Part shown: positions 1 through 64,000 of the stretch, one piece after another
Layout: every line of letters begins with the position of its first letter
How positions within the stretch are numbered: the stretch's first letter is position 1
Notes under the pieces: generated by a model
Databases searched by the model: none
Seen by the model: the letters and a program-made list of their open reading frames with translations, nothing else
What the model was told of the DNA's origin: nothing
Source: a virus
Lineage: Duplodnaviria; Caudoviricetes
Virus record (IMG/VR): IMGVR_UViG_3300013936_000015
Location: 64,001-128,000 of that record
Length of the DNA stretch: 64,000 bases
Reading direction: 5' to 3' (one strand)
Position numbers and translations under genes: made by a program

Positions 1-3000
1 TGAATGGCACGTGCATTATATCCATGTTTTTCATGATTTCTACTTAAAGAATCAGCATCATAATCTTTCTGATAAGATCTTACATCGTCTGCAGAACCAT
101 TATATGCCTACTCAATAAAATTACCATTTGCGCCTCCTGCCGCCTAATAAAGACCATGATGCCTTGTCTACATTTTATTAAGGAAGTCCATATACTGATT
201 ATCATTACCATATGTTTGTAACTGACTAAGTATATAATCCTATGTTGGAGAGAATATATTTCCATACCAAGTAGTATTATTTTGTGTATTATTAATACCA
301 CCATTACCGGGAGTATTTCCACCGGCAGCAAATTTTAATACTCCGCCATATTCATATTTGATAGCAGCAAGAGCGTCTTTTGCATTCTAAAGAGCATTAG
401 GATTAGTACTGTTTGCACTTTTAGCTTCCAAAGTAATAATACGTGAAATTACATCAAAGAGTTCTTTTCTAATATCTTTATCTTGTCTAGTAGCTTTTCT
501 TCCTGCTCTGTCCTGCCCCTTTCCTGTCATTATCTATTTAAAAGTGTCAATGACATCTTTATCTGAAGTAGATAATTTATCAACCGTTGCTTTATGATTG
601 TCTAAAAACTTATTAAGTTGGTCTGGTTTAATAGCTTTACCCTCTGTCTATGTATGAGCAAAGATATTCTATATTTCAGATTTAATATTATCAACAGAAC
701 TAAAATCAGTTTTATTAGTAACTGGAGCAGTCCCACCAGTAGGAGTAGGTCCACTATTTGTGGTATTTCCACCAGTAGATGTATTTCCACCAGTAGATGT
801 ATTTCCACCGGCAGAAGAATGAGTTGTATTTCCACCAGTAGATGTTGTAGAAGTATTAGAATTTACAGGTTTGCCTTGAACAGTAGGTGTTGCAACTCCC
901 CATCTTGGCATAGAAAGATGAGGAAATTTTATTGAAGATTTTCCACCTGCATAGACATCATAATTAGTATTAAAGAATTTAGAAAGAATAGGATGTTTCT
1001 ATATCCTAGTCTGATTCTTATTGTACCTATCCGTATAATCAGTACTGCCATTAATACGTGCCTCCCCAGTTTCTTCCAAATTCTTTTGTTTAAATCTGGA
1101 AAGAGGATTAAATGAACGTGTTTCTGGTCTAAAATTATCAGTTACTGAATATGAGTCGGCATTCTTTACCTTATTTTCATTTAATGCTTCCTAAAGTTTT
1201 GTATTTGCGTCTTTCTAAGTTTTTGCTTTATTAATAGCTTTTATCTATTTAGGAGTAAGATTTACTTCTGCTTTCTAGTCACCTTGCTTAACATTAACAC
1301 TTCTAGCTGCCTTTGGTTGACTATTTTGATATTCTTGTCTTTCTGCAGAATAATATCGATTCTTACCTGCCTAAACACCCATCTGTCCTATTCCAAATAC
1401 GGCTCGGGCGGCACTCATAAAGTTCTTATAGTCGGTTGTTGTCAGATCATCTCCATTTACCATCTTAGTAAGAGAATCTCTAACATTCTTATCAAATGCA
1501 AGTCCTGTGGCATTTGCTCCTGCAATAATCCTAGGTGCCCATTTCATTAATTTAGCACCAAGAGAACCTGCCTTACCTCCGGGAAGTAATCCTAAAGCAC
1601 CATATCCTAGATTTACTAAAGCATTCTTTGCAACATCTCCAGCAGTCATACTATCGTCCATTATATCTGCTGTGAGATCAGTTCCCATAGATGTAAGTCC
1701 TAATACACCTGCTGCGGCAGTTCCATAGCCAGTAAAAGCAGATGCTACTAGTGCTGCTGCATCCTGTACAACACCTGCCAAACGCCACTTGTCAGCAGCA
1801 CTTAATTCCCAGTTACCATTTTCACGAACCTTTTTATTGGCAGCTTTCTCATATGAAGACATTGATGCTTCCTTCTTTCTAGCTGCCTGTTGTTTAGCAA
1901 GCTGTACTTGTCTTTGTACTGCCTATTGTTGTCTAGCCTATGCAAGGGCTGTATTATATTGACCTGTAAAATTATTATTATAACCAAAAACTGCACCACT
2001 TTGTGCTTTTAATATTCCACCATTTTTCTATTGTGGAACATCTTCTTGTGAGGTATCTGTCTATGGTTCTTCTTGTGTTTGAGTTTGTGTCTATTGAGTA
2101 CTTTGATCCTAATTAGCATTATAAACATCTGGATATAAATCTTTAAGAATAAATTGTAAAAGTTTATATCTATTCTATCCTTCTTGACTAATATTAGGAT
2201 CACCAATATTCGCCCAATAGATTCTATAATTTCTAGTATCAAATAAAGCTACTTTTCCAGTATTAAGATTCATAGAATATGGAATTACCATAGTTTCCCT
2301 ACCATAATAATTAAATTTGGTAATTTCTGGATTATCAACATCCAGTCTTAATAACATAGATTTTAATAATAATCCATTGGAAAAGTTTCTTCCATTTACT
2401 TTTATATCCTAACGAGTACACCAAGAAGAAAAATATTTCTTTCCTTGTGACAAAGACTATCCTGCAGTTTTAAAAAAATCATCATCACTGTTATATCTAT
2501 TTGATTTTAATACTTCTCCAATGGCAGTACCATTTGCTAAAGGTCCGTTCGGTCCCGCAGAAAGAGTTCCTATATTATGAGTGTCATATACATCATCAGA
2601 GTGATTACTCTAAGCTCTAAATGCTTTATATTGATTATACAGTCTGCTTCCCGTCTCTTGTGCTTTCTATGTAAGAGATTCAACAGATTCACCATTAACT
2701 ACATCATAATTATCATCCTATCCTCCAGAAGTATCTCCTCCAGAAGTAAATCCTCCAGAAGTATCTCCAGAACCATCATCATTAGGATTACCTGCATCAT
2801 CAGAAAGTAATGTTCTTAAATCAAATCCAAGTCTGGCAGCATTAACATAATCATTATTATTTAATACTCCGTCTGCAAGACTCTGTTTAAGAGCATCTAA
2901 TCTAGACCTAACATCACTCATACCGTTAAAGGTATCAGAAACATCATTATAATCATCCAAATTAATAGAATTGAGATATCCTAAAACAGCATTAATTCTG

Positions 3001-3479
3001 TTAGTTTTTCCTCTTTTTCCATCTTTGCCTACTGGATCTAAATCTTTCCAAATCTACAGATCATAGTTAGGATTTCCGCCATATTGGTAATTATTCCAAC
3101 CATTTGATAAAGTAGTATTATCAAATCTATTTATCTTAGTATTCATCTTCATCTGGCCAATCATCCAATCTCCAATCTTTGATGCATATCCAATATTAAC
3201 AGCTCCAGCACCATTTCTGGTTGTATCTAATCCAGAGCCATCAACATTGTTTATATCTATTGTTCCATTATTAATTTGTGAGATGTTACCATCCTATATG
3301 TTCTTGATTAATGCGTCCTTCTATGCTACAATCTCCTCCTATTGCCCTTTCGACCACATATCCTTATAAGTATTAAAGAAAGCATCATATTGACTATTTA
3401 ATTGGGAGATATAATCATTTCTATTAACATCAACACCATTGATTTTAATAGTAGGCTGCATATTTGTATTTTCTGCCAT
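1..3479 (-). CDS. Large virion cargo/ejection-type protein, 3'-truncated by the window (>1150 aa, TAG=Gln)
   Basis: ATG at 3479. Track fragments 2718-2960, 2175-2357, 1371-1862 and 669-911 are in one frame, separated by TAG. Contains a hydrophobic Gly/Ala-rich segment, low-complexity STGGNT repeats and internal QKNGGILKAQSG and KYEYGGVLKFAAGG motifs. Confidence 0.75.
763..843. repeat. 18-bp coding tandem repeat (STGGNT units)
   Basis: gtatttccaccagtagat repeated in tandem, plus degenerate copies. Confidence 0.85.
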
Positions 3480-3486
3480 ATTATAT

Positions 3487-3527
3487 AAAAAAATAAAGGG
3501 AAACATACTCAGTATGCTCCCCTTTTA
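3487..3527 (-). terminator. Intrinsic terminator-like hairpin
   Basis: Stem aagggaaacatac/gtatgctcccctt followed by a T-run on the minus strand, just after the 3531-3857 gene. Confidence 0.6.
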
Positions 3528-3530
3528 TTA

Positions 3531-3857
3531 TTACTTAATTCTATAAGAAAGTTTTCCACCTGCTCTGTATACTGGCTCGCCCTCATCAGCAGTGCCTTGT
3601 TCGGGAGCACCTTGAGCACTCTGAGCACCTTGCTGTGCCAACTGGATTAAAACTTGACAAACCTGCATAGCAGTCTCACAATCTCTATTCTGAATAGCTT
3701 GTGCAGCTGCTTCAATTAATTGTGCCATAGGATCTTGGCTCTCCCCCTGCTGAGGAGCACCCTGCTCTTGCTGTGCACCTTCTTGAGGAGCACCCTGAGG
3801 TGCTTGCTCTTGAGGAGCCGCACCACCCTGCTGAAATTTTCTAAAAACTAAATTCAT
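3531..3857 (-). CDS. Small Gln-rich putative virion cargo protein
   Basis: Intact TAG-free ORF that starts RKFQQGG and ends YRAGGKL. Confidence 0.8.
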   Translation of the reverse strand: MNLVFRKFQQGGAAPQEQAPQGAPQEGAQQEQGAPQQGESQDPMAQLIEAAAQAIQNRDCETAMQVCQVLIQLAQQGAQSAQGAPEQGTADEGEPVYRAGGKLSYRIK

Positions 3858-3954
3858 AAATATTTACTATTTTACGTTTAAAAAGAAATTATTAATACTA
3901 TTAATATATGGTTAGTATTGATAATATATTTGTTTAAAAAATTATTAATAGATA

Positions 3955-4521
3955 TTAATTTGATTTCTTTTCAACATATTCAGGTTTTCGCTCATCTTGT
4001 TTTTTGAGCACTTTAAACATATATCTACCAAGTGATTTATAATCTGAATCCTTTTTAGTCTAATTAGCTTTCTTAGCTTTCTTAATAAGAATCTTTGTTT
4101 CTCTACGGGAAACAATACGTTCTCCTCCCCATAAATCCATCTACGAACTACCGTCAGGAGCAAGAACCTTCATAACAGGCTCTTCATCATCTTCAAAATC
4201 TAAATAATCCCCTTTCTTAATTCCACTATCCTTATTTAATTCAACGACATAGGAAACATTATCACAAGAAAGCATTGTATCATCATTAGGCTTTCCCTGC
4301 TTTACATCAATAACTTCCTAATCATCATTAATAAAGATAATGTCTAATGGAATATTAGTATTATGCATCCACATACTAACCTTTGAGGGTTCTTCCCAAT
4401 AAAAAATCATTCCCTCATCTTTAGGAAGAGAATTTATATTCATTAAACCTTGCTCTTTCTCTTTAGGTGAAATAGCTTCTTTTACCTTAAAAGGTTTATT
4501 TCCTAATTTAATATTTATCAT
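3955..4521 (-). CDS. DUF192-family protein (188 aa, TAG=Gln)
   Basis: EQGLM..SLPKDEGMIF..SMWMHNTNIPLDIIFI and YVVELN motifs. Reads through TAG at 4318 to TAA at 3955. Confidence 0.8.
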
Positions 4522-6539
4522 TTTTTCTCCCTCCTAACATATTTATAATACTATAAAGGATTTCCATTTTCATCAGTAGTTATTAACTTCCAATCTGCTT
4601 TGAAATTTCTTCCATCTGGAGAATTATACCACTCCTGTTCTTTATAAATAGTAGGATGGTTAGGAGTTTTTAGAAATTCATATTCCCCAGTATCTTCATT
4701 ATATGCTACAGAACCTGTATGATATCCCTTATCTTCTGGATTCCATTCATATATCTTATCATAAGGATTAAATACTGGAGGTTTACCATTTAACTCCCAA
4801 AATCTTCTAAGTCTATATTCTTTGGGATCAGTATTTGCTAAATTAGAAGGAAGTGAATTTCTATAAATCTCATATTTTTCATCATCAGGAATCTCTCCCC
4901 CCTTTTGTAAACTAGTGGGGGTAGTTCCTAATAAATTAGAGAATTGTCTTGCTCTGGCATTTCCTCCATTTAAAGATCTATAGAAACTATCTGTCTATTG
5001 TTGACTTAACTATTCATTCTTTTGTTTCTATTCCTTACCAGCTTTTATACCATTTCCAACCGCTTTTGCTCCTTCAATTACTGCCTTACCAACCTATTTA
5101 AGTGTCTATTGTTTCTAATCATCATCCTCTTGATCAGTAGGGTTCTAATTGTCTGTAGGCTCTTCAAAATAAGAAGTAGCTAATCCTTGTTGGGCCTATC
5201 TTTCTATTGAAGAATTATCAGGAATATTTGGAGTTGAAGGAGTTGTAGATGAAGAAACAGGAATAGGAGCACTAGGATTCAAAGCACCATCTATTAATTT
5301 CCGTGTCTACTCAGCAGGTGTCTACTCAACAGGTGTCAACTTAATAGGAGTCCATTTACTCCAATCAATTGCCTATGCCAGAGCAGAACCCATCTATGCT
5401 TTTAATATTCCACCCTCCTTAAATTTAGACATCAACTTACTATTGTCCTAAGTATTCTCAAGAATTTCTTTTACCAATAATTTACCACACTCTAAAGCAG
5501 CTTCTTCTGAGCCGTCCTTAGCATACGCCTCAATTTTATCAGTAACCTCTTTTCTAAAGATAATTTCATCTCGTTCTATTTCTGCCTACTGGTTTCCATC
5601 TTTATCAACTACTGGAATACCTTTCTATGTCAACTCTTCAGTATCTGCCATATGATGTAATCGGGCGTGTAATGCTCCGTCTGGGATGATATTAAAAGAA
5701 CCTCCCTTTTGGAATTTATCTATATCAAGGACACCACCAGTCCGTTTGGACTCTACTTCTTTATCCCTCACTTTGTGGGCAATCTTCTTGGCCTTCTTGA
5801 TAATATCAAGTTTTATTCCCTATCTTCCTAAATATGTTCGAGCATCATACCCACCATTTATCTAATTCATATATCTCTAACTATTAAAATCAGACATATT
5901 ACTTGCTAAATTTGCTCTTTCTTGTGCATCAATATTGATAGCTTTCATCTAGTCCATTTGTCTATTTGCCTCATTAATCTATCTATTTGCTTTTCTTCTA
6001 GCACCTCCACTAATCAGACCATATTTCTTATTAGCCCTCTTAGAAGCAGCATTATAACCTGCTATGGAACCACTATAATCACTGCCTACTCCTGCCATTG
6101 CATCTTTAGCTGCTAAAGAATTATCAATATTTACAGATCTCTTGCCAAATAATCCATTAATAGCACCAAGATTAGAAGCAAAAAGAGAAGAACCTAATAT
6201 ACTATCCCCTGTTGTCATTCCGTCAGTACCTGCTCCTAAAGTATTAAGAGCATTGCCTAGTAGTTTATTTCCTGCCATTCCTGCAGAAATAAATCCTCCT
6301 ATTCCCGGAATAAATCCAGCAGCATTCATCAGACCGTCATAGGCGGTATCTATTCCTTTGGTTACTCCCCCATTTTCTCCAGAATATTCTGATTTTTCAG
6401 GAAATAAATCAGCAAGCATATTAGCAGCCTGTCCTGCAAGAGCAACAACATTGGGATTTTTTAATCCACCTTTGAAGGCATCTTTTAGATTATCTATACC
6501 GTTAGCAGCAGCATCAGAAATTGTCTATGTTATACTCAT
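4518..6539 (-). CDS. Modular cargo/ejection-type protein (673 aa, TAG=Gln)
   Basis: ATG 6539 to TGA 4518, with an ATGA overlap with the next gene. N-terminal hydrophobic Gly-rich region, a NIIPDGALHARLHH..AEIERDEIIF block and several GG motifs. Confidence 0.75.
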
Positions 6540-9500
6540 GAGAAACTCTATGTATAAATTGTTTTAATTCCAGATATAATAGCTAATTCCTTACCACTAT
6601 ACCTTATTCTTACTTTTATCCATTTATCTCTTAATGGAGCAGATTTTGTATAAGTCCATTTATCCAAACTAAGATTCTATGGCCAATAATATTTATTCTA
6701 ATATTCTATGGGTAACTTATTATTATCAATATTACTGTCCTTAATATCATTTGGAATGTAATCAATAACAATAGGGGGTTTACCATTTGACCATTTAGCT
6801 TCATTCTTCTATACAAAATTCATATAAGGAATCTATATTTTCCATAATCCTTCCGTATATTCTGAATTTGATTTTAATATTCCATACTTCTTTCTGGTAT
6901 TACACTTAATAATAGTCTGAATAAGAAATTTATTCTCCCTAGTATCCCATATTACTTGTGAACCAGACAAATAACTCCAATCCCATATATTAATATGTTT
7001 GGAATCTTGTAAAATATTAGATGAATATTCGTCATAATATAATTCCAATTCATCTTTTGTTCTTTTATAATATGCTGGGAAAATTGTAGACTTGCTTATC
7101 CCCTATTTGAATACGGCTCCCGGATTGTTAGTATATCTATCAGATACTGTTAGATTCTAATCTGGAATAATATTAGTATAATATTTGTCATAAGAAATAT
7201 TAGATCCCATTTCTCTCCAAAGTAACTTTGTAGCTTCCTGCCTATAATAAGCATTTGGAAGATCTGCTTTAAATTCATAACCATCACCAGTTACTGTAAA
7301 ACTAAAAGATTCAGGCTCTGTATTATTAGAAATAAGCAATAAATTATTAAAAATCTTCTGTATTGAACCTACATCTCTTACTATAAATTCAAATTCAAAT
7401 GGGAACTATATATCATACCATTTAGTAGGATATGGCTTATCAACAATATCTTTATTGATATATCTTATTATAGATTCTCCATGTTTCCAGATGTATGATA
7501 GTTTTGGATAATAGTCAGTTTTACCTTCATCATTAAAATAAATTGGATAGTCTTTAGATAAAGTATTCCTCTTATCATTAAGTATTTTTACTAAATCAGC
7601 ATTTATAGAATACATATTGTTATCTATATTAAATACTTCTGTAGGAATCCAACTATAGAATGTAGTAAACATACCACTATCACTAACTAAAAAGTTGTAA
7701 GCAATATTCCACTATAGAATATTCTTTTTATCTTCTAAATTATAGAAAGTAAACATTATCTCCTGTTTACCTGCATTATAGAAAGATTTTACATTCTTAA
7801 TACCTAATTCAAAACTTGAATCATTATAATTAAGATTAATATTCTTATTCAAGAATGATTCTATTACAAAATCAGAAATTATTTTTAATGTGGGTCTTAT
7901 TCCACCAACCATCCATATCTTTTTAGCTACTGTATCTACTCCAAATACTCCATAAGGAGTGTCTATAATACTATCAATCCATTTAGATCCAAAATCAGTA
8001 GAAAGAACAAGAGTTGCCCTCTAAGGAAGAACTTTGTTATAATTTAAGTAAACACTAGTAGAATCAGAAATCATTGTTTTCTCACTAGGCTCTACATAAA
8101 TAATACCGTGTTCTAATATTACTAACAATCCTTCTGAATAATTTACTATTTTAGTTATAGCTCCTAATTCTTGATTATAATCCATATGATTACCTGACAA
8201 GAAAGATCTATATCCATTAGTAATAGAATTATCCTGTGCTACTTCTGAATAATAAATTCTGTTCTTATAGTAATTATAAACAAAGGGAACGTCTACTGGA
8301 CAATTAAATGTTAATCCACTATTATTTACATTATATCCATCATTTAATACAGATGTTTCTGGCAACTTAGAACTTCCTGCAACACTCATAGAATGAACAG
8401 GATAAAATCCTCTTCCTCGTCCATATACAGACTTCTCATTGACATTAGAATCATCAATACTTCTATATATAAGATTGTAATTAGATTCTATTCTAAGAGT
8501 TATCCAATTACCTAATTGAACAGCATTTAGATCTCCAACATTCATCTTATTCCAACTATGTACAACATTATCTTTATTCCATTCATCACAGCTGTTATTT
8601 AGCCAAGAAGTAGAATCAACAATTATATCATTTGTTGGACTAGATGTACTACTGAAGTTTCTCTTCATTCTCTAAGTAAACCAGCATATGTATCTATCAC
8701 CACCAAATAATTCCTATTCTGTTTTAGAATTATTTAATTGAACTCTCTATCCTATTTGATAATAATTAGAAGTATCTTTTAATCGAATCTCCCAATAATT
8801 ATCCATATTATTTATATTAAACTCGGGGATATATACATTATATAGTGAATATAAATCAACAATATCAGAAGGTTGTATTGTGCTATAATATTCATTTGGA
8901 AAATAATTAGCAATATTATATTCATCTTCCTTTGACTTACCACCATATTTTAAGAAATTTTCTCCTTGTCCTTTATATTGCCAATGATAATATTTTGTAT
9001 AATCATCATTATTATAACTAGGATATTTTAGAAATACTTGATCAGCACCAGAATATGTATCTTTAACAAAATTACTAAATCCTATTCCGATATATGGAGA
9101 AATTATACCTCTAAATATATTCTTTCTTCGACATAATGAATTATGGTTATTTTCATCTCCAATTTTTCCATATTCATAAGACAACTATGACGCATCATAA
9201 TTATCTATGAATCTAAATTGTCGTGCTTCTGTAGAACTTCCAACACTTGATCGGAATATTTTGCCATCAGCTTCCACACCAGATACATCCTCGGGTACAG
9301 AAATTAAAGACACTTTAGAATAAATATTCTAAAATCTATCATCGTTATCTGTACCACCATTACCCCATGGATTTATTCCATTGTTATAATATTTAAAAAT
9401 ATGAGATCTGTCATTATCAGTAGCAGAGCATATATAATTACATACTTTTTTTACAGTAAATTTATCTCCAGTAAGAAACTAATTAAAATAAGGCTACTTT

Positions 9501-11317
9501 ATAGTTAAATCTGGACATATCCCTGCCGCTTTTTCAAAACTTCTAAATCCTGAAATAAGTCTTGGAATATATGGTTGGGTTAAATATGCGTATTGACCTT
9601 TGTCTGTATGCCACCAAATTTTGAACTCTCCAGTATCTCCAATCTTTTGTCCAGCATCTAACTATATGGGACTTAAAAAAGATTCTAGTTGGGTATATTT
9701 ATTAGAAGTACTATCAACTGCAGGAACATCTGCTCCCTAAATCATTGGCATTGTAAACATCTATGTAAGTTTCAAAGGCATTCTTTTCTATCTTACAAAG
9801 AAATACCCCATAATACCTTTTCTCTTTAGATACTATAAAACAAACTTATCAGTTCTTATATCTAAAGAATATATATAATATCCAACAGTATTTATTGAAG
9901 TTACTCCCCCATTGTATTGAAATGGATATGAATATCTATCTGGATTTATGTAAATAACACCCTTTTCGTTTTCCCTTGTGTTATTCTTAACATATCCATT
10001 GTCATGAAATTCCCAATTCTTAAAAGTAATACTATCAGGTAACTCATTAGAATCTGTCTAAAATTTCTCATGCCATGGAATATCAGAATAATAAGAATTT
10101 CTATTAGGTTGGGTCTTGTTATTTACTGTATTTAATTCATGCCCTCTGATATTATACACATTAGAAAGCTGACCATTATTATAGATATATACAATACCAA
10201 GCCTATAAAACTCTCCTGGCATATAACCTAAATAATAATATTGATTTTGAGAATTGTAATATTCTCCTTGATATTTAGATTCTGATTTCTGGATAACTTC
10301 ATATTCTCCAGAAACCTCACCAATAAGATTATTAGCCTATGTCTCTTTTAAGAAAGGTAAAAACTATAAACTAAGTGTCTTTAATTCCTAATCATAAGGG
10401 ATATTAGTAGTACAATTAGCAGCAAATAACCTATTCTATGTCTATGCAAAAGATTTGACTGTAGTAAAAAGAGTATGTGTCTGATTAATTGCGAATTGTG
10501 TTGTATCAACAGTATTCTCAAATCCAGAAATACGAATTTCTAATTCATCCCCATCATAAGGAAATAAATCTACTAACTATTTGTATTCATCAACACTATT
10601 CTAATCCTTATCAGCAGTAATCCTCTAATAGCAAACCTGTATATAATTATAACTAGTATCAAGATTACTTAATTTTAATCTAATAGTCTTATTAGAATTT
10701 TCATCTCTGATACCACCGTGTACTGATTTTGGATTACCATCATCACCAATAAATGCTATAATTCTATTAGACTAAGCAACAATATCAGTAACATTCTTAT
10801 CTAAATCAGCATATCTAAAGAAGAAGAAATAACTACCACATTTTAAATTACCATTACCTGCCATTCCTAAATAATCCACTTGAGGAATTTTATCATATAA
10901 TAGTTGTAAACTAGTATTTTTGGCAAGCGTATTTTCATCATAGAGATTGCTATTCTTTTCTCTATTAATAAATGTAAATGTATTATTATCTTGTACTCGA
11001 AACCTACTATTTACTAGTCTTGGAATACTTTTATTATCAGTAAATATTAGATTGGTACTTCCATCATATGTTTTCTGTGTTTCTAACTAAACCTAAGAAG
11101 TAAAATCATATTTATATTGATCGGTCTCAAAATTATTAACCTTATTAAGACCATCTTCTTCCTTTAATAAGTTTCTTAACGGCCTATATGTTATTTGTAA
11201 TGGAGCCTCATCAATAGGAATACTACCATATATATAGAAATTTACATCTTCATTAGGATTAGTTAAAACAGAGATGTCTAATGATTCAAATCCCGTATTA
11301 GTTGTCTGAAGTTTCAT
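6536..11317 (-). CDS. Tail stabilization/muzzle-like protein (1593 aa, TAG=Gln)
   Basis: The track fragments checked (ends 7048, 8668, 9184) share the frame of ATG 11317. C-terminal RDKWIKVRIRYSG motif and position in the tail module resemble crAss-like stabilization proteins. Confidence 0.7.
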
Positions 11318-13298
11318 CTGTAAGCGTTATAGTAAATTCGTCTGAATAATTACCCCTACCTATTCTCGAATATTTATAAGTATCTCCTACTTCAAATCCT
11401 ACATCAAAATTTGGATCGTCACAGATATATTCTGTTTTCTTATTTTTTATAAATGTTAAGAGTGGTTCTCGTGCTGTATCCCAAGAATCAATGTTATCAT
11501 ATGGAGTATCCCCAGGATTTCCGGGATCATAAGGATCATAAGGTTCATAAGGGGTGTCTTGCTAATAATCACCTCCCGTATAAGGATTGTCACTAACAGT
11601 AGAGTCAACTCCTCCCTGTATAGGTTCGGTAGGTAATTTTATATCCTATGTAGAAATCTTACCGTCTTTAATTCTTTGAATATAGGCATAAACATACAAT
11701 TTATTATCTCCCTTTGTATTAGGATAATTATAAACTATAGAATATTTAATATCTTTATTAGCAAGATCATTACTATTTAATACTATAGATTTATTACCAT
11801 CTTTATCAATAGTAAGTAAATCTGTTTTTTCTGTTACATCATTTTTAGTTTCATTTCTATAAATATGAATAATACCCTCTTTCATTTCTACATTTTCAAA
11901 GTCTGCGATATTACCAGTAATATAATATGTAGCATCTGGATTATCCCAGTTATTATAAGTAGACCATTTAGAAGTTATTTTCATTGTAGTATATTTATAT
12001 TTATACTACTTGCCGTCTTCTGTTTCATTAGGAACAGTAGGAGAAATATAATGATCTAAATTTACTCCTACAGGAATAGAGATACTGTCTGTATATTGAT
12101 TATTATTATAGAAACAACTTAATTCATTAAATAGACTGCTGTAATTTATTTGTGTAGTATGTTTTTCAGTTCCGCTGCTATCCTTTGTTTCTTTCCCATC
12201 ATCACTTATTAAATACTTGTTATAGGACAGCTCTATATCTAACTAACAACCATTTATAACATTATCCTTTATTGCATTAGAATAATTATTTAAATGCTAT
12301 GAATTTGGACAGTTATATGTAACAGAAACAGGGATATCAACAATCATACGTTTATCATATGTTTCAGACTCCTCTTTCATTGTTATTGTATTTGATCCAG
12401 CATCATATTCAAAATTTAAAAAATCTTGAAACTCTGAATCTGTCCAATATAGTCTATTAGATGTAGACTTAACATTATTATAAGTGATTATATTGATAGG
12501 ATTCATCTTACAACTATAAATATAGTTTTTAGATAGTTCCATTACAAGCCTTGTAATAATATCATTACCATTATAAAAACACTTATATCCAAATTCTGTA
12601 ATATTGCCATCCTTTTCTTTAGTATATTGTTTCATTAAACTATTTACATATGAAACTTCCACACCATTTTTATTATATCCCTTGAATTTTATAGAATATA
12701 CCTTGTTAATATAATTATCATCAAATTTTCTAGTTCCTATATACTCATACAGAAATGTAGGAAGTTTTAAATAAAATTCTGCCCCATAGCTTAATGTAAC
12801 TGGATATAATTTCTCTTCATTCCAAGCCTATAATTGATGAGCATCCTAATCAAAAATAGTAAAACTTTCAGAAATTCTACTATCTTTGTGATAAGTATAA
12901 GAATCCTTTAATTGTAAATGTTTCTATTGATTCTTTCCCTCATCAGATAAGTCTGTAATTAATGCTTTAATATCATTAACTCCAGGAAAACTTCCTACCT
13001 ATGTATGTCCCTCTTTATCAGTAAGAATCATATATGCAACACCACCATCTTCTTTAGTAACAAGAGGGACATATCCGTCTGGTAAAGCAGCTTTATTATA
13101 ATTTCCCTCATCATCTACATCAAAAGGATTAGTAATGCTAGTATTACCAAAATCATTTTGTAAAATCATCTCATCACCATTACCAGTAATCATACTGGCA
13201 TTCATAGCATCTGTAAGCTATTCATTAGTAATAGTCTATTCATTTAGATCTAGGTTCATCCCCTTACTAAATCCATTAACCGCTTCTTTTTTTGACAT
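11298..13298 (-). CDS. Tail structural protein with stabilization-protein-like N-terminus (666 aa, TAG=Gln)
   Basis: N-terminus FSKGMNLDL..LTDAMNASMITGNGDEMILQNDFGN. Fragments 12999, 12297 and 11646 are in frame. Confidence 0.7.
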
Positions 13299-14464
13299 AT
13301 TGTTGAATAGTTTGTATTACATAAATCACTTATTTTTAAGTTAGGCTAGAATTTATAAAATTCCACATTGTATAAATCTATATATGTCCTTATAAATCGG
13401 AAAAAACCTACATCAGAAGATTTAACCCTTACAATATATCTGTGTATTCGGTATAGTAATGATGCAATTTCCGGAGATTTACATAATAGTTTACATTTAT
13501 TAAAATAAAATTTTTTCTATTGTTTATATCTTAAACTTCCATCTGGTTTGAAATATTTCTTAAATTCTGGTTTAGAAATACCAAAATAATAATAACCATC
13601 CCATTTAATATTCTTGGAATACCAAAGTTTACGAATGCGCTTCCTTAATTGTCTGGCATAATATTTTTCTGGTTTCTTTCCACAGAAAGCAATAACATTC
13701 CCAATATAAATATATCTTCCACCCTTACTGATAAATATATCCATAAAAGATTTAGCATTGATAGAAATCTGTCTAACACCAAATCTAATAATTTGATATA
13801 AAGTCTATATCTTAATATTAGGATATAATAAAGATACTTTTTCAACATAATCCATTAAAAGTACTGGTGCTTTAGGATAATATTCCTTACCAGAATTAAC
13901 TTGCTTCGCCAAGTCCTATTGAAATCTATCATCCATAATAACATCCGTCTAACGTATAGGAGTTCCTCCTGCTTTACGATAGTAATAAAAACATGGACAA
14001 TAAGCCTTAAAGTTAGATTCGAGATAATCAATATATTGATAGTTTCCTCTTTGACGTTCTTTTATAAATTCATCGCCCTTAATAACACGCATATGAACTT
14101 CTGTGTATGCTCCAATACCTGCAAGACTAATTGTTCTATTATATAGGATGATATCTTGCATCATAATAAATACAGCATCTGCTAAAATATCACCAAAGAA
14201 CTCTTCTATCTCTTTATCTGGATCTATATTTAATTGAGATATTTGTGTATCATTTAATCCTAATCCTTTTCTATATGTATAATATAGCTCTTTTTGAGTC
14301 ATTGCATATCCAAACCCAGAATTTAGAATTAATTCCAAACTTTCATTTTCATTCAGTTTTTTCTTAGGAATGTATTTTATTTCCTTCTTCTTTTTCCTGA
14401 TCAAACTGGGAGATATCTCCCTATAAACATCTCGCAAATTTACATTACCATACCACTATTCCAT
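13256..14464 (-). CDS. Basic conserved protein, possibly IHF/HU-like (402 aa, TAG=Gln)
   Basis: Fragments 13949-14437 and 13517-13744 are in frame, with TAG at codon 3. Function inferred only from the syntenic position of IHF-like genes in crAss-like tail modules. Confidence 0.55.
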
Positions 14465-15165
14465 TAACGTAAAGGCTTAAATGATTTATTATATATTTTT
14501 CTATCGTGTGATGTTCTAGCATCTAATATCTCATTCATATCATTCTGAGAAAGATATGTAGGAATACGGGCCTAATCTACTTGAACAGCATACTTCTTAG
14601 TAAGATTTGAGGATAATGTGATTAAATTAGCATTATTGGTCGCTAATCCCCTTTTAAAATAGTCTATAGATGCAATATATGTAGCAATGGCAAGGGCCTC
14701 ATCATCAGTAACTTTAGGAAGACCCTCATTGTCTAAAATAAATTCTTTATATAATAAATGTAATTTAGTTCCTACAGGAGCTTCTTTCACCTAAATTGTA
14801 TTATCATCAACCATTACATATTTTACGTATCTACCAGATTGATAAAAAGGACTCATAGAAACTTTTCTACCCTCTATATATTCTTCTGTTACAATAGAAC
14901 CCATATCTCCTTCTGAATATATTGGAGAATTATACATTGCATCTTCAAAGTCATAATTCAATGATTCTATAGCATCACATTCACAAGGAAGCTCTATAAT
15001 ACCATCGTTTCCAACTTCTACATAAGTGGATTTTAATTTATATCTCTAATTGCCAATTTTATTAAAAGCAATCATTCCTAATTCTTCAAAATCCTCCTCT
15101 GGCATCTTTACCCCATATAGCTGATTAGCTAAAACCATTGCATAATGAAAATTATTATACTACAT
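14464..15165 (-). CDS. Tail tubular/ring protein (233 aa, TAG=Gln)
   Basis: FEELGMIAFNKIGN, IELPCECDAIES and DNEGLPKVTDDEALAIATY motifs. Codon 2 is TAG. Confidence 0.7.
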
Positions 15166-15844
15166 ACTCTTGTTTATTTGGCATTATAGGCATCGCTAGT
15201 GACCGATAGTATTTTATGTACTAATCAGCTACAGCATTCTTTATTTCCTTATCTAAAAATGAAAATTTCTTATTTGTCTCCTCTGTCTCGCAACATTTAA
15301 AATTATCTAAATCCCTTGGATCTTTAAAAATAGCAACAATGGAGATTTCTTTTAACATTGGAGCATTAAAAACATACCCATCAATCATTCCTTGAATATT
15401 CTATACGGGATCTAAAAATACCCAAGGTCTCTTCTTTCCCCTTTTTCTATATTTCTAAACGTAATTAACTTCATAAGGAGAAGAATAGATAGTAAAAGGC
15501 TACCTTCTATCTGTAGAACCAATATATTTTATTGCATCCTGCCCAAACACATCCACCATCACTGCCGGTATCTAAAAATGTAACTAAGGCTCTCCCACAT
15601 AATCAGAATTACAAGAACACCTATCTAAATCCTAACAGTCAATAGGAATGCAATTAATAGATTCTACTAATTCATCAATAGGTAAAATACCTTTAAGAGA
15701 ATATTGCTTAATGAGATTTAATCTAGTGGCTACTATATCATCTTCTAACTACTCAATGCTAATAGATGAATTATGGTGATAACCCTTTAAACCACTTACT
15801 ATGTCATTATATACAGCAGATGCTAATTTGTTTATTAAACTCAT
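15155..15844 (-). CDS. Ring/tail structural protein (229 aa, TAG=Gln)
   Basis: MSLINKLASAVYNDIVSGLKG..SIEQLEDDIV..ISIVAIFKDPRDL. Absent from the ORF track because of internal TAGs. Confidence 0.7.
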
Positions 15845-15850
15845 AGAAAT

Positions 15851-15893
15851 AAAAAAAGGTACTAACTAACAAAAATTAGTTAGTTAATACCTT
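15851..15893 (-). terminator. Intrinsic terminator-like hairpin
   Basis: aaggta-ctaactaa/ttagttag-tacctt stem with a downstream T-run on the minus strand. Confidence 0.55.
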
Positions 15894-15920
15894 AAACAAT
15901 TAAAATTTATAAATCATAAA

Positions 15921-17084
15921 TTACTTCGCAGGCTGACGAATGCCATCCTTTAAGAGAGTATCTGCAGGATTACCTGTCATTGTATCCCCCTCTGTCTTAG
16001 ATGCAGCAGCATCATCCTGAAGAGCTTTAATCTTCTCTGCATCATCAGCAGAATCTACAAGAGTATCCTTGTCAACAGCCTTATCATCATAATCAGACTG
16101 AACAACCTCAAATGTACCAGTGACATCTGCCTTGATAGAATCAAGAAGAGTATCAAAAGCATAAGAAGGATTGGAAACATCCTGAGCACCATTATCAAGA
16201 ATAAAGAAGGTATGCATAGTTTCACTATAAACCTGCTGGCCAACAGCACTCATACCACCAAGACCATCTCTTTTGGCACAATAAACAATGATATATTCAT
16301 TGTACTTGCCACCGATAATGGGCTGCTCATCCTGATAAGGAGACTCCCAATCACGATGTGCACAAGTAGGCAAGAATACATCCTTGATAAGATGACGGTA
16401 TGTACCAAAACTCTCATGACCCTGCTTAATAACAATACCAGAATCAGCATCCTCGTAACCACCAAAGGCAGAATCATTGCAGCAAGAATAACCATAAAGC
16501 TCAGGATTATAAACCTGCATCTCTGCACGATTAACAATCTGATACTCCTCAACACCAGTAATAGTTACCTTGGTATCAGCAGCAGTAATAGAAAGATGCC
16601 GCTCACCAAGAACCATCTGGCCTTGTCTCTTTGCATCCTTAGCAACAGAAGCAGCTAACTCTGCAGCAGTCTGCCCCTTCTTGTATGCAAACTCAATAAA
16701 GAACTCCTTGCCATAACGAGCATAAGCGTCTGCATAAGAAGGATCTGTTCTACGAAGATTGATAAATAATGCAAGTCTACCAAGACCACTGTCCTTCATT
16801 GTCTCAGTATCATCCTCATTAACAGAAGCAATAAACTTTGTCATATCAAACTCTACCTGAAAGTTCTGAGGATTCTCCCAATGTCTCTTGGCAATGCGAA
16901 CGATATTCTTTACATTAAAATTGAAATCCTTGGCAATATGAATAAACTTCTCATCACCCTTTGTTCCAATATAAAATCTACCATAAGTCTCCTTACTTGC
17001 ATCTGCGCCAGTCTCTGCCTTGCTGGTGCTTGTGTACTCTGGAGCCAGAGTATTAATCAAAGTAGTTGTTTCAAAATTTAACAT
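15921..17084 (-). CDS. Abundant structural protein (auxiliary capsid/virion protein)
   Basis: Intact 387-aa TAG-free ORF with MCP-like codon usage, in the head-tail module. Confidence 0.75.
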   Translation of the reverse strand: MLNFETTTLINTLAPEYTSTSKAETGADASKETYGRFYIGTKGDEKFIHIAKDFNFNVKNIVRIAKRHWENPQNFQVEFDMTKFIASVNEDDTETMKDSGLGRLALFINLRRTDPSYADAYARYGKEFFIEFAYKKGQTAAELAASVAKDAKRQGQMVLGERHLSITAADTKVTITGVEEYQIVNRAEMQVYNPELYGYSCCNDSAFGGYEDADSGIVIKQGHESFGTYRHLIKDVFLPTCAHRDWESPYQDEQPIIGGKYNEYIIVYCAKRDGLGGMSAVGQQVYSETMHTFFILDNGAQDVSNPSYAFDTLLDSIKADVTGTFEVVQSDYDDKAVDKDTLVDSADDAEKIKALQDDAAASKTEGDTMTGNPADTLLKDGIRQPAK

Positions 17085-17089
17085 AATAA

Positions 17090-18892
17090 TTATTTTTTAG
17101 AATTTGTGTCCTGTGCCTGAGCTGGGGCAGCTATGGACTATGATATAGCTGGATGTGTCTGTAATCTCTAATCAGACGCATTCTCCATAATAACATTTGT
17201 TAGCTCATTTATTATCTCTTGACAGATATAGTCAGGAAATTCCATTATCTGACTAGTATCCTCTGTTAAATCCATCTACTCTTGGGTTAAGCGAATATAT
17301 TGTGGTGCTTTTACATAATCTATCTAAATACCAATTAACTAAAATACAGAAGAATCCTTACCATAGCGAATCTCTAATCTCACATTAGAAGCATTCCCAT
17401 ATCTCTATCCTGCATATTTAACAACATTACTTTCCTTTAGATTATTTACATTGATAAATCTTGGGAAATTTGGATTCTTAACAGAAGCCCCTCCATAATC
17501 ATTCTATTTTAAAGATGTGTAATTACCATCAGCATCAAGATTGTATTCAGGAGTACCCTCAGTAGCAGGAGTCTGTTTAATAATAGGAGATTCTACTGGA
17601 TTATCTACTAAAGATAAAGTAGGTTCCTTAAAATTAAATGCACCTGAAGCAGCATTCTATAAAGTCTACTCTAATTTTATAAATTCCTAATAATCATCAG
17701 AATTATTGATAGAAACTGTTGTAGTTTCTTTATTGTATTTTAATACTTTCCCTAATAAACTGTTTTCAGGTATTACAAATTTTCCACCACTATGTGAAAG
17801 GTTATCCTTAGTAACAGTTGTTAAAGAAAAATCAGTCAATTTCTAGTACCCCTATATAACATTATTAGATTTTATAGGAATAGAAATAGATGTTACTTCA
17901 GTATCATTAAACTAAAGAATTGGTCTGGAATTAGTAGAATATTCACTACATACTTCTCCAGAAGGTGTGCCGGTATATTGCTGACCTTCAAGTGGACAAG
18001 TAGATACCTATAATTCATTAGAACCTAAATTAATTCCTGCAAACTTTTCACTGCCATCAATCTTACCCTAAAATTTAATATTTTTTATTTTTCTTGTAAG
18101 ATTATAAGAAGTAGATGATAAATTTCCATCAGTAGAAGTAACCTCTAATCCTAAAGAAAAAGCATCCTCTAATGGTAAAGAAAGACTTCCTTTTTTAATA
18201 GGAGTAATAACACCATCGGTATATGTCATTATTGTGCCATCTGAGCTTTCAGTTTTTGCATCAGTATGTGCATAATCTGTTCCTTCAAAAGGAATAGTTT
18301 CCTTACTGTAAAAAGAGGATTCATTTACAGGATTTGTGGGATTCTAATTACTTGTATTTAAATTGTTAATATAATAGTATGGCCTCTTATAAGAGGGTCT
18401 CATATATAAATTGTCTATTATTAATGGCCATGCATCTGCAGTTACTTTAGTAGCACCCTTCATAACAATATTACCTACATTATAAGGACAATTTATTCTT
18501 CTAAGAACTTTATATATACAGATGCAGTTTAATAGATGTAAATAGTCAGCAGGAAGAGCAAATTCATAAGTAGCACCATATATTGAATCAAGGTTTATCA
18601 CTTCAGCATCTCCTTTAATCCCATTCTCTCCATTACCCTTTAATAATTTACTAGTAACAATTTGAGATAAATCGGAAGGGGTTTTTATAGGAGTTAATAC
18701 AGCTGATGTCTTTAATACCCGTAAATTGTCTGTTCTTTGCTGATCAGTATCTACACCAAAATTATATTGCTTATTAATAAACTAATTAATTGTTTTATTA
18801 AAAAAATAATTAAAAGTTTCCAAGTCTATACTAGGAGCATTATTCTTATTAAGCTCCATTAATACATAAGTAAAGACTTCCTTTGAGGTCAT
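17090..18892 (-). CDS. Head-tail connector/ring protein with a central insertion (600 aa, TAG=Gln)
   Basis: ELNKNNAPS..FNYFFNKTINQFIN, LPADYLHLLNC, YMRPSYKRPYYYI and C-terminal IDYVKAPQYIRLTQ..EFPDYICQEII blocks in one frame. Confidence 0.7.
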
Positions 18893-18903
18893 AGTTTATT
18901 AAA

Positions 18904-19728
18904 TCATTTTTTTGTTTTAGTATCTGGCTCTAACTCTGGGAATGACTCCTTTTTAATCATTTCTACAAGTTTCTTATTAGAAGTATCTTGTAGCCATGCA
19001 ATAGCAGCATCATCAGTTGCTCCAAGAATAATCTCATCACCATACATATAAAGATTATTCTTTCTAACAATTACTCCCTTATCTTTTGCAGTAAACAATA
19101 ATAATCTATATTTTGCTTCTGCACCAGTATAAATACTTTGAATTTTAGAAGGATTACGCTTTGCAATTTCTAATAAGTATTCTGTAACATCAGAATCAGG
19201 AGCATTCTCCATATGTTTACCAAGTAATCTAGTTTTAAGAAGTCTTCCTTCAACAGAATCCTCAAAAATAAGTTTACAGGCATCATAAACTTGTTTAGAC
19301 TTACTTACTCTTGCCTTAGTTTCTACACCGGGGATATCAACATAAAGTTCTGCAATCCCATTTCTAGGATTAAGACCCTTATATTTAGGATTACCATCAA
19401 TAAGATAGTTACCCTTTTCATCCTTGGCATATCTACTAGATGCAATTAGAGGACAATGTTTGATAGCTTCCCATTCTGCATTCTGATATGGATCACTTAA
19501 ATCAAATGTCTGACCATCCTCAATCTTAAATTCCTTGTTCTCTGGAATAAAATATGGATAATCAGCACTATTCTTTTCTGCATCGGTGAGAATCATATCT
19601 CCGGAAGAGTTTACTCTCTTCACATATTTACACTGCCGCCCAGTCTTGGGATCGGGGCAAGGATTAATAGTATAAACCATTCCAACCTTTCCCCATACAC
19701 TTCTTAAAACAATAATATTATCATTCAT
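18904..19728 (-). CDS. Conserved crAss-like protein downstream of the major capsid gene
   Basis: Intact 274-aa ORF; synteny. Confidence 0.75.
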   Translation of the reverse strand: MNDNIIVLRSVWGKVGMVYTINPCPDPKTGRQCKYVKRVNSSGDMILTDAEKNSADYPYFIPENKEFKIEDGQTFDLSDPYQNAEWEAIKHCPLIASSRYAKDEKGNYLIDGNPKYKGLNPRNGIAELYVDIPGVETKARVSKSKQVYDACKLIFEDSVEGRLLKTRLLGKHMENAPDSDVTEYLLEIAKRNPSKIQSIYTGAEAKYRLLLFTAKDKGVIVRKNNLYMYGDEIILGATDDAAIAWLQDTSNKKLVEMIKKESFPELEPDTKTKK

Positions 19729-19764
19729 ACGTATTAATTCATATTAAACATTAACAATAAAATA

Positions 19765-19786
19765 TGGGAGAGAAAACTCTCTCCCA
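19765..19786 (-). terminator. Hairpin after the major capsid gene
   Basis: tgggagaga-aaac-tctctccca perfect stem. Confidence 0.6.
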
Positions 19787-19802
19787 ATAAAAAATATCTT
19801 TA

Positions 19803-20675
19803 TTATGCTTGACGAATGATATAAGAACGATATGGATTGAAGACACAAACACCAGCAACACCCATAATAACCTTCTTAGAACCAGCTACAGGAGTGGCAA
19901 CTGCACCAGACTGATTACCATCAAGACCACCAACACCAGCAATAGTATTCTGGATAAACTGGCTGTCCTTAACAGTAAACTGAGCCATTGCAGGAGTACC
20001 ACTAGCCGCATCACTAGTCAAGTCCACAATAATTCCAAAGCCTCTATCAGGATATTCCTCAGTCAAAGCTCTATCAACAGTAATATTAATACTATTGCCC
20101 AAATAGTTATAACTGTCATAGCCCATAGGATTAACCTTAACAAAACCATTAGCCTTCATAGAATACATGAAAGAACCATCGGTCTTAAACTTAGCAAGAT
20201 AATCACCAAGAACACGGTTGATATCTGCATAAAGAATCTCATTAACAATGAGATTATAAGTATTACCCTGCGGCTTCTCTGCCTTACGATTCAAAGTTCT
20301 AAGAGCAGTATTCAAAGTCTCTAACATAAAGTTAACATATACACTCTTAGAAGCAAAACGTTCAATCTGAGGAATGATACCAGCACCAATATTTACTGGT
20401 CTGCCAGTAGCAGGATCAGAAATAGTACTCTTACCATTCTTATCCATAGAACTTCTATTCAAAAGAAGTCCCTTACCACGAGCCAACATAAAGTTGTCAA
20501 GAAGAATCTTCTCCTTAGTGTCTAACTGGAAGAAGGTCTCACCCTGACCCTTAGAACCAGCCATACGGATGAACTTGTCCTCCATAATAGCAAACTGGCT
20601 TGAATAATCAATATCATTACGGAAAGTGGTAAGATAATTACGCATCTTCTGAATGTTAGACTGAGATTTTACATA
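19803..20675 (-). CDS. Major capsid protein, exon 2
   Basis: YVKSQSNIQKMRNY..GAGIIPQIERFA..GVCVFNPYRSYI. Joins exon 1 in frame (spliced 471 aa). Confidence 0.85.
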   Translation of the reverse strand, partial: YVKSQSNIQKMRNYLTTFRNDIDYSSQFAIMEDKFIRMAGSKGQGETFFQLDTKEKILLDNFMLARGKGLLLNRSSMDKNGKSTISDPATGRPVNIGAGIIPQIERFASKSVYVNFMLETLNTALRTLNRKAEKPQGNTYNLIVNEILYADINRVLGDYLAKFKTDGSFMYSMKANGFVKVNPMGYDSYNYLGNSINITVDRALTEEYPDRGFGIIVDLTSDAASGTPAMAQFTVKDSQFIQNTIAGVGGLDGNQSGAVATPVAGSKKVIMGVAGVCVFNPYRSYIIRQA

Positions 20676-22004
20676 CAATTATGTTATCAATATATTACTA
20701 TATTGTTCAGACTATATCTTTAATTATATAATGTATTTATATATATGTCCCTTCTATGTTTTATTAGTTCCATTTAACACTTTCCATACACTTGTTCCAT
20801 TTTCCTTAGCAGCAGCTGTTGCAGAATCATATAGCTTTACTAATTCTCCATTTAAAGTATATTTACCTACTCTCTTTTTACTATTAGTTCTACCTTTGGT
20901 TTTTGCAAAATATTCTGGAACTTTCACCAATGCCCATATATATCCATATTTATCAGGTTTTTTACTAATAATGGCTTTATTAAGATTATTTTTTGGAAAC
21001 TATTTTATAGCATCAATTTGTTTAAATTCCTATAAATATTTTCCATCAGAATCATATTGATAAATAGTTCTATTTAATGTATAAATAGTGTTGGCTTCAC
21101 TGTATGTGTTAGCCAATACAGTAGAAATTTTGTATCTACTATTTATAACACACCCAAAAAGTAGGGCCTAATGTATGGTAGACAGATGTAAATTTAATTT
21201 TTTTGCACACTCCATTTCTGAATTATAGGTTTTTATAAAGTTTCCAATACAATCATATATATATACTGGAACTTTATGATTATTTCCCTAATTATATAAT
21301 GATATGTCTAAACATTTCATCTTATCAGTGCTCCAAAAAGAATTACAAGATTTCTATTTAGAATATATTGCATGCTATATAGCCCCATGAGTAACATTAT
21401 TACTATCAGCAGCTTCTTTTATTGAAGAATATTCTTTTATAAAATTTCCTAAACAGTCATATTGAAATACTTTTACTTTAGGGGGAATCATATATTCTCC
21501 TCCAAGTATCATATTATAAACATCTGTTCGTTTCAAAAATTCTTCATTTACTATATAATATTCTAAATCATAAGCAGATTCAGCATCATCAAAAATCTAA
21601 ATAGTCTATCTTATAAATTTATCTGTACCATATTTTTTTACTGCACATTGAAAGTATGTTTTGGGATGTTTATAGGTATATGGCTAGTGTATGTTAATAC
21701 CACATCCTATATATCCATCAAAAACATCTGGAGTAAGTGTTTTATGTACTCCAACATATATTTTTTTGTTTACTAGATTAGTAGTTAAGTAAACAATCCA
21801 TTTATAATTAGTTTCCATTTCCATATTTTATATATGTAATCCTTGCGGATAGTCGTTAAACTTTATTATTAATTTGTTAGAAAATAACTAAAATAATAAC
21901 CTTAGCTGCTGATTGTCCCAATATCACAGGAATTTCCAGCAATTAAAAAACTTTATTTAATTTTACGCTACTAGTTTAGCAGCGGAGGAGAGCAATGTAA
22001 ACCT
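20676..22004 (-). mobile_element. Group I self-splicing intron in the major capsid gene (1329 nt)
   Basis: P1: exon GAGGAGGGU pairs with guide GCUCUCCUC, with a U-G wobble at the splice site. P10: UUUACAU/AUGUAAA. Terminal G at 20676. Core elements AAUUGCUGGAAA, AAUCAGCAG, AACGACUA and AAGAUAUAGUC present. Confidence 0.9.
20724..21824 (-). CDS. Intron-encoded GIY-YIG homing endonuclease with NUMOD1-like repeats (366 aa, TAG=Gln)
   Basis: WIVYLTTNLVNKKIYVGVH..DGYIGCG..VYNMILGG and repeated VFQYDCLGNFIKEYSSIKEAA-type motifs. ATG 21824 to TAA 20724. Confidence 0.85.
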
Positions 22005-22547
22005 ACCCTCCTCAGACATCTCAGGGAATGCATTGGACTGGAAGACTGTAAGATCACCGGGCATTGCACCGTCCATATTAATTACAGTATTGTAATCCTC
22101 ACTAATAATACGAGCTTGCAACTCATACAAGTTGGTAGCCCTCTTAATAGGATGACTTACAACAATAAACTGCTGGCGAGTCTTCTCAACCTTGAAAATA
22201 TCATACTTCTCATAATAACGATATGGGAAGAAGAATGTAATTTCAGTACCATCAGCACCATCACCCTCTGGAACAGCTGCAAAAGGTACTCTCTTAATCT
22301 CATTAGCATCAATCTGCCATTCTACCATAAAACTATCAACACTCTGGAACTTATTAGCCTTCTGCTTACTATTATAGAAAATGTTACCAAGAGCCTCAGT
22401 GTAATATGTGGCAGTACACTGTGGATACAATCTACTTACTAAACCTAAATTCTTAGGCTTATCTCCAAGAAATTTTAAAAAATTCTAATAGGTACGAGTT
22501 TCACCCTGATTAAACGAGGGATTTGAAACATAACCAATAGTTGCCAT
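22005..22547 (-). CDS. Major capsid protein, exon 1
   Basis: MATIGYVS..ETRTY(TAG)NFLKFLG..FPEMSEEG. 181 codons ending at the predicted 5' splice site. Confidence 0.85.
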
Positions 22548-22566
22548 AAATTAATTAATTTAAAGT

Positions 22567-23586
22567 TTAAAAATCTATATCATCAATACTAACAGGTTTC
22601 TTTGTATTAGGATTAATCAATGGCTTATCTGGATTACGATTAATAACAACAGGCGGTTTATTTCCTGACTGCTTTAATCCTTCTTGATAACCAGCCTGCC
22701 GTGCATTCTTTGCTACCTGACTGATATAATCCTGTATTTGATCAAAAGTGTCTTGCCCATTTAACAAGAACCAACTGGCAGCAACAACATTCTATGGATC
22801 ACTAAGTGCTTTTTGTATATAACTAACACCAGCACCATCCTTACCCAAAATAAATTGAGCAAGCTGATCTTTGTCTTCATCAGTCATTTGAATATCCATA
22901 GAACCAATAGAATTAAAATTGTCTATAGAATCAAAAATCTGATTAGCCGCCTTCTAATACTGCTCTTGTTGCTAAGCCTGATATTCTGCTTGTTCCTCTT
23001 GATTTTTTTGATCCTCTAACCCCTTATATTCTTGTCTTAATCCAGCAATCTGTTTCTGATAAGTATCAGGATTTGCTTTAGCTACTTCAAGAGCATTTTG
23101 CAATTCCTCATCTGTCATATCCTTAGCACGAAGCTGCATATCAGCAAGATATAATTCATCATCTGACAAATTATCTACTGTATACATCTTAGGCTGGGGA
23201 GCCTGCTGCTGACCCTGACTATAAATATACTGTTGATACTCTTCTGGGGATAGACCATTATCTCTTAGATAATTAATAAATTCAATCTCACTATCATCTA
23301 ACCCATTCTCAGGTTCCTCATATTTAACATTAGGAGTTTTGAGAATATTAAACTTCTCATCCTCTGTTAAATCATTCCAAGACTTATTAACAACACCACC
23401 ATTGCCATCATCAAATTTAATATTATTAGAATCCTTAATTCCAATAGTTTTCAAATAATCTGAAATGGCATCATTGGTACTTGTATTATCTTCTTGGTGC
23501 TCTTCCTATTGAGGAACACTTTCTTCATTACTTTCTTGCTGATTATTCTACGAATAATCATCAAAATCCAAATCATCAAAATCCAT
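22567..23586 (-). CDS. Acidic scaffold/cargo-like protein upstream of the capsid gene (339 aa, TAG=Gln)
   Basis: Fragments 22972-23454 and 22567-22767 are in frame; very acidic; synteny. Confidence 0.7.
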
Positions 23587-23693
23587 ATTAATCCGTATTA
23601 AACATTAAAAAATTAAAATCTCTAATTTATATTAGACATTTTATAAAATCACTCATTTGACCTTAATATAATTAATAATTATTTTTTATATTT

Positions 23694-24488
23694 TCAAATT
23701 TTTTTCACATAATTACCAATCATATTGGCAAGTTTTGTATAAAGTGGTTGACCAGAATCTCGGATACATAAATACAAAATTCCATCTTCCTTATAATATT
23801 TATCCTTATAAATTACAAGATTACCATCTGAAGGATAATCTATCGGATCATCTTTTGTACCCGACTGTTGCTCTACAATCTAAACATATAAAGAAGCAGT
23901 CTAAATAGAAGGAGGATATACCTCCTAAACAAGATGATCTTGAACAACCTTATACAATTTGTCGTCATATTGAATCTTTGTATCTTTCTTTATATTCTGA
24001 CCAATAAAAGATTCCCAAGTAGGATATAAAGACTTAACTTCAAGTGCTTGGCTATCTGTTAAAGACATAGTATTAATTGTCATAGACACAACCTTAAATA
24101 CATCTTTCTACCTAGGAGTCTATTGCACAATAGGCAAAGATTCCTCAATATTAAAATCCTTCTTTACATTGGATTTAATCTCTTTTAACAAATTAAGATA
24201 GGACTCATAATCTTCTGTCATATCTCCTCCCATCTAATAAAAATTATATGAGTTAATAAAGTCAAATTCTTCATCCTAACTCACATACTTTCTTAATACT
24301 CCTAAAACACATTTCTTATATGTAGGCTCTCCCTCTATTTTAACTGCAATAAAAGAATAACAAGAACCCGGAGTATCCTTCATTTCTTCCTATTTAATAT
24401 CATAATTATAAAACCAATATCCATTTTCTAAATCTATAAGAGTATTGGGTTTGATATTAGACTAATCTCTATTAGGATTTTCTACCAT
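23694..24488 (-). CDS. Protein with a C-terminal carbohydrate-binding (CBM5/12-like) region (264 aa, TAG=Gln)
   Basis: LYPTWESFIG..IQYDDKLYKVVQDH..PPS..ASLY..GTKDDPIDYP..YYKEDGILYLCIRDS. Overlaps the RT stop. Confidence 0.65.
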
Positions 24489-25662
24489 AAATAATACAAT
24501 TTAAAGGATATTTACAAATTAATAGCTTATTAAAATTCTATACATTTCTACTCTTAATAGTATAGGAATTTTTCTTATATATATAATGGACTTCGTAATA
24601 TTTTGTTCGGGGAACAACTTCAATGATTCTAATATTACCTTTCTTAAAGTAGGCTGTTCCTCCATTCCAATTAGAAAAATGCAAACCAGTTAATTTCTCT
24701 ATCTTAAATAATAAATTCTTGGAATCACAATATTTCAACCACCCAAAATAAGAAGATAATTTTGAAGAAAGATCATCAAATGACAATTTATGCTGCTTAT
24801 ATTTATTTATAATTTTGAAGATTTTTTGTTTAATAGATTTCCTGATTTTTGTGTAATTATGATAAAACACATAACCTACAAAATCTATTCCCCTAGATTC
24901 TACAGGAAAAATTTGATAATTCCCCTTCACTTCCAGATTTAAAATATATTTCAAATAAATCTTGATTAAAATTAAATACTTTCTTAACTCTTCCTTATTA
25001 TCAGATAAAATAATAATATCATCGGCATATCTAAAATAATACCTAATTTTCACTTCCTCTTTTAACCAATGATCAAAATAACTTAAATATAAATTAGCAA
25101 AAAATTGAGAAAGATAATTGCCTATGGGAATACCATCAGTAGAATCAATTATCTCATCCAATAAATTTAATAACAGTTTGTCTTTTATCTTCTTCCTAAT
25201 TATTTGTTTAAGTATATCATGGTTAATAGAAGGATAGAACTTTCTTATGTCTAATTTTAGACAATAAGTAGTCCCGATTTTATCTTTTAATGCCTTCTTT
25301 ACATCCTATACACATTTATGAATACCCCTACCCTTTATACAAGAATATGTATTTTTTATAAAAATTTTATTCCATATATGTTCTAAGGTTAAAACAATAT
25401 CCCAATGTAAAATTCTATCTGGATAATAAGGTAATCTATAAATCTCCCGCTCTTTAGGCTCATAAATCTTATAAACATCATACTTAGATGTTTTATATGT
25501 TCCATTTATTAGTGACTTCTATAATTTCAGATAGTTCTCCTCTTTATGCCTGTCATGTTTAATAATTCCTATATTATTCTTTCCACGCCGAGCATTCGTA
25601 TCTGCAAGCTCTATCCTCTTTAAATCACAAATAAAAGGATATAAATTTCCAATACGTTTCAT
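24472..25662 (-). CDS. DGR reverse transcriptase (396 aa, TAG=Gln)
   Basis: MKRIGNLY.., YEPKEREIYRLPYYPDRI, YSCIKGRGIH, LKLDIRKFYPSI, GIPIGNYLSQ, YFRYADD, GIDFVGY. Adjacent TR/VR pair. Confidence 0.95.
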
Positions 25663-25779
25663 TATGTTATTTTGGAATTTTCAATAAAAATACTTACTAA
25701 TACCATTTTTTTATAAAAACTACGATATCTTTTGCCAAGAGGCAAGGTTATTATATTAAAGATATTGTTTAAACATAAT

Positions 25780-25882
25780 AAGAGCGAAACCCGATATTCG
25801 ACTAGGAGACTAGAAGAGAATTGTTAGAGTTGAAATGAAACAACCTAGCATTAGACCAATTGTTAACGTTACTGCCTACTAG
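25780..25882 (-). repeat. DGR template repeat (TR)
   Basis: 103-nt ungapped match to VR. All 18 mismatches fall at TR adenines on the minus strand. Rich in AAC/AAT codons. Confidence 0.95.
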
Positions 25883-25922
25883 TATATTAAGTTTCAATAT
25901 AATAACCTGTATTTAATATAAC

Positions 25923-28214
25923 TTATTTAAATATAGAAGAGCGAAACCCGAGAAGCGACCAGGAGACCAGAAGAGAATGGTCAGAGCTGAAATGAAACAA
26001 CCCAGCATCAGACCAAGAGTCAACGCCACCGCCCACCAGGCAGCTTCTAAGGTCCTCATCTGCTGTACCTACATAGTGATAATCACACAAACCTGTAGTA
26101 GTAGAGCCTTTAATGTCTATTGGGAAAATATTGCCCTCTGATCCTAAATCCATTTGAGTTGAATAGCCTGCCTAATGCAGTTCTTTTCCCACCTAATCCA
26201 TTGTTTTCATTGAGGTTCTATCATGCTCACTTCCGTCCGATTTACAGTACTTGTCAGGATCTCTCGTAGCATATACTGTATTATAAGAGCCTCCAGATTC
26301 ATTTGAAGCGTCAATAACAATTCCATCAAGATTAAGACTAACATCTCCAAATAAATTTTCATACCCTCTCCATTTAAATGGATATTCAGTATCTGCCGGA
26401 TAACTTAATTCTGTTGTTGTAGAACTGTCACAAAATACCGTGATATTACAACTTGTCTTGTCTGGATCAACTATATTATAACCTCCAGCATCTTTTATAT
26501 ATGTAAATCCCTCAATCTATATTCTAAACCCATTAAGAGTTATTGTTTGAGGAGTTTCTTGATTATCTTTTGTGAAAGTAATCTTATTAGTACTTGACTC
26601 CTATATTATCACTTTCTAATCATCTACCAGACCAGTAACATGAAAAGTAGCTTCTCCACTTCCATAAATAGCAGAATAACCCCAATAAGCATTTGGTCCA
26701 TATACATTCGTACAAGTAACTGACTGCCCATCAGAAGAAACTTTCCAACTACTAGAATAATCTAGTAATATCTTACTAGTAACAGAGGGCTGGTGATAAT
26801 ATCGTCCAATAGCATCTCTATTACCAAAATATATTTTCTATGTACTAACAGTAAATGCTGGAAGTTCTAATTTTTTAATATTAGTAGTACTGCCTAAATC
26901 ATCTAAATATCCATTAGGACATACAGAATAATAATTATTATATGATAATGGGTTATTTACAGTAGTAACTCCCATTCCCATTCCTCCTTGATGCAGTCCA
27001 CCTGCTGTAAGAGTAGATTTAAAACCAGCTTGAGAATTAAAAGTGGCATATTCAATCACCCATAACCAAACAATATCTTTATAGTTATAATAAGACATTA
27101 TTTCCATACCAGCATTTCTGCAATATGTTCTCATTATATTTCTATTGATAGCCGTTCTACATTTACCTAAGTCTGAACGGTATGGATCTGTTTTTAGATA
27201 TTTGTCATAATCAGTTCTATTGCCACCTCCTCTACAATAGGTACTTGTATTATTAATACTGACTGCTGAATTTACTGGTAAGGTACTTAAATACCCCATA
27301 TTTTTAGGTACAGTGTTTAATACTGTAATTCTGTATGCACTATCATATCTTGATGGTACTAAAGTCCATTCATTACCGAGATTCTCCTAAGCAATCTTTA
27401 CTTGATTATATGTATTATCTCCATCTTCCACATTAGTTTCACTTAGAATATAATACTGTGGTATATCTAACATTACTTGTCCATCATATCCTGATAAATC
27501 GGATCCTAAATAACACGTGAATGGAGTGTTAAAGACACCAGAAGTTTCCAGACTGGCTTCTACATTCATTCTAATAAATTTATCTGAAGTAGTAGCTGAA
27601 TCTAGAATAACTACCTCTGTAATCTTAAATGGTTGTTTAGTATCAAAATTATCTTTAATTTGAATCCAGTGATCAACTAATCGATTTTCAGCTTGTTCTA
27701 AATTAGAGATGTCTGAAAAGTTCTTTATATTGACGCTAACCTGTCCAGAAGCTGTTCCATTACTATATGTAATCTCTCCAGTCCCTTTAATCTCTGTGGC
27801 ATTTTTTCTGAATCTCCAATCTTTAGGATCTAAGTCATACATTTTTGTCTTAGAAGATTTAGTAGACTGGACAATACAAGCCTTTATCTAAGATTGGATA
27901 GGTAATTCTCTATGATAGTCAAAATTACCGATCCTTTCAAGAGTAGGATCTTTATATGTAGTAGACCATCTTACTCCATACCATTTATATACTACTGGTG
28001 GAGAATATGTTTTCCATATTGGCTTAGTTCCATCTGATTGTAAAAACAACCCATTACCACCTTCATAACCAGAAGGGACAAATAAAAAGTCTTTCCCCTG
28101 TGTTTTTATTTCTTCATATCCATTTTCTGAAACAAAAGCAATATCGGTGTCTTTAACATCTGTTTTAGTATTTAATCCAGATTTTGTTTTTGCATTTATA
28201 AGTCTTATAGCCAT
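25923..28214 (-). CDS. DGR target: fiber/receptor-binding protein with a C-terminal C-type-lectin-like fold (763 aa, TAG=Gln)
   Basis: Four track fragments in one frame. WYGVRW, GQVMLDIP, WLWVIEYATFNSQ, WRGMENLFG motifs and a C-terminal VR ending GFR. Confidence 0.85.
25937..26039 (-). repeat. DGR variable repeat (VR)
   Basis: 3' end of the target gene, encoding LVGGGVDSWSDAGLFHFSSDHSLLVSWSLLGFRS. Confidence 0.95.
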
Positions 28215-28215
28215 A

Positions 28216-28395
28216 TCAATCTACGTTTACCCAATATACATATGTAGCGTTTGTCTCTACACTTTTTAATTTATCTTTCTCGTCTTTAGTATAATCATTA
28301 GAAGATAAATCATAACCCTCTCTTTTATCTACCTTTTCCTTTATTTTATTAACAAGTGCTGTAGTACCACCTGTGCTTAAATAATTATATGCCAT
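28216..28395 (-). CDS. Small fiber adaptor protein (59 aa)
   Basis: MAYNYLSTGGTTALVNKIKEKVDKREGYDLSSNDYT..VYWVNVD; fills the gap exactly. Confidence 0.65.
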   Translation of the reverse strand: MAYNYLSTGGTTALVNKIKEKVDKREGYDLSSNDYTKDEKDKLKSVETNATYVYWVNVD

Positions 28396-28396
28396 T

Positions 28397-29272
28397 TTAT
28401 GTTTTACCTAATTGAGTTATAATATTAACATAAGTTACACCATTATATGTAGCAGATATTTTTACACTCCGTGGATTAGTAGAAGTGTTATCAGACAGCC
28501 AAATATTCCAATAATTATCTGTACTAGTTACCCAATCGGGTTTACCATCAGGAAAGTCTAATACTCCCCAATTAGAAGAATACGCATCCTGCGGTTCTGA
28601 AGCTCCAGAGGTATAATAGCTCCAATTACCTACCGCTAATACTACTTCTGAACTAGCCCACCAGTCTTTATGTCCACCAAGTGATTCCATTTTATCGAAA
28701 TCCTTATAAACCTCACTATTACTTCCAAAATCCCAAGGAATATTAGATAAAGTAATTCCATCTTTTAATGGATAATCAAACTAAATGTCAATCCCATGAG
28801 TAACTTTCTCTAATTTGTTTTCTTCTTGAGATACTGAAATAGTTCCAGATGATTTATTCCCAAAATAATCAGTAATATTAACTAATAGGCTTACAGACCT
28901 TTCTTTTCCAATAACAGTTCCCCTATTATTAATATGTAAATTACCTTTTTCTAAAGTAATCCAATCTGGAATATCAGATATTTCTATATCTTTATATGAT
29001 TTTATATATGGAAATGTATTTACATTTAATGTAGTAACATCAATAGTTGGATTTTTTAAATATTCTATATCTGCAATATATTTATTAGAATACTCTGGAA
29101 TACTATATATAGAAGTCTATCCTCCTACTGCAGAAAAGGTAAAAGTAGACTATATAAATTTCAACTAATCACTTGTTATAATTGGATATAACGGCTGTAT
29201 GGAATATCCAGAAGACCATATCTGTTTATTATAATAAATATCATTTACTTGCTTGTCACCAATATATATCAT
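28397..29272 (-). CDS. BACON-like domain fiber protein (291 aa, TAG=Gln)
   Basis: Two PDW[IV]T..N....R....[IV].Q Ig-like repeats. Confidence 0.65.
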
Positions 29273-29490
29273 ACTGTTACCAAATAAATAGTATTCTTGT
29301 CCTTAGTAGCTAAAGCATTGTATTCCGATTGAGATATCTGTACTATTTTTAAACTAGAATTATTATTAGTAAGAGCATTTAATCTCTCAGATAATGATGT
29401 AATTGTAGTATTAAGAGTTGTAATCTATTTCTATAAATTTTTAATCTCCTCTGCCAACGCTTCAGTTCCTTTTAAACCCAAATATTTCAT
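29269..29490 (-). CDS. Small coiled-coil fiber adaptor (73 aa, TAG=Gln)
   Basis: MKYLGLKGTEALAEEIK..QISQSEYNALATKDKNTIYLV. Confidence 0.65.
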
Positions 29491-29501
29491 ATTTTTATAT
29501 A

Positions 29502-29541
29502 AAAAAAAGAGTACCCCCTTATAAAGGGGGTATTCTCTTTT
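29502..29541 (-). terminator. Intrinsic terminator
   Basis: aaaagagtaccccctt/aagggggtattctctttt stem with A/T runs on both sides. Confidence 0.75.
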
Positions 29542-30392
29542 TAAGCAAACATTGCAGTTACATCAGCGGCGGTAATTTCAACCATATCGTCTTTTGCCAC
29601 CTTAGTTGCAATAGCATCAGTATTAGCTTTTTCAGCAGCTTTTGCACGAGTAATTTCAGCAGCGAGATCGTCTGCATTACCCTTAATAGTGTGAGTAGGA
29701 GTCTATCCGGGATCCTCACCATAAATAGAGTTGATAGCAGAACGTCTATTAGTTACCTCTTCACCTACTTCAGTGTCAGTATACTCCTTAGCTTCTGCCA
29801 AACTATCGGTAATGGCTTTTGCATTAGCTGCTTCTGCAGCTTTTGCTCTAGTAACCTCGTTATCAATATTTGTCTGAAGTGTAGTATCTGCAGCTGTTCT
29901 ATCTTTAACCTCTTGTGCTAAATCACTAGACACTGTATTAACAGAAGTAGTAAGAGTTCCCTCTGCCTTTGTAGCACGAGTAGTTTCTGCAGTAATAGCA
30001 TCAGCATTCGCCTTTTCTGCCGCTTCTGCACGAGTCTTCTCTGCACCTACTTGTTTATCAGTATATGCCTTAGCATCCGCAAGTGCCTGATCACTAGTAT
30101 AAACAGCTTTCCAACCGTCAGCAGTCTTTCTACTCTCCCAATTTATTAATTGATAATAAGCACCATTTCCGTTCCCATCGGCATCAAGAACATACCATCT
30201 CTGACCAAGAGCATCATTATTGGTGTTCTTACCATCAATAGAAAGCTGCCAATCAAAAAGGCCATAAAGGGCTTCAAGATTACTTACTGATTTGTGACTA
30301 ATTACCTCATCTGCATATACAATACCATATCCAGTAGATGTAAGGTTATTTGAACGTAGGGTATTTGCCTAACTTAAACCAATTCTTGCCAT
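29541..30392 (-). CDS. Coiled-coil fiber protein (283 aa, TAG=Gln)
   Basis: Repeated E..RA.AAE heptads; TAG at codon 8. Confidence 0.75.
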
Positions 30393-30426
30393 ATTATTTA
30401 TATTTCTTTTTAAAGGTTAATAATTA

Positions 30427-31614
30427 TTATGCAATATCTAATTTAGCGTTAGTAAATGCGCCTTTCTTAACACTGGTGTATACATAGTATGTATCAGAAG
30501 CACCGGTATCTGGATCAGTAACAGTATGTTCTGACCGAGTGAAACCATCAGCAAGCAATGGGGTGGCATCATTCTGAACAATCTTTGTAAGAGCACCAAG
30601 ACTCTTTGGATATGCATATACAAAATACTCATCTGATGCTACAGTTAAACCTGTAATTACTCTATTTCGACCGCTTCCAGTCTCATACTTCTTTGTACCA
30701 GATGAGGGAGTAGTAATAGCATCAAGCAATATAGCATCAGTAAAAGAAGTTGTTCCCATCCAAAGTCTCTTATAAACAAAAGAAACACCTACAGATTTAG
30801 AAGTAGTATCAACATCAGAACCAGAAGCCCATTTGATAATGCCATTATTATTTACAAGTCCCTGCTTTGGAGCTTTTACACTAGCTGTAATAGTAGTATT
30901 GCCTGTTACTGTAGTAGTATATGCAGAAGAAAGAACTCCAGATGCAGGAAGAGCTGCACTACCCCAATTACCGCCATTCATAGCAGTAGGATCCTTGTGA
31001 TTATCATCATGAGTCCATTTCATACACCCATTAAAGGTTACTTTGTAACCCTTTAAGACAGAAATGCTTCCTGTGCCACCAAGGCCCTCTACAACAGCAC
31101 CCTTTTCACCGGCCTTATTGACAGTCCATAAAGATGAACTACCATCAACAGGGACAATAGAAGGAGTAACAAGTGGAAGGTCTCCATTTTTAATAGCATC
31201 GATATCCTTTCTGTTTGCAGCTCCCTTATCTCCAGCATAAGCTGTAGAAGTTGTTTCTCCAAGAGCAAGAGACTTACTAATCTCAATTAAATCAGAACCA
31301 GACCATCTATAGGTAAGCTCTGTGTCTTTAGTAACATAAATCTTACCACTTTCGGGAGTAGTCTTTGTCCAAGTCTTACCGTCAACAACGAACTGATATA
31401 ATTGCTTTTTATCTGAGATATAGTACAACATACTGGCATCCCGATTATCTGTAGGAAGTTCTGACTCTTTAATAATACTAGTAATCTCGATTACATCATC
31501 CACATAACTAGGAAGCTGGTTGGCAGGAACTAATCCATCCACAAGATCTGCTTTTCCTTTAATTCTATTTACCAACTCCTATGTACCTGCTTCGCCTAAA
31601 AATTTATAAGCCAT
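30427..31614 (-). CDS. Fiber/head-fiber-like structural protein (395 aa)
   Basis: GLVPANQLPSYVDDV..YRWSGS..ISKSLALGET motif; single TAG at codon 12. Confidence 0.75.
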
Positions 31615-31640
31615 AATTATTAATGATAAATTTTTTATTT

Positions 31641-31844
31641 TTAAAACATCTCTTTTACTTCATCTGCTGTTATCTCTCCTAACTATTCTAATATCTTATT
31701 TAATTCTGATGCGTCAGGGATTGAAATAGATCCCTATAAAGGCTCTCCTTTATATACTAGCTGATAACTAGTAGACCCATCAGAAGAACTTATCTTCTTA
31801 AAGTACAAACCTTTAAGAATATGTTTATCAATGCAACATTTCAT
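31641..31844 (-). CDS. Small adaptor protein (67 aa, TAG=Gln)
   Basis: ATG to TAA in frame; ends EITADEVKEMF. Confidence 0.55.
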
Positions 31845-32006
31845 ATATAGTCTTTATTTAAATAATATTCCATTAATAACCTTTGATTATCTAATAGAGG
31901 ATATAAATCAAGATAATTAATTTCATCCATTATTAATGAATATTCATCTTGATACCCTCTTTCTAGTCTTGTAAAGAAATGTAGATATTCTTTAATAACT
32001 TTCTAT

Positions 32007-32771
32007 TTAAGACTGTCTATTACATCCGCATCCAGAAGATCCTGTGTCGGACTAGTCTGATGAATTACAGAATCCTCCACAATAGTTGATTCTTTCTAAC
32101 AGCCTCTGAGCTTCTAATAACTAGTCATTGTCTACATAATATTTAATAGCATTAATAGTCATCCAAACAAAATCCCTCTTAAATCTAATATCATCTAAAT
32201 TAGTTTTAGAAGGACACTTCATATTAATGCTGTCGAAAATAGTCTTGCTTAATTTTAAATAACATTCAAATATCTAACAAATAGAAAACTATTCTATAGA
32301 TATTCTAGATATAGTAGTACCTTCCTAGTTTATCTAAGTAAGAATAGAAGGCTCAACAGATACTAACTTGCTATCTTGCCAATGATATATGCAATTACCA
32401 TCGGTAACATAAATAGAAAGATTCTTAGTAGTAATATTATTATCTTTCTATAATTGTGTTTCTAACCAGTCAACAGTAGGTAAAATAAGATGATGAATTA
32501 TATAATATCCATCAGAGGGAAATGTATAAAAAGCCTCATCCTCATTATCTGTATGCCCAGAATAAATAGTACCAGTTATTGTAGATTTTTCAGTAGTTAC
32601 TTTCTCTATAATGTTAATAGTATAAGTGTCACTGTATTTATATACATTCTCCTAATACTGTTCTGTCGTTACTTCCTAATCTTCAGCTATATATTCTGAA
32701 GTTTTTCGAGAAGTATCAATTATATGTAAACCACATTTCTAAGTTTCATGTATTTCTATCTGAGGTATCAT
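32007..32771 (-). CDS. Conserved Cys-containing tail-hub-like protein (254 aa, TAG=Gln)
   Basis: RDFVWMTINAIKY..EAQRLLERINYCGGFC..GCGC C-terminus. Confidence 0.65.
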
Positions 32772-33916
32772 TTTGTAGAAGTGATAGTTGTTGACATATT
32801 TGTAAATTCTATCATAAAGGTCTTTCCTTTATCTACTAACCAAGCATCGAATTTAAGATTCTTTGCCGCATTTATCTATGATTGTGACATATTACATACT
32901 ATAGTCTCACTTACATCAGCAATATAATCGTAGTTACTATCCATTGGACGGCATACAGCTAGAACACTTCCCTGAGTTTTCCATACATATCCGTACCAAT
33001 GATGTGTGGGTAGAGAGCTGTCATATATAAAACCTATTTTTTGATTTGTAGCTCCGCCAACACTTAAATTATTCCAACACCCTTCATAGGCATATGCTCT
33101 GTTAGATCCAGATACCTAATCAGACTTCTAAACAGGTTCTAGATAACCGGTAGATGCTATAATAGTTCTAGTTCCTTTGTCATGAGTTAAATTTGTAATT
33201 ATGTTTCCCTTATCATCTTTAATTACTTTATTGATTATGCCTAGTTTAGATAATGTTTTAGAAGTAACTTCAATATTTGTCTTATTTTTCCCAACAGAAA
33301 CTACAATTGAAGGATCTGTACTTTCAATATCATTTACTGAAGTATTTGTAATCTGGCTTACAGTCTCTATTTTGTCATTAAGATGTGATTCAAGATCTGT
33401 AATATCTGATATTGGATGTGTGTGTTGTTTTACAGCATAATTATTTGATAAGTATTCTGCAGTAGTAAGTACTCCAATAGAATCAAAATCTCCAGTAACC
33501 TCTTCCATAGAAGTTCCATTATAGATATAGAACTTTCCAGTAGTTTTATTCCTATAAAGTATATTCTAGTAAGGCTTTATATTCTCGTCCTACCATATAT
33601 CATCATTACCCCATACATTTACATACTATGGAGTAGAAGTAGTCTCACCAAATCTAATTACAAAATAATTATTTTTTATGCTAAAATATACATTATCACT
33701 TGTTACAGTTTTTGGTACACCTACTTGTAAAATATTACTACTTGATATATCCTCTTTATATTCTACAATATAAGATCCTGAAACAGAATATAACTACCCA
33801 TGAGTCCATATCTATTTTGCATCCTTAATAAATATTATTGAGTCATCATTTAAACTTCCCGCATCTAAAGCAGTCTTAAACTCAGAATATTTATTGTAAT
33901 GTATAAAATTTACCAT
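32768..33916 (-). CDS. Tail fiber-like protein (382 aa, TAG=Gln)
   Basis: MVNFIHYNK..SIIFIKDAKQIWTHG N-terminus and HTHPISDITDL fiber motif. Confidence 0.65.
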
Positions 33917-33931
33917 ACATATTAATTTTAT

Positions 33932-33972
33932 AAAAATGGATTGGAGAAAAATCCCTCCCCCAATCCATTTTT
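33932..33972 (-). terminator. Intrinsic terminator-like hairpin
   Basis: aaaaatggattgg..ccaatccattttt inverted repeat. Confidence 0.6.
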
Positions 33973-33985
33973 AAAGTATAAAATA

Positions 33986-35191
33986 TTATAATTCAGTCCA
34001 AGTCATAGCTTGATTAATCTAGCTTCCTACATATTCTTTTGTAGCTTTTGAAGTAATTAGACCTCTAGTACTGTTAACCTATCCTGCATCATCCACAATA
34101 GTACCTCCTAATGTGATACTTCCTCCACTAGCAGTTAAAGTAAGAAAAGTAGCATTAGAACTTGCTGAAATTGATCCCAGTTTTTTGTCTTGTAAATATC
34201 TAGTTCTCTTATCTAACTCTGATACAGCGTCCTAGACACTTGCATTAGTCTTTATTGTTGTTATACCAGCTGCCCCAACAGGAGTATAATCAACTAAATT
34301 TACATTTTTACCGTTATAGACAGTTCCTATTAATCCAGATAAAGATACAGTAATCGGATCCTTTCCAGCATCAGTATTAAATGTAAGAGTGAGATCTTTA
34401 GTTGTTGGATCAAATGAAGCACTACTAAGCATACCATCTTTAATAAAACGGCTTGCATCAATAGAAGATATAACTGCTCCATCAATTCCCAAAATCTAAA
34501 GAGTCTTTTCTTCTGAATCATAATTAAGAGAAAGAGTAGAAGAAAGCTCACCATCAGTTAAGCTTATCGCTTTTTCATCTGTAGATACTCCAGTTACAGG
34601 AAGAGATACAGTACCGGTTAATCCTCTAGTAGTTTGACTAAATTTTACATTACCATCAGTAGTTGTATTTAATGATATGGTCTCAAGATTGCCCTTTGAA
34701 TTTTTTTTGACAGAAATAGCTCCTGAACCAGTAAGACTATTAATCTAAGTAATATTATTTTCTACTGTAGCAATACTATTCAACGCTGTCTATACTCCTT
34801 TAATAGTAATATCCGTACCATTCCATTTGACAGTTCCAATTGAATCTCCCTCCTCTACACTAGGAGAGCTTATATAGACACTATTATCGTTAATAGATAC
34901 ACTAGTACCACCACCACTAGTAAATTTTAGAACACCTCCCGGAATTGTAGTCTCTGCAGTAGTACCACCTGCAGAAACACTGCTAAAATATTTTAAAGAG
35001 CCTACCTTGTCAACAAGATTTTTTAACTTAGTTTCCTATTCTACTGAAATAGAATAAAAAGTACCATGTGTAAAAATCTCTCTACTATCTTGAATAAAAA
35101 CTATACTGTTTGCATACTATTTCTATAGTGCTTCAGAAAAAGTTTCTTTCTTTGCAATGTGTACAAAATTTACGTTTGCTGAATCTGCCAT
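33986..35191 (-). CDS. Tail fiber-like protein (401 aa, TAG=Gln)
   Basis: SIVFIQDSREIFTHG N-terminus; IDASRFIKDGML..LTFNTDAGK motif; ends MTWTEL. Confidence 0.65.
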
Positions 35192-35192
35192 A

Positions 35193-35984
35193 TTAATTAT
35201 TTAAATCCTTCCATTTTAAAGCTTCTTCAATCTAAGTATTAGCTATATTTGTAGCTGTATATTTCACAGATCCTTCTATCTTAACATCTCCATTTAATGT
35301 GTTTAAAGCATTAGATACTTTCTTTAATTCAGAAGTAGTATTGTCGAGAATTTGTAATTTAGGAATTAAACCATTCGTAGTATCATTAATACTAACACTA
35401 AAAGCAGACTTATAACTACTAGCAGTATCTGTTAAAGGTTTCAGTTCTGTTTTTGTTGCATACGTAGAAGATGCAGCTGTTGTAGTGAGATATGCAGATA
35501 AATCGGTAATTCCTGCAAGAGGATCCCAAGCTTCTCCATCCCAAGCAACATTAGTGCCAGCAGGATATTCTTTTTCACCTAAAGTGAATTTATCAGTCAC
35601 ATTATATACATCTCCAGTTCTAATAGTAGAAGTCTTAGAATTTGGTAATTCACTATATGTGCAAGAACCTTTATAAATGTATACATTTGTTAATTTAGAA
35701 ACATCTGGAATATCTCCACCAAAAGCAAGCTTTTTCCAATTACTTTCACTCTTATATGCTTCAAGATTACCACTGGTATATCCAGTAAGCATATAAACTC
35801 CTGCATTATCTCCAGTTAATACAGATACAACAATACCATTATACAGCCATATCTGCTTATCATCTCTTGTCCATGTCTCAGAATTTGTTAAATCAGCATA
35901 TTCATTTACTACAATTCTAGTATCAAGAGGTCCGGCCTTGCGTACATCTAGATTATTTGAAAATTTGAATCCTTTGTCTGCCAT
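35193..35984 (-). CDS. Fiber-associated protein (263 aa)
   Basis: GPLDTR and YKGS..LP..GDVYNV..AGTNVAWDG..WDPL motifs. Reads through TAG at 35232 and ends LKWKDLNN. Confidence 0.7.
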
Positions 35985-35988
35985 AATA

Positions 35989-37350
35989 TTAACGTGTATA
36001 AGTTATTTGATATGTTGCTGCGCCAGTTTTACTTCCAGTATTAACATAATAGTTATAGCCCAATAATCCATTCTAACCTCCCTATGAAAAAGAAGATATT
36101 GGATCATAATTTCCGCTTAAAGTATTAAGCATCTTAACTTTCACATCTGTGTAATATTTAGAAATAGCAAAAGCATGATGAGTACTGTCTGTTTCACTAC
36201 CAAGAGAAAATGTTAAAGTAACTTGCTCTGAAGACCCCCAACTAGTTGGTTTTACGCTCTTTGTACTTGTATCAATAACGAAAATACCTTTCTCTTGATC
36301 TTCAGTAAGAGCATAATATATGGGATATACACCATAGATATATAAGTTATTACTAACTACAGTTCCTCCGGAAAATGCATCTAAATCAGACGCTTCTCCC
36401 TTATTATTATCATACTTTGCTCCTGCAGCAAATGTTACCTCAGCTTGATATAGCATAGGGCCTTTTATAACCTTTGTATCTACGCCTGAGCCTAAAGATA
36501 GAGGATTTACTAAAAAATTTGTAGAATGATCTGTACCCTCATATACATTCTTATTAGAAACATCTCCAGCATATGCACCTATATTTACACCATTTAATGT
36601 TACCTATCCACTATCACCAGAAGGAACAAACAGTCCTTCATAATTAATCGTAGTACCTACCTTTTGGAAAGGATCAAATCCTTCTTTAAAAGATAATGTT
36701 GCTGAAGGTCGTTTACTTACAATAGGCTGAATTGTTGGGAAAAGTATTTGATCAAATACTTCAGAAACAGTTTTGCCACTTACGGAACTTACCTTAGTAC
36801 CTTTTGTAATTCCACCAACAGTGTAAGGTGCTTGGAAATCTTTATTCTCTGCACTGGTATACTCAATATTCAAACCTGCACCAGACAATGCACTTTCAAG
36901 CTGTTTAAGATTTGCACGATCTTTATCACTTACTACTATATCAGTAATATCAATTCTGATAGAATCAGCATCAAATACTGTACCAGTACTACCAGATATT
37001 TCACCACAGGTTTCTCCTTCAGCACACGCACCTCCAATCAGATCACCAACAGAGCCTACAGAACCTCCAATTACAGTTGGATCTGATTGTGTCGCTACCT
37101 AAGTAGATGTTGAAGATGCTGTGGACCAATTCTTATTCTTGCTGGCAATACCCTTTCCATAAAGAACAAGATATACCTTAGTAGTATTATCCTTAGTGGC
37201 TTTTATAATTTTAACATCCTCAACACCACTATAAGAAACACCATTAAGAACTACCGAATGAGTATCTGTGACAAAATACAGGTTATTATCCTCCCCAGTA
37301 ATTTTTTTATTTACATACTCTGCCTATGTACCTTTATAAAAATTAATCAT
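35989..37350 (-). CDS. Fiber-associated protein (453 aa, TAG=Gln)
   Basis: Fragments 36604-36888 and 36082-36456 are in frame; VGGITKGT..FDQILFP motif. Confidence 0.65.
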
Positions 37351-37354
37351 AATT

Positions 37355-37555
37355 TTATTCAGTTATTTGTTTCCAATTAAGTTCCATAGAGCTTGTAATC
37401 TCTTTGGTTTCACTCTTTGAATAAATATCTAAATTCTATCTAGCTTTAGATTTAGCTTCTTGTGTTTTAAATTCAGACAAATATTTCCCTATCTATAAAT
37501 ACCCCGAATTGTCAGATTCAGGCTTACAACGAGGGGTTAATACTAAATCTAACAT
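37355..37555 (-). CDS. Small adaptor protein (66 aa, TAG=Gln)
   Basis: YLSEFKTQEAKSKARQNLDI motif; ends LNWKQITE. Confidence 0.6.
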
Positions 37556-37557
37556 AA

Positions 37558-39744
37558 TTAAGTCTTTTTAATGACATCATTATAAGGATTACCATCATGT
37601 AATTGGGTTATCTCAATATCCGTTCTTCTAATCTAATCCCCAATCTATTTGTCCTTATATGTTCTGTCTGTTCTTGCTTTATACCAATCTAATTCTAAAG
37701 TTTTAGTAATCTTTTCTTTCTCTAACTACATCTTAGCTTGATTCAACTGTTGCAGCTGCCCTTGTGCTTTCTGTAACTCTTTCTACATCTGCTACAATTG
37801 TTGCTACATCTGTTGATTTTGCTAAGATAATTGTTTAATCTAATTATTTTCTTCCCGCTATTTTTTAATAGCATTCTTTAATCTAATTTTATAATCACTC
37901 AGGCTTGTACACGTAACACCATCAATTATTAAATCAGGAGGAACAAATCCACCTTTAATAAAATCAGGCATTAACTATTTGAGTTGTTCAAGTTGCCTTG
38001 TAATATCTGTAGTAGTTACAATGTGAATATCATAATCTGTTAAAGTAAAATACTAAGGAAGAGCTGTAAAAATACGAGATTCTTTATCTCCTAATACTAA
38101 TGTTCCAATCAGTCCGTTCTTAAAAACTTTCTTTGCCATATTCAAAGAATCTAACAGCATCTCTTCTACTAAAGTATCAATCTGCTGTGTAAACTGCTTA
38201 GTAACAACAAAAGAATTGTTCTGACTAACTTGAACATTAGTAACAGCATCTCTCTATTGTATTCCATTTAATCGTTCTCTAAATACTCCAGTAATAGAGG
38301 AACAAGTAGCCTCAATGGAATCCATAGCCATCTAAATAGCTTGAACAGACTGCAATCTTACTGTATCATCAAATCCATTGTAAATAGTATTTGGAGTAGC
38401 TAATCCTTCTGATAATCTGCCCTCTTGGCTAGAATCAATAATAGCAGTTCCCTGTTTCTTATAGGCTTGCCATTTTTTGAACCTTTCTGCAAAATTCTAT
38501 CCTAACATCTTAGGTAATACCGCAATGTCAAGAATATCTCCTGCAGTACCAGCAGAAGCAATTAAATTATCTCTGTAGAAAACAAGAACATTATATTTAT
38601 CTTGTAAAGGAGCACAAGCTAATACCATAGAATAAGGAATACCACTCCTTGTAATATGTTGAATACCATTTACAGATATACTGCATTTTCTAGGATCAGA
38701 CATACTTCTTACAACATTCTCATCCTTACCATACAAAATATAAATGTTTGTACCAATTCTTACAGTCCTATATCTATTCTATATATAAGTCTTCTTATCA
38801 GTCTCTATCCATTCTACTTCATATACAGGAATAAGATTGTTCTCGTAGTCATTTAGAATATTAGTAGGATATCCTGCTTGTCTTTTTCTATTTCTACTTC
38901 TTGCTGCTAATAAAGGAACTCTTTTGTTCTAACCAACAGCAACTGTTGTAGTATAGCTAATTTCATTTAAATACCCCCACAAATCATCTAAATTACCAAT
39001 CTCATCACTGGTAAGCTTATCTCCATATTCTGATATAATATCTTGTTTTGACATCCATTTTCTAACTACTATCCTCTTAGCATCTTTTACATAATTAGAT
39101 TCAGGATCCATCTCTGGAAAAGTATTTCTTGGATCTAAATCCTCAATGGTAATATTATTACCTGCACCAGATTCTTTAACCCTATAATATTGCTCTCCAG
39201 AAATGAGAGTATCTAAAGCTAACTATTTCAATTTGTTCTTAAAATCAATACTCCTAGACTGTAATAAATACTCTACTACATTCTATGCAGCAGCCTCATA
39301 TTCTGATACATAACTGGATTCTATTGACTCCTTTAATTCATCAATATCATGCTATACTGCTAAATCAGTAGGTTTCTAACCAGTCTGGAAATATGAAATA
39401 AGCTTATTCTAAAGTCTCTTATTTAAAAAATCAAAGACTTCTTTAGCTATTGTAAGCTCTTTTTCCCTAGTAATCTTTGAGATAGTATTACTATCCTTAC
39501 AAGTTACTTTTGGTAAAATAGGAGTACTTATAATCTCTCCTACTAAAGCATCAACGTGTTTCTTGATTAAGGGAATAAATACCATAGAAGTAGGATTGCC
39601 TATTCCATACTCCTCTTCTAAATATTTATACTAGTCCTCATCTAATATGCCATAGTAGTAATTATAAGCCTTTTGTAAATCTTCTTTATCATATACTAAC
39701 TCACTAATAGCTCTATCCGTAATATCAATTAACTCATCTTTCAT
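37558..39744 (-). CDS. Portal protein (728 aa, TAG=Gln)
   Basis: LQKAYNYYYG..GIGNPTSM.FIPLIKKHVDALVGE, DPRNTFP, GVFRERLNGIQQRDAVTNV; lies next to terminase. Confidence 0.85.
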
Positions 39745-40015
39745 TCGTTAAAAGAGCTTCTTTATATTCTACATAATCATATCTGCTATTTTTTAACTCC
39801 TATTTTAATATATTAAGAAACTACTTTTCATTTCCTTCAACATAAATTGTAGAAAATTCTGTATTACTTGGAATCCCAAATAAAAGACAATAGCCAAAAT
39901 TTGTTTTGTAAATCTCAAGCCGTCCCTTGAAAATACAAGTATATATCTCACAAATAAGTTTTCTTACCTTATTATATAATGGATTCGTTTTTTCTAGGAT
40001 CACTGCTGTAGACAT
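39734..40015 (-). CDS. Small conserved protein between terminase and portal (93 aa, TAG=Gln)
   Basis: Extends track ORF 39821-40015 through TAG to TGA. Confidence 0.6.
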
Positions 40016-42368
40016 AATTAGTATAATTATTTGAAATGTCCATTTTTATATTTATATTATTCTATTTAGGTATGATACCCCACCTCTTAATACCATTATC
40101 ATCATAATAAAAACCAATATCCTACCATTCCTCAACAGATTCTTCTTTTCTCGGAATCATTCCTTGTAATTCCTCGTCCGCTAATAATGCCATAGAAAAA
40201 GCTGCTACCATATCAAACTTGGTTTTATTTTCAAGAGAATATCTAGTAAGCTAATTTAATAGCTCTGGAAACCAAATCTAATCGCAAAACTCCTCTACAT
40301 AATTGGCTATTAAATCATTTTGATGATCAATAATAGTAGGAGTGGCTGGTGTACCTATTGTTCTAGAATGCCTCTTGCTGGTATCCATATAGGTAGCTCT
40401 CGGTCTATACATAAAATAATTAGCAAAACCTCTTGCTTTTGCATAGTTCCAACAAGATAGTCTGGTAGCCTCTATATTTACTTTTGCATTATACCAATAC
40501 ATCAGTTTTAATGCTGTCTAAAATGCCCTATCAATCTTATCAGGTCTTTCTAGATAATAAGCAACTGGTTTTGGAGGATTAACACCAAAAGCCCTTTTGA
40601 AAATAATAATACAGAATTTAGAAGGATCAGTAGTAGCATCAGAAGTTTGCTCCTAACCAATATCAATAGCATCAATTCCTGCAACATATAAGTTATTTAT
40701 ATCACCTTCAATAGGTTTCTCTAATACATGAAGACTTCCAGAATTTCCGGGAATAAAATCTACCCCCCTAATATTAGATAATTTTATTCCCTAGCTGCTA
40801 TCCTTATAAAGAAATTTTAATTCCCCAGTCTATATGATAGGAACAGCATCTACTGATTCATTAAATTCATCTCTTACCTTCAATCCTCTATGAGTTCTTA
40901 TATAGGCTATCTGATTAGCTAATAATGTTCTATTAAATTTATTACTACCTTCAAGAGAAAGAGCTTCATCTGCGGTGAAACATTGCTCTGCACAATATTT
41001 TAATAATGCAGATGGTTGATTAGCTAACTAATCCCTTCTTTGCTGATAAAACTCTTTGGCTTTTTCTTCATTACACCAACCTCTATTATCTAAAACATCT
41101 TGACTATTCAATGTTTTATATGCTGGTATAAAGAAACAAGAAAGTACTTCCTCACCGTCAGTAGTATAATTATGCTTAAATGGTAATACATTATAAACTG
41201 TTGGGGTTTCATATAATTTTCTAAGCCCCTCTGCACCTTTAGAATCACCACCGGTTCCACCAGTAATAGAAAGGCCTCTTTTTACACCACCTACATTAAT
41301 AAGCTCCTCTCCTTTAATAAGAGACTCTTCAAGAATAGGATTAGAACCGGCCTCCTCATATATAACAAGATCTGCACGGTCTCCTCTCACCTTCTTAGAA
41401 TCATCGGCAACTAAACCCTCAATTAAAGACATAGGACCGACTTCTACATACTAACCATCAATATTAGTAAGATATGAAGCTTTCTTTTCTAATTGATTGT
41501 TTTTTACCTACATAGGTCTTGAAAAAGCACTCTCTCTTTGGGCATTCTAAAAGTTTAGAATACTACTTACTTTAGACATTGTTTTTACAACATACTAAAG
41601 TAGATTGGCAGTAATAATACTGACACTATGGCTATAACAAATAAAAGTACAGGCAATAATACTTGCTACAATTTCAGAGAAACCACAAGAACGGTTTTTC
41701 AACATAGCACAATTCCATCCATAAATTCTACATAATTCATAATAATGAAAAAACTCATATTGATAAACTCTGAAATCAGGAAATATCTTCACCTAACCCT
41801 AGCCAACTTTAGAAGATACATTGGCATCTACTTTACAATAATTTAAAAAGAAATAATGTGGACCAGTAATTGTATAACCATTAATAGTTAATCCTTCTCT
41901 ACATCTTTTATATTCTCTATCCCAAAACTAATTATATAATTTAGAGCCGGGAACAAACTAACAATAATAACCGGTCTTATCTTTATCTTTCCTAACTTCT
42001 AAAAATGGAGAAGGATCAAAATCTAACCCGTGCTAACCATCTATAGGCCTATATCCAGATGCTTCATAAGTACAATGAACATCAAAATATGGAATATTCT
42101 TTACAGACTTGTCATAGTCCCAATATAATACTTCATTGTTCTTATTAGTAGCTTCTTTCTTTGCCTATACAACAGCCTCCTCTATCTTAATATTTTCTTC
42201 TTTCTTTTCTTCTGTAATAATATCTTTAATAGTAGCAGATTCTATTTCTAAATCATTTTTAGCTGTGGCTTGTTGCGTTACAATAGGAGTATTAGATAAT
42301 AATGATTTAGTTAACTTTGTAAGAGGTCTATTCTTTTTCTTACTAGGTTTTACTCTATCTAATCTCAT
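39972..42368 (-). CDS. terL: Terminase large subunit (798 aa, TAG=Gln)
   Basis: ITGPHYFFLNY, Walker A-like KNRSCGFSE, Walker B LVIYEEAG, GGTGG, nuclease YVAGIDAIDIG and KFDMVAA motifs, all in one frame. Confidence 0.9.
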
Positions 42369-42952
42369 ACAAAATTAGGAATATATCCTTGAACAACTCC
42401 TGCCCTGTTCTTATTCTGTTCCAACATCTCTGTCTTCACAACCTATTCAAGAGCCTTTAATTCTTCAAGAAGTTTTGAACCATTGGCAATCTCTGCTTGA
42501 AGATCTTTCACTTTATAAATAGGTTTACCAGTCTATTCATCCCTTTCTTGTGGATCAACAGAATTAAAATAATCAGTAATCCTATCTACTGCTCTCTAAG
42601 AAGCATGAAGCAATTTGATTGCCCTACTACTATTTTGTAAATCTCTATATTTACGGCAAGCAGCCCTAAAAGTTGGGTCATTCCATTCTTTTTCTGTAAT
42701 CTCCCCATCTTTTAGAGCTTCTTGATGTCTTTCTTGTACTGTATAATCTTTATAAAGGCTGTTCCAGTCGATAGCTAACCAAATATATGTAAACTCTCTA
42801 AACGCTCTTAGGTGCTCTTTTCCTGTAGGGTCTTCTTTACATTTATTCCTATTATCATCCATCAAATCACGAAATTCCTTTATTAATAATAAATTTCCAT
42901 CTTCCAATTCTACCTTCCCAGTAGCATTATTATACTAAAACACTTTGAGCAT
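42365..42952 (-). CDS. Conserved protein upstream of terminase (195 aa, TAG=Gln); possible small terminase
   Basis: LLIKEF..AFREFTYIWLAIDW..FRAACRKY..GKPIYKVKD; role inferred from position only. Confidence 0.6.
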
Positions 42953-42968
42953 AAGTCAACAATTTAAA

Positions 42969-44822
42969 TTAGCACTTCTTCTTTCTCTTTTTTAATTCCG
43001 CCTTAATAATATTCATACCCTTGGTAGCACCACCCTTTGCGTGCTCACGAATTTCCATCTGCTTTTTGTTGTTCTCAATACACTTCTTGCAAAGAACACC
43101 ACCAGCTTTGAAATACTCTAAATGAGTTCCTTGAGGGCATTCACCTTTAAGATGACGAAGATAATTCAACTTAGCACCAAAACGGGCAGCAGGTGTTTGA
43201 TTAGATTGATCTTCTTGACCACCCTGCATCTACTGAACAATCTGCTGAATAACCTACAACATCTGAGATGCTTGTTCATCACCCTGATTAGCAGCCTATT
43301 GAATCTACTGAATAGTCTGCTGAGCATCATCGTCACCCTGCATAGCTGCCTATACTAACGCTACTATTTGCTGCTGTTGATCATCACCAGATGGAGCAGC
43401 ACCACCATCCTAATATTTATTGTAATACATATTATTATAATTTAAAATTCCACCAGATTTAAAGTTTTCCTACCAAGTATTGAGAATTTCATCACCATAA
43501 TTTATAGCAGATTTTGGTGTCCATTTGTTATCATTTCCAAAATTGCTATACATTAATCTACGAGTATTTGGATCAAAAACAATTCTCTAAGTAAATCTAC
43601 GTCTATCTTTTACAAATTGACCGGCCCAATTCTAATCTCCTAACTCCATTTTACCAGTATCATCAAGATAAACTGCTAGATTAGGATTAAAAGCAAGCAA
43701 TCTGCGTACGTTATTCTACTACGCCTTGGCCGCGGAGGCCTTTTCCGTCGCGATCGCCGCGCCCGCATCGGGGTTCTGAACATCAAGATCCGAACCCCAT
43801 GAACCGTTATCTCCTACCCTAAGGCCCAATGCACCATTTCTCCAATTAGCATCTTGAAGATCTTTCTATATCGACTAATTTCTTCTTCTTACAGCATTAG
43901 TAGCCAATTGGAATTTATTAGACATAGTTTTCAAATCGTGTTTACCAAAGTGCTTGCCATAATCCTTAGTAAAAAGATCTACATTCCAGTTACCATCCAC
44001 ATTCTAATATGCAGCCCTAAACCAATCTGCAAGATTCTTATTTGACCCCTATGCAAGATCATTATAGAATGCATTCATTGTATTCTAACCATTTGCATTA
44101 TCAAATCTTGATGACCTACTAAGAGCATTAAGTGAAGTAATAGCCTTTTCTCTATATAACTTTCTTCTCTCTTTTACATCATTTAAAAGACTATTATCAG
44201 ACCTTATATTTTCATAAGGAGTCCCATTGACAGCACCCTATTGATAATCTTGAGGTGGAGTATTTGTAGTATTTGCAGGATGTTTAATCTGTTTAAATAC
44301 ATCAAATACTGCTTGGGATTTCTTACCCCATAAACCATCTGACCAATTTTGCTATTGTCCTAACCACGTTGTTAAATCTTGTACAGTTTTCAAATTCTAT
44401 GTACCTGGAAGTACAATTCCTGCACTCTTCAATATGTTTAATGATGACTCACCTAACTACTGGTCCACATTACCCCAATTTCTTGAATCGGCAAGATATT
44501 TTTGTATATCATAGGCGGCATTTCCTACTTTTTTACCATAAAGAAGGGTATTATCTTTCTCTTTTCCTCTTAAATTGTAGTTATTAGTGGGAGAGGGAGG
44601 TGTATTCTTATCAGACTTTTCAGAATTATTGTCTGATGCAGACTAAGACACAGCACCAGTAGGCTACATATACATATTATTTTCAGGTTTGTACCCCCAA
44701 CCAATCATTTCAGAAAGAACGGAATCAACCTTTTTTGCTCTATCATTCCAAGCCTCACCTTTTAAATGGTCTCCATGATTCCAAGTAAGGTTATTACCGC
44801 CCCCATAAAACTAAATTCTCAT
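42969..44822 (-). CDS. Modular cargo-like protein (617 aa, TAG=Gln)
   Basis: ATG 44822 is in frame with the track ORF ending at 42969 and no TAA/TGA was found in the stretches read. DGLWGKKS peptidoglycan-binding-like motif, Gln-rich helix, C-terminal GECP..CKKC and several GG motifs. An internal start at 43430 is possible. Confidence 0.6.
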
Positions 44823-45037
44823 AATTTAATCAAGTCTTTAGTATTAAAAATAGACTCCTGAAGTAATCCATCAGAAGTAAACCATCTACATCTTATGCCC
44901 TTTAATGTAGGCTCACTATCATCTTTATTCTTAAATATATAAGTTTCCTTCCTAATAACAAGCATAATAGGCTTGTTAGGAATATCTTGCCGGAGAGTTA
45001 CTAACTCCCCGGGTTTAAAAAATACTTTGTCTTCCAT
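44819..45037 (-). CDS. DUF2158/YodC-like small protein
   Basis: FKPGELVTL..PIMLV..IRCRWF..LQESIF pattern. Confidence 0.65.
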   Translation of the reverse strand: MEDKVFFKPGELVTLRQDIPNKPIMLVIRKETYIFKNKDDSEPTLKGIRCRWFTSDGLLQESIFNTKDLIKL

Positions 45038-45618
45038 TAACCTTTTATTCTTTTAGTTAATCCAACATTTACCAACTGAAGAATAGAATGCTCATTAATA
45101 GAATAAAATCCCAATTTGTAAAAAGGAATTGGAATAGCATTTATCTTATAATAAAACACCGCATCTCCCGGTTTTACATACTTACATTCTGGACCTACCT
45201 CAATGACATTAGCAACACAAATCTTCTGCTCCTCTTCTTCCCACTCACCAGTATCAGTAGATTTATACTCTGGAGCATAACCGCCCGTATCTACAATAAT
45301 ATTTCCCTCTCTCTTAATCTGTTGAAAAGGATTTGTAGCATAAGGCTTTATCAAAACATTACTGTAATTAGGCAGAATCTCACACTGATTTAAATCAGCA
45401 ACCATCTTGTTATGATACTCCTTCAATAAATCTTCGTGCTTATCAAAAGATTCCTGCTTGTCAGCAATAGCTTGATTTAACTTCGCTTTCTTATCTGCCA
45501 TTGCCATCTTGTCCAAATCTCTATCATCTGCAAATACATCACCATCTGAAATACTATTAGCAACATCTAACTTACTTGCATTTTGCATATACACATTCTT
45601 ACCATTAACTCTTGACAT
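45037..45618 (-). CDS. GroES-like co-chaperonin
   Basis: LPNYSNVLIKP..ANVIEVGPECKYVKPGDAVFY..INEHSIL. Confidence 0.7.
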   Translation of the reverse strand: MSRVNGKNVYMQNASKLDVANSISDGDVFADDRDLDKMAMADKKAKLNQAIADKQESFDKHEDLLKEYHNKMVADLNQCEILPNYSNVLIKPYATNPFQQIKREGNIIVDTGGYAPEYKSTDTGEWEEEEQKICVANVIEVGPECKYVKPGDAVFYYKINAIPIPFYKLGFYSINEHSILQLVNVGLTKRIKG

Positions 45619-45647
45619 AATTCATTTCATTTTAATAATTAAACATA

Positions 45648-45929
45648 TTACCATCTATCTAAAGGACATTTTGCATAAGGAAGACGTGTCTTAGCTTGAA
45701 CTCTACAGCCGCATCCTCTCTTAAAACCTTCTTTAGGTGTCTCACTAACTTCTAAAGTTTCTGGATTCATGTATAATTTATAATTACATACACCACCTAA
45801 AGTGTCTTTTAATAAAGGACACTTCTTACATACAGCTAACCTCTTCTAACTAATATCTTCATTTCTACCTAATAATTCATTAATATGCCCTTCGGCAATA
45901 TCCACACTTTGTTTCAATAAATCAATCAT
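45648..45929 (-). CDS. Small Zn-finger protein (93 aa, TAG=Gln)
   Basis: RLAVCKKCPL..GVC..RGCGCRVQAKTR..KCPLDRW. Confidence 0.7.
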
Positions 45930-47674
45930 CAGTATTCTATTTCTTTATATTTTTGTTCACTTCTCTCATGTAATAACTGCTTCTTGTAATAAGCCAGCAT
46001 CCTAATAACCTCTTTCTTTAAATATTGTAATTTAAACTGAACATTCCCACCTTCATGAGGATACCAATTCAATATCAACTCCCCTATCTTAGCATTGGGA
46101 TCTAATTGCTGAACCATCCAAGCATAAGTGGATAATTGAAGTGTATAATGCCAGTAATTGCTATCTTGAATATTATTAAGAGGATATTTCATTGTAGAAA
46201 AAGAATTAGTATTACTGTCAAAGTAGCTCTTCTTTTCTATCTTAGAATTTGTATTATGAGTTACTAATAAAGAATATCCACATAAGTAAGTATTAGAAGG
46301 GCTGTCAACAGATATACATTGAGTAGGAACAACATCCACCTCTTTTATATATTTAATAGTAGTATAATCGTCATTATTAAATACTTGATTATCCTCAGTC
46401 TTAAAAGGATTAAATTGATCTGTGGTAAATATAATTGTACTATATTCGTGTCCCCCATTCTTTATTGTAGATTTACAACCAAGAGAAGCTAATAACTTCT
46501 CAATTTCATGGGCTAAATAAATATAGGTATTAATTACATATCCTGAATAACCAATGTCTCCACAAGAATCCATAATACCTTTTAATAATTCAAGTCTGTC
46601 CTCATAAGAAGATAATATATAATCATCAGGAATAAATTTAGTGTCAGTAATACCAAGAACTTTTAAATCAGAAGAAATATCTACTCCTTCTAAATTATCC
46701 ATTAACCATTTACCAAATATATATGGTTCTATAGGAAGGGTTTTCTTTTCGGTATTTAAAGGCTTAGCATTTAATATTCTAGGAATATTATATTTGTCCT
46801 TTATAGGTAAAGAAGATAAATACCTTTTTAATTGAAGAGTAGTCATTACAGATTCTTTATAACTTCCATCCTCTTGTAAAAAAGATATTAACCACCGATG
46901 ATCAATATCAGCAATAATATACTTTCCATTATCAAACCGAATTTTATAACAAGGATTGTAATGAATATTCGATTTGACAGTAATAGTACAAAGATTACCA
47001 TCCTTGTCAAATACTCTATCACCAATATTTAATTTCTCCATAGTAGACCAACCCTTATTTGTAAGAATAGGAGTATCTAATGGAAGACCTTTGTGATCTA
47101 TAATATGATAGGTTTCTCCCTGCTTCACAAGAACATCTATCTGACCAGCAAGCCTTAATACACCATCCTTGCTTATTCTACTAATTAAATACTCAGGATA
47201 AATACCATTTTCCAAATTTAATTCAGTATTACCTTCCTTACAGATAAATTTACCACCAATACCAAATTTATCTAGTTTACAATTATTTCCCTGCTTATAA
47301 AAAGAATGCTCTAATTCTGAATGAATTTTAGTACCACGAGCACAAGACTCCTCATTAGCTTTCTGCCACTCGTCTAAAATGTCTTGCTGCTTGGCAATAA
47401 TATCATCTTTAGTAAAATCATACTTATCATAGATATTATCTGAAATCTTATGAGACTTCCTCAACTCATAAGATAAAGACTTCCAGTCCTCTTTTGGGAC
47501 AAATTTCTCTAATGCCTTATATATAGACCAGAAATCTTTATCAAATGGTTGAGTAAATCTGTCAATGAGAGTTGTCACAGAAATAAATTTCGCATCAGGA
47601 TTTGTTAAATCCCAATACTTGTGAATGTCCTCTCTAAAAACTACATTGCCATTTTTCTTATCATACATTTCCAT
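45929..47674 (-). CDS. PD-(D/E)XK (Cas4/exonuclease-like) nuclease interrupted by an intein
   Basis: RGTKIH, PEYLI, LAGQIDVL..IIDHK|TN and HYTLQLSTY motifs; TAG-free. Confidence 0.85.
   Translation of the reverse strand: MEMYDKKNGNVVFREDIHKYWDLTNPDAKFISVTTLIDRFTQPFDKDFWSIYKALEKFVPKEDWKSLSYELRKSHKISDNIYDKYDFTKDDIIAKQQDILDEWQKANEESCARGTKIHSELEHSFYKQGNNCKLDKFGIGGKFICKEGNTELNLENGIYPEYLISRISKDGVLRLAGQIDVLVKQGETYHIIDHKGLPLDTPILTNKGWSTMEKLNIGDRVFDKDGNLCTITVKSNIHYNPCYKIRFDNGKYIIADIDHRWLISFLQEDGSYKESVMTTLQLKRYLSSLPIKDKYNIPRILNAKPLNTEKKTLPIEPYIFGKWLMDNLEGVDISSDLKVLGITDTKFIPDDYILSSYEDRLELLKGIMDSCGDIGYSGYVINTYIYLAHEIEKLLASLGCKSTIKNGGHEYSTIIFTTDQFNPFKTEDNQVFNNDDYTTIKYIKEVDVVPTQCISVDSPSNTYLCGYSLLVTHNTNSKIEKKSYFDSNTNSFSTMKYPLNNIQDSNYWHYTLQLSTYAWMVQQLDPNAKIGELILNWYPHEGGNVQFKLQYLKKEVIRMLAYYKKQLLHERSEQKYKEIEY
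46253..47089 (-). mobile_element. Intein (279 aa), class-3-like, with a degenerate LAGLIDADG region
   Basis: GLPLDTPILT block A, ADIDHRW block B, VPTQCISVDSP block F, LVTHN|T block G. Inserted within the nuclease D-x-K|T motif. Confidence 0.85.
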
Positions 47675-47686
47675 AAAACACTATTA

Positions 47687-48346
47687 TTAAAAATTCTTAC
47701 TAACATCTAATATAGAGCTTAATCTCTATAATGGAACAGAAATACCTTTCATATAATTTACATAATGTTTTTTATTGTAAGAATCATAAAAAACAATTAC
47801 TAAACCTAAAGGTAGATATTCTCCCTACATAGGATAAATCCCCACCTGCTTAAATTTTATATACTAAAATATCTCTGTATACAATCTGGGAAAATCTAAT
47901 TTAATCTGCTTTTTAGTTCCAATATATCCACCCTCTGATTGAATGGTCTTTAACTCATCAGCAAAGTACATATATTCCCGAGATTTAAATAAACCACTAT
48001 AATTCTAAGCATTAATCTTACCAGAAGACTGAGTAGTATAATCAAAATAAATGTATTCTAAATCTTGTAAAGACTTCTGATTATTATGATACGTACATAA
48101 TAATACTCTCGAAATACAAGTATCAGAATGCTCTATTAAGGTTAAACAGTCATTAATCTCGTTAGACTTCTCTATCGTATATAATTCCTTATTTAACTAA
48201 CGCTATGTCTAAGTCTCATACCTGTATCTGTCACAATAATATGCAACAACAGAAGGAACTAAAATCAAAATAATTAAAGTCTTAACACTAGATGGTAAAG
48301 AATTAATCTTAGAAAAAATGGAATATAAAAATTTAAATTTTTCCAT
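47687..48346 (-). CDS. Putative holin (T4 T-like single N-terminal TM; 219 aa, 7 TAG codons)
   Basis: One TM helix (TLIILILVPSVVAYY) and RVLLCTYHN..SL..YIYF motif; absent from the ORF track. Confidence 0.55.
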
Positions 48347-48406
48347 AAATTATATTAATAATTCAGTATAATATATTTATTTTTATTTTTGTATAATGAG
48401 AAAATT

Positions 48407-49672
48407 ATGGACGAAAATTTAATTAAAAAATTTGAAATTTTATTTGCAAAAAACGGAATCAAAATTAAAGATAGTACAAAAGGAACTTTTACAAAATATT
48501 GTAAAGGTAAAGTAACACAAGATTGTATAGATAAAGCAAAAAGAAGTGGAAATAAAAAGCTAATAAAGAAAGCTGTATTTGCAGAAAACGCTAGAAAATG
48601 GAAACACCAAAATGGGGGAATTTTAGATCAAGCATCATATCTAATTCCAATATATGGAACTTATAGAGCTGTGAAAGATGCTATTAAAGATCCTTCACTT
48701 TATAATATAGGTATGGCAGCTTTGTCAGCAGCAGGAGATATTCCAGTCATTGGCCTCGGATTCAAAGCTGCATCCGTTGGTGCTAAAGCCGCAAAGGCTG
48801 CAAAGATAGCTAAATCTTTCGCTAAAGCTAATATTGTAAATGCTAATGTAAAAAGAGCATAGGCCGCAAGTAAAGCAGAAGCAGCTGCACGTACCTATAA
48901 CAGAGCTAAAAAGATGGCAGTTCCCGTAAAAATGATTCCTTAGAATGAGGTATATCTAAGAGCATTAGGGCAACGAGTAGGAGCTGCTGACAAATCTGCA
49001 AAGGCTGCTACAAATTATGCACGTCAGCTGATGAGACAACAATCATTATCTCCAGTAAAAGAAAGTATGAAAGCAATAAAATCTCTTAACTTTTCTCCCT
49101 TAATGATTAATGCTTTAGAGCCTGCCGCTATTAGTGTCAATGGATTACTCAAACACCAAAATGGGGGAAGATTAATGTAGATGTACACAGCTTTATTAAA
49201 AAGAAATATAGACCCACAACTTGCTTTTGAAACGGCAAGATTAGCTAAAATAGAAGATGGTAGACCGGGACATTATTATGTGTTTGGAAAAAGATCAGAT
49301 AATGTAGAAAAATGGGCAGATCAAGCTGTAGATAGTTTGACTACTGGAAGATATACCAATTTAAGGAATATTAAAACTCATGAACAATTTAAATAGGGAT
49401 TGAAAAATAAGAAATATAATCCATTCCCCATTTTCTATAAAAAGATGGATGTAGGCAGAGAAAGAGATAAGCGGATAGTAAATCAATATAATAAACAACA
49501 TAATATTAAATTAATAACCATGGCAGATAATATAGACAATCATTATATGAATAATATGTATATACCTGAAAAGAATACGGTTGTCCCTACTATAGAAGTG
49601 CCTGCAGAAAATAAACATTTTACTATCCCAGTTAATTATGCAAAAGAAGGTTAGAAACTTAAAAAGAAATAA
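48407..49672 (+). CDS. Three-module cargo/effector-like protein (421 aa, TAG=Gln)
   Basis: One frame. Basic N-terminal module ends ARKWKHQNGG, then a pre-toxin-TG-like hydrophobic module, a second KHQNGG and a third module. Confidence 0.7.
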
Positions 49673-49674
49673 TA

Positions 49675-50295
49675 ATGAATTTTGATACATTTATAGAAAA
49701 TGCAGAACCATATGCGGCAGGTGCTGCATTAATCGGGACACCTCTAATGTTTTTAGGACCTATTGGAGGAGCAGTAGGGAAAACATTACAATTCCCATCA
49801 ATTCTAATAGATGCATATCAAGCAACTAGAGATGCATACAGAGCATATAAAAGCTCTAAAGAAAAAGATAAAAGACGATATACTATGTCCGCTCTTGGAA
49901 ATGGAGTAGAATTAGCTATGGGACTCGGTGGAACAAAAATAGCTAAATTTGGATTACAAAAAGCCGCTTTTAAAAAACCATAGAATTTTTTAAAAAAGCC
50001 AAAACCATCATTAATAACAAGATCGAATGGACGTAATTATCAAAATAAAAAACAGGCTTATGATAAATTCTGGAGAGATACACGTGATATGGCAGAACAA
50101 CAATTAAAAGATTCTGGATATCCAAGAATTACACCTCCTGTATTACAAACCAGAGCTAATACAATAGCACATCGAAGAATGAATGACTTATATGCGGATG
50201 CTACAAATAAAAGTATTCTTTTCGCTAAAAAAGCAGCTCCATATGTAGAGAACACTGTATTCCAAATTCCTAATATTAAAGATATACTTAAATGA
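49675..50295 (+). CDS. Membrane-associated effector-like protein (206 aa, TAG=Gln)
   Basis: Fragments 49675 and 50089 are in frame; Gly/Ala hydrophobic helices. Confidence 0.65.
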
Positions 50296-52232
50296 AAAAC
50301 CTTATTCCAAAACAACAACATGGTAATAAGATATGGTTCGATACATCTGTCCGATATAAAAATAAACAAAATGGTAAAGGAGTATGGAAAAGAGGAAACC
50401 ATATAATTCCTCTCGGTAATAAAATAAAAAATAAAGATGGTTCATACTGGCAATTAAATAGTGATGGTACACATACTGTATTATATACAAAAAGAGGATA
50501 TGTAAATAGAAAACTCGTTAATGATGCAACATAGAAAGCAATGAAAGAAGGAAGTGTATATGATAGTACCACTAAAAGGGGAACTAAAATAGGATGGAGA
50601 GCTGATAATAGCTTGTTATCAGACCATGATAGAAAAATGATAAGACAACAAGCACAAGCGTCTAATGTTGCAAATAATACTCCTAGTAATGTATATAATA
50701 CACCAACTAGTAATTGGGATCCCGGAAAAACCCCTATTAAAAATAAAAGGGATTATTAGAAATGGTGGATAGCTGTTAACCCTGATTCTGGAGATAGATA
50801 TGATTCTTGGCAAGATATGCAGACTGCTTATGATGCATATTAGCAAAAATTAAATGGAAAGCCAGTAAATATTACTTACATTCCTACATATTTTTATGAT
50901 CCTGCAAAAATAAAAGAGTAGAATCAATATGCTTATTAGTTATCACAATATGGTACTCTACATGATATCATCTATAAAAAAGGAGGACCAATGAGATTGT
51001 TGAAAGAACTAACAGCTAAAACAGAAAAAGCAACAAAAAACATATCTAAAATTACAGAAAAACCCTCTCAAAAACTATTACAACAAAAACCAAAAACTCC
51101 ACAAAATAAAAAACTAACTAAACACGTATAGGGAGAAGAAGCAGTTAGAATGTTTAAAGAGTATGGAGGTATACCAATTCCAAAAAAAAGTGTTAATGGA
51201 AAACAATTAAGAATGTATGTAAATGAAGCTAGAGAAAAATATGGATTAGTGGGTAATAAAAATATTACTGATACAGAAATAGCTCAGGCTTTATATAAAC
51301 ACGTAAAAGAATTGGGTAAAGGAAGTGCTGCTAAAAATTCATAGGGAGAACCATAGCTGCTATTTAGAGGGGATACTAAATCATATACTCAGCTAAAAGA
51401 TAGAGAACTAGATACTGATTATATAGTTATGGATAACGGCTTGGGAACACTGTTTACTGGAGAATTTCCGGGGTATCGAGCGGATTACCCACTCAGAGTT
51501 GGATCATCTAGATATTTAGATGGATGGTATCTAAACCCAGAAACTGGAAAATGGACATATAGAAATGGAGGTACAGGAACTAATAATAATACACAAAAAG
51601 GATACCAGATGTTCTATAGACCCTTTCCAAATAAACACGGTGAATTACACCCAGCAGGATTTATAAAAGCAGCTTCTACTCCAGAACACCCTAATGACTT
51701 AAATGCATTTGTAGTAAGAACACCAGCAGTAAGAAATTCAGATAGAGAAATTAGCGTTCTTAATGATGATTTATTATTAAGATTACCAACACTTAAAACA
51801 CAACGCTATAAATATAATAAGGATGAAAAAAGAATCGTAGATACAGAAATGACACCAGAAAGATAGGCATCTAAAGAAATGATGGACAGGATTCTGGGAA
51901 TATCACCAGAAAAACGATAGAAAATGACAGATAAAAGCGCATTGTATGAACATTATTTTAATGTACTACAAGACGCAGAAAGAAAACAACAAGGACTTTT
52001 AAAATCATCTAGAATCGGTGAAAATGGAGTGACTAGCAAAAATAGTTTAAGAGAAGAACATCCTTATTATTCATACTTTGTGGTACCTAATTTTAATAAA
52101 TAGAATGTAAAACATATATTACCCTATGATTTACGTATTCCCCGAAATTGGAATGATCCAAATATCTTTAGAATAATCGTACCAACTATAGGAATTACAG
52201 GAGTAGTAAACTCTAATAACCAATCTTCTTGA
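50292..52232 (+). CDS. Multi-domain protein with a C-terminal ADP-ribosyltransferase-like (ART-PolyVal-like) domain (646 aa, TAG=Gln)
   Basis: One frame to TGA 52230. GEPQLLFRGD, GLGTLFTG, EEH..YFVVP..QNVKH and WNDPNIFR resemble ART-PolyVal motifs. Confidence 0.55.
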
Positions 52233-52263
52233 TATATAATTGTTCCATAGTAAAACTACATTA

Positions 52264-52554
52264 ATGGATAAATCATTTAATTCATTTTTAAAAAAATATA
52301 AACATACTCATAAATGTATATTATGTGGTGAAAATGCGGATTGCTGTCTGGAATTTCACCACATAATACCAAAAGAAAAATCTTTCTCACTTAGAAGTAT
52401 AAATGAAAGCAAGTATAGTAAGGAAGAACTAATTAAAGAGGTAAATAAAACTTGCCTACTTTGTAGTAATTGTCATAGAAAACTACATAATAAGATATTA
52501 TAGGTATCAAATGAAGAACTATTAGAGAAGAAAGTAAATGTAAAAGATTATTGA
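52264..52554 (+). CDS. HNH endonuclease
   Basis: CILCG..CLEFHH..CLLCSNCHRKLH. Reads through TAG 52501 to TGA 52552. Confidence 0.8.
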
Positions 52555-52555
52555 T

Positions 52556-52789
52556 ATGAAAAATGTAATACAATGTGTTAGAAGTATATTCTCCGCAGAT
52601 TCTGATTCTATATCCTCTAAAAGAATATGTGGATTCATCGGATGGATAGTATGCTTAATAATAACACTATATTGTTCATATACTAATAAACAAGCACCAG
52701 AAATTACTGACACAGTAGTAATAACTAGCGCAGCATTGTTAGGAGTGGATAGTATAACAGGAATATGGAAACGAAATGATAGACTTTAA
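52556..52789 (+). CDS. Small two-TM membrane protein (holin-like)
   Basis: ISSKRICGFIGW..AALLGVDSITGIW, directly upstream of the lysin. Confidence 0.6.
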   Translation: MKNVIQCVRSIFSADSDSISSKRICGFIGWIVCLIITLYCSYTNKQAPEITDTVVITSAALLGVDSITGIWKRNDRL

Positions 52790-53957
52790 AAACCACCTAG
52801 CTGAATATGTGGATATGGGATTTGAACCAGTAATGGATAAAGCATATCTAAATATACAAAACCTACAAAATAATTTAGATGATATTCAAAAACAAACTAA
52901 AAAATTATCCACATTTGAATAGTTTCAAAAAAATAGCCAAGATATTAAAAGCAACTTTCCAAAAATATCTGTAAATACAGATATGACACTGCCAGAACTA
53001 TTAGACCAAGAAGGAGTACACTATAAAATAACAAGCGCATATAGACCTAATAGTAAAACAAAATAGGGAAGAAAAAGTAACCATAGTGTAAAAAATGGAG
53101 CATATGATATAAAACCCGCTGATGGATACTCATGGGATGATTTGAAAAGAGAAATATATTCTAATAAGAATATAAGAATGTGGATGGAAAAAAAAGGATG
53201 GGGAATAATAGATGAAACAAACCCATCCACAATGAAACAAACAGGAGCAACAGGACCACATTGGCATTTCGGACCAGATACACTGGCAGTAAAACAATGG
53301 AATGATAATGTCATAAGATATGGACAAAATGGATTTAAATTTGAAGATAACCTCTCTCAAACAATACCTACAAACGTAAATAATAAAACATCTATATTAC
53401 AATATATTGATGATATCGAATCACAACTAGATGATGATGACGATGATGATGAAAACCCATTCACAAAGAAAATAGAAACACCAGATGATGCACTGTTCCC
53501 TATAATAAAACCAAAAATACCTAAAATGAAAGAAGATAAAAAAGAAACTAAATACACAGGAAATATTCCAAATCTTATACACGAAATGATTCCAGATCAA
53601 CAAAAAGCAGATATACTTACTAGTATCGCTTACTAGGAATCAAGATTTAATCCAAACGCCAAAAACCCAACTTCTAGTGCCAGCGGATTGTTCCAATAGA
53701 CAAATGCTAATAAACAAAAATATGGATATGGAGATGTAAGAACATAGATTAATGCTGCTAGTAAAATGTATGATGATGGATTAAAAGAAATTAATAAACT
53801 AACTAGTAAATATGGTAATAGAGGTAAAACCCTTAAACAACTAATGTACGCCTACTGGTTTAGACCAGCAAGCCTTAGAAATTTCCTTATAAATGGAAAT
53901 GATTCATATAGTGATGCACAAGGAACAAATATTAATAAAATAATGAGTAAAGTCTAA
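52776..53957 (+). CDS. Two-domain peptidoglycan hydrolase: M15-like Zn peptidase plus SLT/lysozyme-like domain (393 aa, TAG=Gln)
   Basis: ITSAYRP..SNH..AYDI..HWHF and IAYQESRFNPNAKNP.SSASGLFQ motifs in one frame. Confidence 0.75.
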
Positions 53958-53958
53958 T

Positions 53959-56403
53959 ATGGCAGAATTATAGGAAGTAACAGTTACCGCAGCTCGACCA
54001 AAATATAGTAAGAGATTCGGAAACTTTTATTATAGCCCAAGTAAAAAAAGATGGTTTAATAAAAACCAATCGGGATTCATACCTAAAGGTAATAGAATAT
54101 TCTTTAATAATAAAATCCTACAACTAAATTCTGATGGATCCATAACAACACTAAAAGATGATAAAATAGATAGAAGAAGTACATGGGAAAAAACATATGC
54201 TAAAAAATGGGGAAACCAACCATACACTTTAAAAAATCTAAAAACAGAAGCATAGCTGGATTATTATAATAAAACACTCCCTAAAGAAAAACCTGATTGG
54301 CTGACATAGGCAAGAATAAATACTTCAGAAAATAAAAGTAGATATCTAGAAGGAAAGAAAAAACTAAAACAAGGAATCAAAGATAAAGATACTAAATACG
54401 CAATATCTAGAGACAAAAGAACCAAATTAGGATATGAAACTGCTGATGCTATAAAAGATACATTCGCAGGAATGATAGGTGCTACAGCAGCCGTAGCTGC
54501 AGCCCCTACTGCCGCTCTATATCCTATTATACACCCGGGAAGATTTATAGCTTCAGTAGCAAGCTCAAGTGCTGCAGACGCTGCTTTACAAAAAGCAGGA
54601 TTAGATGATAAATCTTTAAAAGGATTCGGAAAACCTGTAAGAACCCTTTTATCTATGTTTGCAGGAGGAATGGGAGATGTTGCAGCTAATACTATAAAAC
54701 AAGGATTAGTAGCACTAGAAACTAAAGCCGCAAATCAAGGAACTAAAACACTACTCGGAAGTTTTGCAAATAAAGCTAAAGATAGTGCTATATTCGGAGA
54801 AAGAGGACTCTTAAACCCAACTATCAGAGGAACTGAAGGACAAACACCATTCTTCGTAACACCAGAAAATAGTATTAAATTCAATGCTAAAAATATAGTA
54901 CCAAATGTTTTATTACAAGCACCTAATGCCGCTGTGGGAACTGCTGTAAGCCTTGGAGCACAAACAGTAGAACCAGATTTTGTAAAACAATCAACAATAG
55001 GAAATGCAATTTGGAATTATACAGTTCCATTATTATTGGGAAAAGGAGCTGTCAGAAAAGCTGCATATAGTGCTGAAAGAGGTTCTCATGGATAGGATAA
55101 TCCTATCAATGGAGCATAGGATTTTGTAAACTATATGAAAGCTAGATTCTCCCTCCTCCCTATAAAAAGTGGTGAAAAACAATTGATGCCGTGGAATCCA
55201 AGATATAGAGAAGCTATTAGACAAATGGATAATTATAATAATAGCTTAAAAAGAAATAAATCTGGAGAAACAAAAGAAGCACTTGAATGGAAATAGTATC
55301 TTAAAGATAACCCAGATATGAGAGAGTCTTTATAGCAGGTTGTTCAAATTAGAAAATTTGCCGCCCCATATACCGGAACATATGCTACTAATAATCCAGA
55401 AGGAAACGCAAATGCATTCGGAGCAAATAATCTTGGAGTATCCGCAAGAGGATCAGTTAATGGTAAAAAATTGTCAGATATAGAAGGATTTACAGATCAA
55501 CAATTTAAAACACCTACATATAATGAATTTACATCACCTCTGGGAAGCGTATACCAAGGAAGAAACTATGGAGTAAAATCTGTAGATGATATGCTGAGAA
55601 CTCTATCACTGGCTAATGGAACAAAAAATGAATCTAATATGTTCGCAATAACTACTAATGCTGGATAGGAAAATGCTAAAAATATGTTTAAAGAATTAAA
55701 CTCCCTATATGTATATGTAAATGGAAAACTTACACCATTAGTAAATAATGGACAAATAGATATGAATGCTCTACAAAACTCTGGAATTAGTATGAGAAGT
55801 AGAGATTTCCAACTAGGAACTGATGCAACTACAGGAAAAAGAATAGTCAGTAATGTGGACGGACATAGAGCATACCCAACATTTAGAATCGGAAAAGATG
55901 GAACTCCACAAAAAGCATATACTATACAAGTGGATGTGGCAGGAGGGGCTACTATGGGATCTCATGGAAATACAGGACTTCTGGCACCTATGATTGATGC
56001 TACACATAAAAATACAATAGCAACAGTAAATATCCTAAAAGGCGTACCAGATGATTTACTAAAAAATAGATTCTCTAACGTAAGTAATGCAGTCCACCTA
56101 TATAACCCAGATAAATTTACAGGATTAATAAAAAAATGGGCTAATTGGAAAAATAAAAAACATATTGAAAATGCTAGATCCATTCTGCTAAATGCATATA
56201 ATTAGGAAATGAATGATATACAAACTAGATTACAATATCATCAAAACCTTTCCTATATAGACCCAATTACTAAAAATAGAGTGTTCCTGTTAAAATAGCC
56301 AACAATACCAAAGAAACTGGGAAAGAAATCAAAAGGAGAAATATTGTGGACTCCATTTGAAACTTACTATAATACAATAATGCAAAATTTAATGAAACCA
56401 TGA
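53959..56403 (+). CDS. Large effector/cargo-like protein with a hydrophobic central region (814 aa, TAG=Gln)
   Basis: Fragments 54472, 55471 and 55684 are in frame; starts MAELQEVTVTA. Confidence 0.7.
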
Positions 56404-56561
56404 TTATAATACCAATCTTACATAAGAAAAATAAATTCTCAACTATTAAACTAAAATCAATAGATAAAGATCAAAAAATGGGAAGAAAACCAGTAACATA
56501 TGTTGATGGAAAACCATGCTACCTAGATGGAATGGGAATAGCACACCCAAAAAAGAAATAA
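56400..56561 (+). CDS. Small basic hypothetical protein (53 aa)
   Basis: ATGA overlap with the upstream stop; ends just before the terminator. Confidence 0.5.
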   Translation: MIIIPILHKKNKFSTIKLKSIDKDQKMGRKPVTYVDGKPCYLDGMGIAHPKKK

Positions 56562-56564
56562 AAT

Positions 56565-56605
56565 AAAAAGCCCGACACATATAAAATATATGCCGGGCTT
56601 TTTTT
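56565..56605. terminator. Bidirectional terminator between convergent units
   Basis: aaaaagcccg..cgggctttttt. Confidence 0.75.
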
Positions 56606-56623
56606 ATAAATGAAAAAGTGAAA

Positions 56624-56782
56624 TCATCTGTCTTGATCAATACTTAACTTGTTTAACTCGTCTAAATAATCTAAATAAAATTGCTCATCCAATAACTCGT
56701 ATCGATTGGCAATATCACGTATAAACTCAATGTCATTTAAAGACTTCTTACATAATGATTTTATATATCGTGTGTTATCCAT
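56624..56782 (-). CDS. Small hypothetical protein (52 aa)
   Basis: ATG to TGA ORF overlapping the upstream stop. Confidence 0.45.
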   Translation of the reverse strand: MDNTRYIKSLCKKSLNDIEFIRDIANRYELLDEQFYLDYLDELNKLSIDQDR

Positions 56783-57017
56783 TATCCCTACTCTTTACTA
56801 CCTCACTAAATTCATCCTTATCTAAATACCAAAAAGGCTTGCTGCCATCCTTGTAATACATATTAATAAAATCTTTGGGATGTAAAGCTAAATGACATAA
56901 CACCCTAAATACATTGAAAATGTTACTGTCATCCCAACCAGAATGACTGCCACGAAAATAAATAATTATAGGTAATAAGAAAAAACCTACAATAACACCT
57001 AATAAAAACGCAAACAT
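56775..57017 (-). CDS. Small membrane protein
   Basis: N-terminal TM helix; intact ORF. Confidence 0.6.
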   Translation of the reverse strand: MFAFLLGVIVGFFLLPIIIYFRGSHSGWDDSNIFNVFRVLCHLALHPKDFINMYYKDGSKPFWYLDKDEFSEVVKSRDNG

Positions 57018-57209
57018 TAATCTAATTTCTCGTAAATATTCATTATAGTACTACCATTAGGTAATCTAAAATGATGCATGATAATAGAATCGCCAGATCC
57101 TATTTCTTAGATTTAGAAATATCTAAAATCTGTATATCATCTATAGATAGGCTCATCATACATAACCCATCTAAATAGATACCTCATAAACCTTATCTTT
57201 AAATCATAG

Positions 57210-57281
57210 TTAGGGCACCAGGATTTGAACCCAGACTAAGTGGGTTAGAGCCACCTGTGCTGACCATTACACCATACCCCA
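57210..57281 (-). tRNA. Amber-suppressor tRNA, anticodon CUA, Gln-type body
   Basis: TGGGGTATGGTGTAATGGTCAGCACAGGTGGCT-CTA-ACCCACTTAGTCTGGGTTCAAATCCTGGTGCCCTAA folds as a cloverleaf. U1-A72 pair as in tRNA-Gln. CCA not encoded. Confidence 0.92.
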
Positions 57282-57283
57282 AT

Positions 57284-57323
57284 AAAAAACCTTAAAAGTA
57301 GGCCATCACCCCTACCTTTAAGG
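57284..57323 (-). terminator. Terminator-like hairpin immediately 5' of the suppressor tRNA
   Basis: Minus strand ccttaaaggtagg-loop-cctacttttaagg followed by tttttt. Confidence 0.55.
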
Positions 57324-57342
57324 CGTTTGCCAATAAGCAAAC

Positions 57343-57705
57343 TTATTTAACCAGCTGATTAAGTTTGTCTATGTAAACCTTTAATACTAACTTAATTAAC
57401 TCCTTGATCTTATCGTAATCACCATTATCATATAACTTATTAACAATAACAAGAGGCTTACCAGTAACCTCCTCAAACATATCCATTAAGATAGACCAAG
57501 TATCTTCATCTATTTCAGAAATAAACTCATCTAAATCCTTAGAAGGAGATTCCTTGCGAGTAAGAGTGATAATAACACTATCATCATCAACATTCACTAA
57601 ACCCCTGTAAGAATAATCACCGTCCGTGAAATCTAATTCCTCCGGCTAAATATTATCAAAATCCTTGATAATATCACTAAATAAATCTTCATTAAATATT
57701 TTCAT
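57343..57705 (-). CDS. Acidic hypothetical protein (120 aa, one TAG)
   Basis: ATG 57705 is in frame with track ORF 57343-57597. Confidence 0.65.
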
Positions 57706-58144
57706 AATCAAATCATTTTTATAAAACTAATATAATAATAACATTATAATTTATACCATTAAAAAATGTTAAAAAACAAAATATTACTAGTTTATAAAAA
57801 AATGAGAATCTCTTCATAATCCTATACATAAGTGCTTGAAAATCAGACATTTAAAAAATGAACCCTGAGGTCATAAAAAAAATGAGCTGACCAATACTAC
57901 TCCCTTATATCTACTACACCTCTAAGATGAATTTTTCCCTAATGAAAAAATTCTGAAAAGAAAAATGTAAAAATCTTATCTAAAAATCTAAAACTAAAAA
58001 TAAAAATGTAGGGGAAAATTATACATATTTACAACCGTAAATATAAAATGATGGAAAATAATAATGTAAGGATATAGCTATCCCTAGCCGATTCTTAACA
58101 TCTTAAAAAATCAGCCTAACAATAAAAAAATAAAATAAAAAAAA

Positions 58145-58948
58145 TTAAAGAGGAATGCCGTAACCCTCACGGAAAGATTCAATAACCTCCGCTCCAGTAA
58201 TACCTGACCCCTTATATAACTCGCCTAATAGTAACATAGTAGCATTCTCATTCTCTTCAGCAGAATAACGCTTACATAAAACAGAACGAGCCTCCGATAA
58301 ATCTATATGGCCACTCTCGTCAGTAGCCTTATAAATCTTATATAAAGCCGCATCGTCTATACAATACTCAACTAAATCGTAAGTTAACTGATATTCACGA
58401 TATGCAGAATGACGAGACTTGCGAAAAATACCATTCTCAACTAAACAATAATAACCATCCTTACACCTAATCAAACCATTACGGATAGCACACTTCAATA
58501 AAGCAATAATGTAAGGACGACAAATGTTTAACCTAGAACATAACTCACTAATCGTCCAATAACAACGATTAGTGCTGTTAACACAACAAGCCTTAAATAA
58601 AACTAAAAAACTTATTAACCTCGTATCTAAACCACTATTCAATAATCTACCTAAATCTACCTCATCATAATGAGTAGTATCAATCTTGTAAGAATTTACC
58701 CTAAAGTAACCCTTGGGACCTTTAACACCACGATACTCCTTTGTAACTAAACCTAACTCTATAAAACGCTTAATGTGACGCTTAACAGTAGAAGTACTCC
58801 GGCCATTAGATAACGTAGACTGACGAACATGACTGATGTCAGTGCGAAAATCTGAGTGCTTGCGCAATTTTAAAAATGTATAAACCTCAGATAACTTCAA
58901 TTCCTTAATGCGCTCGGGAATCTTGAAAATTTGATTACATTTTTTCAT
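58145..58948 (-). CDS. Rep/RepL-like protein with tandem winged-HTH domains
   Basis: VRQSTLS..STSTVKRHIKRFIELGLV and TISELCSRLNICRPYIIALLKCAIRNGLI HTH patterns; flanked by long non-coding DNA; TAG-free. Confidence 0.6.
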   Translation of the reverse strand: MKKCNQIFKIPERIKELKLSEVYTFLKLRKHSDFRTDISHVRQSTLSNGRSTSTVKRHIKRFIELGLVTKEYRGVKGPKGYFRVNSYKIDTTHYDEVDLGRLLNSGLDTRLISFLVLFKACCVNSTNRCYWTISELCSRLNICRPYIIALLKCAIRNGLIRCKDGYYCLVENGIFRKSRHSAYREYQLTYDLVEYCIDDAALYKIYKATDESGHIDLSEARSVLCKRYSAEENENATMLLLGELYKGSGITGAEVIESFREGYGIPL

Positions 58949-59398
58949 CTTTAAAAATTATTTGTTAATAATAATAATATATATATAAACGTACACACCA
59001 TATCAAAAAAAAAAATATAAATTGAAAAAAAAATTTATATGAAAAAATAATTAAAAAAGAAATGAGAAAAAATGAAAAAATAATGTGAAAGAAAAGAGAG
59101 AGTAGTGAAAGAGAGAAAGTTATGAGGGAGAGAGTAGAGAGAGTTGTAAGGGAGAGAGTAGTGGGGGAGAGAGTAGACAACCCTAGTCAAGCCCCCCGTC
59201 CTTCGTTATGGAAAACCGTTTCGCTATCGCTTCACGTTTTTCCATCCCTCAGTCATGGGGGGGGGATAGTAGAAAATTTGTCTTCAGCAGCAATTGCGTT
59301 AATGCTTCTGCACCGCAAAGCGGTGCGCATCATTGCGCAATACTCGCTGCACGGGCAAGCGTCCGTCCCGATTTGTCGGACGCACAACACAATTTATT

Positions 59399-59818
59399 AT
59401 GGCAATTATGAAGCTGGGGGCTTCCACCCCCAAAGTCCCTAATGGGACTTACAAACTCCTCGGCGTAGAAGCCGAGGAAAAAGAGGGGAGGAAATACCCC
59501 TCTATATCGTTCTCCCTCGAGGGGCTCGAGGGAGAGAACAAGGGCAAGAAATACCTCTTGCCCTTGGGATTCTCCTCACGCAAATGGGGCGTGCGTAAGA
59601 ACAATCGGGAATTTGAATGGATTCCCGATGAGCAGTGGGTCTCCCTCATCAGGGAGACCCCTGAAACGAATGAGTTTACCGCTAAATGGGGCGGTAAACT
59701 TCAAATCTCCCTTCGGGGAGAATTTTTCGGTGCCATCATAAAGAGTGATGGCACTTTCTTCGGTGGCACGCTTTATAGCGTGACCCCGAAACTGCCAAAA
59801 CGGGCAGCTAAAAAATAG
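59399..59818 (+). CDS. Hypothetical early protein (ends in TAG)
   Basis: ATG after an A/T-rich leader; GC-richer codons; the TAG lies in a hairpin. Confidence 0.65.
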   Translation: MAIMKLGASTPKVPNGTYKLLGVEAEEKEGRKYPSISFSLEGLEGENKGKKYLLPLGFSSRKWGVRKNNREFEWIPDEQWVSLIRETPETNEFTAKWGGKLQISLRGEFFGAIIKSDGTFFGGTLYSVTPKLPKRAAKK

Positions 59819-59986
59819 CTGCCCATTCAATCCCCATCCTCTATTTGCTGGCATTCTTTGCCAGCATTTAGGGGGTGGGGTTTTTGATTTTCTCTTACTG
59901 GAGAAAATCACCTTTCATGCTTGCTTTTCTTGCAAGCGTTCTCTTACTTCATTTTGGGGGAGTGGGATGGATTGGGAATGATTTTG

Positions 59987-60051
59987 TCAACCCCAGTCAC
60001 CGACCTATTTTATCAACCCCAGTCACCACATAGTTTTCTCAACCCCAGTCA
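59987..60051 (+). repeat. Three direct repeats TCAACCCCAGTCA at an exact 26-bp period (iteron-like)
   Basis: Copies start at 59987, 60013 and 60039. Confidence 0.85.
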
Positions 60052-60135
60052 ATGTGCGTATTAGGGAGTATTCCCTTAGCGGCAGGTTGCTGTGGTGTAT
60101 AAGGTATTGAGTGCACAATTAAAAAAAATAGGGAT

Positions 60136-60432
60136 ATGACAAAGACCATGTCCCTGTCCAAGGGTATGCGTCGACAGTTGTTCGACGTAGCTTTGGACAG
60201 GGCTGAGGTTGCATGCCCCGATGTGGCAAAGGAGATGTGGTACTTTCGTGGTGCCCATACTCCCGGAAGCCTCTTCAGTGACGTACAGCAGTATGTCGAT
60301 GAAGAGTGCTACATCGGAGAGGATGTAACCTCATATGGCAACTCTCTCTTTGGAAAGGGAGAGGAGTTCGCATATCTTCTTTCGGATGTGTACCGTGAGT
60401 ACGGATTCGGAAGATATGTGGACTTCAAGTAG
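60136..60432 (+). CDS. Hypothetical early protein (ends in TAG)
   Basis: 98-aa ORF with an A-rich leader; downstream hairpin gcacgcttttt..aaaaagcgtgc. Confidence 0.65.
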   Translation: MTKTMSLSKGMRRQLFDVALDRAEVACPDVAKEMWYFRGAHTPGSLFSDVQQYVDEECYIGEDVTSYGNSLFGKGEEFAYLLSDVYREYGFGRYVDFK

Positions 60433-60531
60433 CCGGAGTTTTCGCACGCTTTTTCTTGGCAACAGAAAAAAGCGTGCATTAGATGTTAAACCGGGAGTAG
60501 TATAGTGCTACTCCCATAAAATTAATCAAAA

Positions 60532-61017
60532 ATGATTGATCTTCAAAAAGAAGAAGCCCAACTGGTAGCACAGGGTGGGCATGTAGGCAGCACCTTTAGT
60601 GGTGCTGCAAACGTAGAGCCTGTAGAGGCTCTCCAGAAGGGTGACAAGTTCACCCTTCCTAATGTTGAAGACTTTAAGGTCTTCAACCAACCAGTTACTG
60701 GAACTACCCAGATGTATCAATACCTCTGGGTGGAAATAACTGACTCCAAGGGAAAAATTTCCCGAAAGCAGATTTCGGGAAATACCTTTGGCAGAAAGGT
60801 CCGCCTCTATGATGAGGTGGGCAATCAAACCACGGACACTGATGAGTGCCGTGGTACTGCTTCCGATGAGTATCGGAAGCACCCAACTAAGCAAGAGGCA
60901 ATGGCCTCTTTAGCTGGGAAGAGTTTCATTGTAAAGGACGCATGGCAGGCCAAAACGCGTTCTTACAACGAACAACCATACCGTGAGGTATGGCTCTATG
61001 ACATTGATATTGCTTAA
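60532..61017 (+). CDS. Hypothetical early protein (beta-rich, possibly OB-fold)
   Basis: 161-aa TAG-free ORF with many CAA/CAG codons. Confidence 0.7.
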   Translation: MIDLQKEEAQLVAQGGHVGSTFSGAANVEPVEALQKGDKFTLPNVEDFKVFNQPVTGTTQMYQYLWVEITDSKGKISRKQISGNTFGRKVRLYDEVGNQTTDTDECRGTASDEYRKHPTKQEAMASLAGKSFIVKDAWQAKTRSYNEQPYREVWLYDIDIA

Positions 61018-61045
61018 TCAATGACAGGGGGTGAGAATCCCCCAT

Positions 61046-61091
61046 TCTCCTTACTGGTGTATTGATATAGGTTCGATTCCTATAAGGAGAA
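61046..61091 (+). ncRNA. Anticodon-less tRNA-like element 1
   Basis: tctcct/aggaga stem, tatagg-TTCGATT-cctata arm, TGGT linker. Confidence 0.7.
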
Positions 61092-61168
61092 CTTCATTTT
61101 TCGTTTTTTATATCGTAGTTGTCGTGAGATAATTACGATACCTCTTTCCCCACAGCGGTGGGGTTTTT

Positions 61169-61212
61169 GGGCTTTATGGTACATAGACATAGTTCGATTC
61201 TATGTAAGCCCT
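61169..61212 (+). ncRNA. Anticodon-less tRNA-like element 2
   Basis: gggctt/aagccc stem, acatag-TTCGATT-ctatgt arm, TGGT linker. Confidence 0.7.
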
Positions 61213-61241
61213 CTAAGTATTAACAATTAAAAACAAACACT

Positions 61242-61475
61242 ATGAAAGAAATGATAATTATGCTTAGTGGAGATAAAAAAATTTATCTTACCGAAATACA
61301 TTCCAAATTTTCATTTGGGATGTATAAAGATACAAAATTTGCGATCACCAACAAACTTTTGAACAAGTTGTTGAAGATGAACGCTGCTGAAAGAAATACC
61401 CTTCCTTTCCGATTGGAAAAAGATGAAAACCAGCCATATCTATGGCTGGAAGCACAGATATTTTCCCGTTTCTAA
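61242..61475 (+). CDS. Hypothetical early protein
   Basis: Preceded by the leader attaacaattaaaaacaaacact. Confidence 0.6.
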   Translation: MKEMIIMLSGDKKIYLTEIHSKFSFGMYKDTKFAITNKLLNKLLKMNAAERNTLPFRLEKDENQPYLWLEAQIFSRF

Positions 61476-61476
61476 A

Positions 61477-61605
61477 ATGGGAAGATATATAGCAAAAATA
61501 GACGGGGAACTATTCCCCGTCTTTTCTCACTTTGGTGAAAGTCTGTATGACTTTTACCAAAGAATTAATAAAAATAAAAAAATAAAAATAGGATTAAAAC
61601 AATGA
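61477..61605 (+). CDS. Small hypothetical protein
   Basis: ATG just after the previous stop; ATGA overlap with the next gene. Confidence 0.45.
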   Translation: MGRYIAKIDGELFPVFSHFGESLYDFYQRINKNKKIKIGLKQ

Positions 61606-61784
61606 AATATTTAATAAGGTTCATAAAGCGGCTGGATTTTTATTCAGCCTCTCTGCTCCTATTTGTTTTAATAGGAGCATTCCTAAGCGTGTTTGTATGG
61701 AAATGCGAATTTTTTGCCGTATGTTTTACGGCATTGAGTGTGCTATTCCTCATAATTATCAATACAGATATATTTGGGGAATAA
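61602..61784 (+). CDS. Small two-TM membrane protein
   Basis: Two hydrophobic helices. Confidence 0.55.
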   Translation: MKYLIRFIKRLDFYSASLLLFVLIGAFLSVFVWKCEFFAVCFTALSVLFLIIINTDIFGE

Positions 61785-61822
61785 TATGAAAAGCTGTCGT
61801 GTTGTGAAATACGGCAGCTTAT

Positions 61823-61865
61823 AGGCTTCATGGTGTATAATGTGGTTCGATTCCACATAAGCCTA
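61823..61865 (+). ncRNA. Anticodon-less tRNA-like element 3
   Basis: aggctt/aagcct stem, atgtgg-TTCGATT-ccacat arm, TGGT linker. Confidence 0.7.
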
Positions 61866-61895
61866 CTGATTATTAACAATTTAAAAGCAAACATT

Positions 61896-62312
61896 ATGAG
61901 AACTGAAATGAAGAAATTAGTGATTGAAAGTCTGAAAAACAGCAAGAAGTTTGTTAACAGACTTTCTATGTACCTCAGCGATGAGGCACTGGAGGCACTT
62001 GTTTGTGGAATGCCCCAAACGGCGAGAATTAAAGATATGAAAACATATCTTGCAAAATACTCCACGAACAATCATGTAATCATAAATGCCGAAGTTGATT
62101 ACGTGAACATTGCTCAGGTATGGGTGAAGGAAGAATACACGAGAATAGTGTATGTTTCCAGTGAAGAAAATAAGAAAAAAATCGAAGCTGGGGAGTACGC
62201 ACTCATCAGTGGAGAGAAATCTGATGAGTATCCTATAAAGGCTACTCAAACATTTCATAGCAGTCGGTCCTTCGATCTGGATGACCCAGAAATAGAGGTC
62301 ATCTATTACTAA
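61896..62312 (+). CDS. Hypothetical early protein
   Basis: ATG after the leader attaacaatttaaaagcaaacatt; terminator downstream. Confidence 0.65.
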   Translation: MRTEMKKLVIESLKNSKKFVNRLSMYLSDEALEALVCGMPQTARIKDMKTYLAKYSTNNHVIINAEVDYVNIAQVWVKEEYTRIVYVSSEENKKKIEAGEYALISGEKSDEYPIKATQTFHSSRSFDLDDPEIEVIYY

Positions 62313-62316
62313 AATA

Positions 62317-62349
62317 AAAGCACTCGGGAGAAATCCCGAGTGTTTTTAT
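62317..62349 (+). terminator. Intrinsic terminator
   Basis: cactcggga-gaaa-tcccgagtg followed by ttttt. Confidence 0.8.
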
Positions 62350-62409
62350 TAATAATACCACTGTTTATAACAATGAAGTATTATGGACGTTGTTATGGTT
62401 TAATAGTTG

Positions 62410-62512
62410 GTTGTGGTTTGATGTAGGAACAAGACGACAAACAACTATTATATTATATATCTTATCTATATTATTAGTTGTGGTTTGATGTAGGAACAAG
62501 ACGACAAACAAC
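62410..62512. CRISPR. Cas-less CRISPR mini-array: two identical 36-nt repeats and one 31-nt spacer
   Basis: Repeat GTTGTGGTTTGATGTAGGAACAAGACGACAAACAAC at 62410-62445 and 62477-62512, with GTTGT/ACAAC complementary ends. Confidence 0.75.
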
Positions 62513-62606
62513 GAAAAGTATTTAAATAGTCAATAAACTAATTATGGATGTTAACCCTAATTTTGAAAAATAATTCAGAAGTATTTTGGATTTAAATATA
62601 ATATCT

Positions 62607-62906
62607 ATGAAAATAAAAAAAGGTGAAATTGTTGAAACTACTGTCAGTAGTATTCAATGTAAAATGCTGATATTATATGTATTCCCTACTCCTACCATCA
62701 TAAAACTTGGTAAATCAGAAGCGGCAGTATATAAATACATAGTCTTCACTAACTCCCAAATATGGCTTGTAAAGAAAATCATCTATAGAAAAAGAAATTC
62801 ACAAAAAGAATCTCCTATATATGATGATGCATATAATACCATGTGGGAAAAAGAAGATACCATCTGTAATAATTGTATTCTACCAGACATATTCATAAAT
62901 ATGTAA
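62607..62906 (+). CDS. Hypothetical protein
   Basis: Open frame only. Confidence 0.4.
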   Translation: MKIKKGEIVETTVSSIQCKMLILYVFPTPTIIKLGKSEAAVYKYIVFTNSQIWLVKKIIYRKRNSQKESPIYDDAYNTMWEKEDTICNNCILPDIFINM

Positions 62907-63728
62907 ATTTGTATAAATTACAATCCTCTAAAATGTGGTATATATAAAAGGTACGCGCGTACATTATATATATAGAGAAAAATAAATTAAAAAACTCTAT
63001 CATGTGAAAAAGTTTTCCCAGAAAACTCAAACACACAAAAAAGTTTTAGGATTTCCAAAATCAAAAAACTCAAATGTGAAAAAATGTTAACACATGAGAA
63101 CTACACATATGTAGGATGCATTAGAATACATTAAAGGTATACAGAGAATTTACATTATATTAAAAAATACAAGGAAAGAATGAAAAGAATATAATAAAAC
63201 ATACTAAAAGAAGACTGAAAAGGCCCGAAAATGAATATAAGACCCCATTTCAAAATGTCAACTTAAAATGCAATAACAGCAAAAAATGACATTTCAAAAT
63301 AAGTAAGACGATAAAAAAAGTATTCAAATAGTGAATAAAATAATAAAAATATACTAACATTGAAAAATGACGACAGCAGAAGATAACATAGAAGGGTGTA
63401 ATGAGGAAAAGAGTAGTACTCTCCCCCCACAAAACCACCTAAAAATCCTCATATAGGTGTTTTTTAGGGTTAGGAAAAATCTTCCCACTTTGTCAAAAAT
63501 TTTTTTTCAAAAATTCGGTAAATTTTATTTTTTTATTTTTCACTATTATGTATTTCTTTTTTTCTTTTATTTTATTTTCATTTAGTTTTCTTTTTCATTT
63601 AAAAAATCCTATTTTTTGATATTATCATTACTTATATTTTGCATTATTGCATTAGTGTATATAATTATTTATATTTAGGGTTATTTACTTGTTTTTTATT
63701 TTTTTTTTGAATTACAAAAATCAGTTAT

Positions 63729-64000
63729 ATGAAGAAATTTGATGTTCGCATTCAGATTGTTTTTTTAAACGAATTGAAGAGCAGTTTTCAGATTTTCACT
63801 AGGGATGAGTTACTGAGTGAGTTTAGGCGTGTTGGTATACCTTGTAATCAAATCTTTTGGAGTGTTTTTCGCAACTCTGGATTGATTATTGAAGTATTAC
63901 CAAATACGTATAAATTCACCAATCCGGGTAAACCGATATATTTTCGTATTTTGGATCGAATTTATCAAAAATATCGTGAAAAAATAGAAATTTACCAACA
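63729..64000 (+). CDS. Hypothetical protein, truncated by the window end
   Basis: MKKFDVRIQIVFLNELK.. open to the end of the window. Confidence 0.6.
   Translation, partial: MKKFDVRIQIVFLNELKSSFQIFTRDELLSEFRRVGIPCNQIFWSVFRNSGLIIEVLPNTYKFTNPGKPIYFRILDRIYQKYREKIEIYQ

Follow-up and report, generated by a model that had tools for sequence, protein, structure and literature searches.

We found that an in-frame TAG in the template (TR) of a phage DGR is probably a disguised Trp codon. Natural TR-VR pairs from related elements suggest that it is a near-fixed template for Trp, because an adenine that is followed by G in the TR is read as G in the VR in approximately 95% of cases. The comparison also supports the conclusion that recoding of TAG lifts a restriction on how the template may be spelled, without widening the protein repertoire at this codon. 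The element lies in a 64,000-nucleotide stretch of viral DNA (positions 64,001 to 128,000 of IMG/VR virus record IMGVR_UViG_3300013936_000015), and the window refers to this whole stretch.

A complete Avd-less DGR in the window

The minus strand of the window carries a complete Avd-less DGR, confirmed here, in the order target-VR, then TR, then reverse transcriptase (RT). The features of the locus, and the tRNA gene discussed below, are as follows.

25923..28214, minus strand: DGR target gene, 763 aa, tail-fibre or receptor-binding-like, 8 in-frame TAGs
25937..26039, minus strand: VR, coding for the last ~38 residues of the target protein
25959..25961, minus strand: VR codon TGG (Trp752 of 763 aa), templated by the TR TAG
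25893..25908, unstranded: partner arm of the TR-bracketing inverted repeat, pairs with 25745..25760
25780..25882, minus strand: TR, non-coding, between the target stop and the RT start, a 103-nt ungapped repeat
25802..25804, minus strand: TR in-frame TAG, with the adenine at 25803 followed by G in the sense direction
25745..25760, unstranded: inverted-repeat arm, 16 nt, 94% complementary to 25893..25908; the pair brackets the TR
24472..25662, minus strand: DGR reverse transcriptase, 396 aa, 3 in-frame TAGs, RVT_1 match with E=2e-20, IGNYLSQ as the GxxxSQ motif
57209..57281, minus strand: suppressor tRNA with anticodon CUA, which reads TAG

Three properties identify the locus as a DGR: a DGR-type RT, TR/VR differences at adenines only, and a VR at the 3' end of a coding target. 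The TR and VR form a gapless alignment with an offset of 157 nt. All 19 mismatches (19/19) are at adenines of the TR minus strand and none are elsewhere, and the homology stops directly past CGCTCTT. The VR ends 4 codons ahead of the target stop (25925-25923). On the minus strand, 54 nt separate the VR from the TR and 117 nt separate the TR from the RT. Target stop and RT start are 260 nt apart, and the DGR locus has no space for an avd gene. Hundreds of relatives of the RT adjoin TR/VR pairs. Differing VR alleles on one template (the window and two 76-aa fragments described below) are a sign of ongoing mutagenic retrohoming.

Homologues of the C-terminal domain of the target are found on many phage contigs of 100-200 kb. 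Pfam and PDB profile searches gave no meaningful match for the target domain. An AlphaFold2 model of the last 225 aa of the target, made from a 25-sequence alignment, had a mean pLDDT of 49, and values were below 50 across the VR; it was judged too poor to use. Pairing of the two inverted-repeat arms around the TR could hold the template RNA in a stem. Between the TR and the RT there is a second inverted-repeat pair (25722-25732 / 25758-25768).

The phage is TAG-recoded

TAG is recoded in this phage, probably as in genetic code 15. With translation table 11, open reading frames of 100 aa or more take up 46% of the window; the figure is 92% with TAG open and 53% with TGA open. There are 8 in-frame TAGs in the target, 3 in the RT, and 9 in the next gene. 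The tRNA(CUA) begins with UGGGGUA, ends with CCCUA, and has a U1:A72 pair; with this pair, the tRNA at 57209-57281 presumably resembles bacterial tRNA-Gln (compare E. coli tRNA-Gln).

In an alignment of 177 RTs, two of the columns at which recoded members have TAG are occupied by Gln in 145/145 and 143/145 of the standard-code members. Codon 48 of a small alignment (A1) is Gln in 90% or more of the sequences. The two invariant-Gln columns support the assignment of TAG to Gln for the RT clade, and for this phage we infer the same assignment from the tRNA(CUA) and those columns. The three TAGs of the window RT itself fall on variable columns of the 177-RT alignment. Column 648 of that alignment has TAG in 12 recoded RTs and Lys in 61/61 standard-code RTs, which may be a misfit to a simple TAG=Gln assignment or a C-terminal alignment error. 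Column 520 has TAG in one recoded RT and Trp in 144/145.

The source record is 136.5 kb and is estimated to be 76% complete. The DNA of the window RT is 66-72% identical to that of crAss-like phage RTs, and the nearest relatives of the RT and of the target are on contigs of 150-190 kb. On circumstantial grounds, the window would fit the description of zeta crAss-like phages (proposed Echekviridae; PMC12386605).

An in-frame TAG in the TR opposite a Trp codon in the VR

Positions 25802-25804 read CTA on the plus strand, that is, TAG on the minus strand. In the frame of the VR, the TR translates as L V G S N V N N W S N A R L F H F N S N N S L L V S * S N I G F R S, and the VR translates as L V G G G V D S W S D A G L F H F S S D H S L L V S W S L L G F R S. 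An asterisk in the TR marks the TAG at 25802-25804, which is exactly in register with Trp752. A previous sequence-only reading of this DNA had reported the TAG opposite TGG in the VR, and its strand, the gapless alignment and the frame of the target confirm that report. Two codons on the 3' side of the TAG are altered in the VR (AAT to CTT and ATC to CTC), and codons on the 5' side are altered too. The TAG is thus within the mutagenized and retrohomed stretch, because codons on both of its sides are changed. All six TR adenines that precede G in the window (6/6) read G in the VR.

The TAG might be an assembly or sequencing error at base 25803, with TGG as the true TR codon; it is, after all, one base in one assembly. 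We consider such an error highly improbable, because the homologous TR codon is also TAG in four independently assembled recoded phages: L039 (copies L197/L198), L218, L167 and L199. In addition, the other five TR adenines before G in the window show the same pattern of A in the TR and G in the VR. Scans of IMG/VR and metagenome contigs with exact IUPAC patterns for the 3' half of the TR and VR matched only the two copies in the window itself.

Template adenines before G are read as G

We surveyed related DGRs for the fate of template adenines. In total, 350 loci were retrieved by RT and by target C-terminal domain from IMG/VR, metagenome contigs and GTDB genomes. TR/VR pairs were defined with a custom script as ungapped repeats with mismatches at adenines of one copy. 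The VR frame was assigned for each locus, and loci were sorted into TAG-recoded and standard ones from their ORF coverage and the in-frame TAGs of the target. The survey yielded 345 unique TR-VR pairs. At 93% identity they form 131 TR clusters, of which 113 are standard and 18 are TAG-recoded. Locus L285 was left out; its three apparent in-frame TAA codons came from a wrong frame picked by the ORF heuristic.

We found that the outcome at a TR adenine differed with the next base.

Next base A (345 TR-VR pairs): A kept 28%, C 16%, G 26%, T 30%
Next base C (345 TR-VR pairs): A kept 45%, C 2%, G 43%, T 10%
Next base T (345 TR-VR pairs): A kept 49%, C 20%, G 14%, T 18%
Next base G (n=1726): A kept 4.9%, C 0.06%, G 94.7%, T 0.3%

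The figure of ~95% for adenine before G derives from fixed VR sequences, after selection. The same outcome was found for the trinucleotide TAG in any frame (n=489; G 95.5%, A 4.1%, T 0.4%, C 0). Adenine before G was read as G at 94.3% in standard loci, at 96.1% in recoded loci, and in 295/305 cases in the genome-derived subset; the median per TR cluster was 100%. A text search of the literature, which is weak evidence given its incomplete coverage, found no prior account of this rule.

Protein selection is not needed to explain the rule, because four-fold synonymous sites behave like the others. At four-fold synonymous adenines before G, the VR had G in 400/419 cases, and A was retained in 4.1%, vs 5.2% at other sites. 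A bias in repair or integration may also be compatible with this synonymous-site result.

These sites bear on an alternative explanation, in which mutagenesis at the TAG is random, Trp is restored by selection on the fibre, and the TAG is a mildly harmful G-to-A mutation drifting in the TR. Sister TRs that fix Trp as TGG suggest a functional preference for Trp, and mutations in a TR would be under second-order selection only. We nevertheless judge this explanation to be improbable. Synonymous adenines before G become G as often as non-synonymous ones do, and relatives carry Asp, Asn, Tyr or Gly at the site of the TAG. A structurally invariant Trp at this site was rejected as well, given those same four residues in that column.

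Synonymous adenines before the two pyrimidines were also counted. At four-fold synonymous third positions, adenine before T gave T in 44/48 VR cells and adenine before C gave G in 35/40; these cells were not dereplicated. Non-synonymous adenines before T or C had mixed outcomes, and a few TR families may dominate the synonymous counts.

TAG recurs at the homologous template codon and is mostly read as Trp

TAG is present at the homologous TR codon (alignment A2) in four other recoded lineages: L039 (copies L116/L197/L198), L218, L167 and L199. The codon is TGG in the recoded L035/L128/L131/L217, L202 and L274 and in the standard-code L245. In all remaining family members, recoded or not, it is AAT or AAC, an ordinary hypervariable codon (AAT in L036, L053, L072 and L132, for example). 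When the VR is removed, the target-domain tree requires at least 6 changes among TAG, TGG and AAT-type states. In the RT tree, L035 (TGG) and L039 (TAG) are sisters with 98% SH-aLRT support, and the window is placed elsewhere. TAG and TGG have thus interchanged repeatedly, as seen from the state changes and from the sisterhood of L035 and L039.

The VR codon opposite the homologous TAG is TGG in the window, L039, L218 and L167 and is GGG in L199. Two further VR alleles of the window's species (P0005 and P0006) are 76-aa C-terminal fragments that are 88% identical. They were found by a protein search with the last 76 aa of the target, the piece that a table-11 gene caller would report. Their differences from the window are confined to A-templated codons, on either flank of Trp752, and both alleles keep this Trp. 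They also fit G at adenines before G wherever the protein reveals it. Across the survey, VR alleles templated by an in-frame TAG were Trp in 10/11 cases and Gly in 1/11, with no Gln, Ser or Leu, a count in which P0005 and P0006 are presumed to have the TAG template of the window. The ten Trp alleles are from the window, P0005, P0006, L039, L218, L167, L028, L026, L009 and L016. None of the 11 alleles had TAG, TCG or TTG in the VR opposite the TAG. For the recoded phages alone, the alleles were Trp in 6/7 and Gly in 1/7.

Two of the TAG-bearing loci have further peculiarities. In L199 (TR codon 28), the GGG of the VR needs a T-to-G change without an adenine template. Trp is thus not obligatory at this position, because the VR of L199 has GGG. 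L167 has one RT (542-1678) with two TR-VR pairs (128-442 and 3310-3795), laid out as VR1-TR1 upstream of the RT and target2-VR2-TR2 downstream. Its TR2 holds the in-frame TAG, and most adenines are gone from the 3' third of TR2. The L167 RT, used as a single-protein query, matched only itself.

The sequence-only reading had proposed that the TAG is a diversifiable codon that gives Gln, Ser, Trp and Leu under code 15, an expanded repertoire. The TAG would then be kept in the TR as an adaptive gain from recoding, at a receptor-contact position. Some of our observations fit. Other relatives have a hypervariable AAT at the homologous codon and the site is thus on the variable face; TAG recurs there in 4-5 recoded lineages; and two contigs, L275 and L276, diversify TAA-G to TCG and TAG. 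Even so, we think it unlikely that the TAG is maintained for diversity. The recoded alleles templated by TAG are 6 Trp and 1 Gly of 7, adenine before G changed to C or T in ~0.4% of 1726 cells and was kept as A in 4.9%, and sister lineages hard-code Trp as TGG at the same site. The proposed four-residue repertoire at this codon is therefore contradicted both by the 94.7% G at adenines before G and by the 10 Trp and 1 Gly among the 11 alleles.

The contigs L275 and L276 appear to be one real example of the broader idea, a stop-like template codon that diversifies in a recoded phage. Both are TAG-recoded, and their identical TRs have an in-frame TAA followed by G where relatives have AAT (L275, TR 3764-3865 and VR 3594-3695; L276, TR 1387-1488 and VR 1217-1318). 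Opposite TAA-G, the VR of L275 has TCG (Ser) and that of L276 has an in-frame amber, TAG. The products fit T-N-G, which codes for Gln, Ser, Trp or Leu, because the last adenine obeys the rule for adenine before G and the middle adenine is free.

Standard-code phages avoid TAG in their templates

We compared how GG in the VR is spelled in the TR, restricting the count to dinucleotides at which the TR, too, has G in the second position. At sites outside Trp codons, the first G was spelled A in the TR at 49% of sites in standard clusters and at 71% in recoded clusters. Such spellings include AGY (Gly), CAG (Arg) and GTA-G (Val). Trp codons were templated as TAG in 2/52 cases in standard clusters and in 3/7 in recoded clusters (Fisher p=0.0096). 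The recoded sample is small (7 clusters, most at one homologous site); the direction is clear, but the p-values are generous. The standard-code value of 2/52 is far below background (p=3e-12) and below that of other second-position sites (p=2e-6). The recoded value of 3/7 did not differ from its own background of 71% (p=0.2).

In-frame TAG in the interior of the TR was found in 4/18 recoded and 1/113 standard TR clusters (Fisher p=0.0012). These Fisher tests count TR clusters at 93% identity as independent, without phylogenetic correction, and overstate their independence. The 3472 TR codons of the standard-code TRs include in-frame TAG once in the interior and once as an edge case. The two out-of-frame registers of these TRs have 84 TAGs, from which ~42 would be expected in frame without avoidance.

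Much of what the sequence-only reading had said about TAG in templates is borne out by these counts. It had called TAG in a TR unusual, with stops avoided, and one interior and one edge case per 3472 standard-code codons, vs ~42 expected, agree. It had also implied a cost of TAG under the standard code, and standard-code Trp codons are seldom templated in this way (2/52). The comparison of recoded with standard TRs that it had called for showed in-frame TAG to be commoner in recoded TRs; equal frequency in standard-code TRs is at odds with the two comparisons (4/18 vs 1/113 and 3/7 vs 2/52). Its claim that the DGR has co-adapted to recoding holds in one respect, as the presence of TAG is tied to recoding, but not in the other, as no diversity is added at this codon.

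Recoding is not required for an in-frame stop in a TR, because some loci that have one use the standard code. An in-frame TAG opposite TGG in the VR is found mid-TR in the standard-code L026/L028 and at the 5' edge of the TR in L009/L016. A third standard-code case, L284, has an in-frame TGA followed by G in the middle of the TR (3746-3850) and TGG in the VR (3476-3580). It looks like an opal analogue of the amber case and shows, at the level of sequence, that the spelling is possible without recoding.

In-frame TAA or TGA in the last 1-3 TR codons (L001/2, L041, L049/56, the L092 family and L321-325) was set aside and treated as a difference at the homology boundary. The VR codon is always identical there. 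Thirteen standard-code loci (L092, L094, L095, L101, L103, L108, L110, L112 and L321-L325) have TGA followed by T at the third-last TR codon, and the VR has TGC in every one. Two accounts are possible, a fixed difference at the boundary or one more context with a fixed outcome.

A model for the TAG as a disguised Trp codon

We suggest the following model. The adjacent RT would reverse-transcribe the TR RNA, and the cDNA would replace the VR at the 3' end of the tail-fibre-like gene. The outcome at a template adenine would be set strongly by its 3' base: mixed before A, C and T, and ~95% G with ~5% A before G. As judged from the comparison, the RT would nearly always insert C opposite an adenine with a 3' G. 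AG and GG in the TR would then be near-equivalent templates, and TRs may drift between them because both yield the same product. The TRs of these AT-rich phages write about half or more of VR GG as AG. At a Trp codon, this AG-for-GG spelling would create an in-frame TAG. Under the standard code, the ~5% of copies left unconverted would truncate the fibre, and the spelling is nearly absent. In TAG-recoded phages, unconverted copies would be read as Gln, avoidance would be relaxed, and TAG and TGG alternate among close relatives at the same site. The predicted products at Trp752 are ~95% Trp, 4-5% Gln, less than 1% Leu, and essentially no Ser.

One observation counts against the disguised-Trp model as it stands. 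Nonsense at ~5% seems to be avoided far more strongly than Ser-for-Gly at ~5%, and the model does not account for this.

A more tentative extension, to which we give about one chance in three, is that the TRs of this clade have two classes of adenine. Adenines before G would act as a silent G and the others would be randomized, and recoding would change which spellings are allowed, with Trp as TAG and a randomized TAA-G. If true, the two-class reading would imply co-evolution of a genetic-code change with a hypermutation system, and it would provide a predictive rule for reading or designing DGR templates.

If the disguised-Trp result holds, not every TR adenine is a site of diversity. Repertoire sizes calculated as 4^n for n adenines would be too large for this clade, since roughly a quarter to a third of the adenines (those before G) are effectively fixed. 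Programs that find DGRs and reject TRs with in-frame stops, or that rely on table-11 gene calling, would mis-score recoded DGRs. The contrast between 2/52 and 3/7 would be a rare measurable case in which a code change relaxes a constraint on a template that is not translated. The rule for adenine before G would also be useful in the design of synthetic DGR templates.

Comparison with known systems

Recoding has been discussed for gene calling and for late-gene regulation (PMC8008677, PMC12386605), and the papers searched do not describe how it affects the codons allowed in a DGR template. Both DGRs and stop-codon recoding are familiar features of gut phages. A text search of the literature, incomplete in its coverage, found no paper that links the two at template codons and, as weak evidence, no earlier in-frame stop codons in the TRs of recoded phages.

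The window DGR resembles those of crAss-like and other large gut phages (zeta crAss-like phages, PMC12386605; crAssphage LMMB, PMC7290462). It has the same order of target-VR, TR and RT. Also shared are adenine-only substitution, a C-terminal VR in a tail-fibre-like protein, a GxxxSQ RT, the lack of avd, and amber codons in the RT and target that need suppression. In contrast to those DGRs, the window TR has an in-frame TAG opposite Trp in the VR; text searches found no mention of in-frame stops in TRs in those two papers. With gut phages that read TAG as Gln (code 15; cited in PMC8008677 and PMC12386605), the window shares in-frame TAGs across structural genes and a phage tRNA(CUA).

The rule for adenine before G agrees in direction with findings for the BPP-1 enzyme (bRT-Avd). 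Errors of the BPP-1 RT depend above all on the 3' neighbor in the template; A-to-G changes, from misincorporation of C, are the most frequent, and G is misincorporated at 0.08% in the NAG context (PMC12875486; bioRxiv 10.1101/2025.08.18.670894). The preference for AAY was explained in that work as stop avoidance (PMC12875486; bioRxiv 10.1101/2025.08.18.670894). The two systems differ in extent: for BPP-1 in E. coli, ~31% of adenines are misincorporated on average, whereas the natural VRs of this clade show ~95% at adenines before G. They also differ in their requirements. BPP-1 depends on Avd, whereas the window DGR is without it.

Follow-up and report, generated by a model that had tools for sequence, protein, structure and literature searches.

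The DNA examined here, hereafter the window, is a 64,000-nt stretch (positions 64,001 to 128,000) of the 136,532-bp tailed-phage record IMGVR_UViG_3300013936_000015. Near its end, two identical 36-nt repeats (62410-62445, leader-proximal, and 62477-62512, both on the plus strand) enclose a 31-nt spacer (62446-62476, plus strand) in which only 2 of 31 positions are G or C, as a sequence-only reading of the window had described. The array stands between a gene for a protein of 138-160 aa (61830-62312, plus strand), which has 77 close variants in its cluster, and a gene for a protein of 99-106 aa (62586-62906, plus strand). An intrinsic-terminator-like hairpin with a T-tail (62320-62349, plus strand) closes the upstream gene and is kept in all sister contigs. 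The hairpin itself (62320-62342; -17.9 kcal/mol, z -6.6) lies ~65 nt 5ʹ of the array, which bears out the earlier placement of the array after a terminator and suggests that the array has its own transcription start. An AT-rich leader of ~60 bp (62350-62409, plus strand) follows and is almost identical across sister phages; the Bacteroidetes promoter element TAnnTTTG is absent from it. The leader also gave a weak match to Lak-B megaphages (E 0.7-0.9), dismissed as chance because it lies in unrelated sequence.

This is the sole mini-array-shaped repeat of the carrier record: across its 136,532 bp there is no third copy of the repeat with fewer than 13 mismatches. The spacer, for which the window had offered no exact match, likewise matches no other site in the record with fewer than 8 mismatches. 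The record carries phage genes, and searches of it (CheckV completeness 76%; sister contigs reach 150-165 kb) found neither Cas9 nor Cas1, in keeping with the initial description of a phage-borne mini-array without cas genes. On the 3ʹ side of the array lies ~820 bp of very AT-rich noncoding DNA (window 62907-63730), which may be the origin or terminus region of the carrier itself. Hairpins that contain a tRNA T-loop, GTTCGATTC, recur 5ʹ of early genes (window 61070, 61192 and 61844, and genome position 130179); two of them precede a near-identical leader, and they are possible RNA processing or stability elements.

The carrier is a crAss-like, amber-recoded phage in which TAG is read as glutamine. 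Long open reading frames cover 32% of the record under translation table 11 and 82% with TAG as Gln, and a Gln-type amber suppressor tRNA with a CUA anticodon (57209-57281, minus strand) is present in all sister contigs spanning the site. The terminase large subunit (TerL) is 25-29% identical to those of Crassvirales, and portal and TerL match crAss-type PHROG families. These proteins, a size of ~150 kb, an early region encoding PolA, ligase and NrdD, and TAG usage in the late module are all features shared with crAss-like phages, and the group is probably Zeta-like. Four near-complete relatives of the carrier (TerL 47-60%) have neither the repeat nor a similar mini-array. A TAG-free gene within the recoded region (window 45929-47674, minus strand) encodes a 581-aa protein that has a P-loop ATPase domain and, at its N-terminus, resembles an exonuclease.

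An exact 36/36 copy of the repeat is found in a 35-copy bacterial array behind cas9-cas1-cas2 (contigs L128/L131; ERZ808274 NODE_77). A metagenome scan retrieved this host array and one sister phage, the exact repeat having no match in the viral contig set or in GTDB genomes; a relaxed repeat pattern led to a Bacteroidales repeat family with 29-30-nt spacers. None of 1,296 spacers taken from arrays with related repeats in other Bacteroidales matches the carrier or the small phage described below. The host locus encodes Cas9 (TIGR01865), a Neisseria-type Cas1 (cas1_NMENI) and Cas2 (NCBIfam), with neither cas4 nor csn2, a gene content that identifies the system as type II-C. The sequence-only reading had likened the repeat to class 2 repeats of Bacteroidota, of type II or VI-B; the class and type II stand, and type VI-B is ruled out since the effector paired with the repeat is Cas9. 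The RuvC and HNH motifs of Cas9 are present, and the locus looks intact. Cas9 is 1,206 aa long (L131:6388-10008); in one sample the same gene is frameshifted and split into three open reading frames (L133:6457-10008). The neighboring CorA shares 86% identity with its counterpart in Prevotella sp. P5-108 and 84% with the one in Segatella copri, so the host is Prevotella-like, and the repeat has identified a host as had been anticipated.

Upstream of cas9, on the minus strand at about L131:6210-6297, a tracrRNA anti-repeat has a computed pairing energy of -25.4 kcal/mol with the first 20 nt of the repeat (shuffled controls, -10.3+/-2.7 kcal/mol; best of 500, -23.9). These 20 nt of the second repeat are the predicted crRNA handle. 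The pairing places the crRNA on the plus strand, and the PAM accordingly 3ʹ of the protospacer.

Sister phages, found through the 77-member cluster of the upstream gene, show that the slot is variable. About 25 sister contigs, ~96% identical, span it and carry 0, 1, 2 or 4 spacers, 18 of them distinct; because sister haplotypes are related, these counts and those of sites and repeats below are not independent. Several sisters hold a lone repeat in the slot. The intervening sequence thus varies between sisters and the repeat is linked to cas genes elsewhere, neither of which is expected of a simple duplication. One sister array (L144:2190-2490) has four spacers and four perfect repeats followed by a decayed one, and resembles a captured piece of a host array. 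A spacer of another sister (L189:779-808) differs at 6 positions from spacer 25 of the host array on L128, and the two may target variants of one element.

The window spacer has a 31/31 match in a small temperate phage (L204:11017-11047, minus strand), and likewise in L207 and L208, three independent contigs in all. The longest match of 300 shuffled window spacers to this phage is 15 nt. Since the repeat is exact in a cas9-linked bacterial array and the spacer is matched in full in another phage, the array is not due to chance. In total, 13 of the 18 distinct sister spacers match the small phage, 9 of them exactly, at 9 sites; the other 5 have no known target. Spacer searches of IMG/VR and GenBank phages gave no real target, and the small phage was discovered by following the genes of a 443-bp insert in sister arrays. 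The host array also holds exact matches to the small phage in 9 of its 40 spacers, and the small phage therefore infects this host.

Protospacers of the phage and host arrays share an A at 3ʹ flank position 8 in 16 of 18 cases (P ~2e-5 after correction), with mostly A or C at position 7. The predicted PAM is thus N7A, and the 3ʹ flank of the window protospacer, GGGGTGAA, conforms to it. A different PAM, NRTA, had been guessed from the first six sites and was dropped once further sites were added. Repeat identity, the PAM and captured small-phage DNA together lead us to infer that the carrier shares this host.

The target is a phage of 26.1-26.9 kb with an HK97-type head, a siphovirus tail, a serine integrase and a 280-aa Rep-like protein. 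It encodes terminase, portal, protease, capsid, tail tube and tape measure, and hence is not a satellite in the sense of an element that lacks virion structural genes. Its head module differs from that of the carrier, and carrier (G000) and small phage have no blastn similarity apart from the 443-bp insert of some sisters. Noncoding iteron-like and AT-rich repeats lie upstream of rep, a region that is likely the replication origin; the window protospacer is an AT-rich element beside the iteron-like repeats. The sequence-only reading had thought the spacer promoter- or origin-like; its resemblance to an origin is upheld by this target. The origin block (170-200 bp) is tandemly duplicated in L205, L206 and L211, and missing in L209. 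A cassette of rep and an adjacent 66-aa gene also occurs in Bacteroidaceae chromosomes with no phage structural genes nearby (G099:C29:78781-79735 and G330:C6:4328-5297).

Like the carrier, the small phage is recoded. Its 18 annotated genes contain 116 in-frame TAG codons, which crowd into the genes for tail, terminase and portal; rep, the integrase gene and the 66-aa gene are free of them. Searches for a tRNA came up empty in the 26,140-bp contig, in five human-gut relatives and in a ~26-kb prophage of a Prevotella-genus genome. Relaxed ARAGORN calls were junk, mostly inside genes; non-canonical suppressors may have escaped detection. Nor was an endolysin recognized in the 26,140-bp contig, where a 109-aa protein encoded after a holin-like gene has no usable family or Atlas match. 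The TAG recoding of both phages, missed in the sequence-only reading, is the most interesting context of the array.

In at least 7 sister contigs (L155:5927-6386; also L149, L156, L185 and L187-L190), a 443-bp piece of the small phage lies between two repeats. It comprises the right part of the origin region, the intact 66-aa gene and rep codons 1-56. Its 3ʹ junction falls on a repeat-like stretch in rep, with an A at flank position 8 here too. Assembly artefact was rejected as an explanation for the insert, since the same junctions recur in SPAdes, MEGAHIT and Logan assemblies, in several samples and in three alleles. The insert indicates that the large and small phages met in one cell. In two contigs, L186:9730-10290 and L216:880-2004, the small and the large phage are joined reciprocally through the 443-bp piece, as in assembly chimeras or cointegrates; these are probably mis-joins across the shared segment. 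The piece contains protospacers of other sisters' spacers. Spacers of phages that carry it fall only outside it, and three spacers of sisters that lack it would match inside, a pattern suggesting that sister phages may also attack each other. The piece might additionally act as a decoy or yield a dominant-negative Rep fragment.

Taken together, these observations lead us to propose, with a probability of roughly 0.86, that the type II-C mini-array borrows the host's Cas9 and tracrRNA to destroy the co-resident small phage. The TAG-recoded crAss-like phage would infect a Prevotella-like gut bacterium whose cas9-cas1-cas2 locus has the identical repeat. Leader, repeat, spacer and repeat would be transcribed by the large phage. 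Host tracrRNA would then bind the 5ʹ half of the downstream repeat, as the computed pairing predicts, and RNase III processing and loading of the crRNA into Cas9 would proceed as in type II systems generally. Cas9 would cut the ~26-kb temperate siphophage at its origin and rep, beside an N7A PAM, and so block its replication. Finally, the slot would be renewed with host-acquired or recombined spacers as the polymorphic target site changes, the variation at both sites being consistent with an arms race. The idea that the phage borrows host Cas to attack a competing phage was already present in the sequence-only reading, and the 31/31 match next to an N7A PAM gives it a specific target.

Would Cas9 cut the small phage, or merely bind it? 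The same targeting could act by blocking, with Cas9 bound at the origin or rep promoter repressing replication without efficient cleavage. A guide of 6% GC, as the extremely AT-rich window spacer provides, may cut poorly, and sites cluster in noncoding DNA of the origin and promoter, where occupancy by itself could suffice. Against this, the matches are full-length, the host Cas9 retains both nuclease motifs, and some sister spacers fall in the coding sequence of terL, terS and rep, where binding does less. We regard blocking as improbable.

A 1.4-kb region spanning the origin and rep holds 7 of the 9 phage-array sites and none of the 9 host-array sites (Fisher P=0.001). This bias, not seen in host spacers, speaks against the array being a passive record, filled now and then by host Cas1-Cas2 or by recombination into a captured repeat, mostly from the abundant small phage, and neither used nor selected. 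Such a record would fit with the small phage also being a main target of the host array, and with the existence of lone-repeat alleles. The repeats themselves speak for use. Decay mostly strikes the leader-side repeat, in the half that pairs with tracrRNA: G11 is changed in 11 and G14 in 13 of 16 first repeats, which weakens pairing to -15 kcal/mol; in 19 of 20 repeats downstream of a spacer, G11 and G14 are kept. Selective conservation of this kind is what selection on the type II crRNA handle would be expected to produce. Both window repeats are perfect, consistent with recent acquisition. Moreover, the AT-rich target site has three or more alleles, and these are followed by five phage spacers that share a 3ʹ end, which suggests that a single acquired spacer was updated over time or that selection returned repeatedly to this one site. 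A passive record is, in light of these patterns, quite improbable.

The transcript might instead serve as an RNA anti-CRISPR or decoy that soaks up host Cas9 and tracrRNA and shields the large phage, with the identity of the spacer secondary. None of the 40 host spacers matches the carrier, as such shielding would allow, and alleles with a lone repeat are reminiscent of the solitary units of Racrs (PMC11656645), so that a decoy effect could be a side benefit. As the main role, which the sequence-only reading had entertained, it is very doubtful: a decoy has no need of spacers, 13 of 18 here, that have full-length, PAM-flanked targets in one phage. Least probable of all is repression of host cas9/tracrRNA or another host promoter through partial pairing, another suggestion of that reading, which appeals to an AT-rich, promoter-like spacer and a mechanism known for other viral mini-arrays (10.1101/2023.03.03.530964, 10.1101/2024.10.29.618823), but across four host cas loci every full-length match falls short by 11 or more mismatches, no seed match occurs in the cas9/tracrRNA promoter, 401 Prevotella-genus genomes hold no match at 3 or fewer mismatches, and spacers turn over between sisters.

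If the array indeed directs host Cas9 against the small phage, its effect in natural communities would be partial. Large and small phages are often abundant in the same sample, indicating that suppression is incomplete at the community level. Two samples fit such targeting. The small phage of sample ERZ27300238 has changes, relative to the resident spacer, within the PAM-proximal 20 nt. As an anecdote, in ERZ26859177 the large phage's four spacers miss the small phage, whose coverage of 1,037x is the highest among the ten contigs listed.

What would the large phage gain from attacking a temperate phage? Likely, the small phage is induced by the large phage or lives off it. Plain competition with an inducible prophage would suffice as a motive. 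A more specific possibility, which we put forward tentatively and rate somewhat below even, is that of a small phage living as a genetic-code parasite. With TAG codons locking its late genes, and with no suppressor tRNA and perhaps no endolysin of its own, it would finish its cycle only when a large amber-suppressing phage such as the carrier infects the lysogen, and the array would be the helper's counter-weapon, turning host Cas9 on the parasite's origin.

Virus-borne mini-arrays have been described in SPV1 and SPV2 (Medvedeva et al. 2019, PMC6858448), and those of phages have been reviewed (PMC11656645). The array shares with them a content of one or two spacers, a host-identical repeat, an intergenic position with no cas genes nearby, spacer turnover at a fixed slot, as the other spacers in the same slot of sister phages confirm, and a target in another virus of the same host. 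Unlike known viral mini-arrays, whose targets are mostly related viruses, it is aimed at an unrelated temperate siphophage of about one-sixth the carrier's size; it is also of type II-C and needs host tracrRNA, has origin-focused spacers, and involves amber recoding in both phages. With Racr (PMC10651486) and phage crRNA-like repressors (10.1101/2024.10.29.618823) it has in common a host-repeat-derived phage RNA and no nearby cas genes; it differs from them in its two repeats, its variable, fully matching and PAM-flanked antiviral spacer, and the lack of a host promoter target. In the literature searched, of which coverage was incomplete, no crAss-like phage has been described, as far as we found, whose mini-array turns Cas9 on a prophage, and we met no account of one phage depending on another as helper for its suppressor tRNA.

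The phage ICP1 has its own type I-F CRISPR-Cas and an origin-cutting nuclease, and its opponent PLE is a satellite with no capsid or tail of its own. Their conflict takes place in Vibrio cholerae (PMC7182436, PMC9638900). The present case resembles it in that a large phage would attack a smaller co-resident element, with strong focus on its origin and with variable targets. Whereas ICP1 brings its own effector, the effector here would be borrowed, and the target has a full head and tail and no detectable suppressor tRNA or endolysin.

The small phage and the Garnet clade of temperate, TAG-recoded phages share the run series SRR17470xx, presumably gut metagenomes of wild baboons. By description, the small phage is also like that clade in being a 24-26 kb Prevotella prophage with TAG-rich structural genes and a TAG-free integrase gene (10.1101/2021.08.26.457843). 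Borges et al. reported no phage-borne CRISPR attack on the Garnet clade, suggested that recoding may sense co-infecting phages with suppressor tRNAs, and detected a suppressor tRNA in only 40% of TAG-recoded gut phages (10.1101/2021.08.26.457843).

These data resolve, from sequence alone, a natural triangle of a host with its Cas9, tracrRNA and PAM, a large recoded phage, and a small recoded prophage, and within it a population of spacer alleles that follows target alleles. They would extend viral mini-arrays from conflict between related viruses to attack on an unrelated temperate phage by means of a type II system. A side product is a Cas9 of ~1,206 aa whose predicted PAM, N7A, is very relaxed. 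For TAG-recoded phages without a suppressor tRNA, the array and its target name a phage pair in which the question of how they manage can be asked: a suppressor-bearing phage that aims 13 of 18 spacers at a suppressor-less one is the pattern that a helper-parasite relation would lead one to expect. Parasitism on the genetic code, if true, would define a satellite-like dependence that rests on translation, and would account for the way small recoded phages manage with no tRNA of their own.
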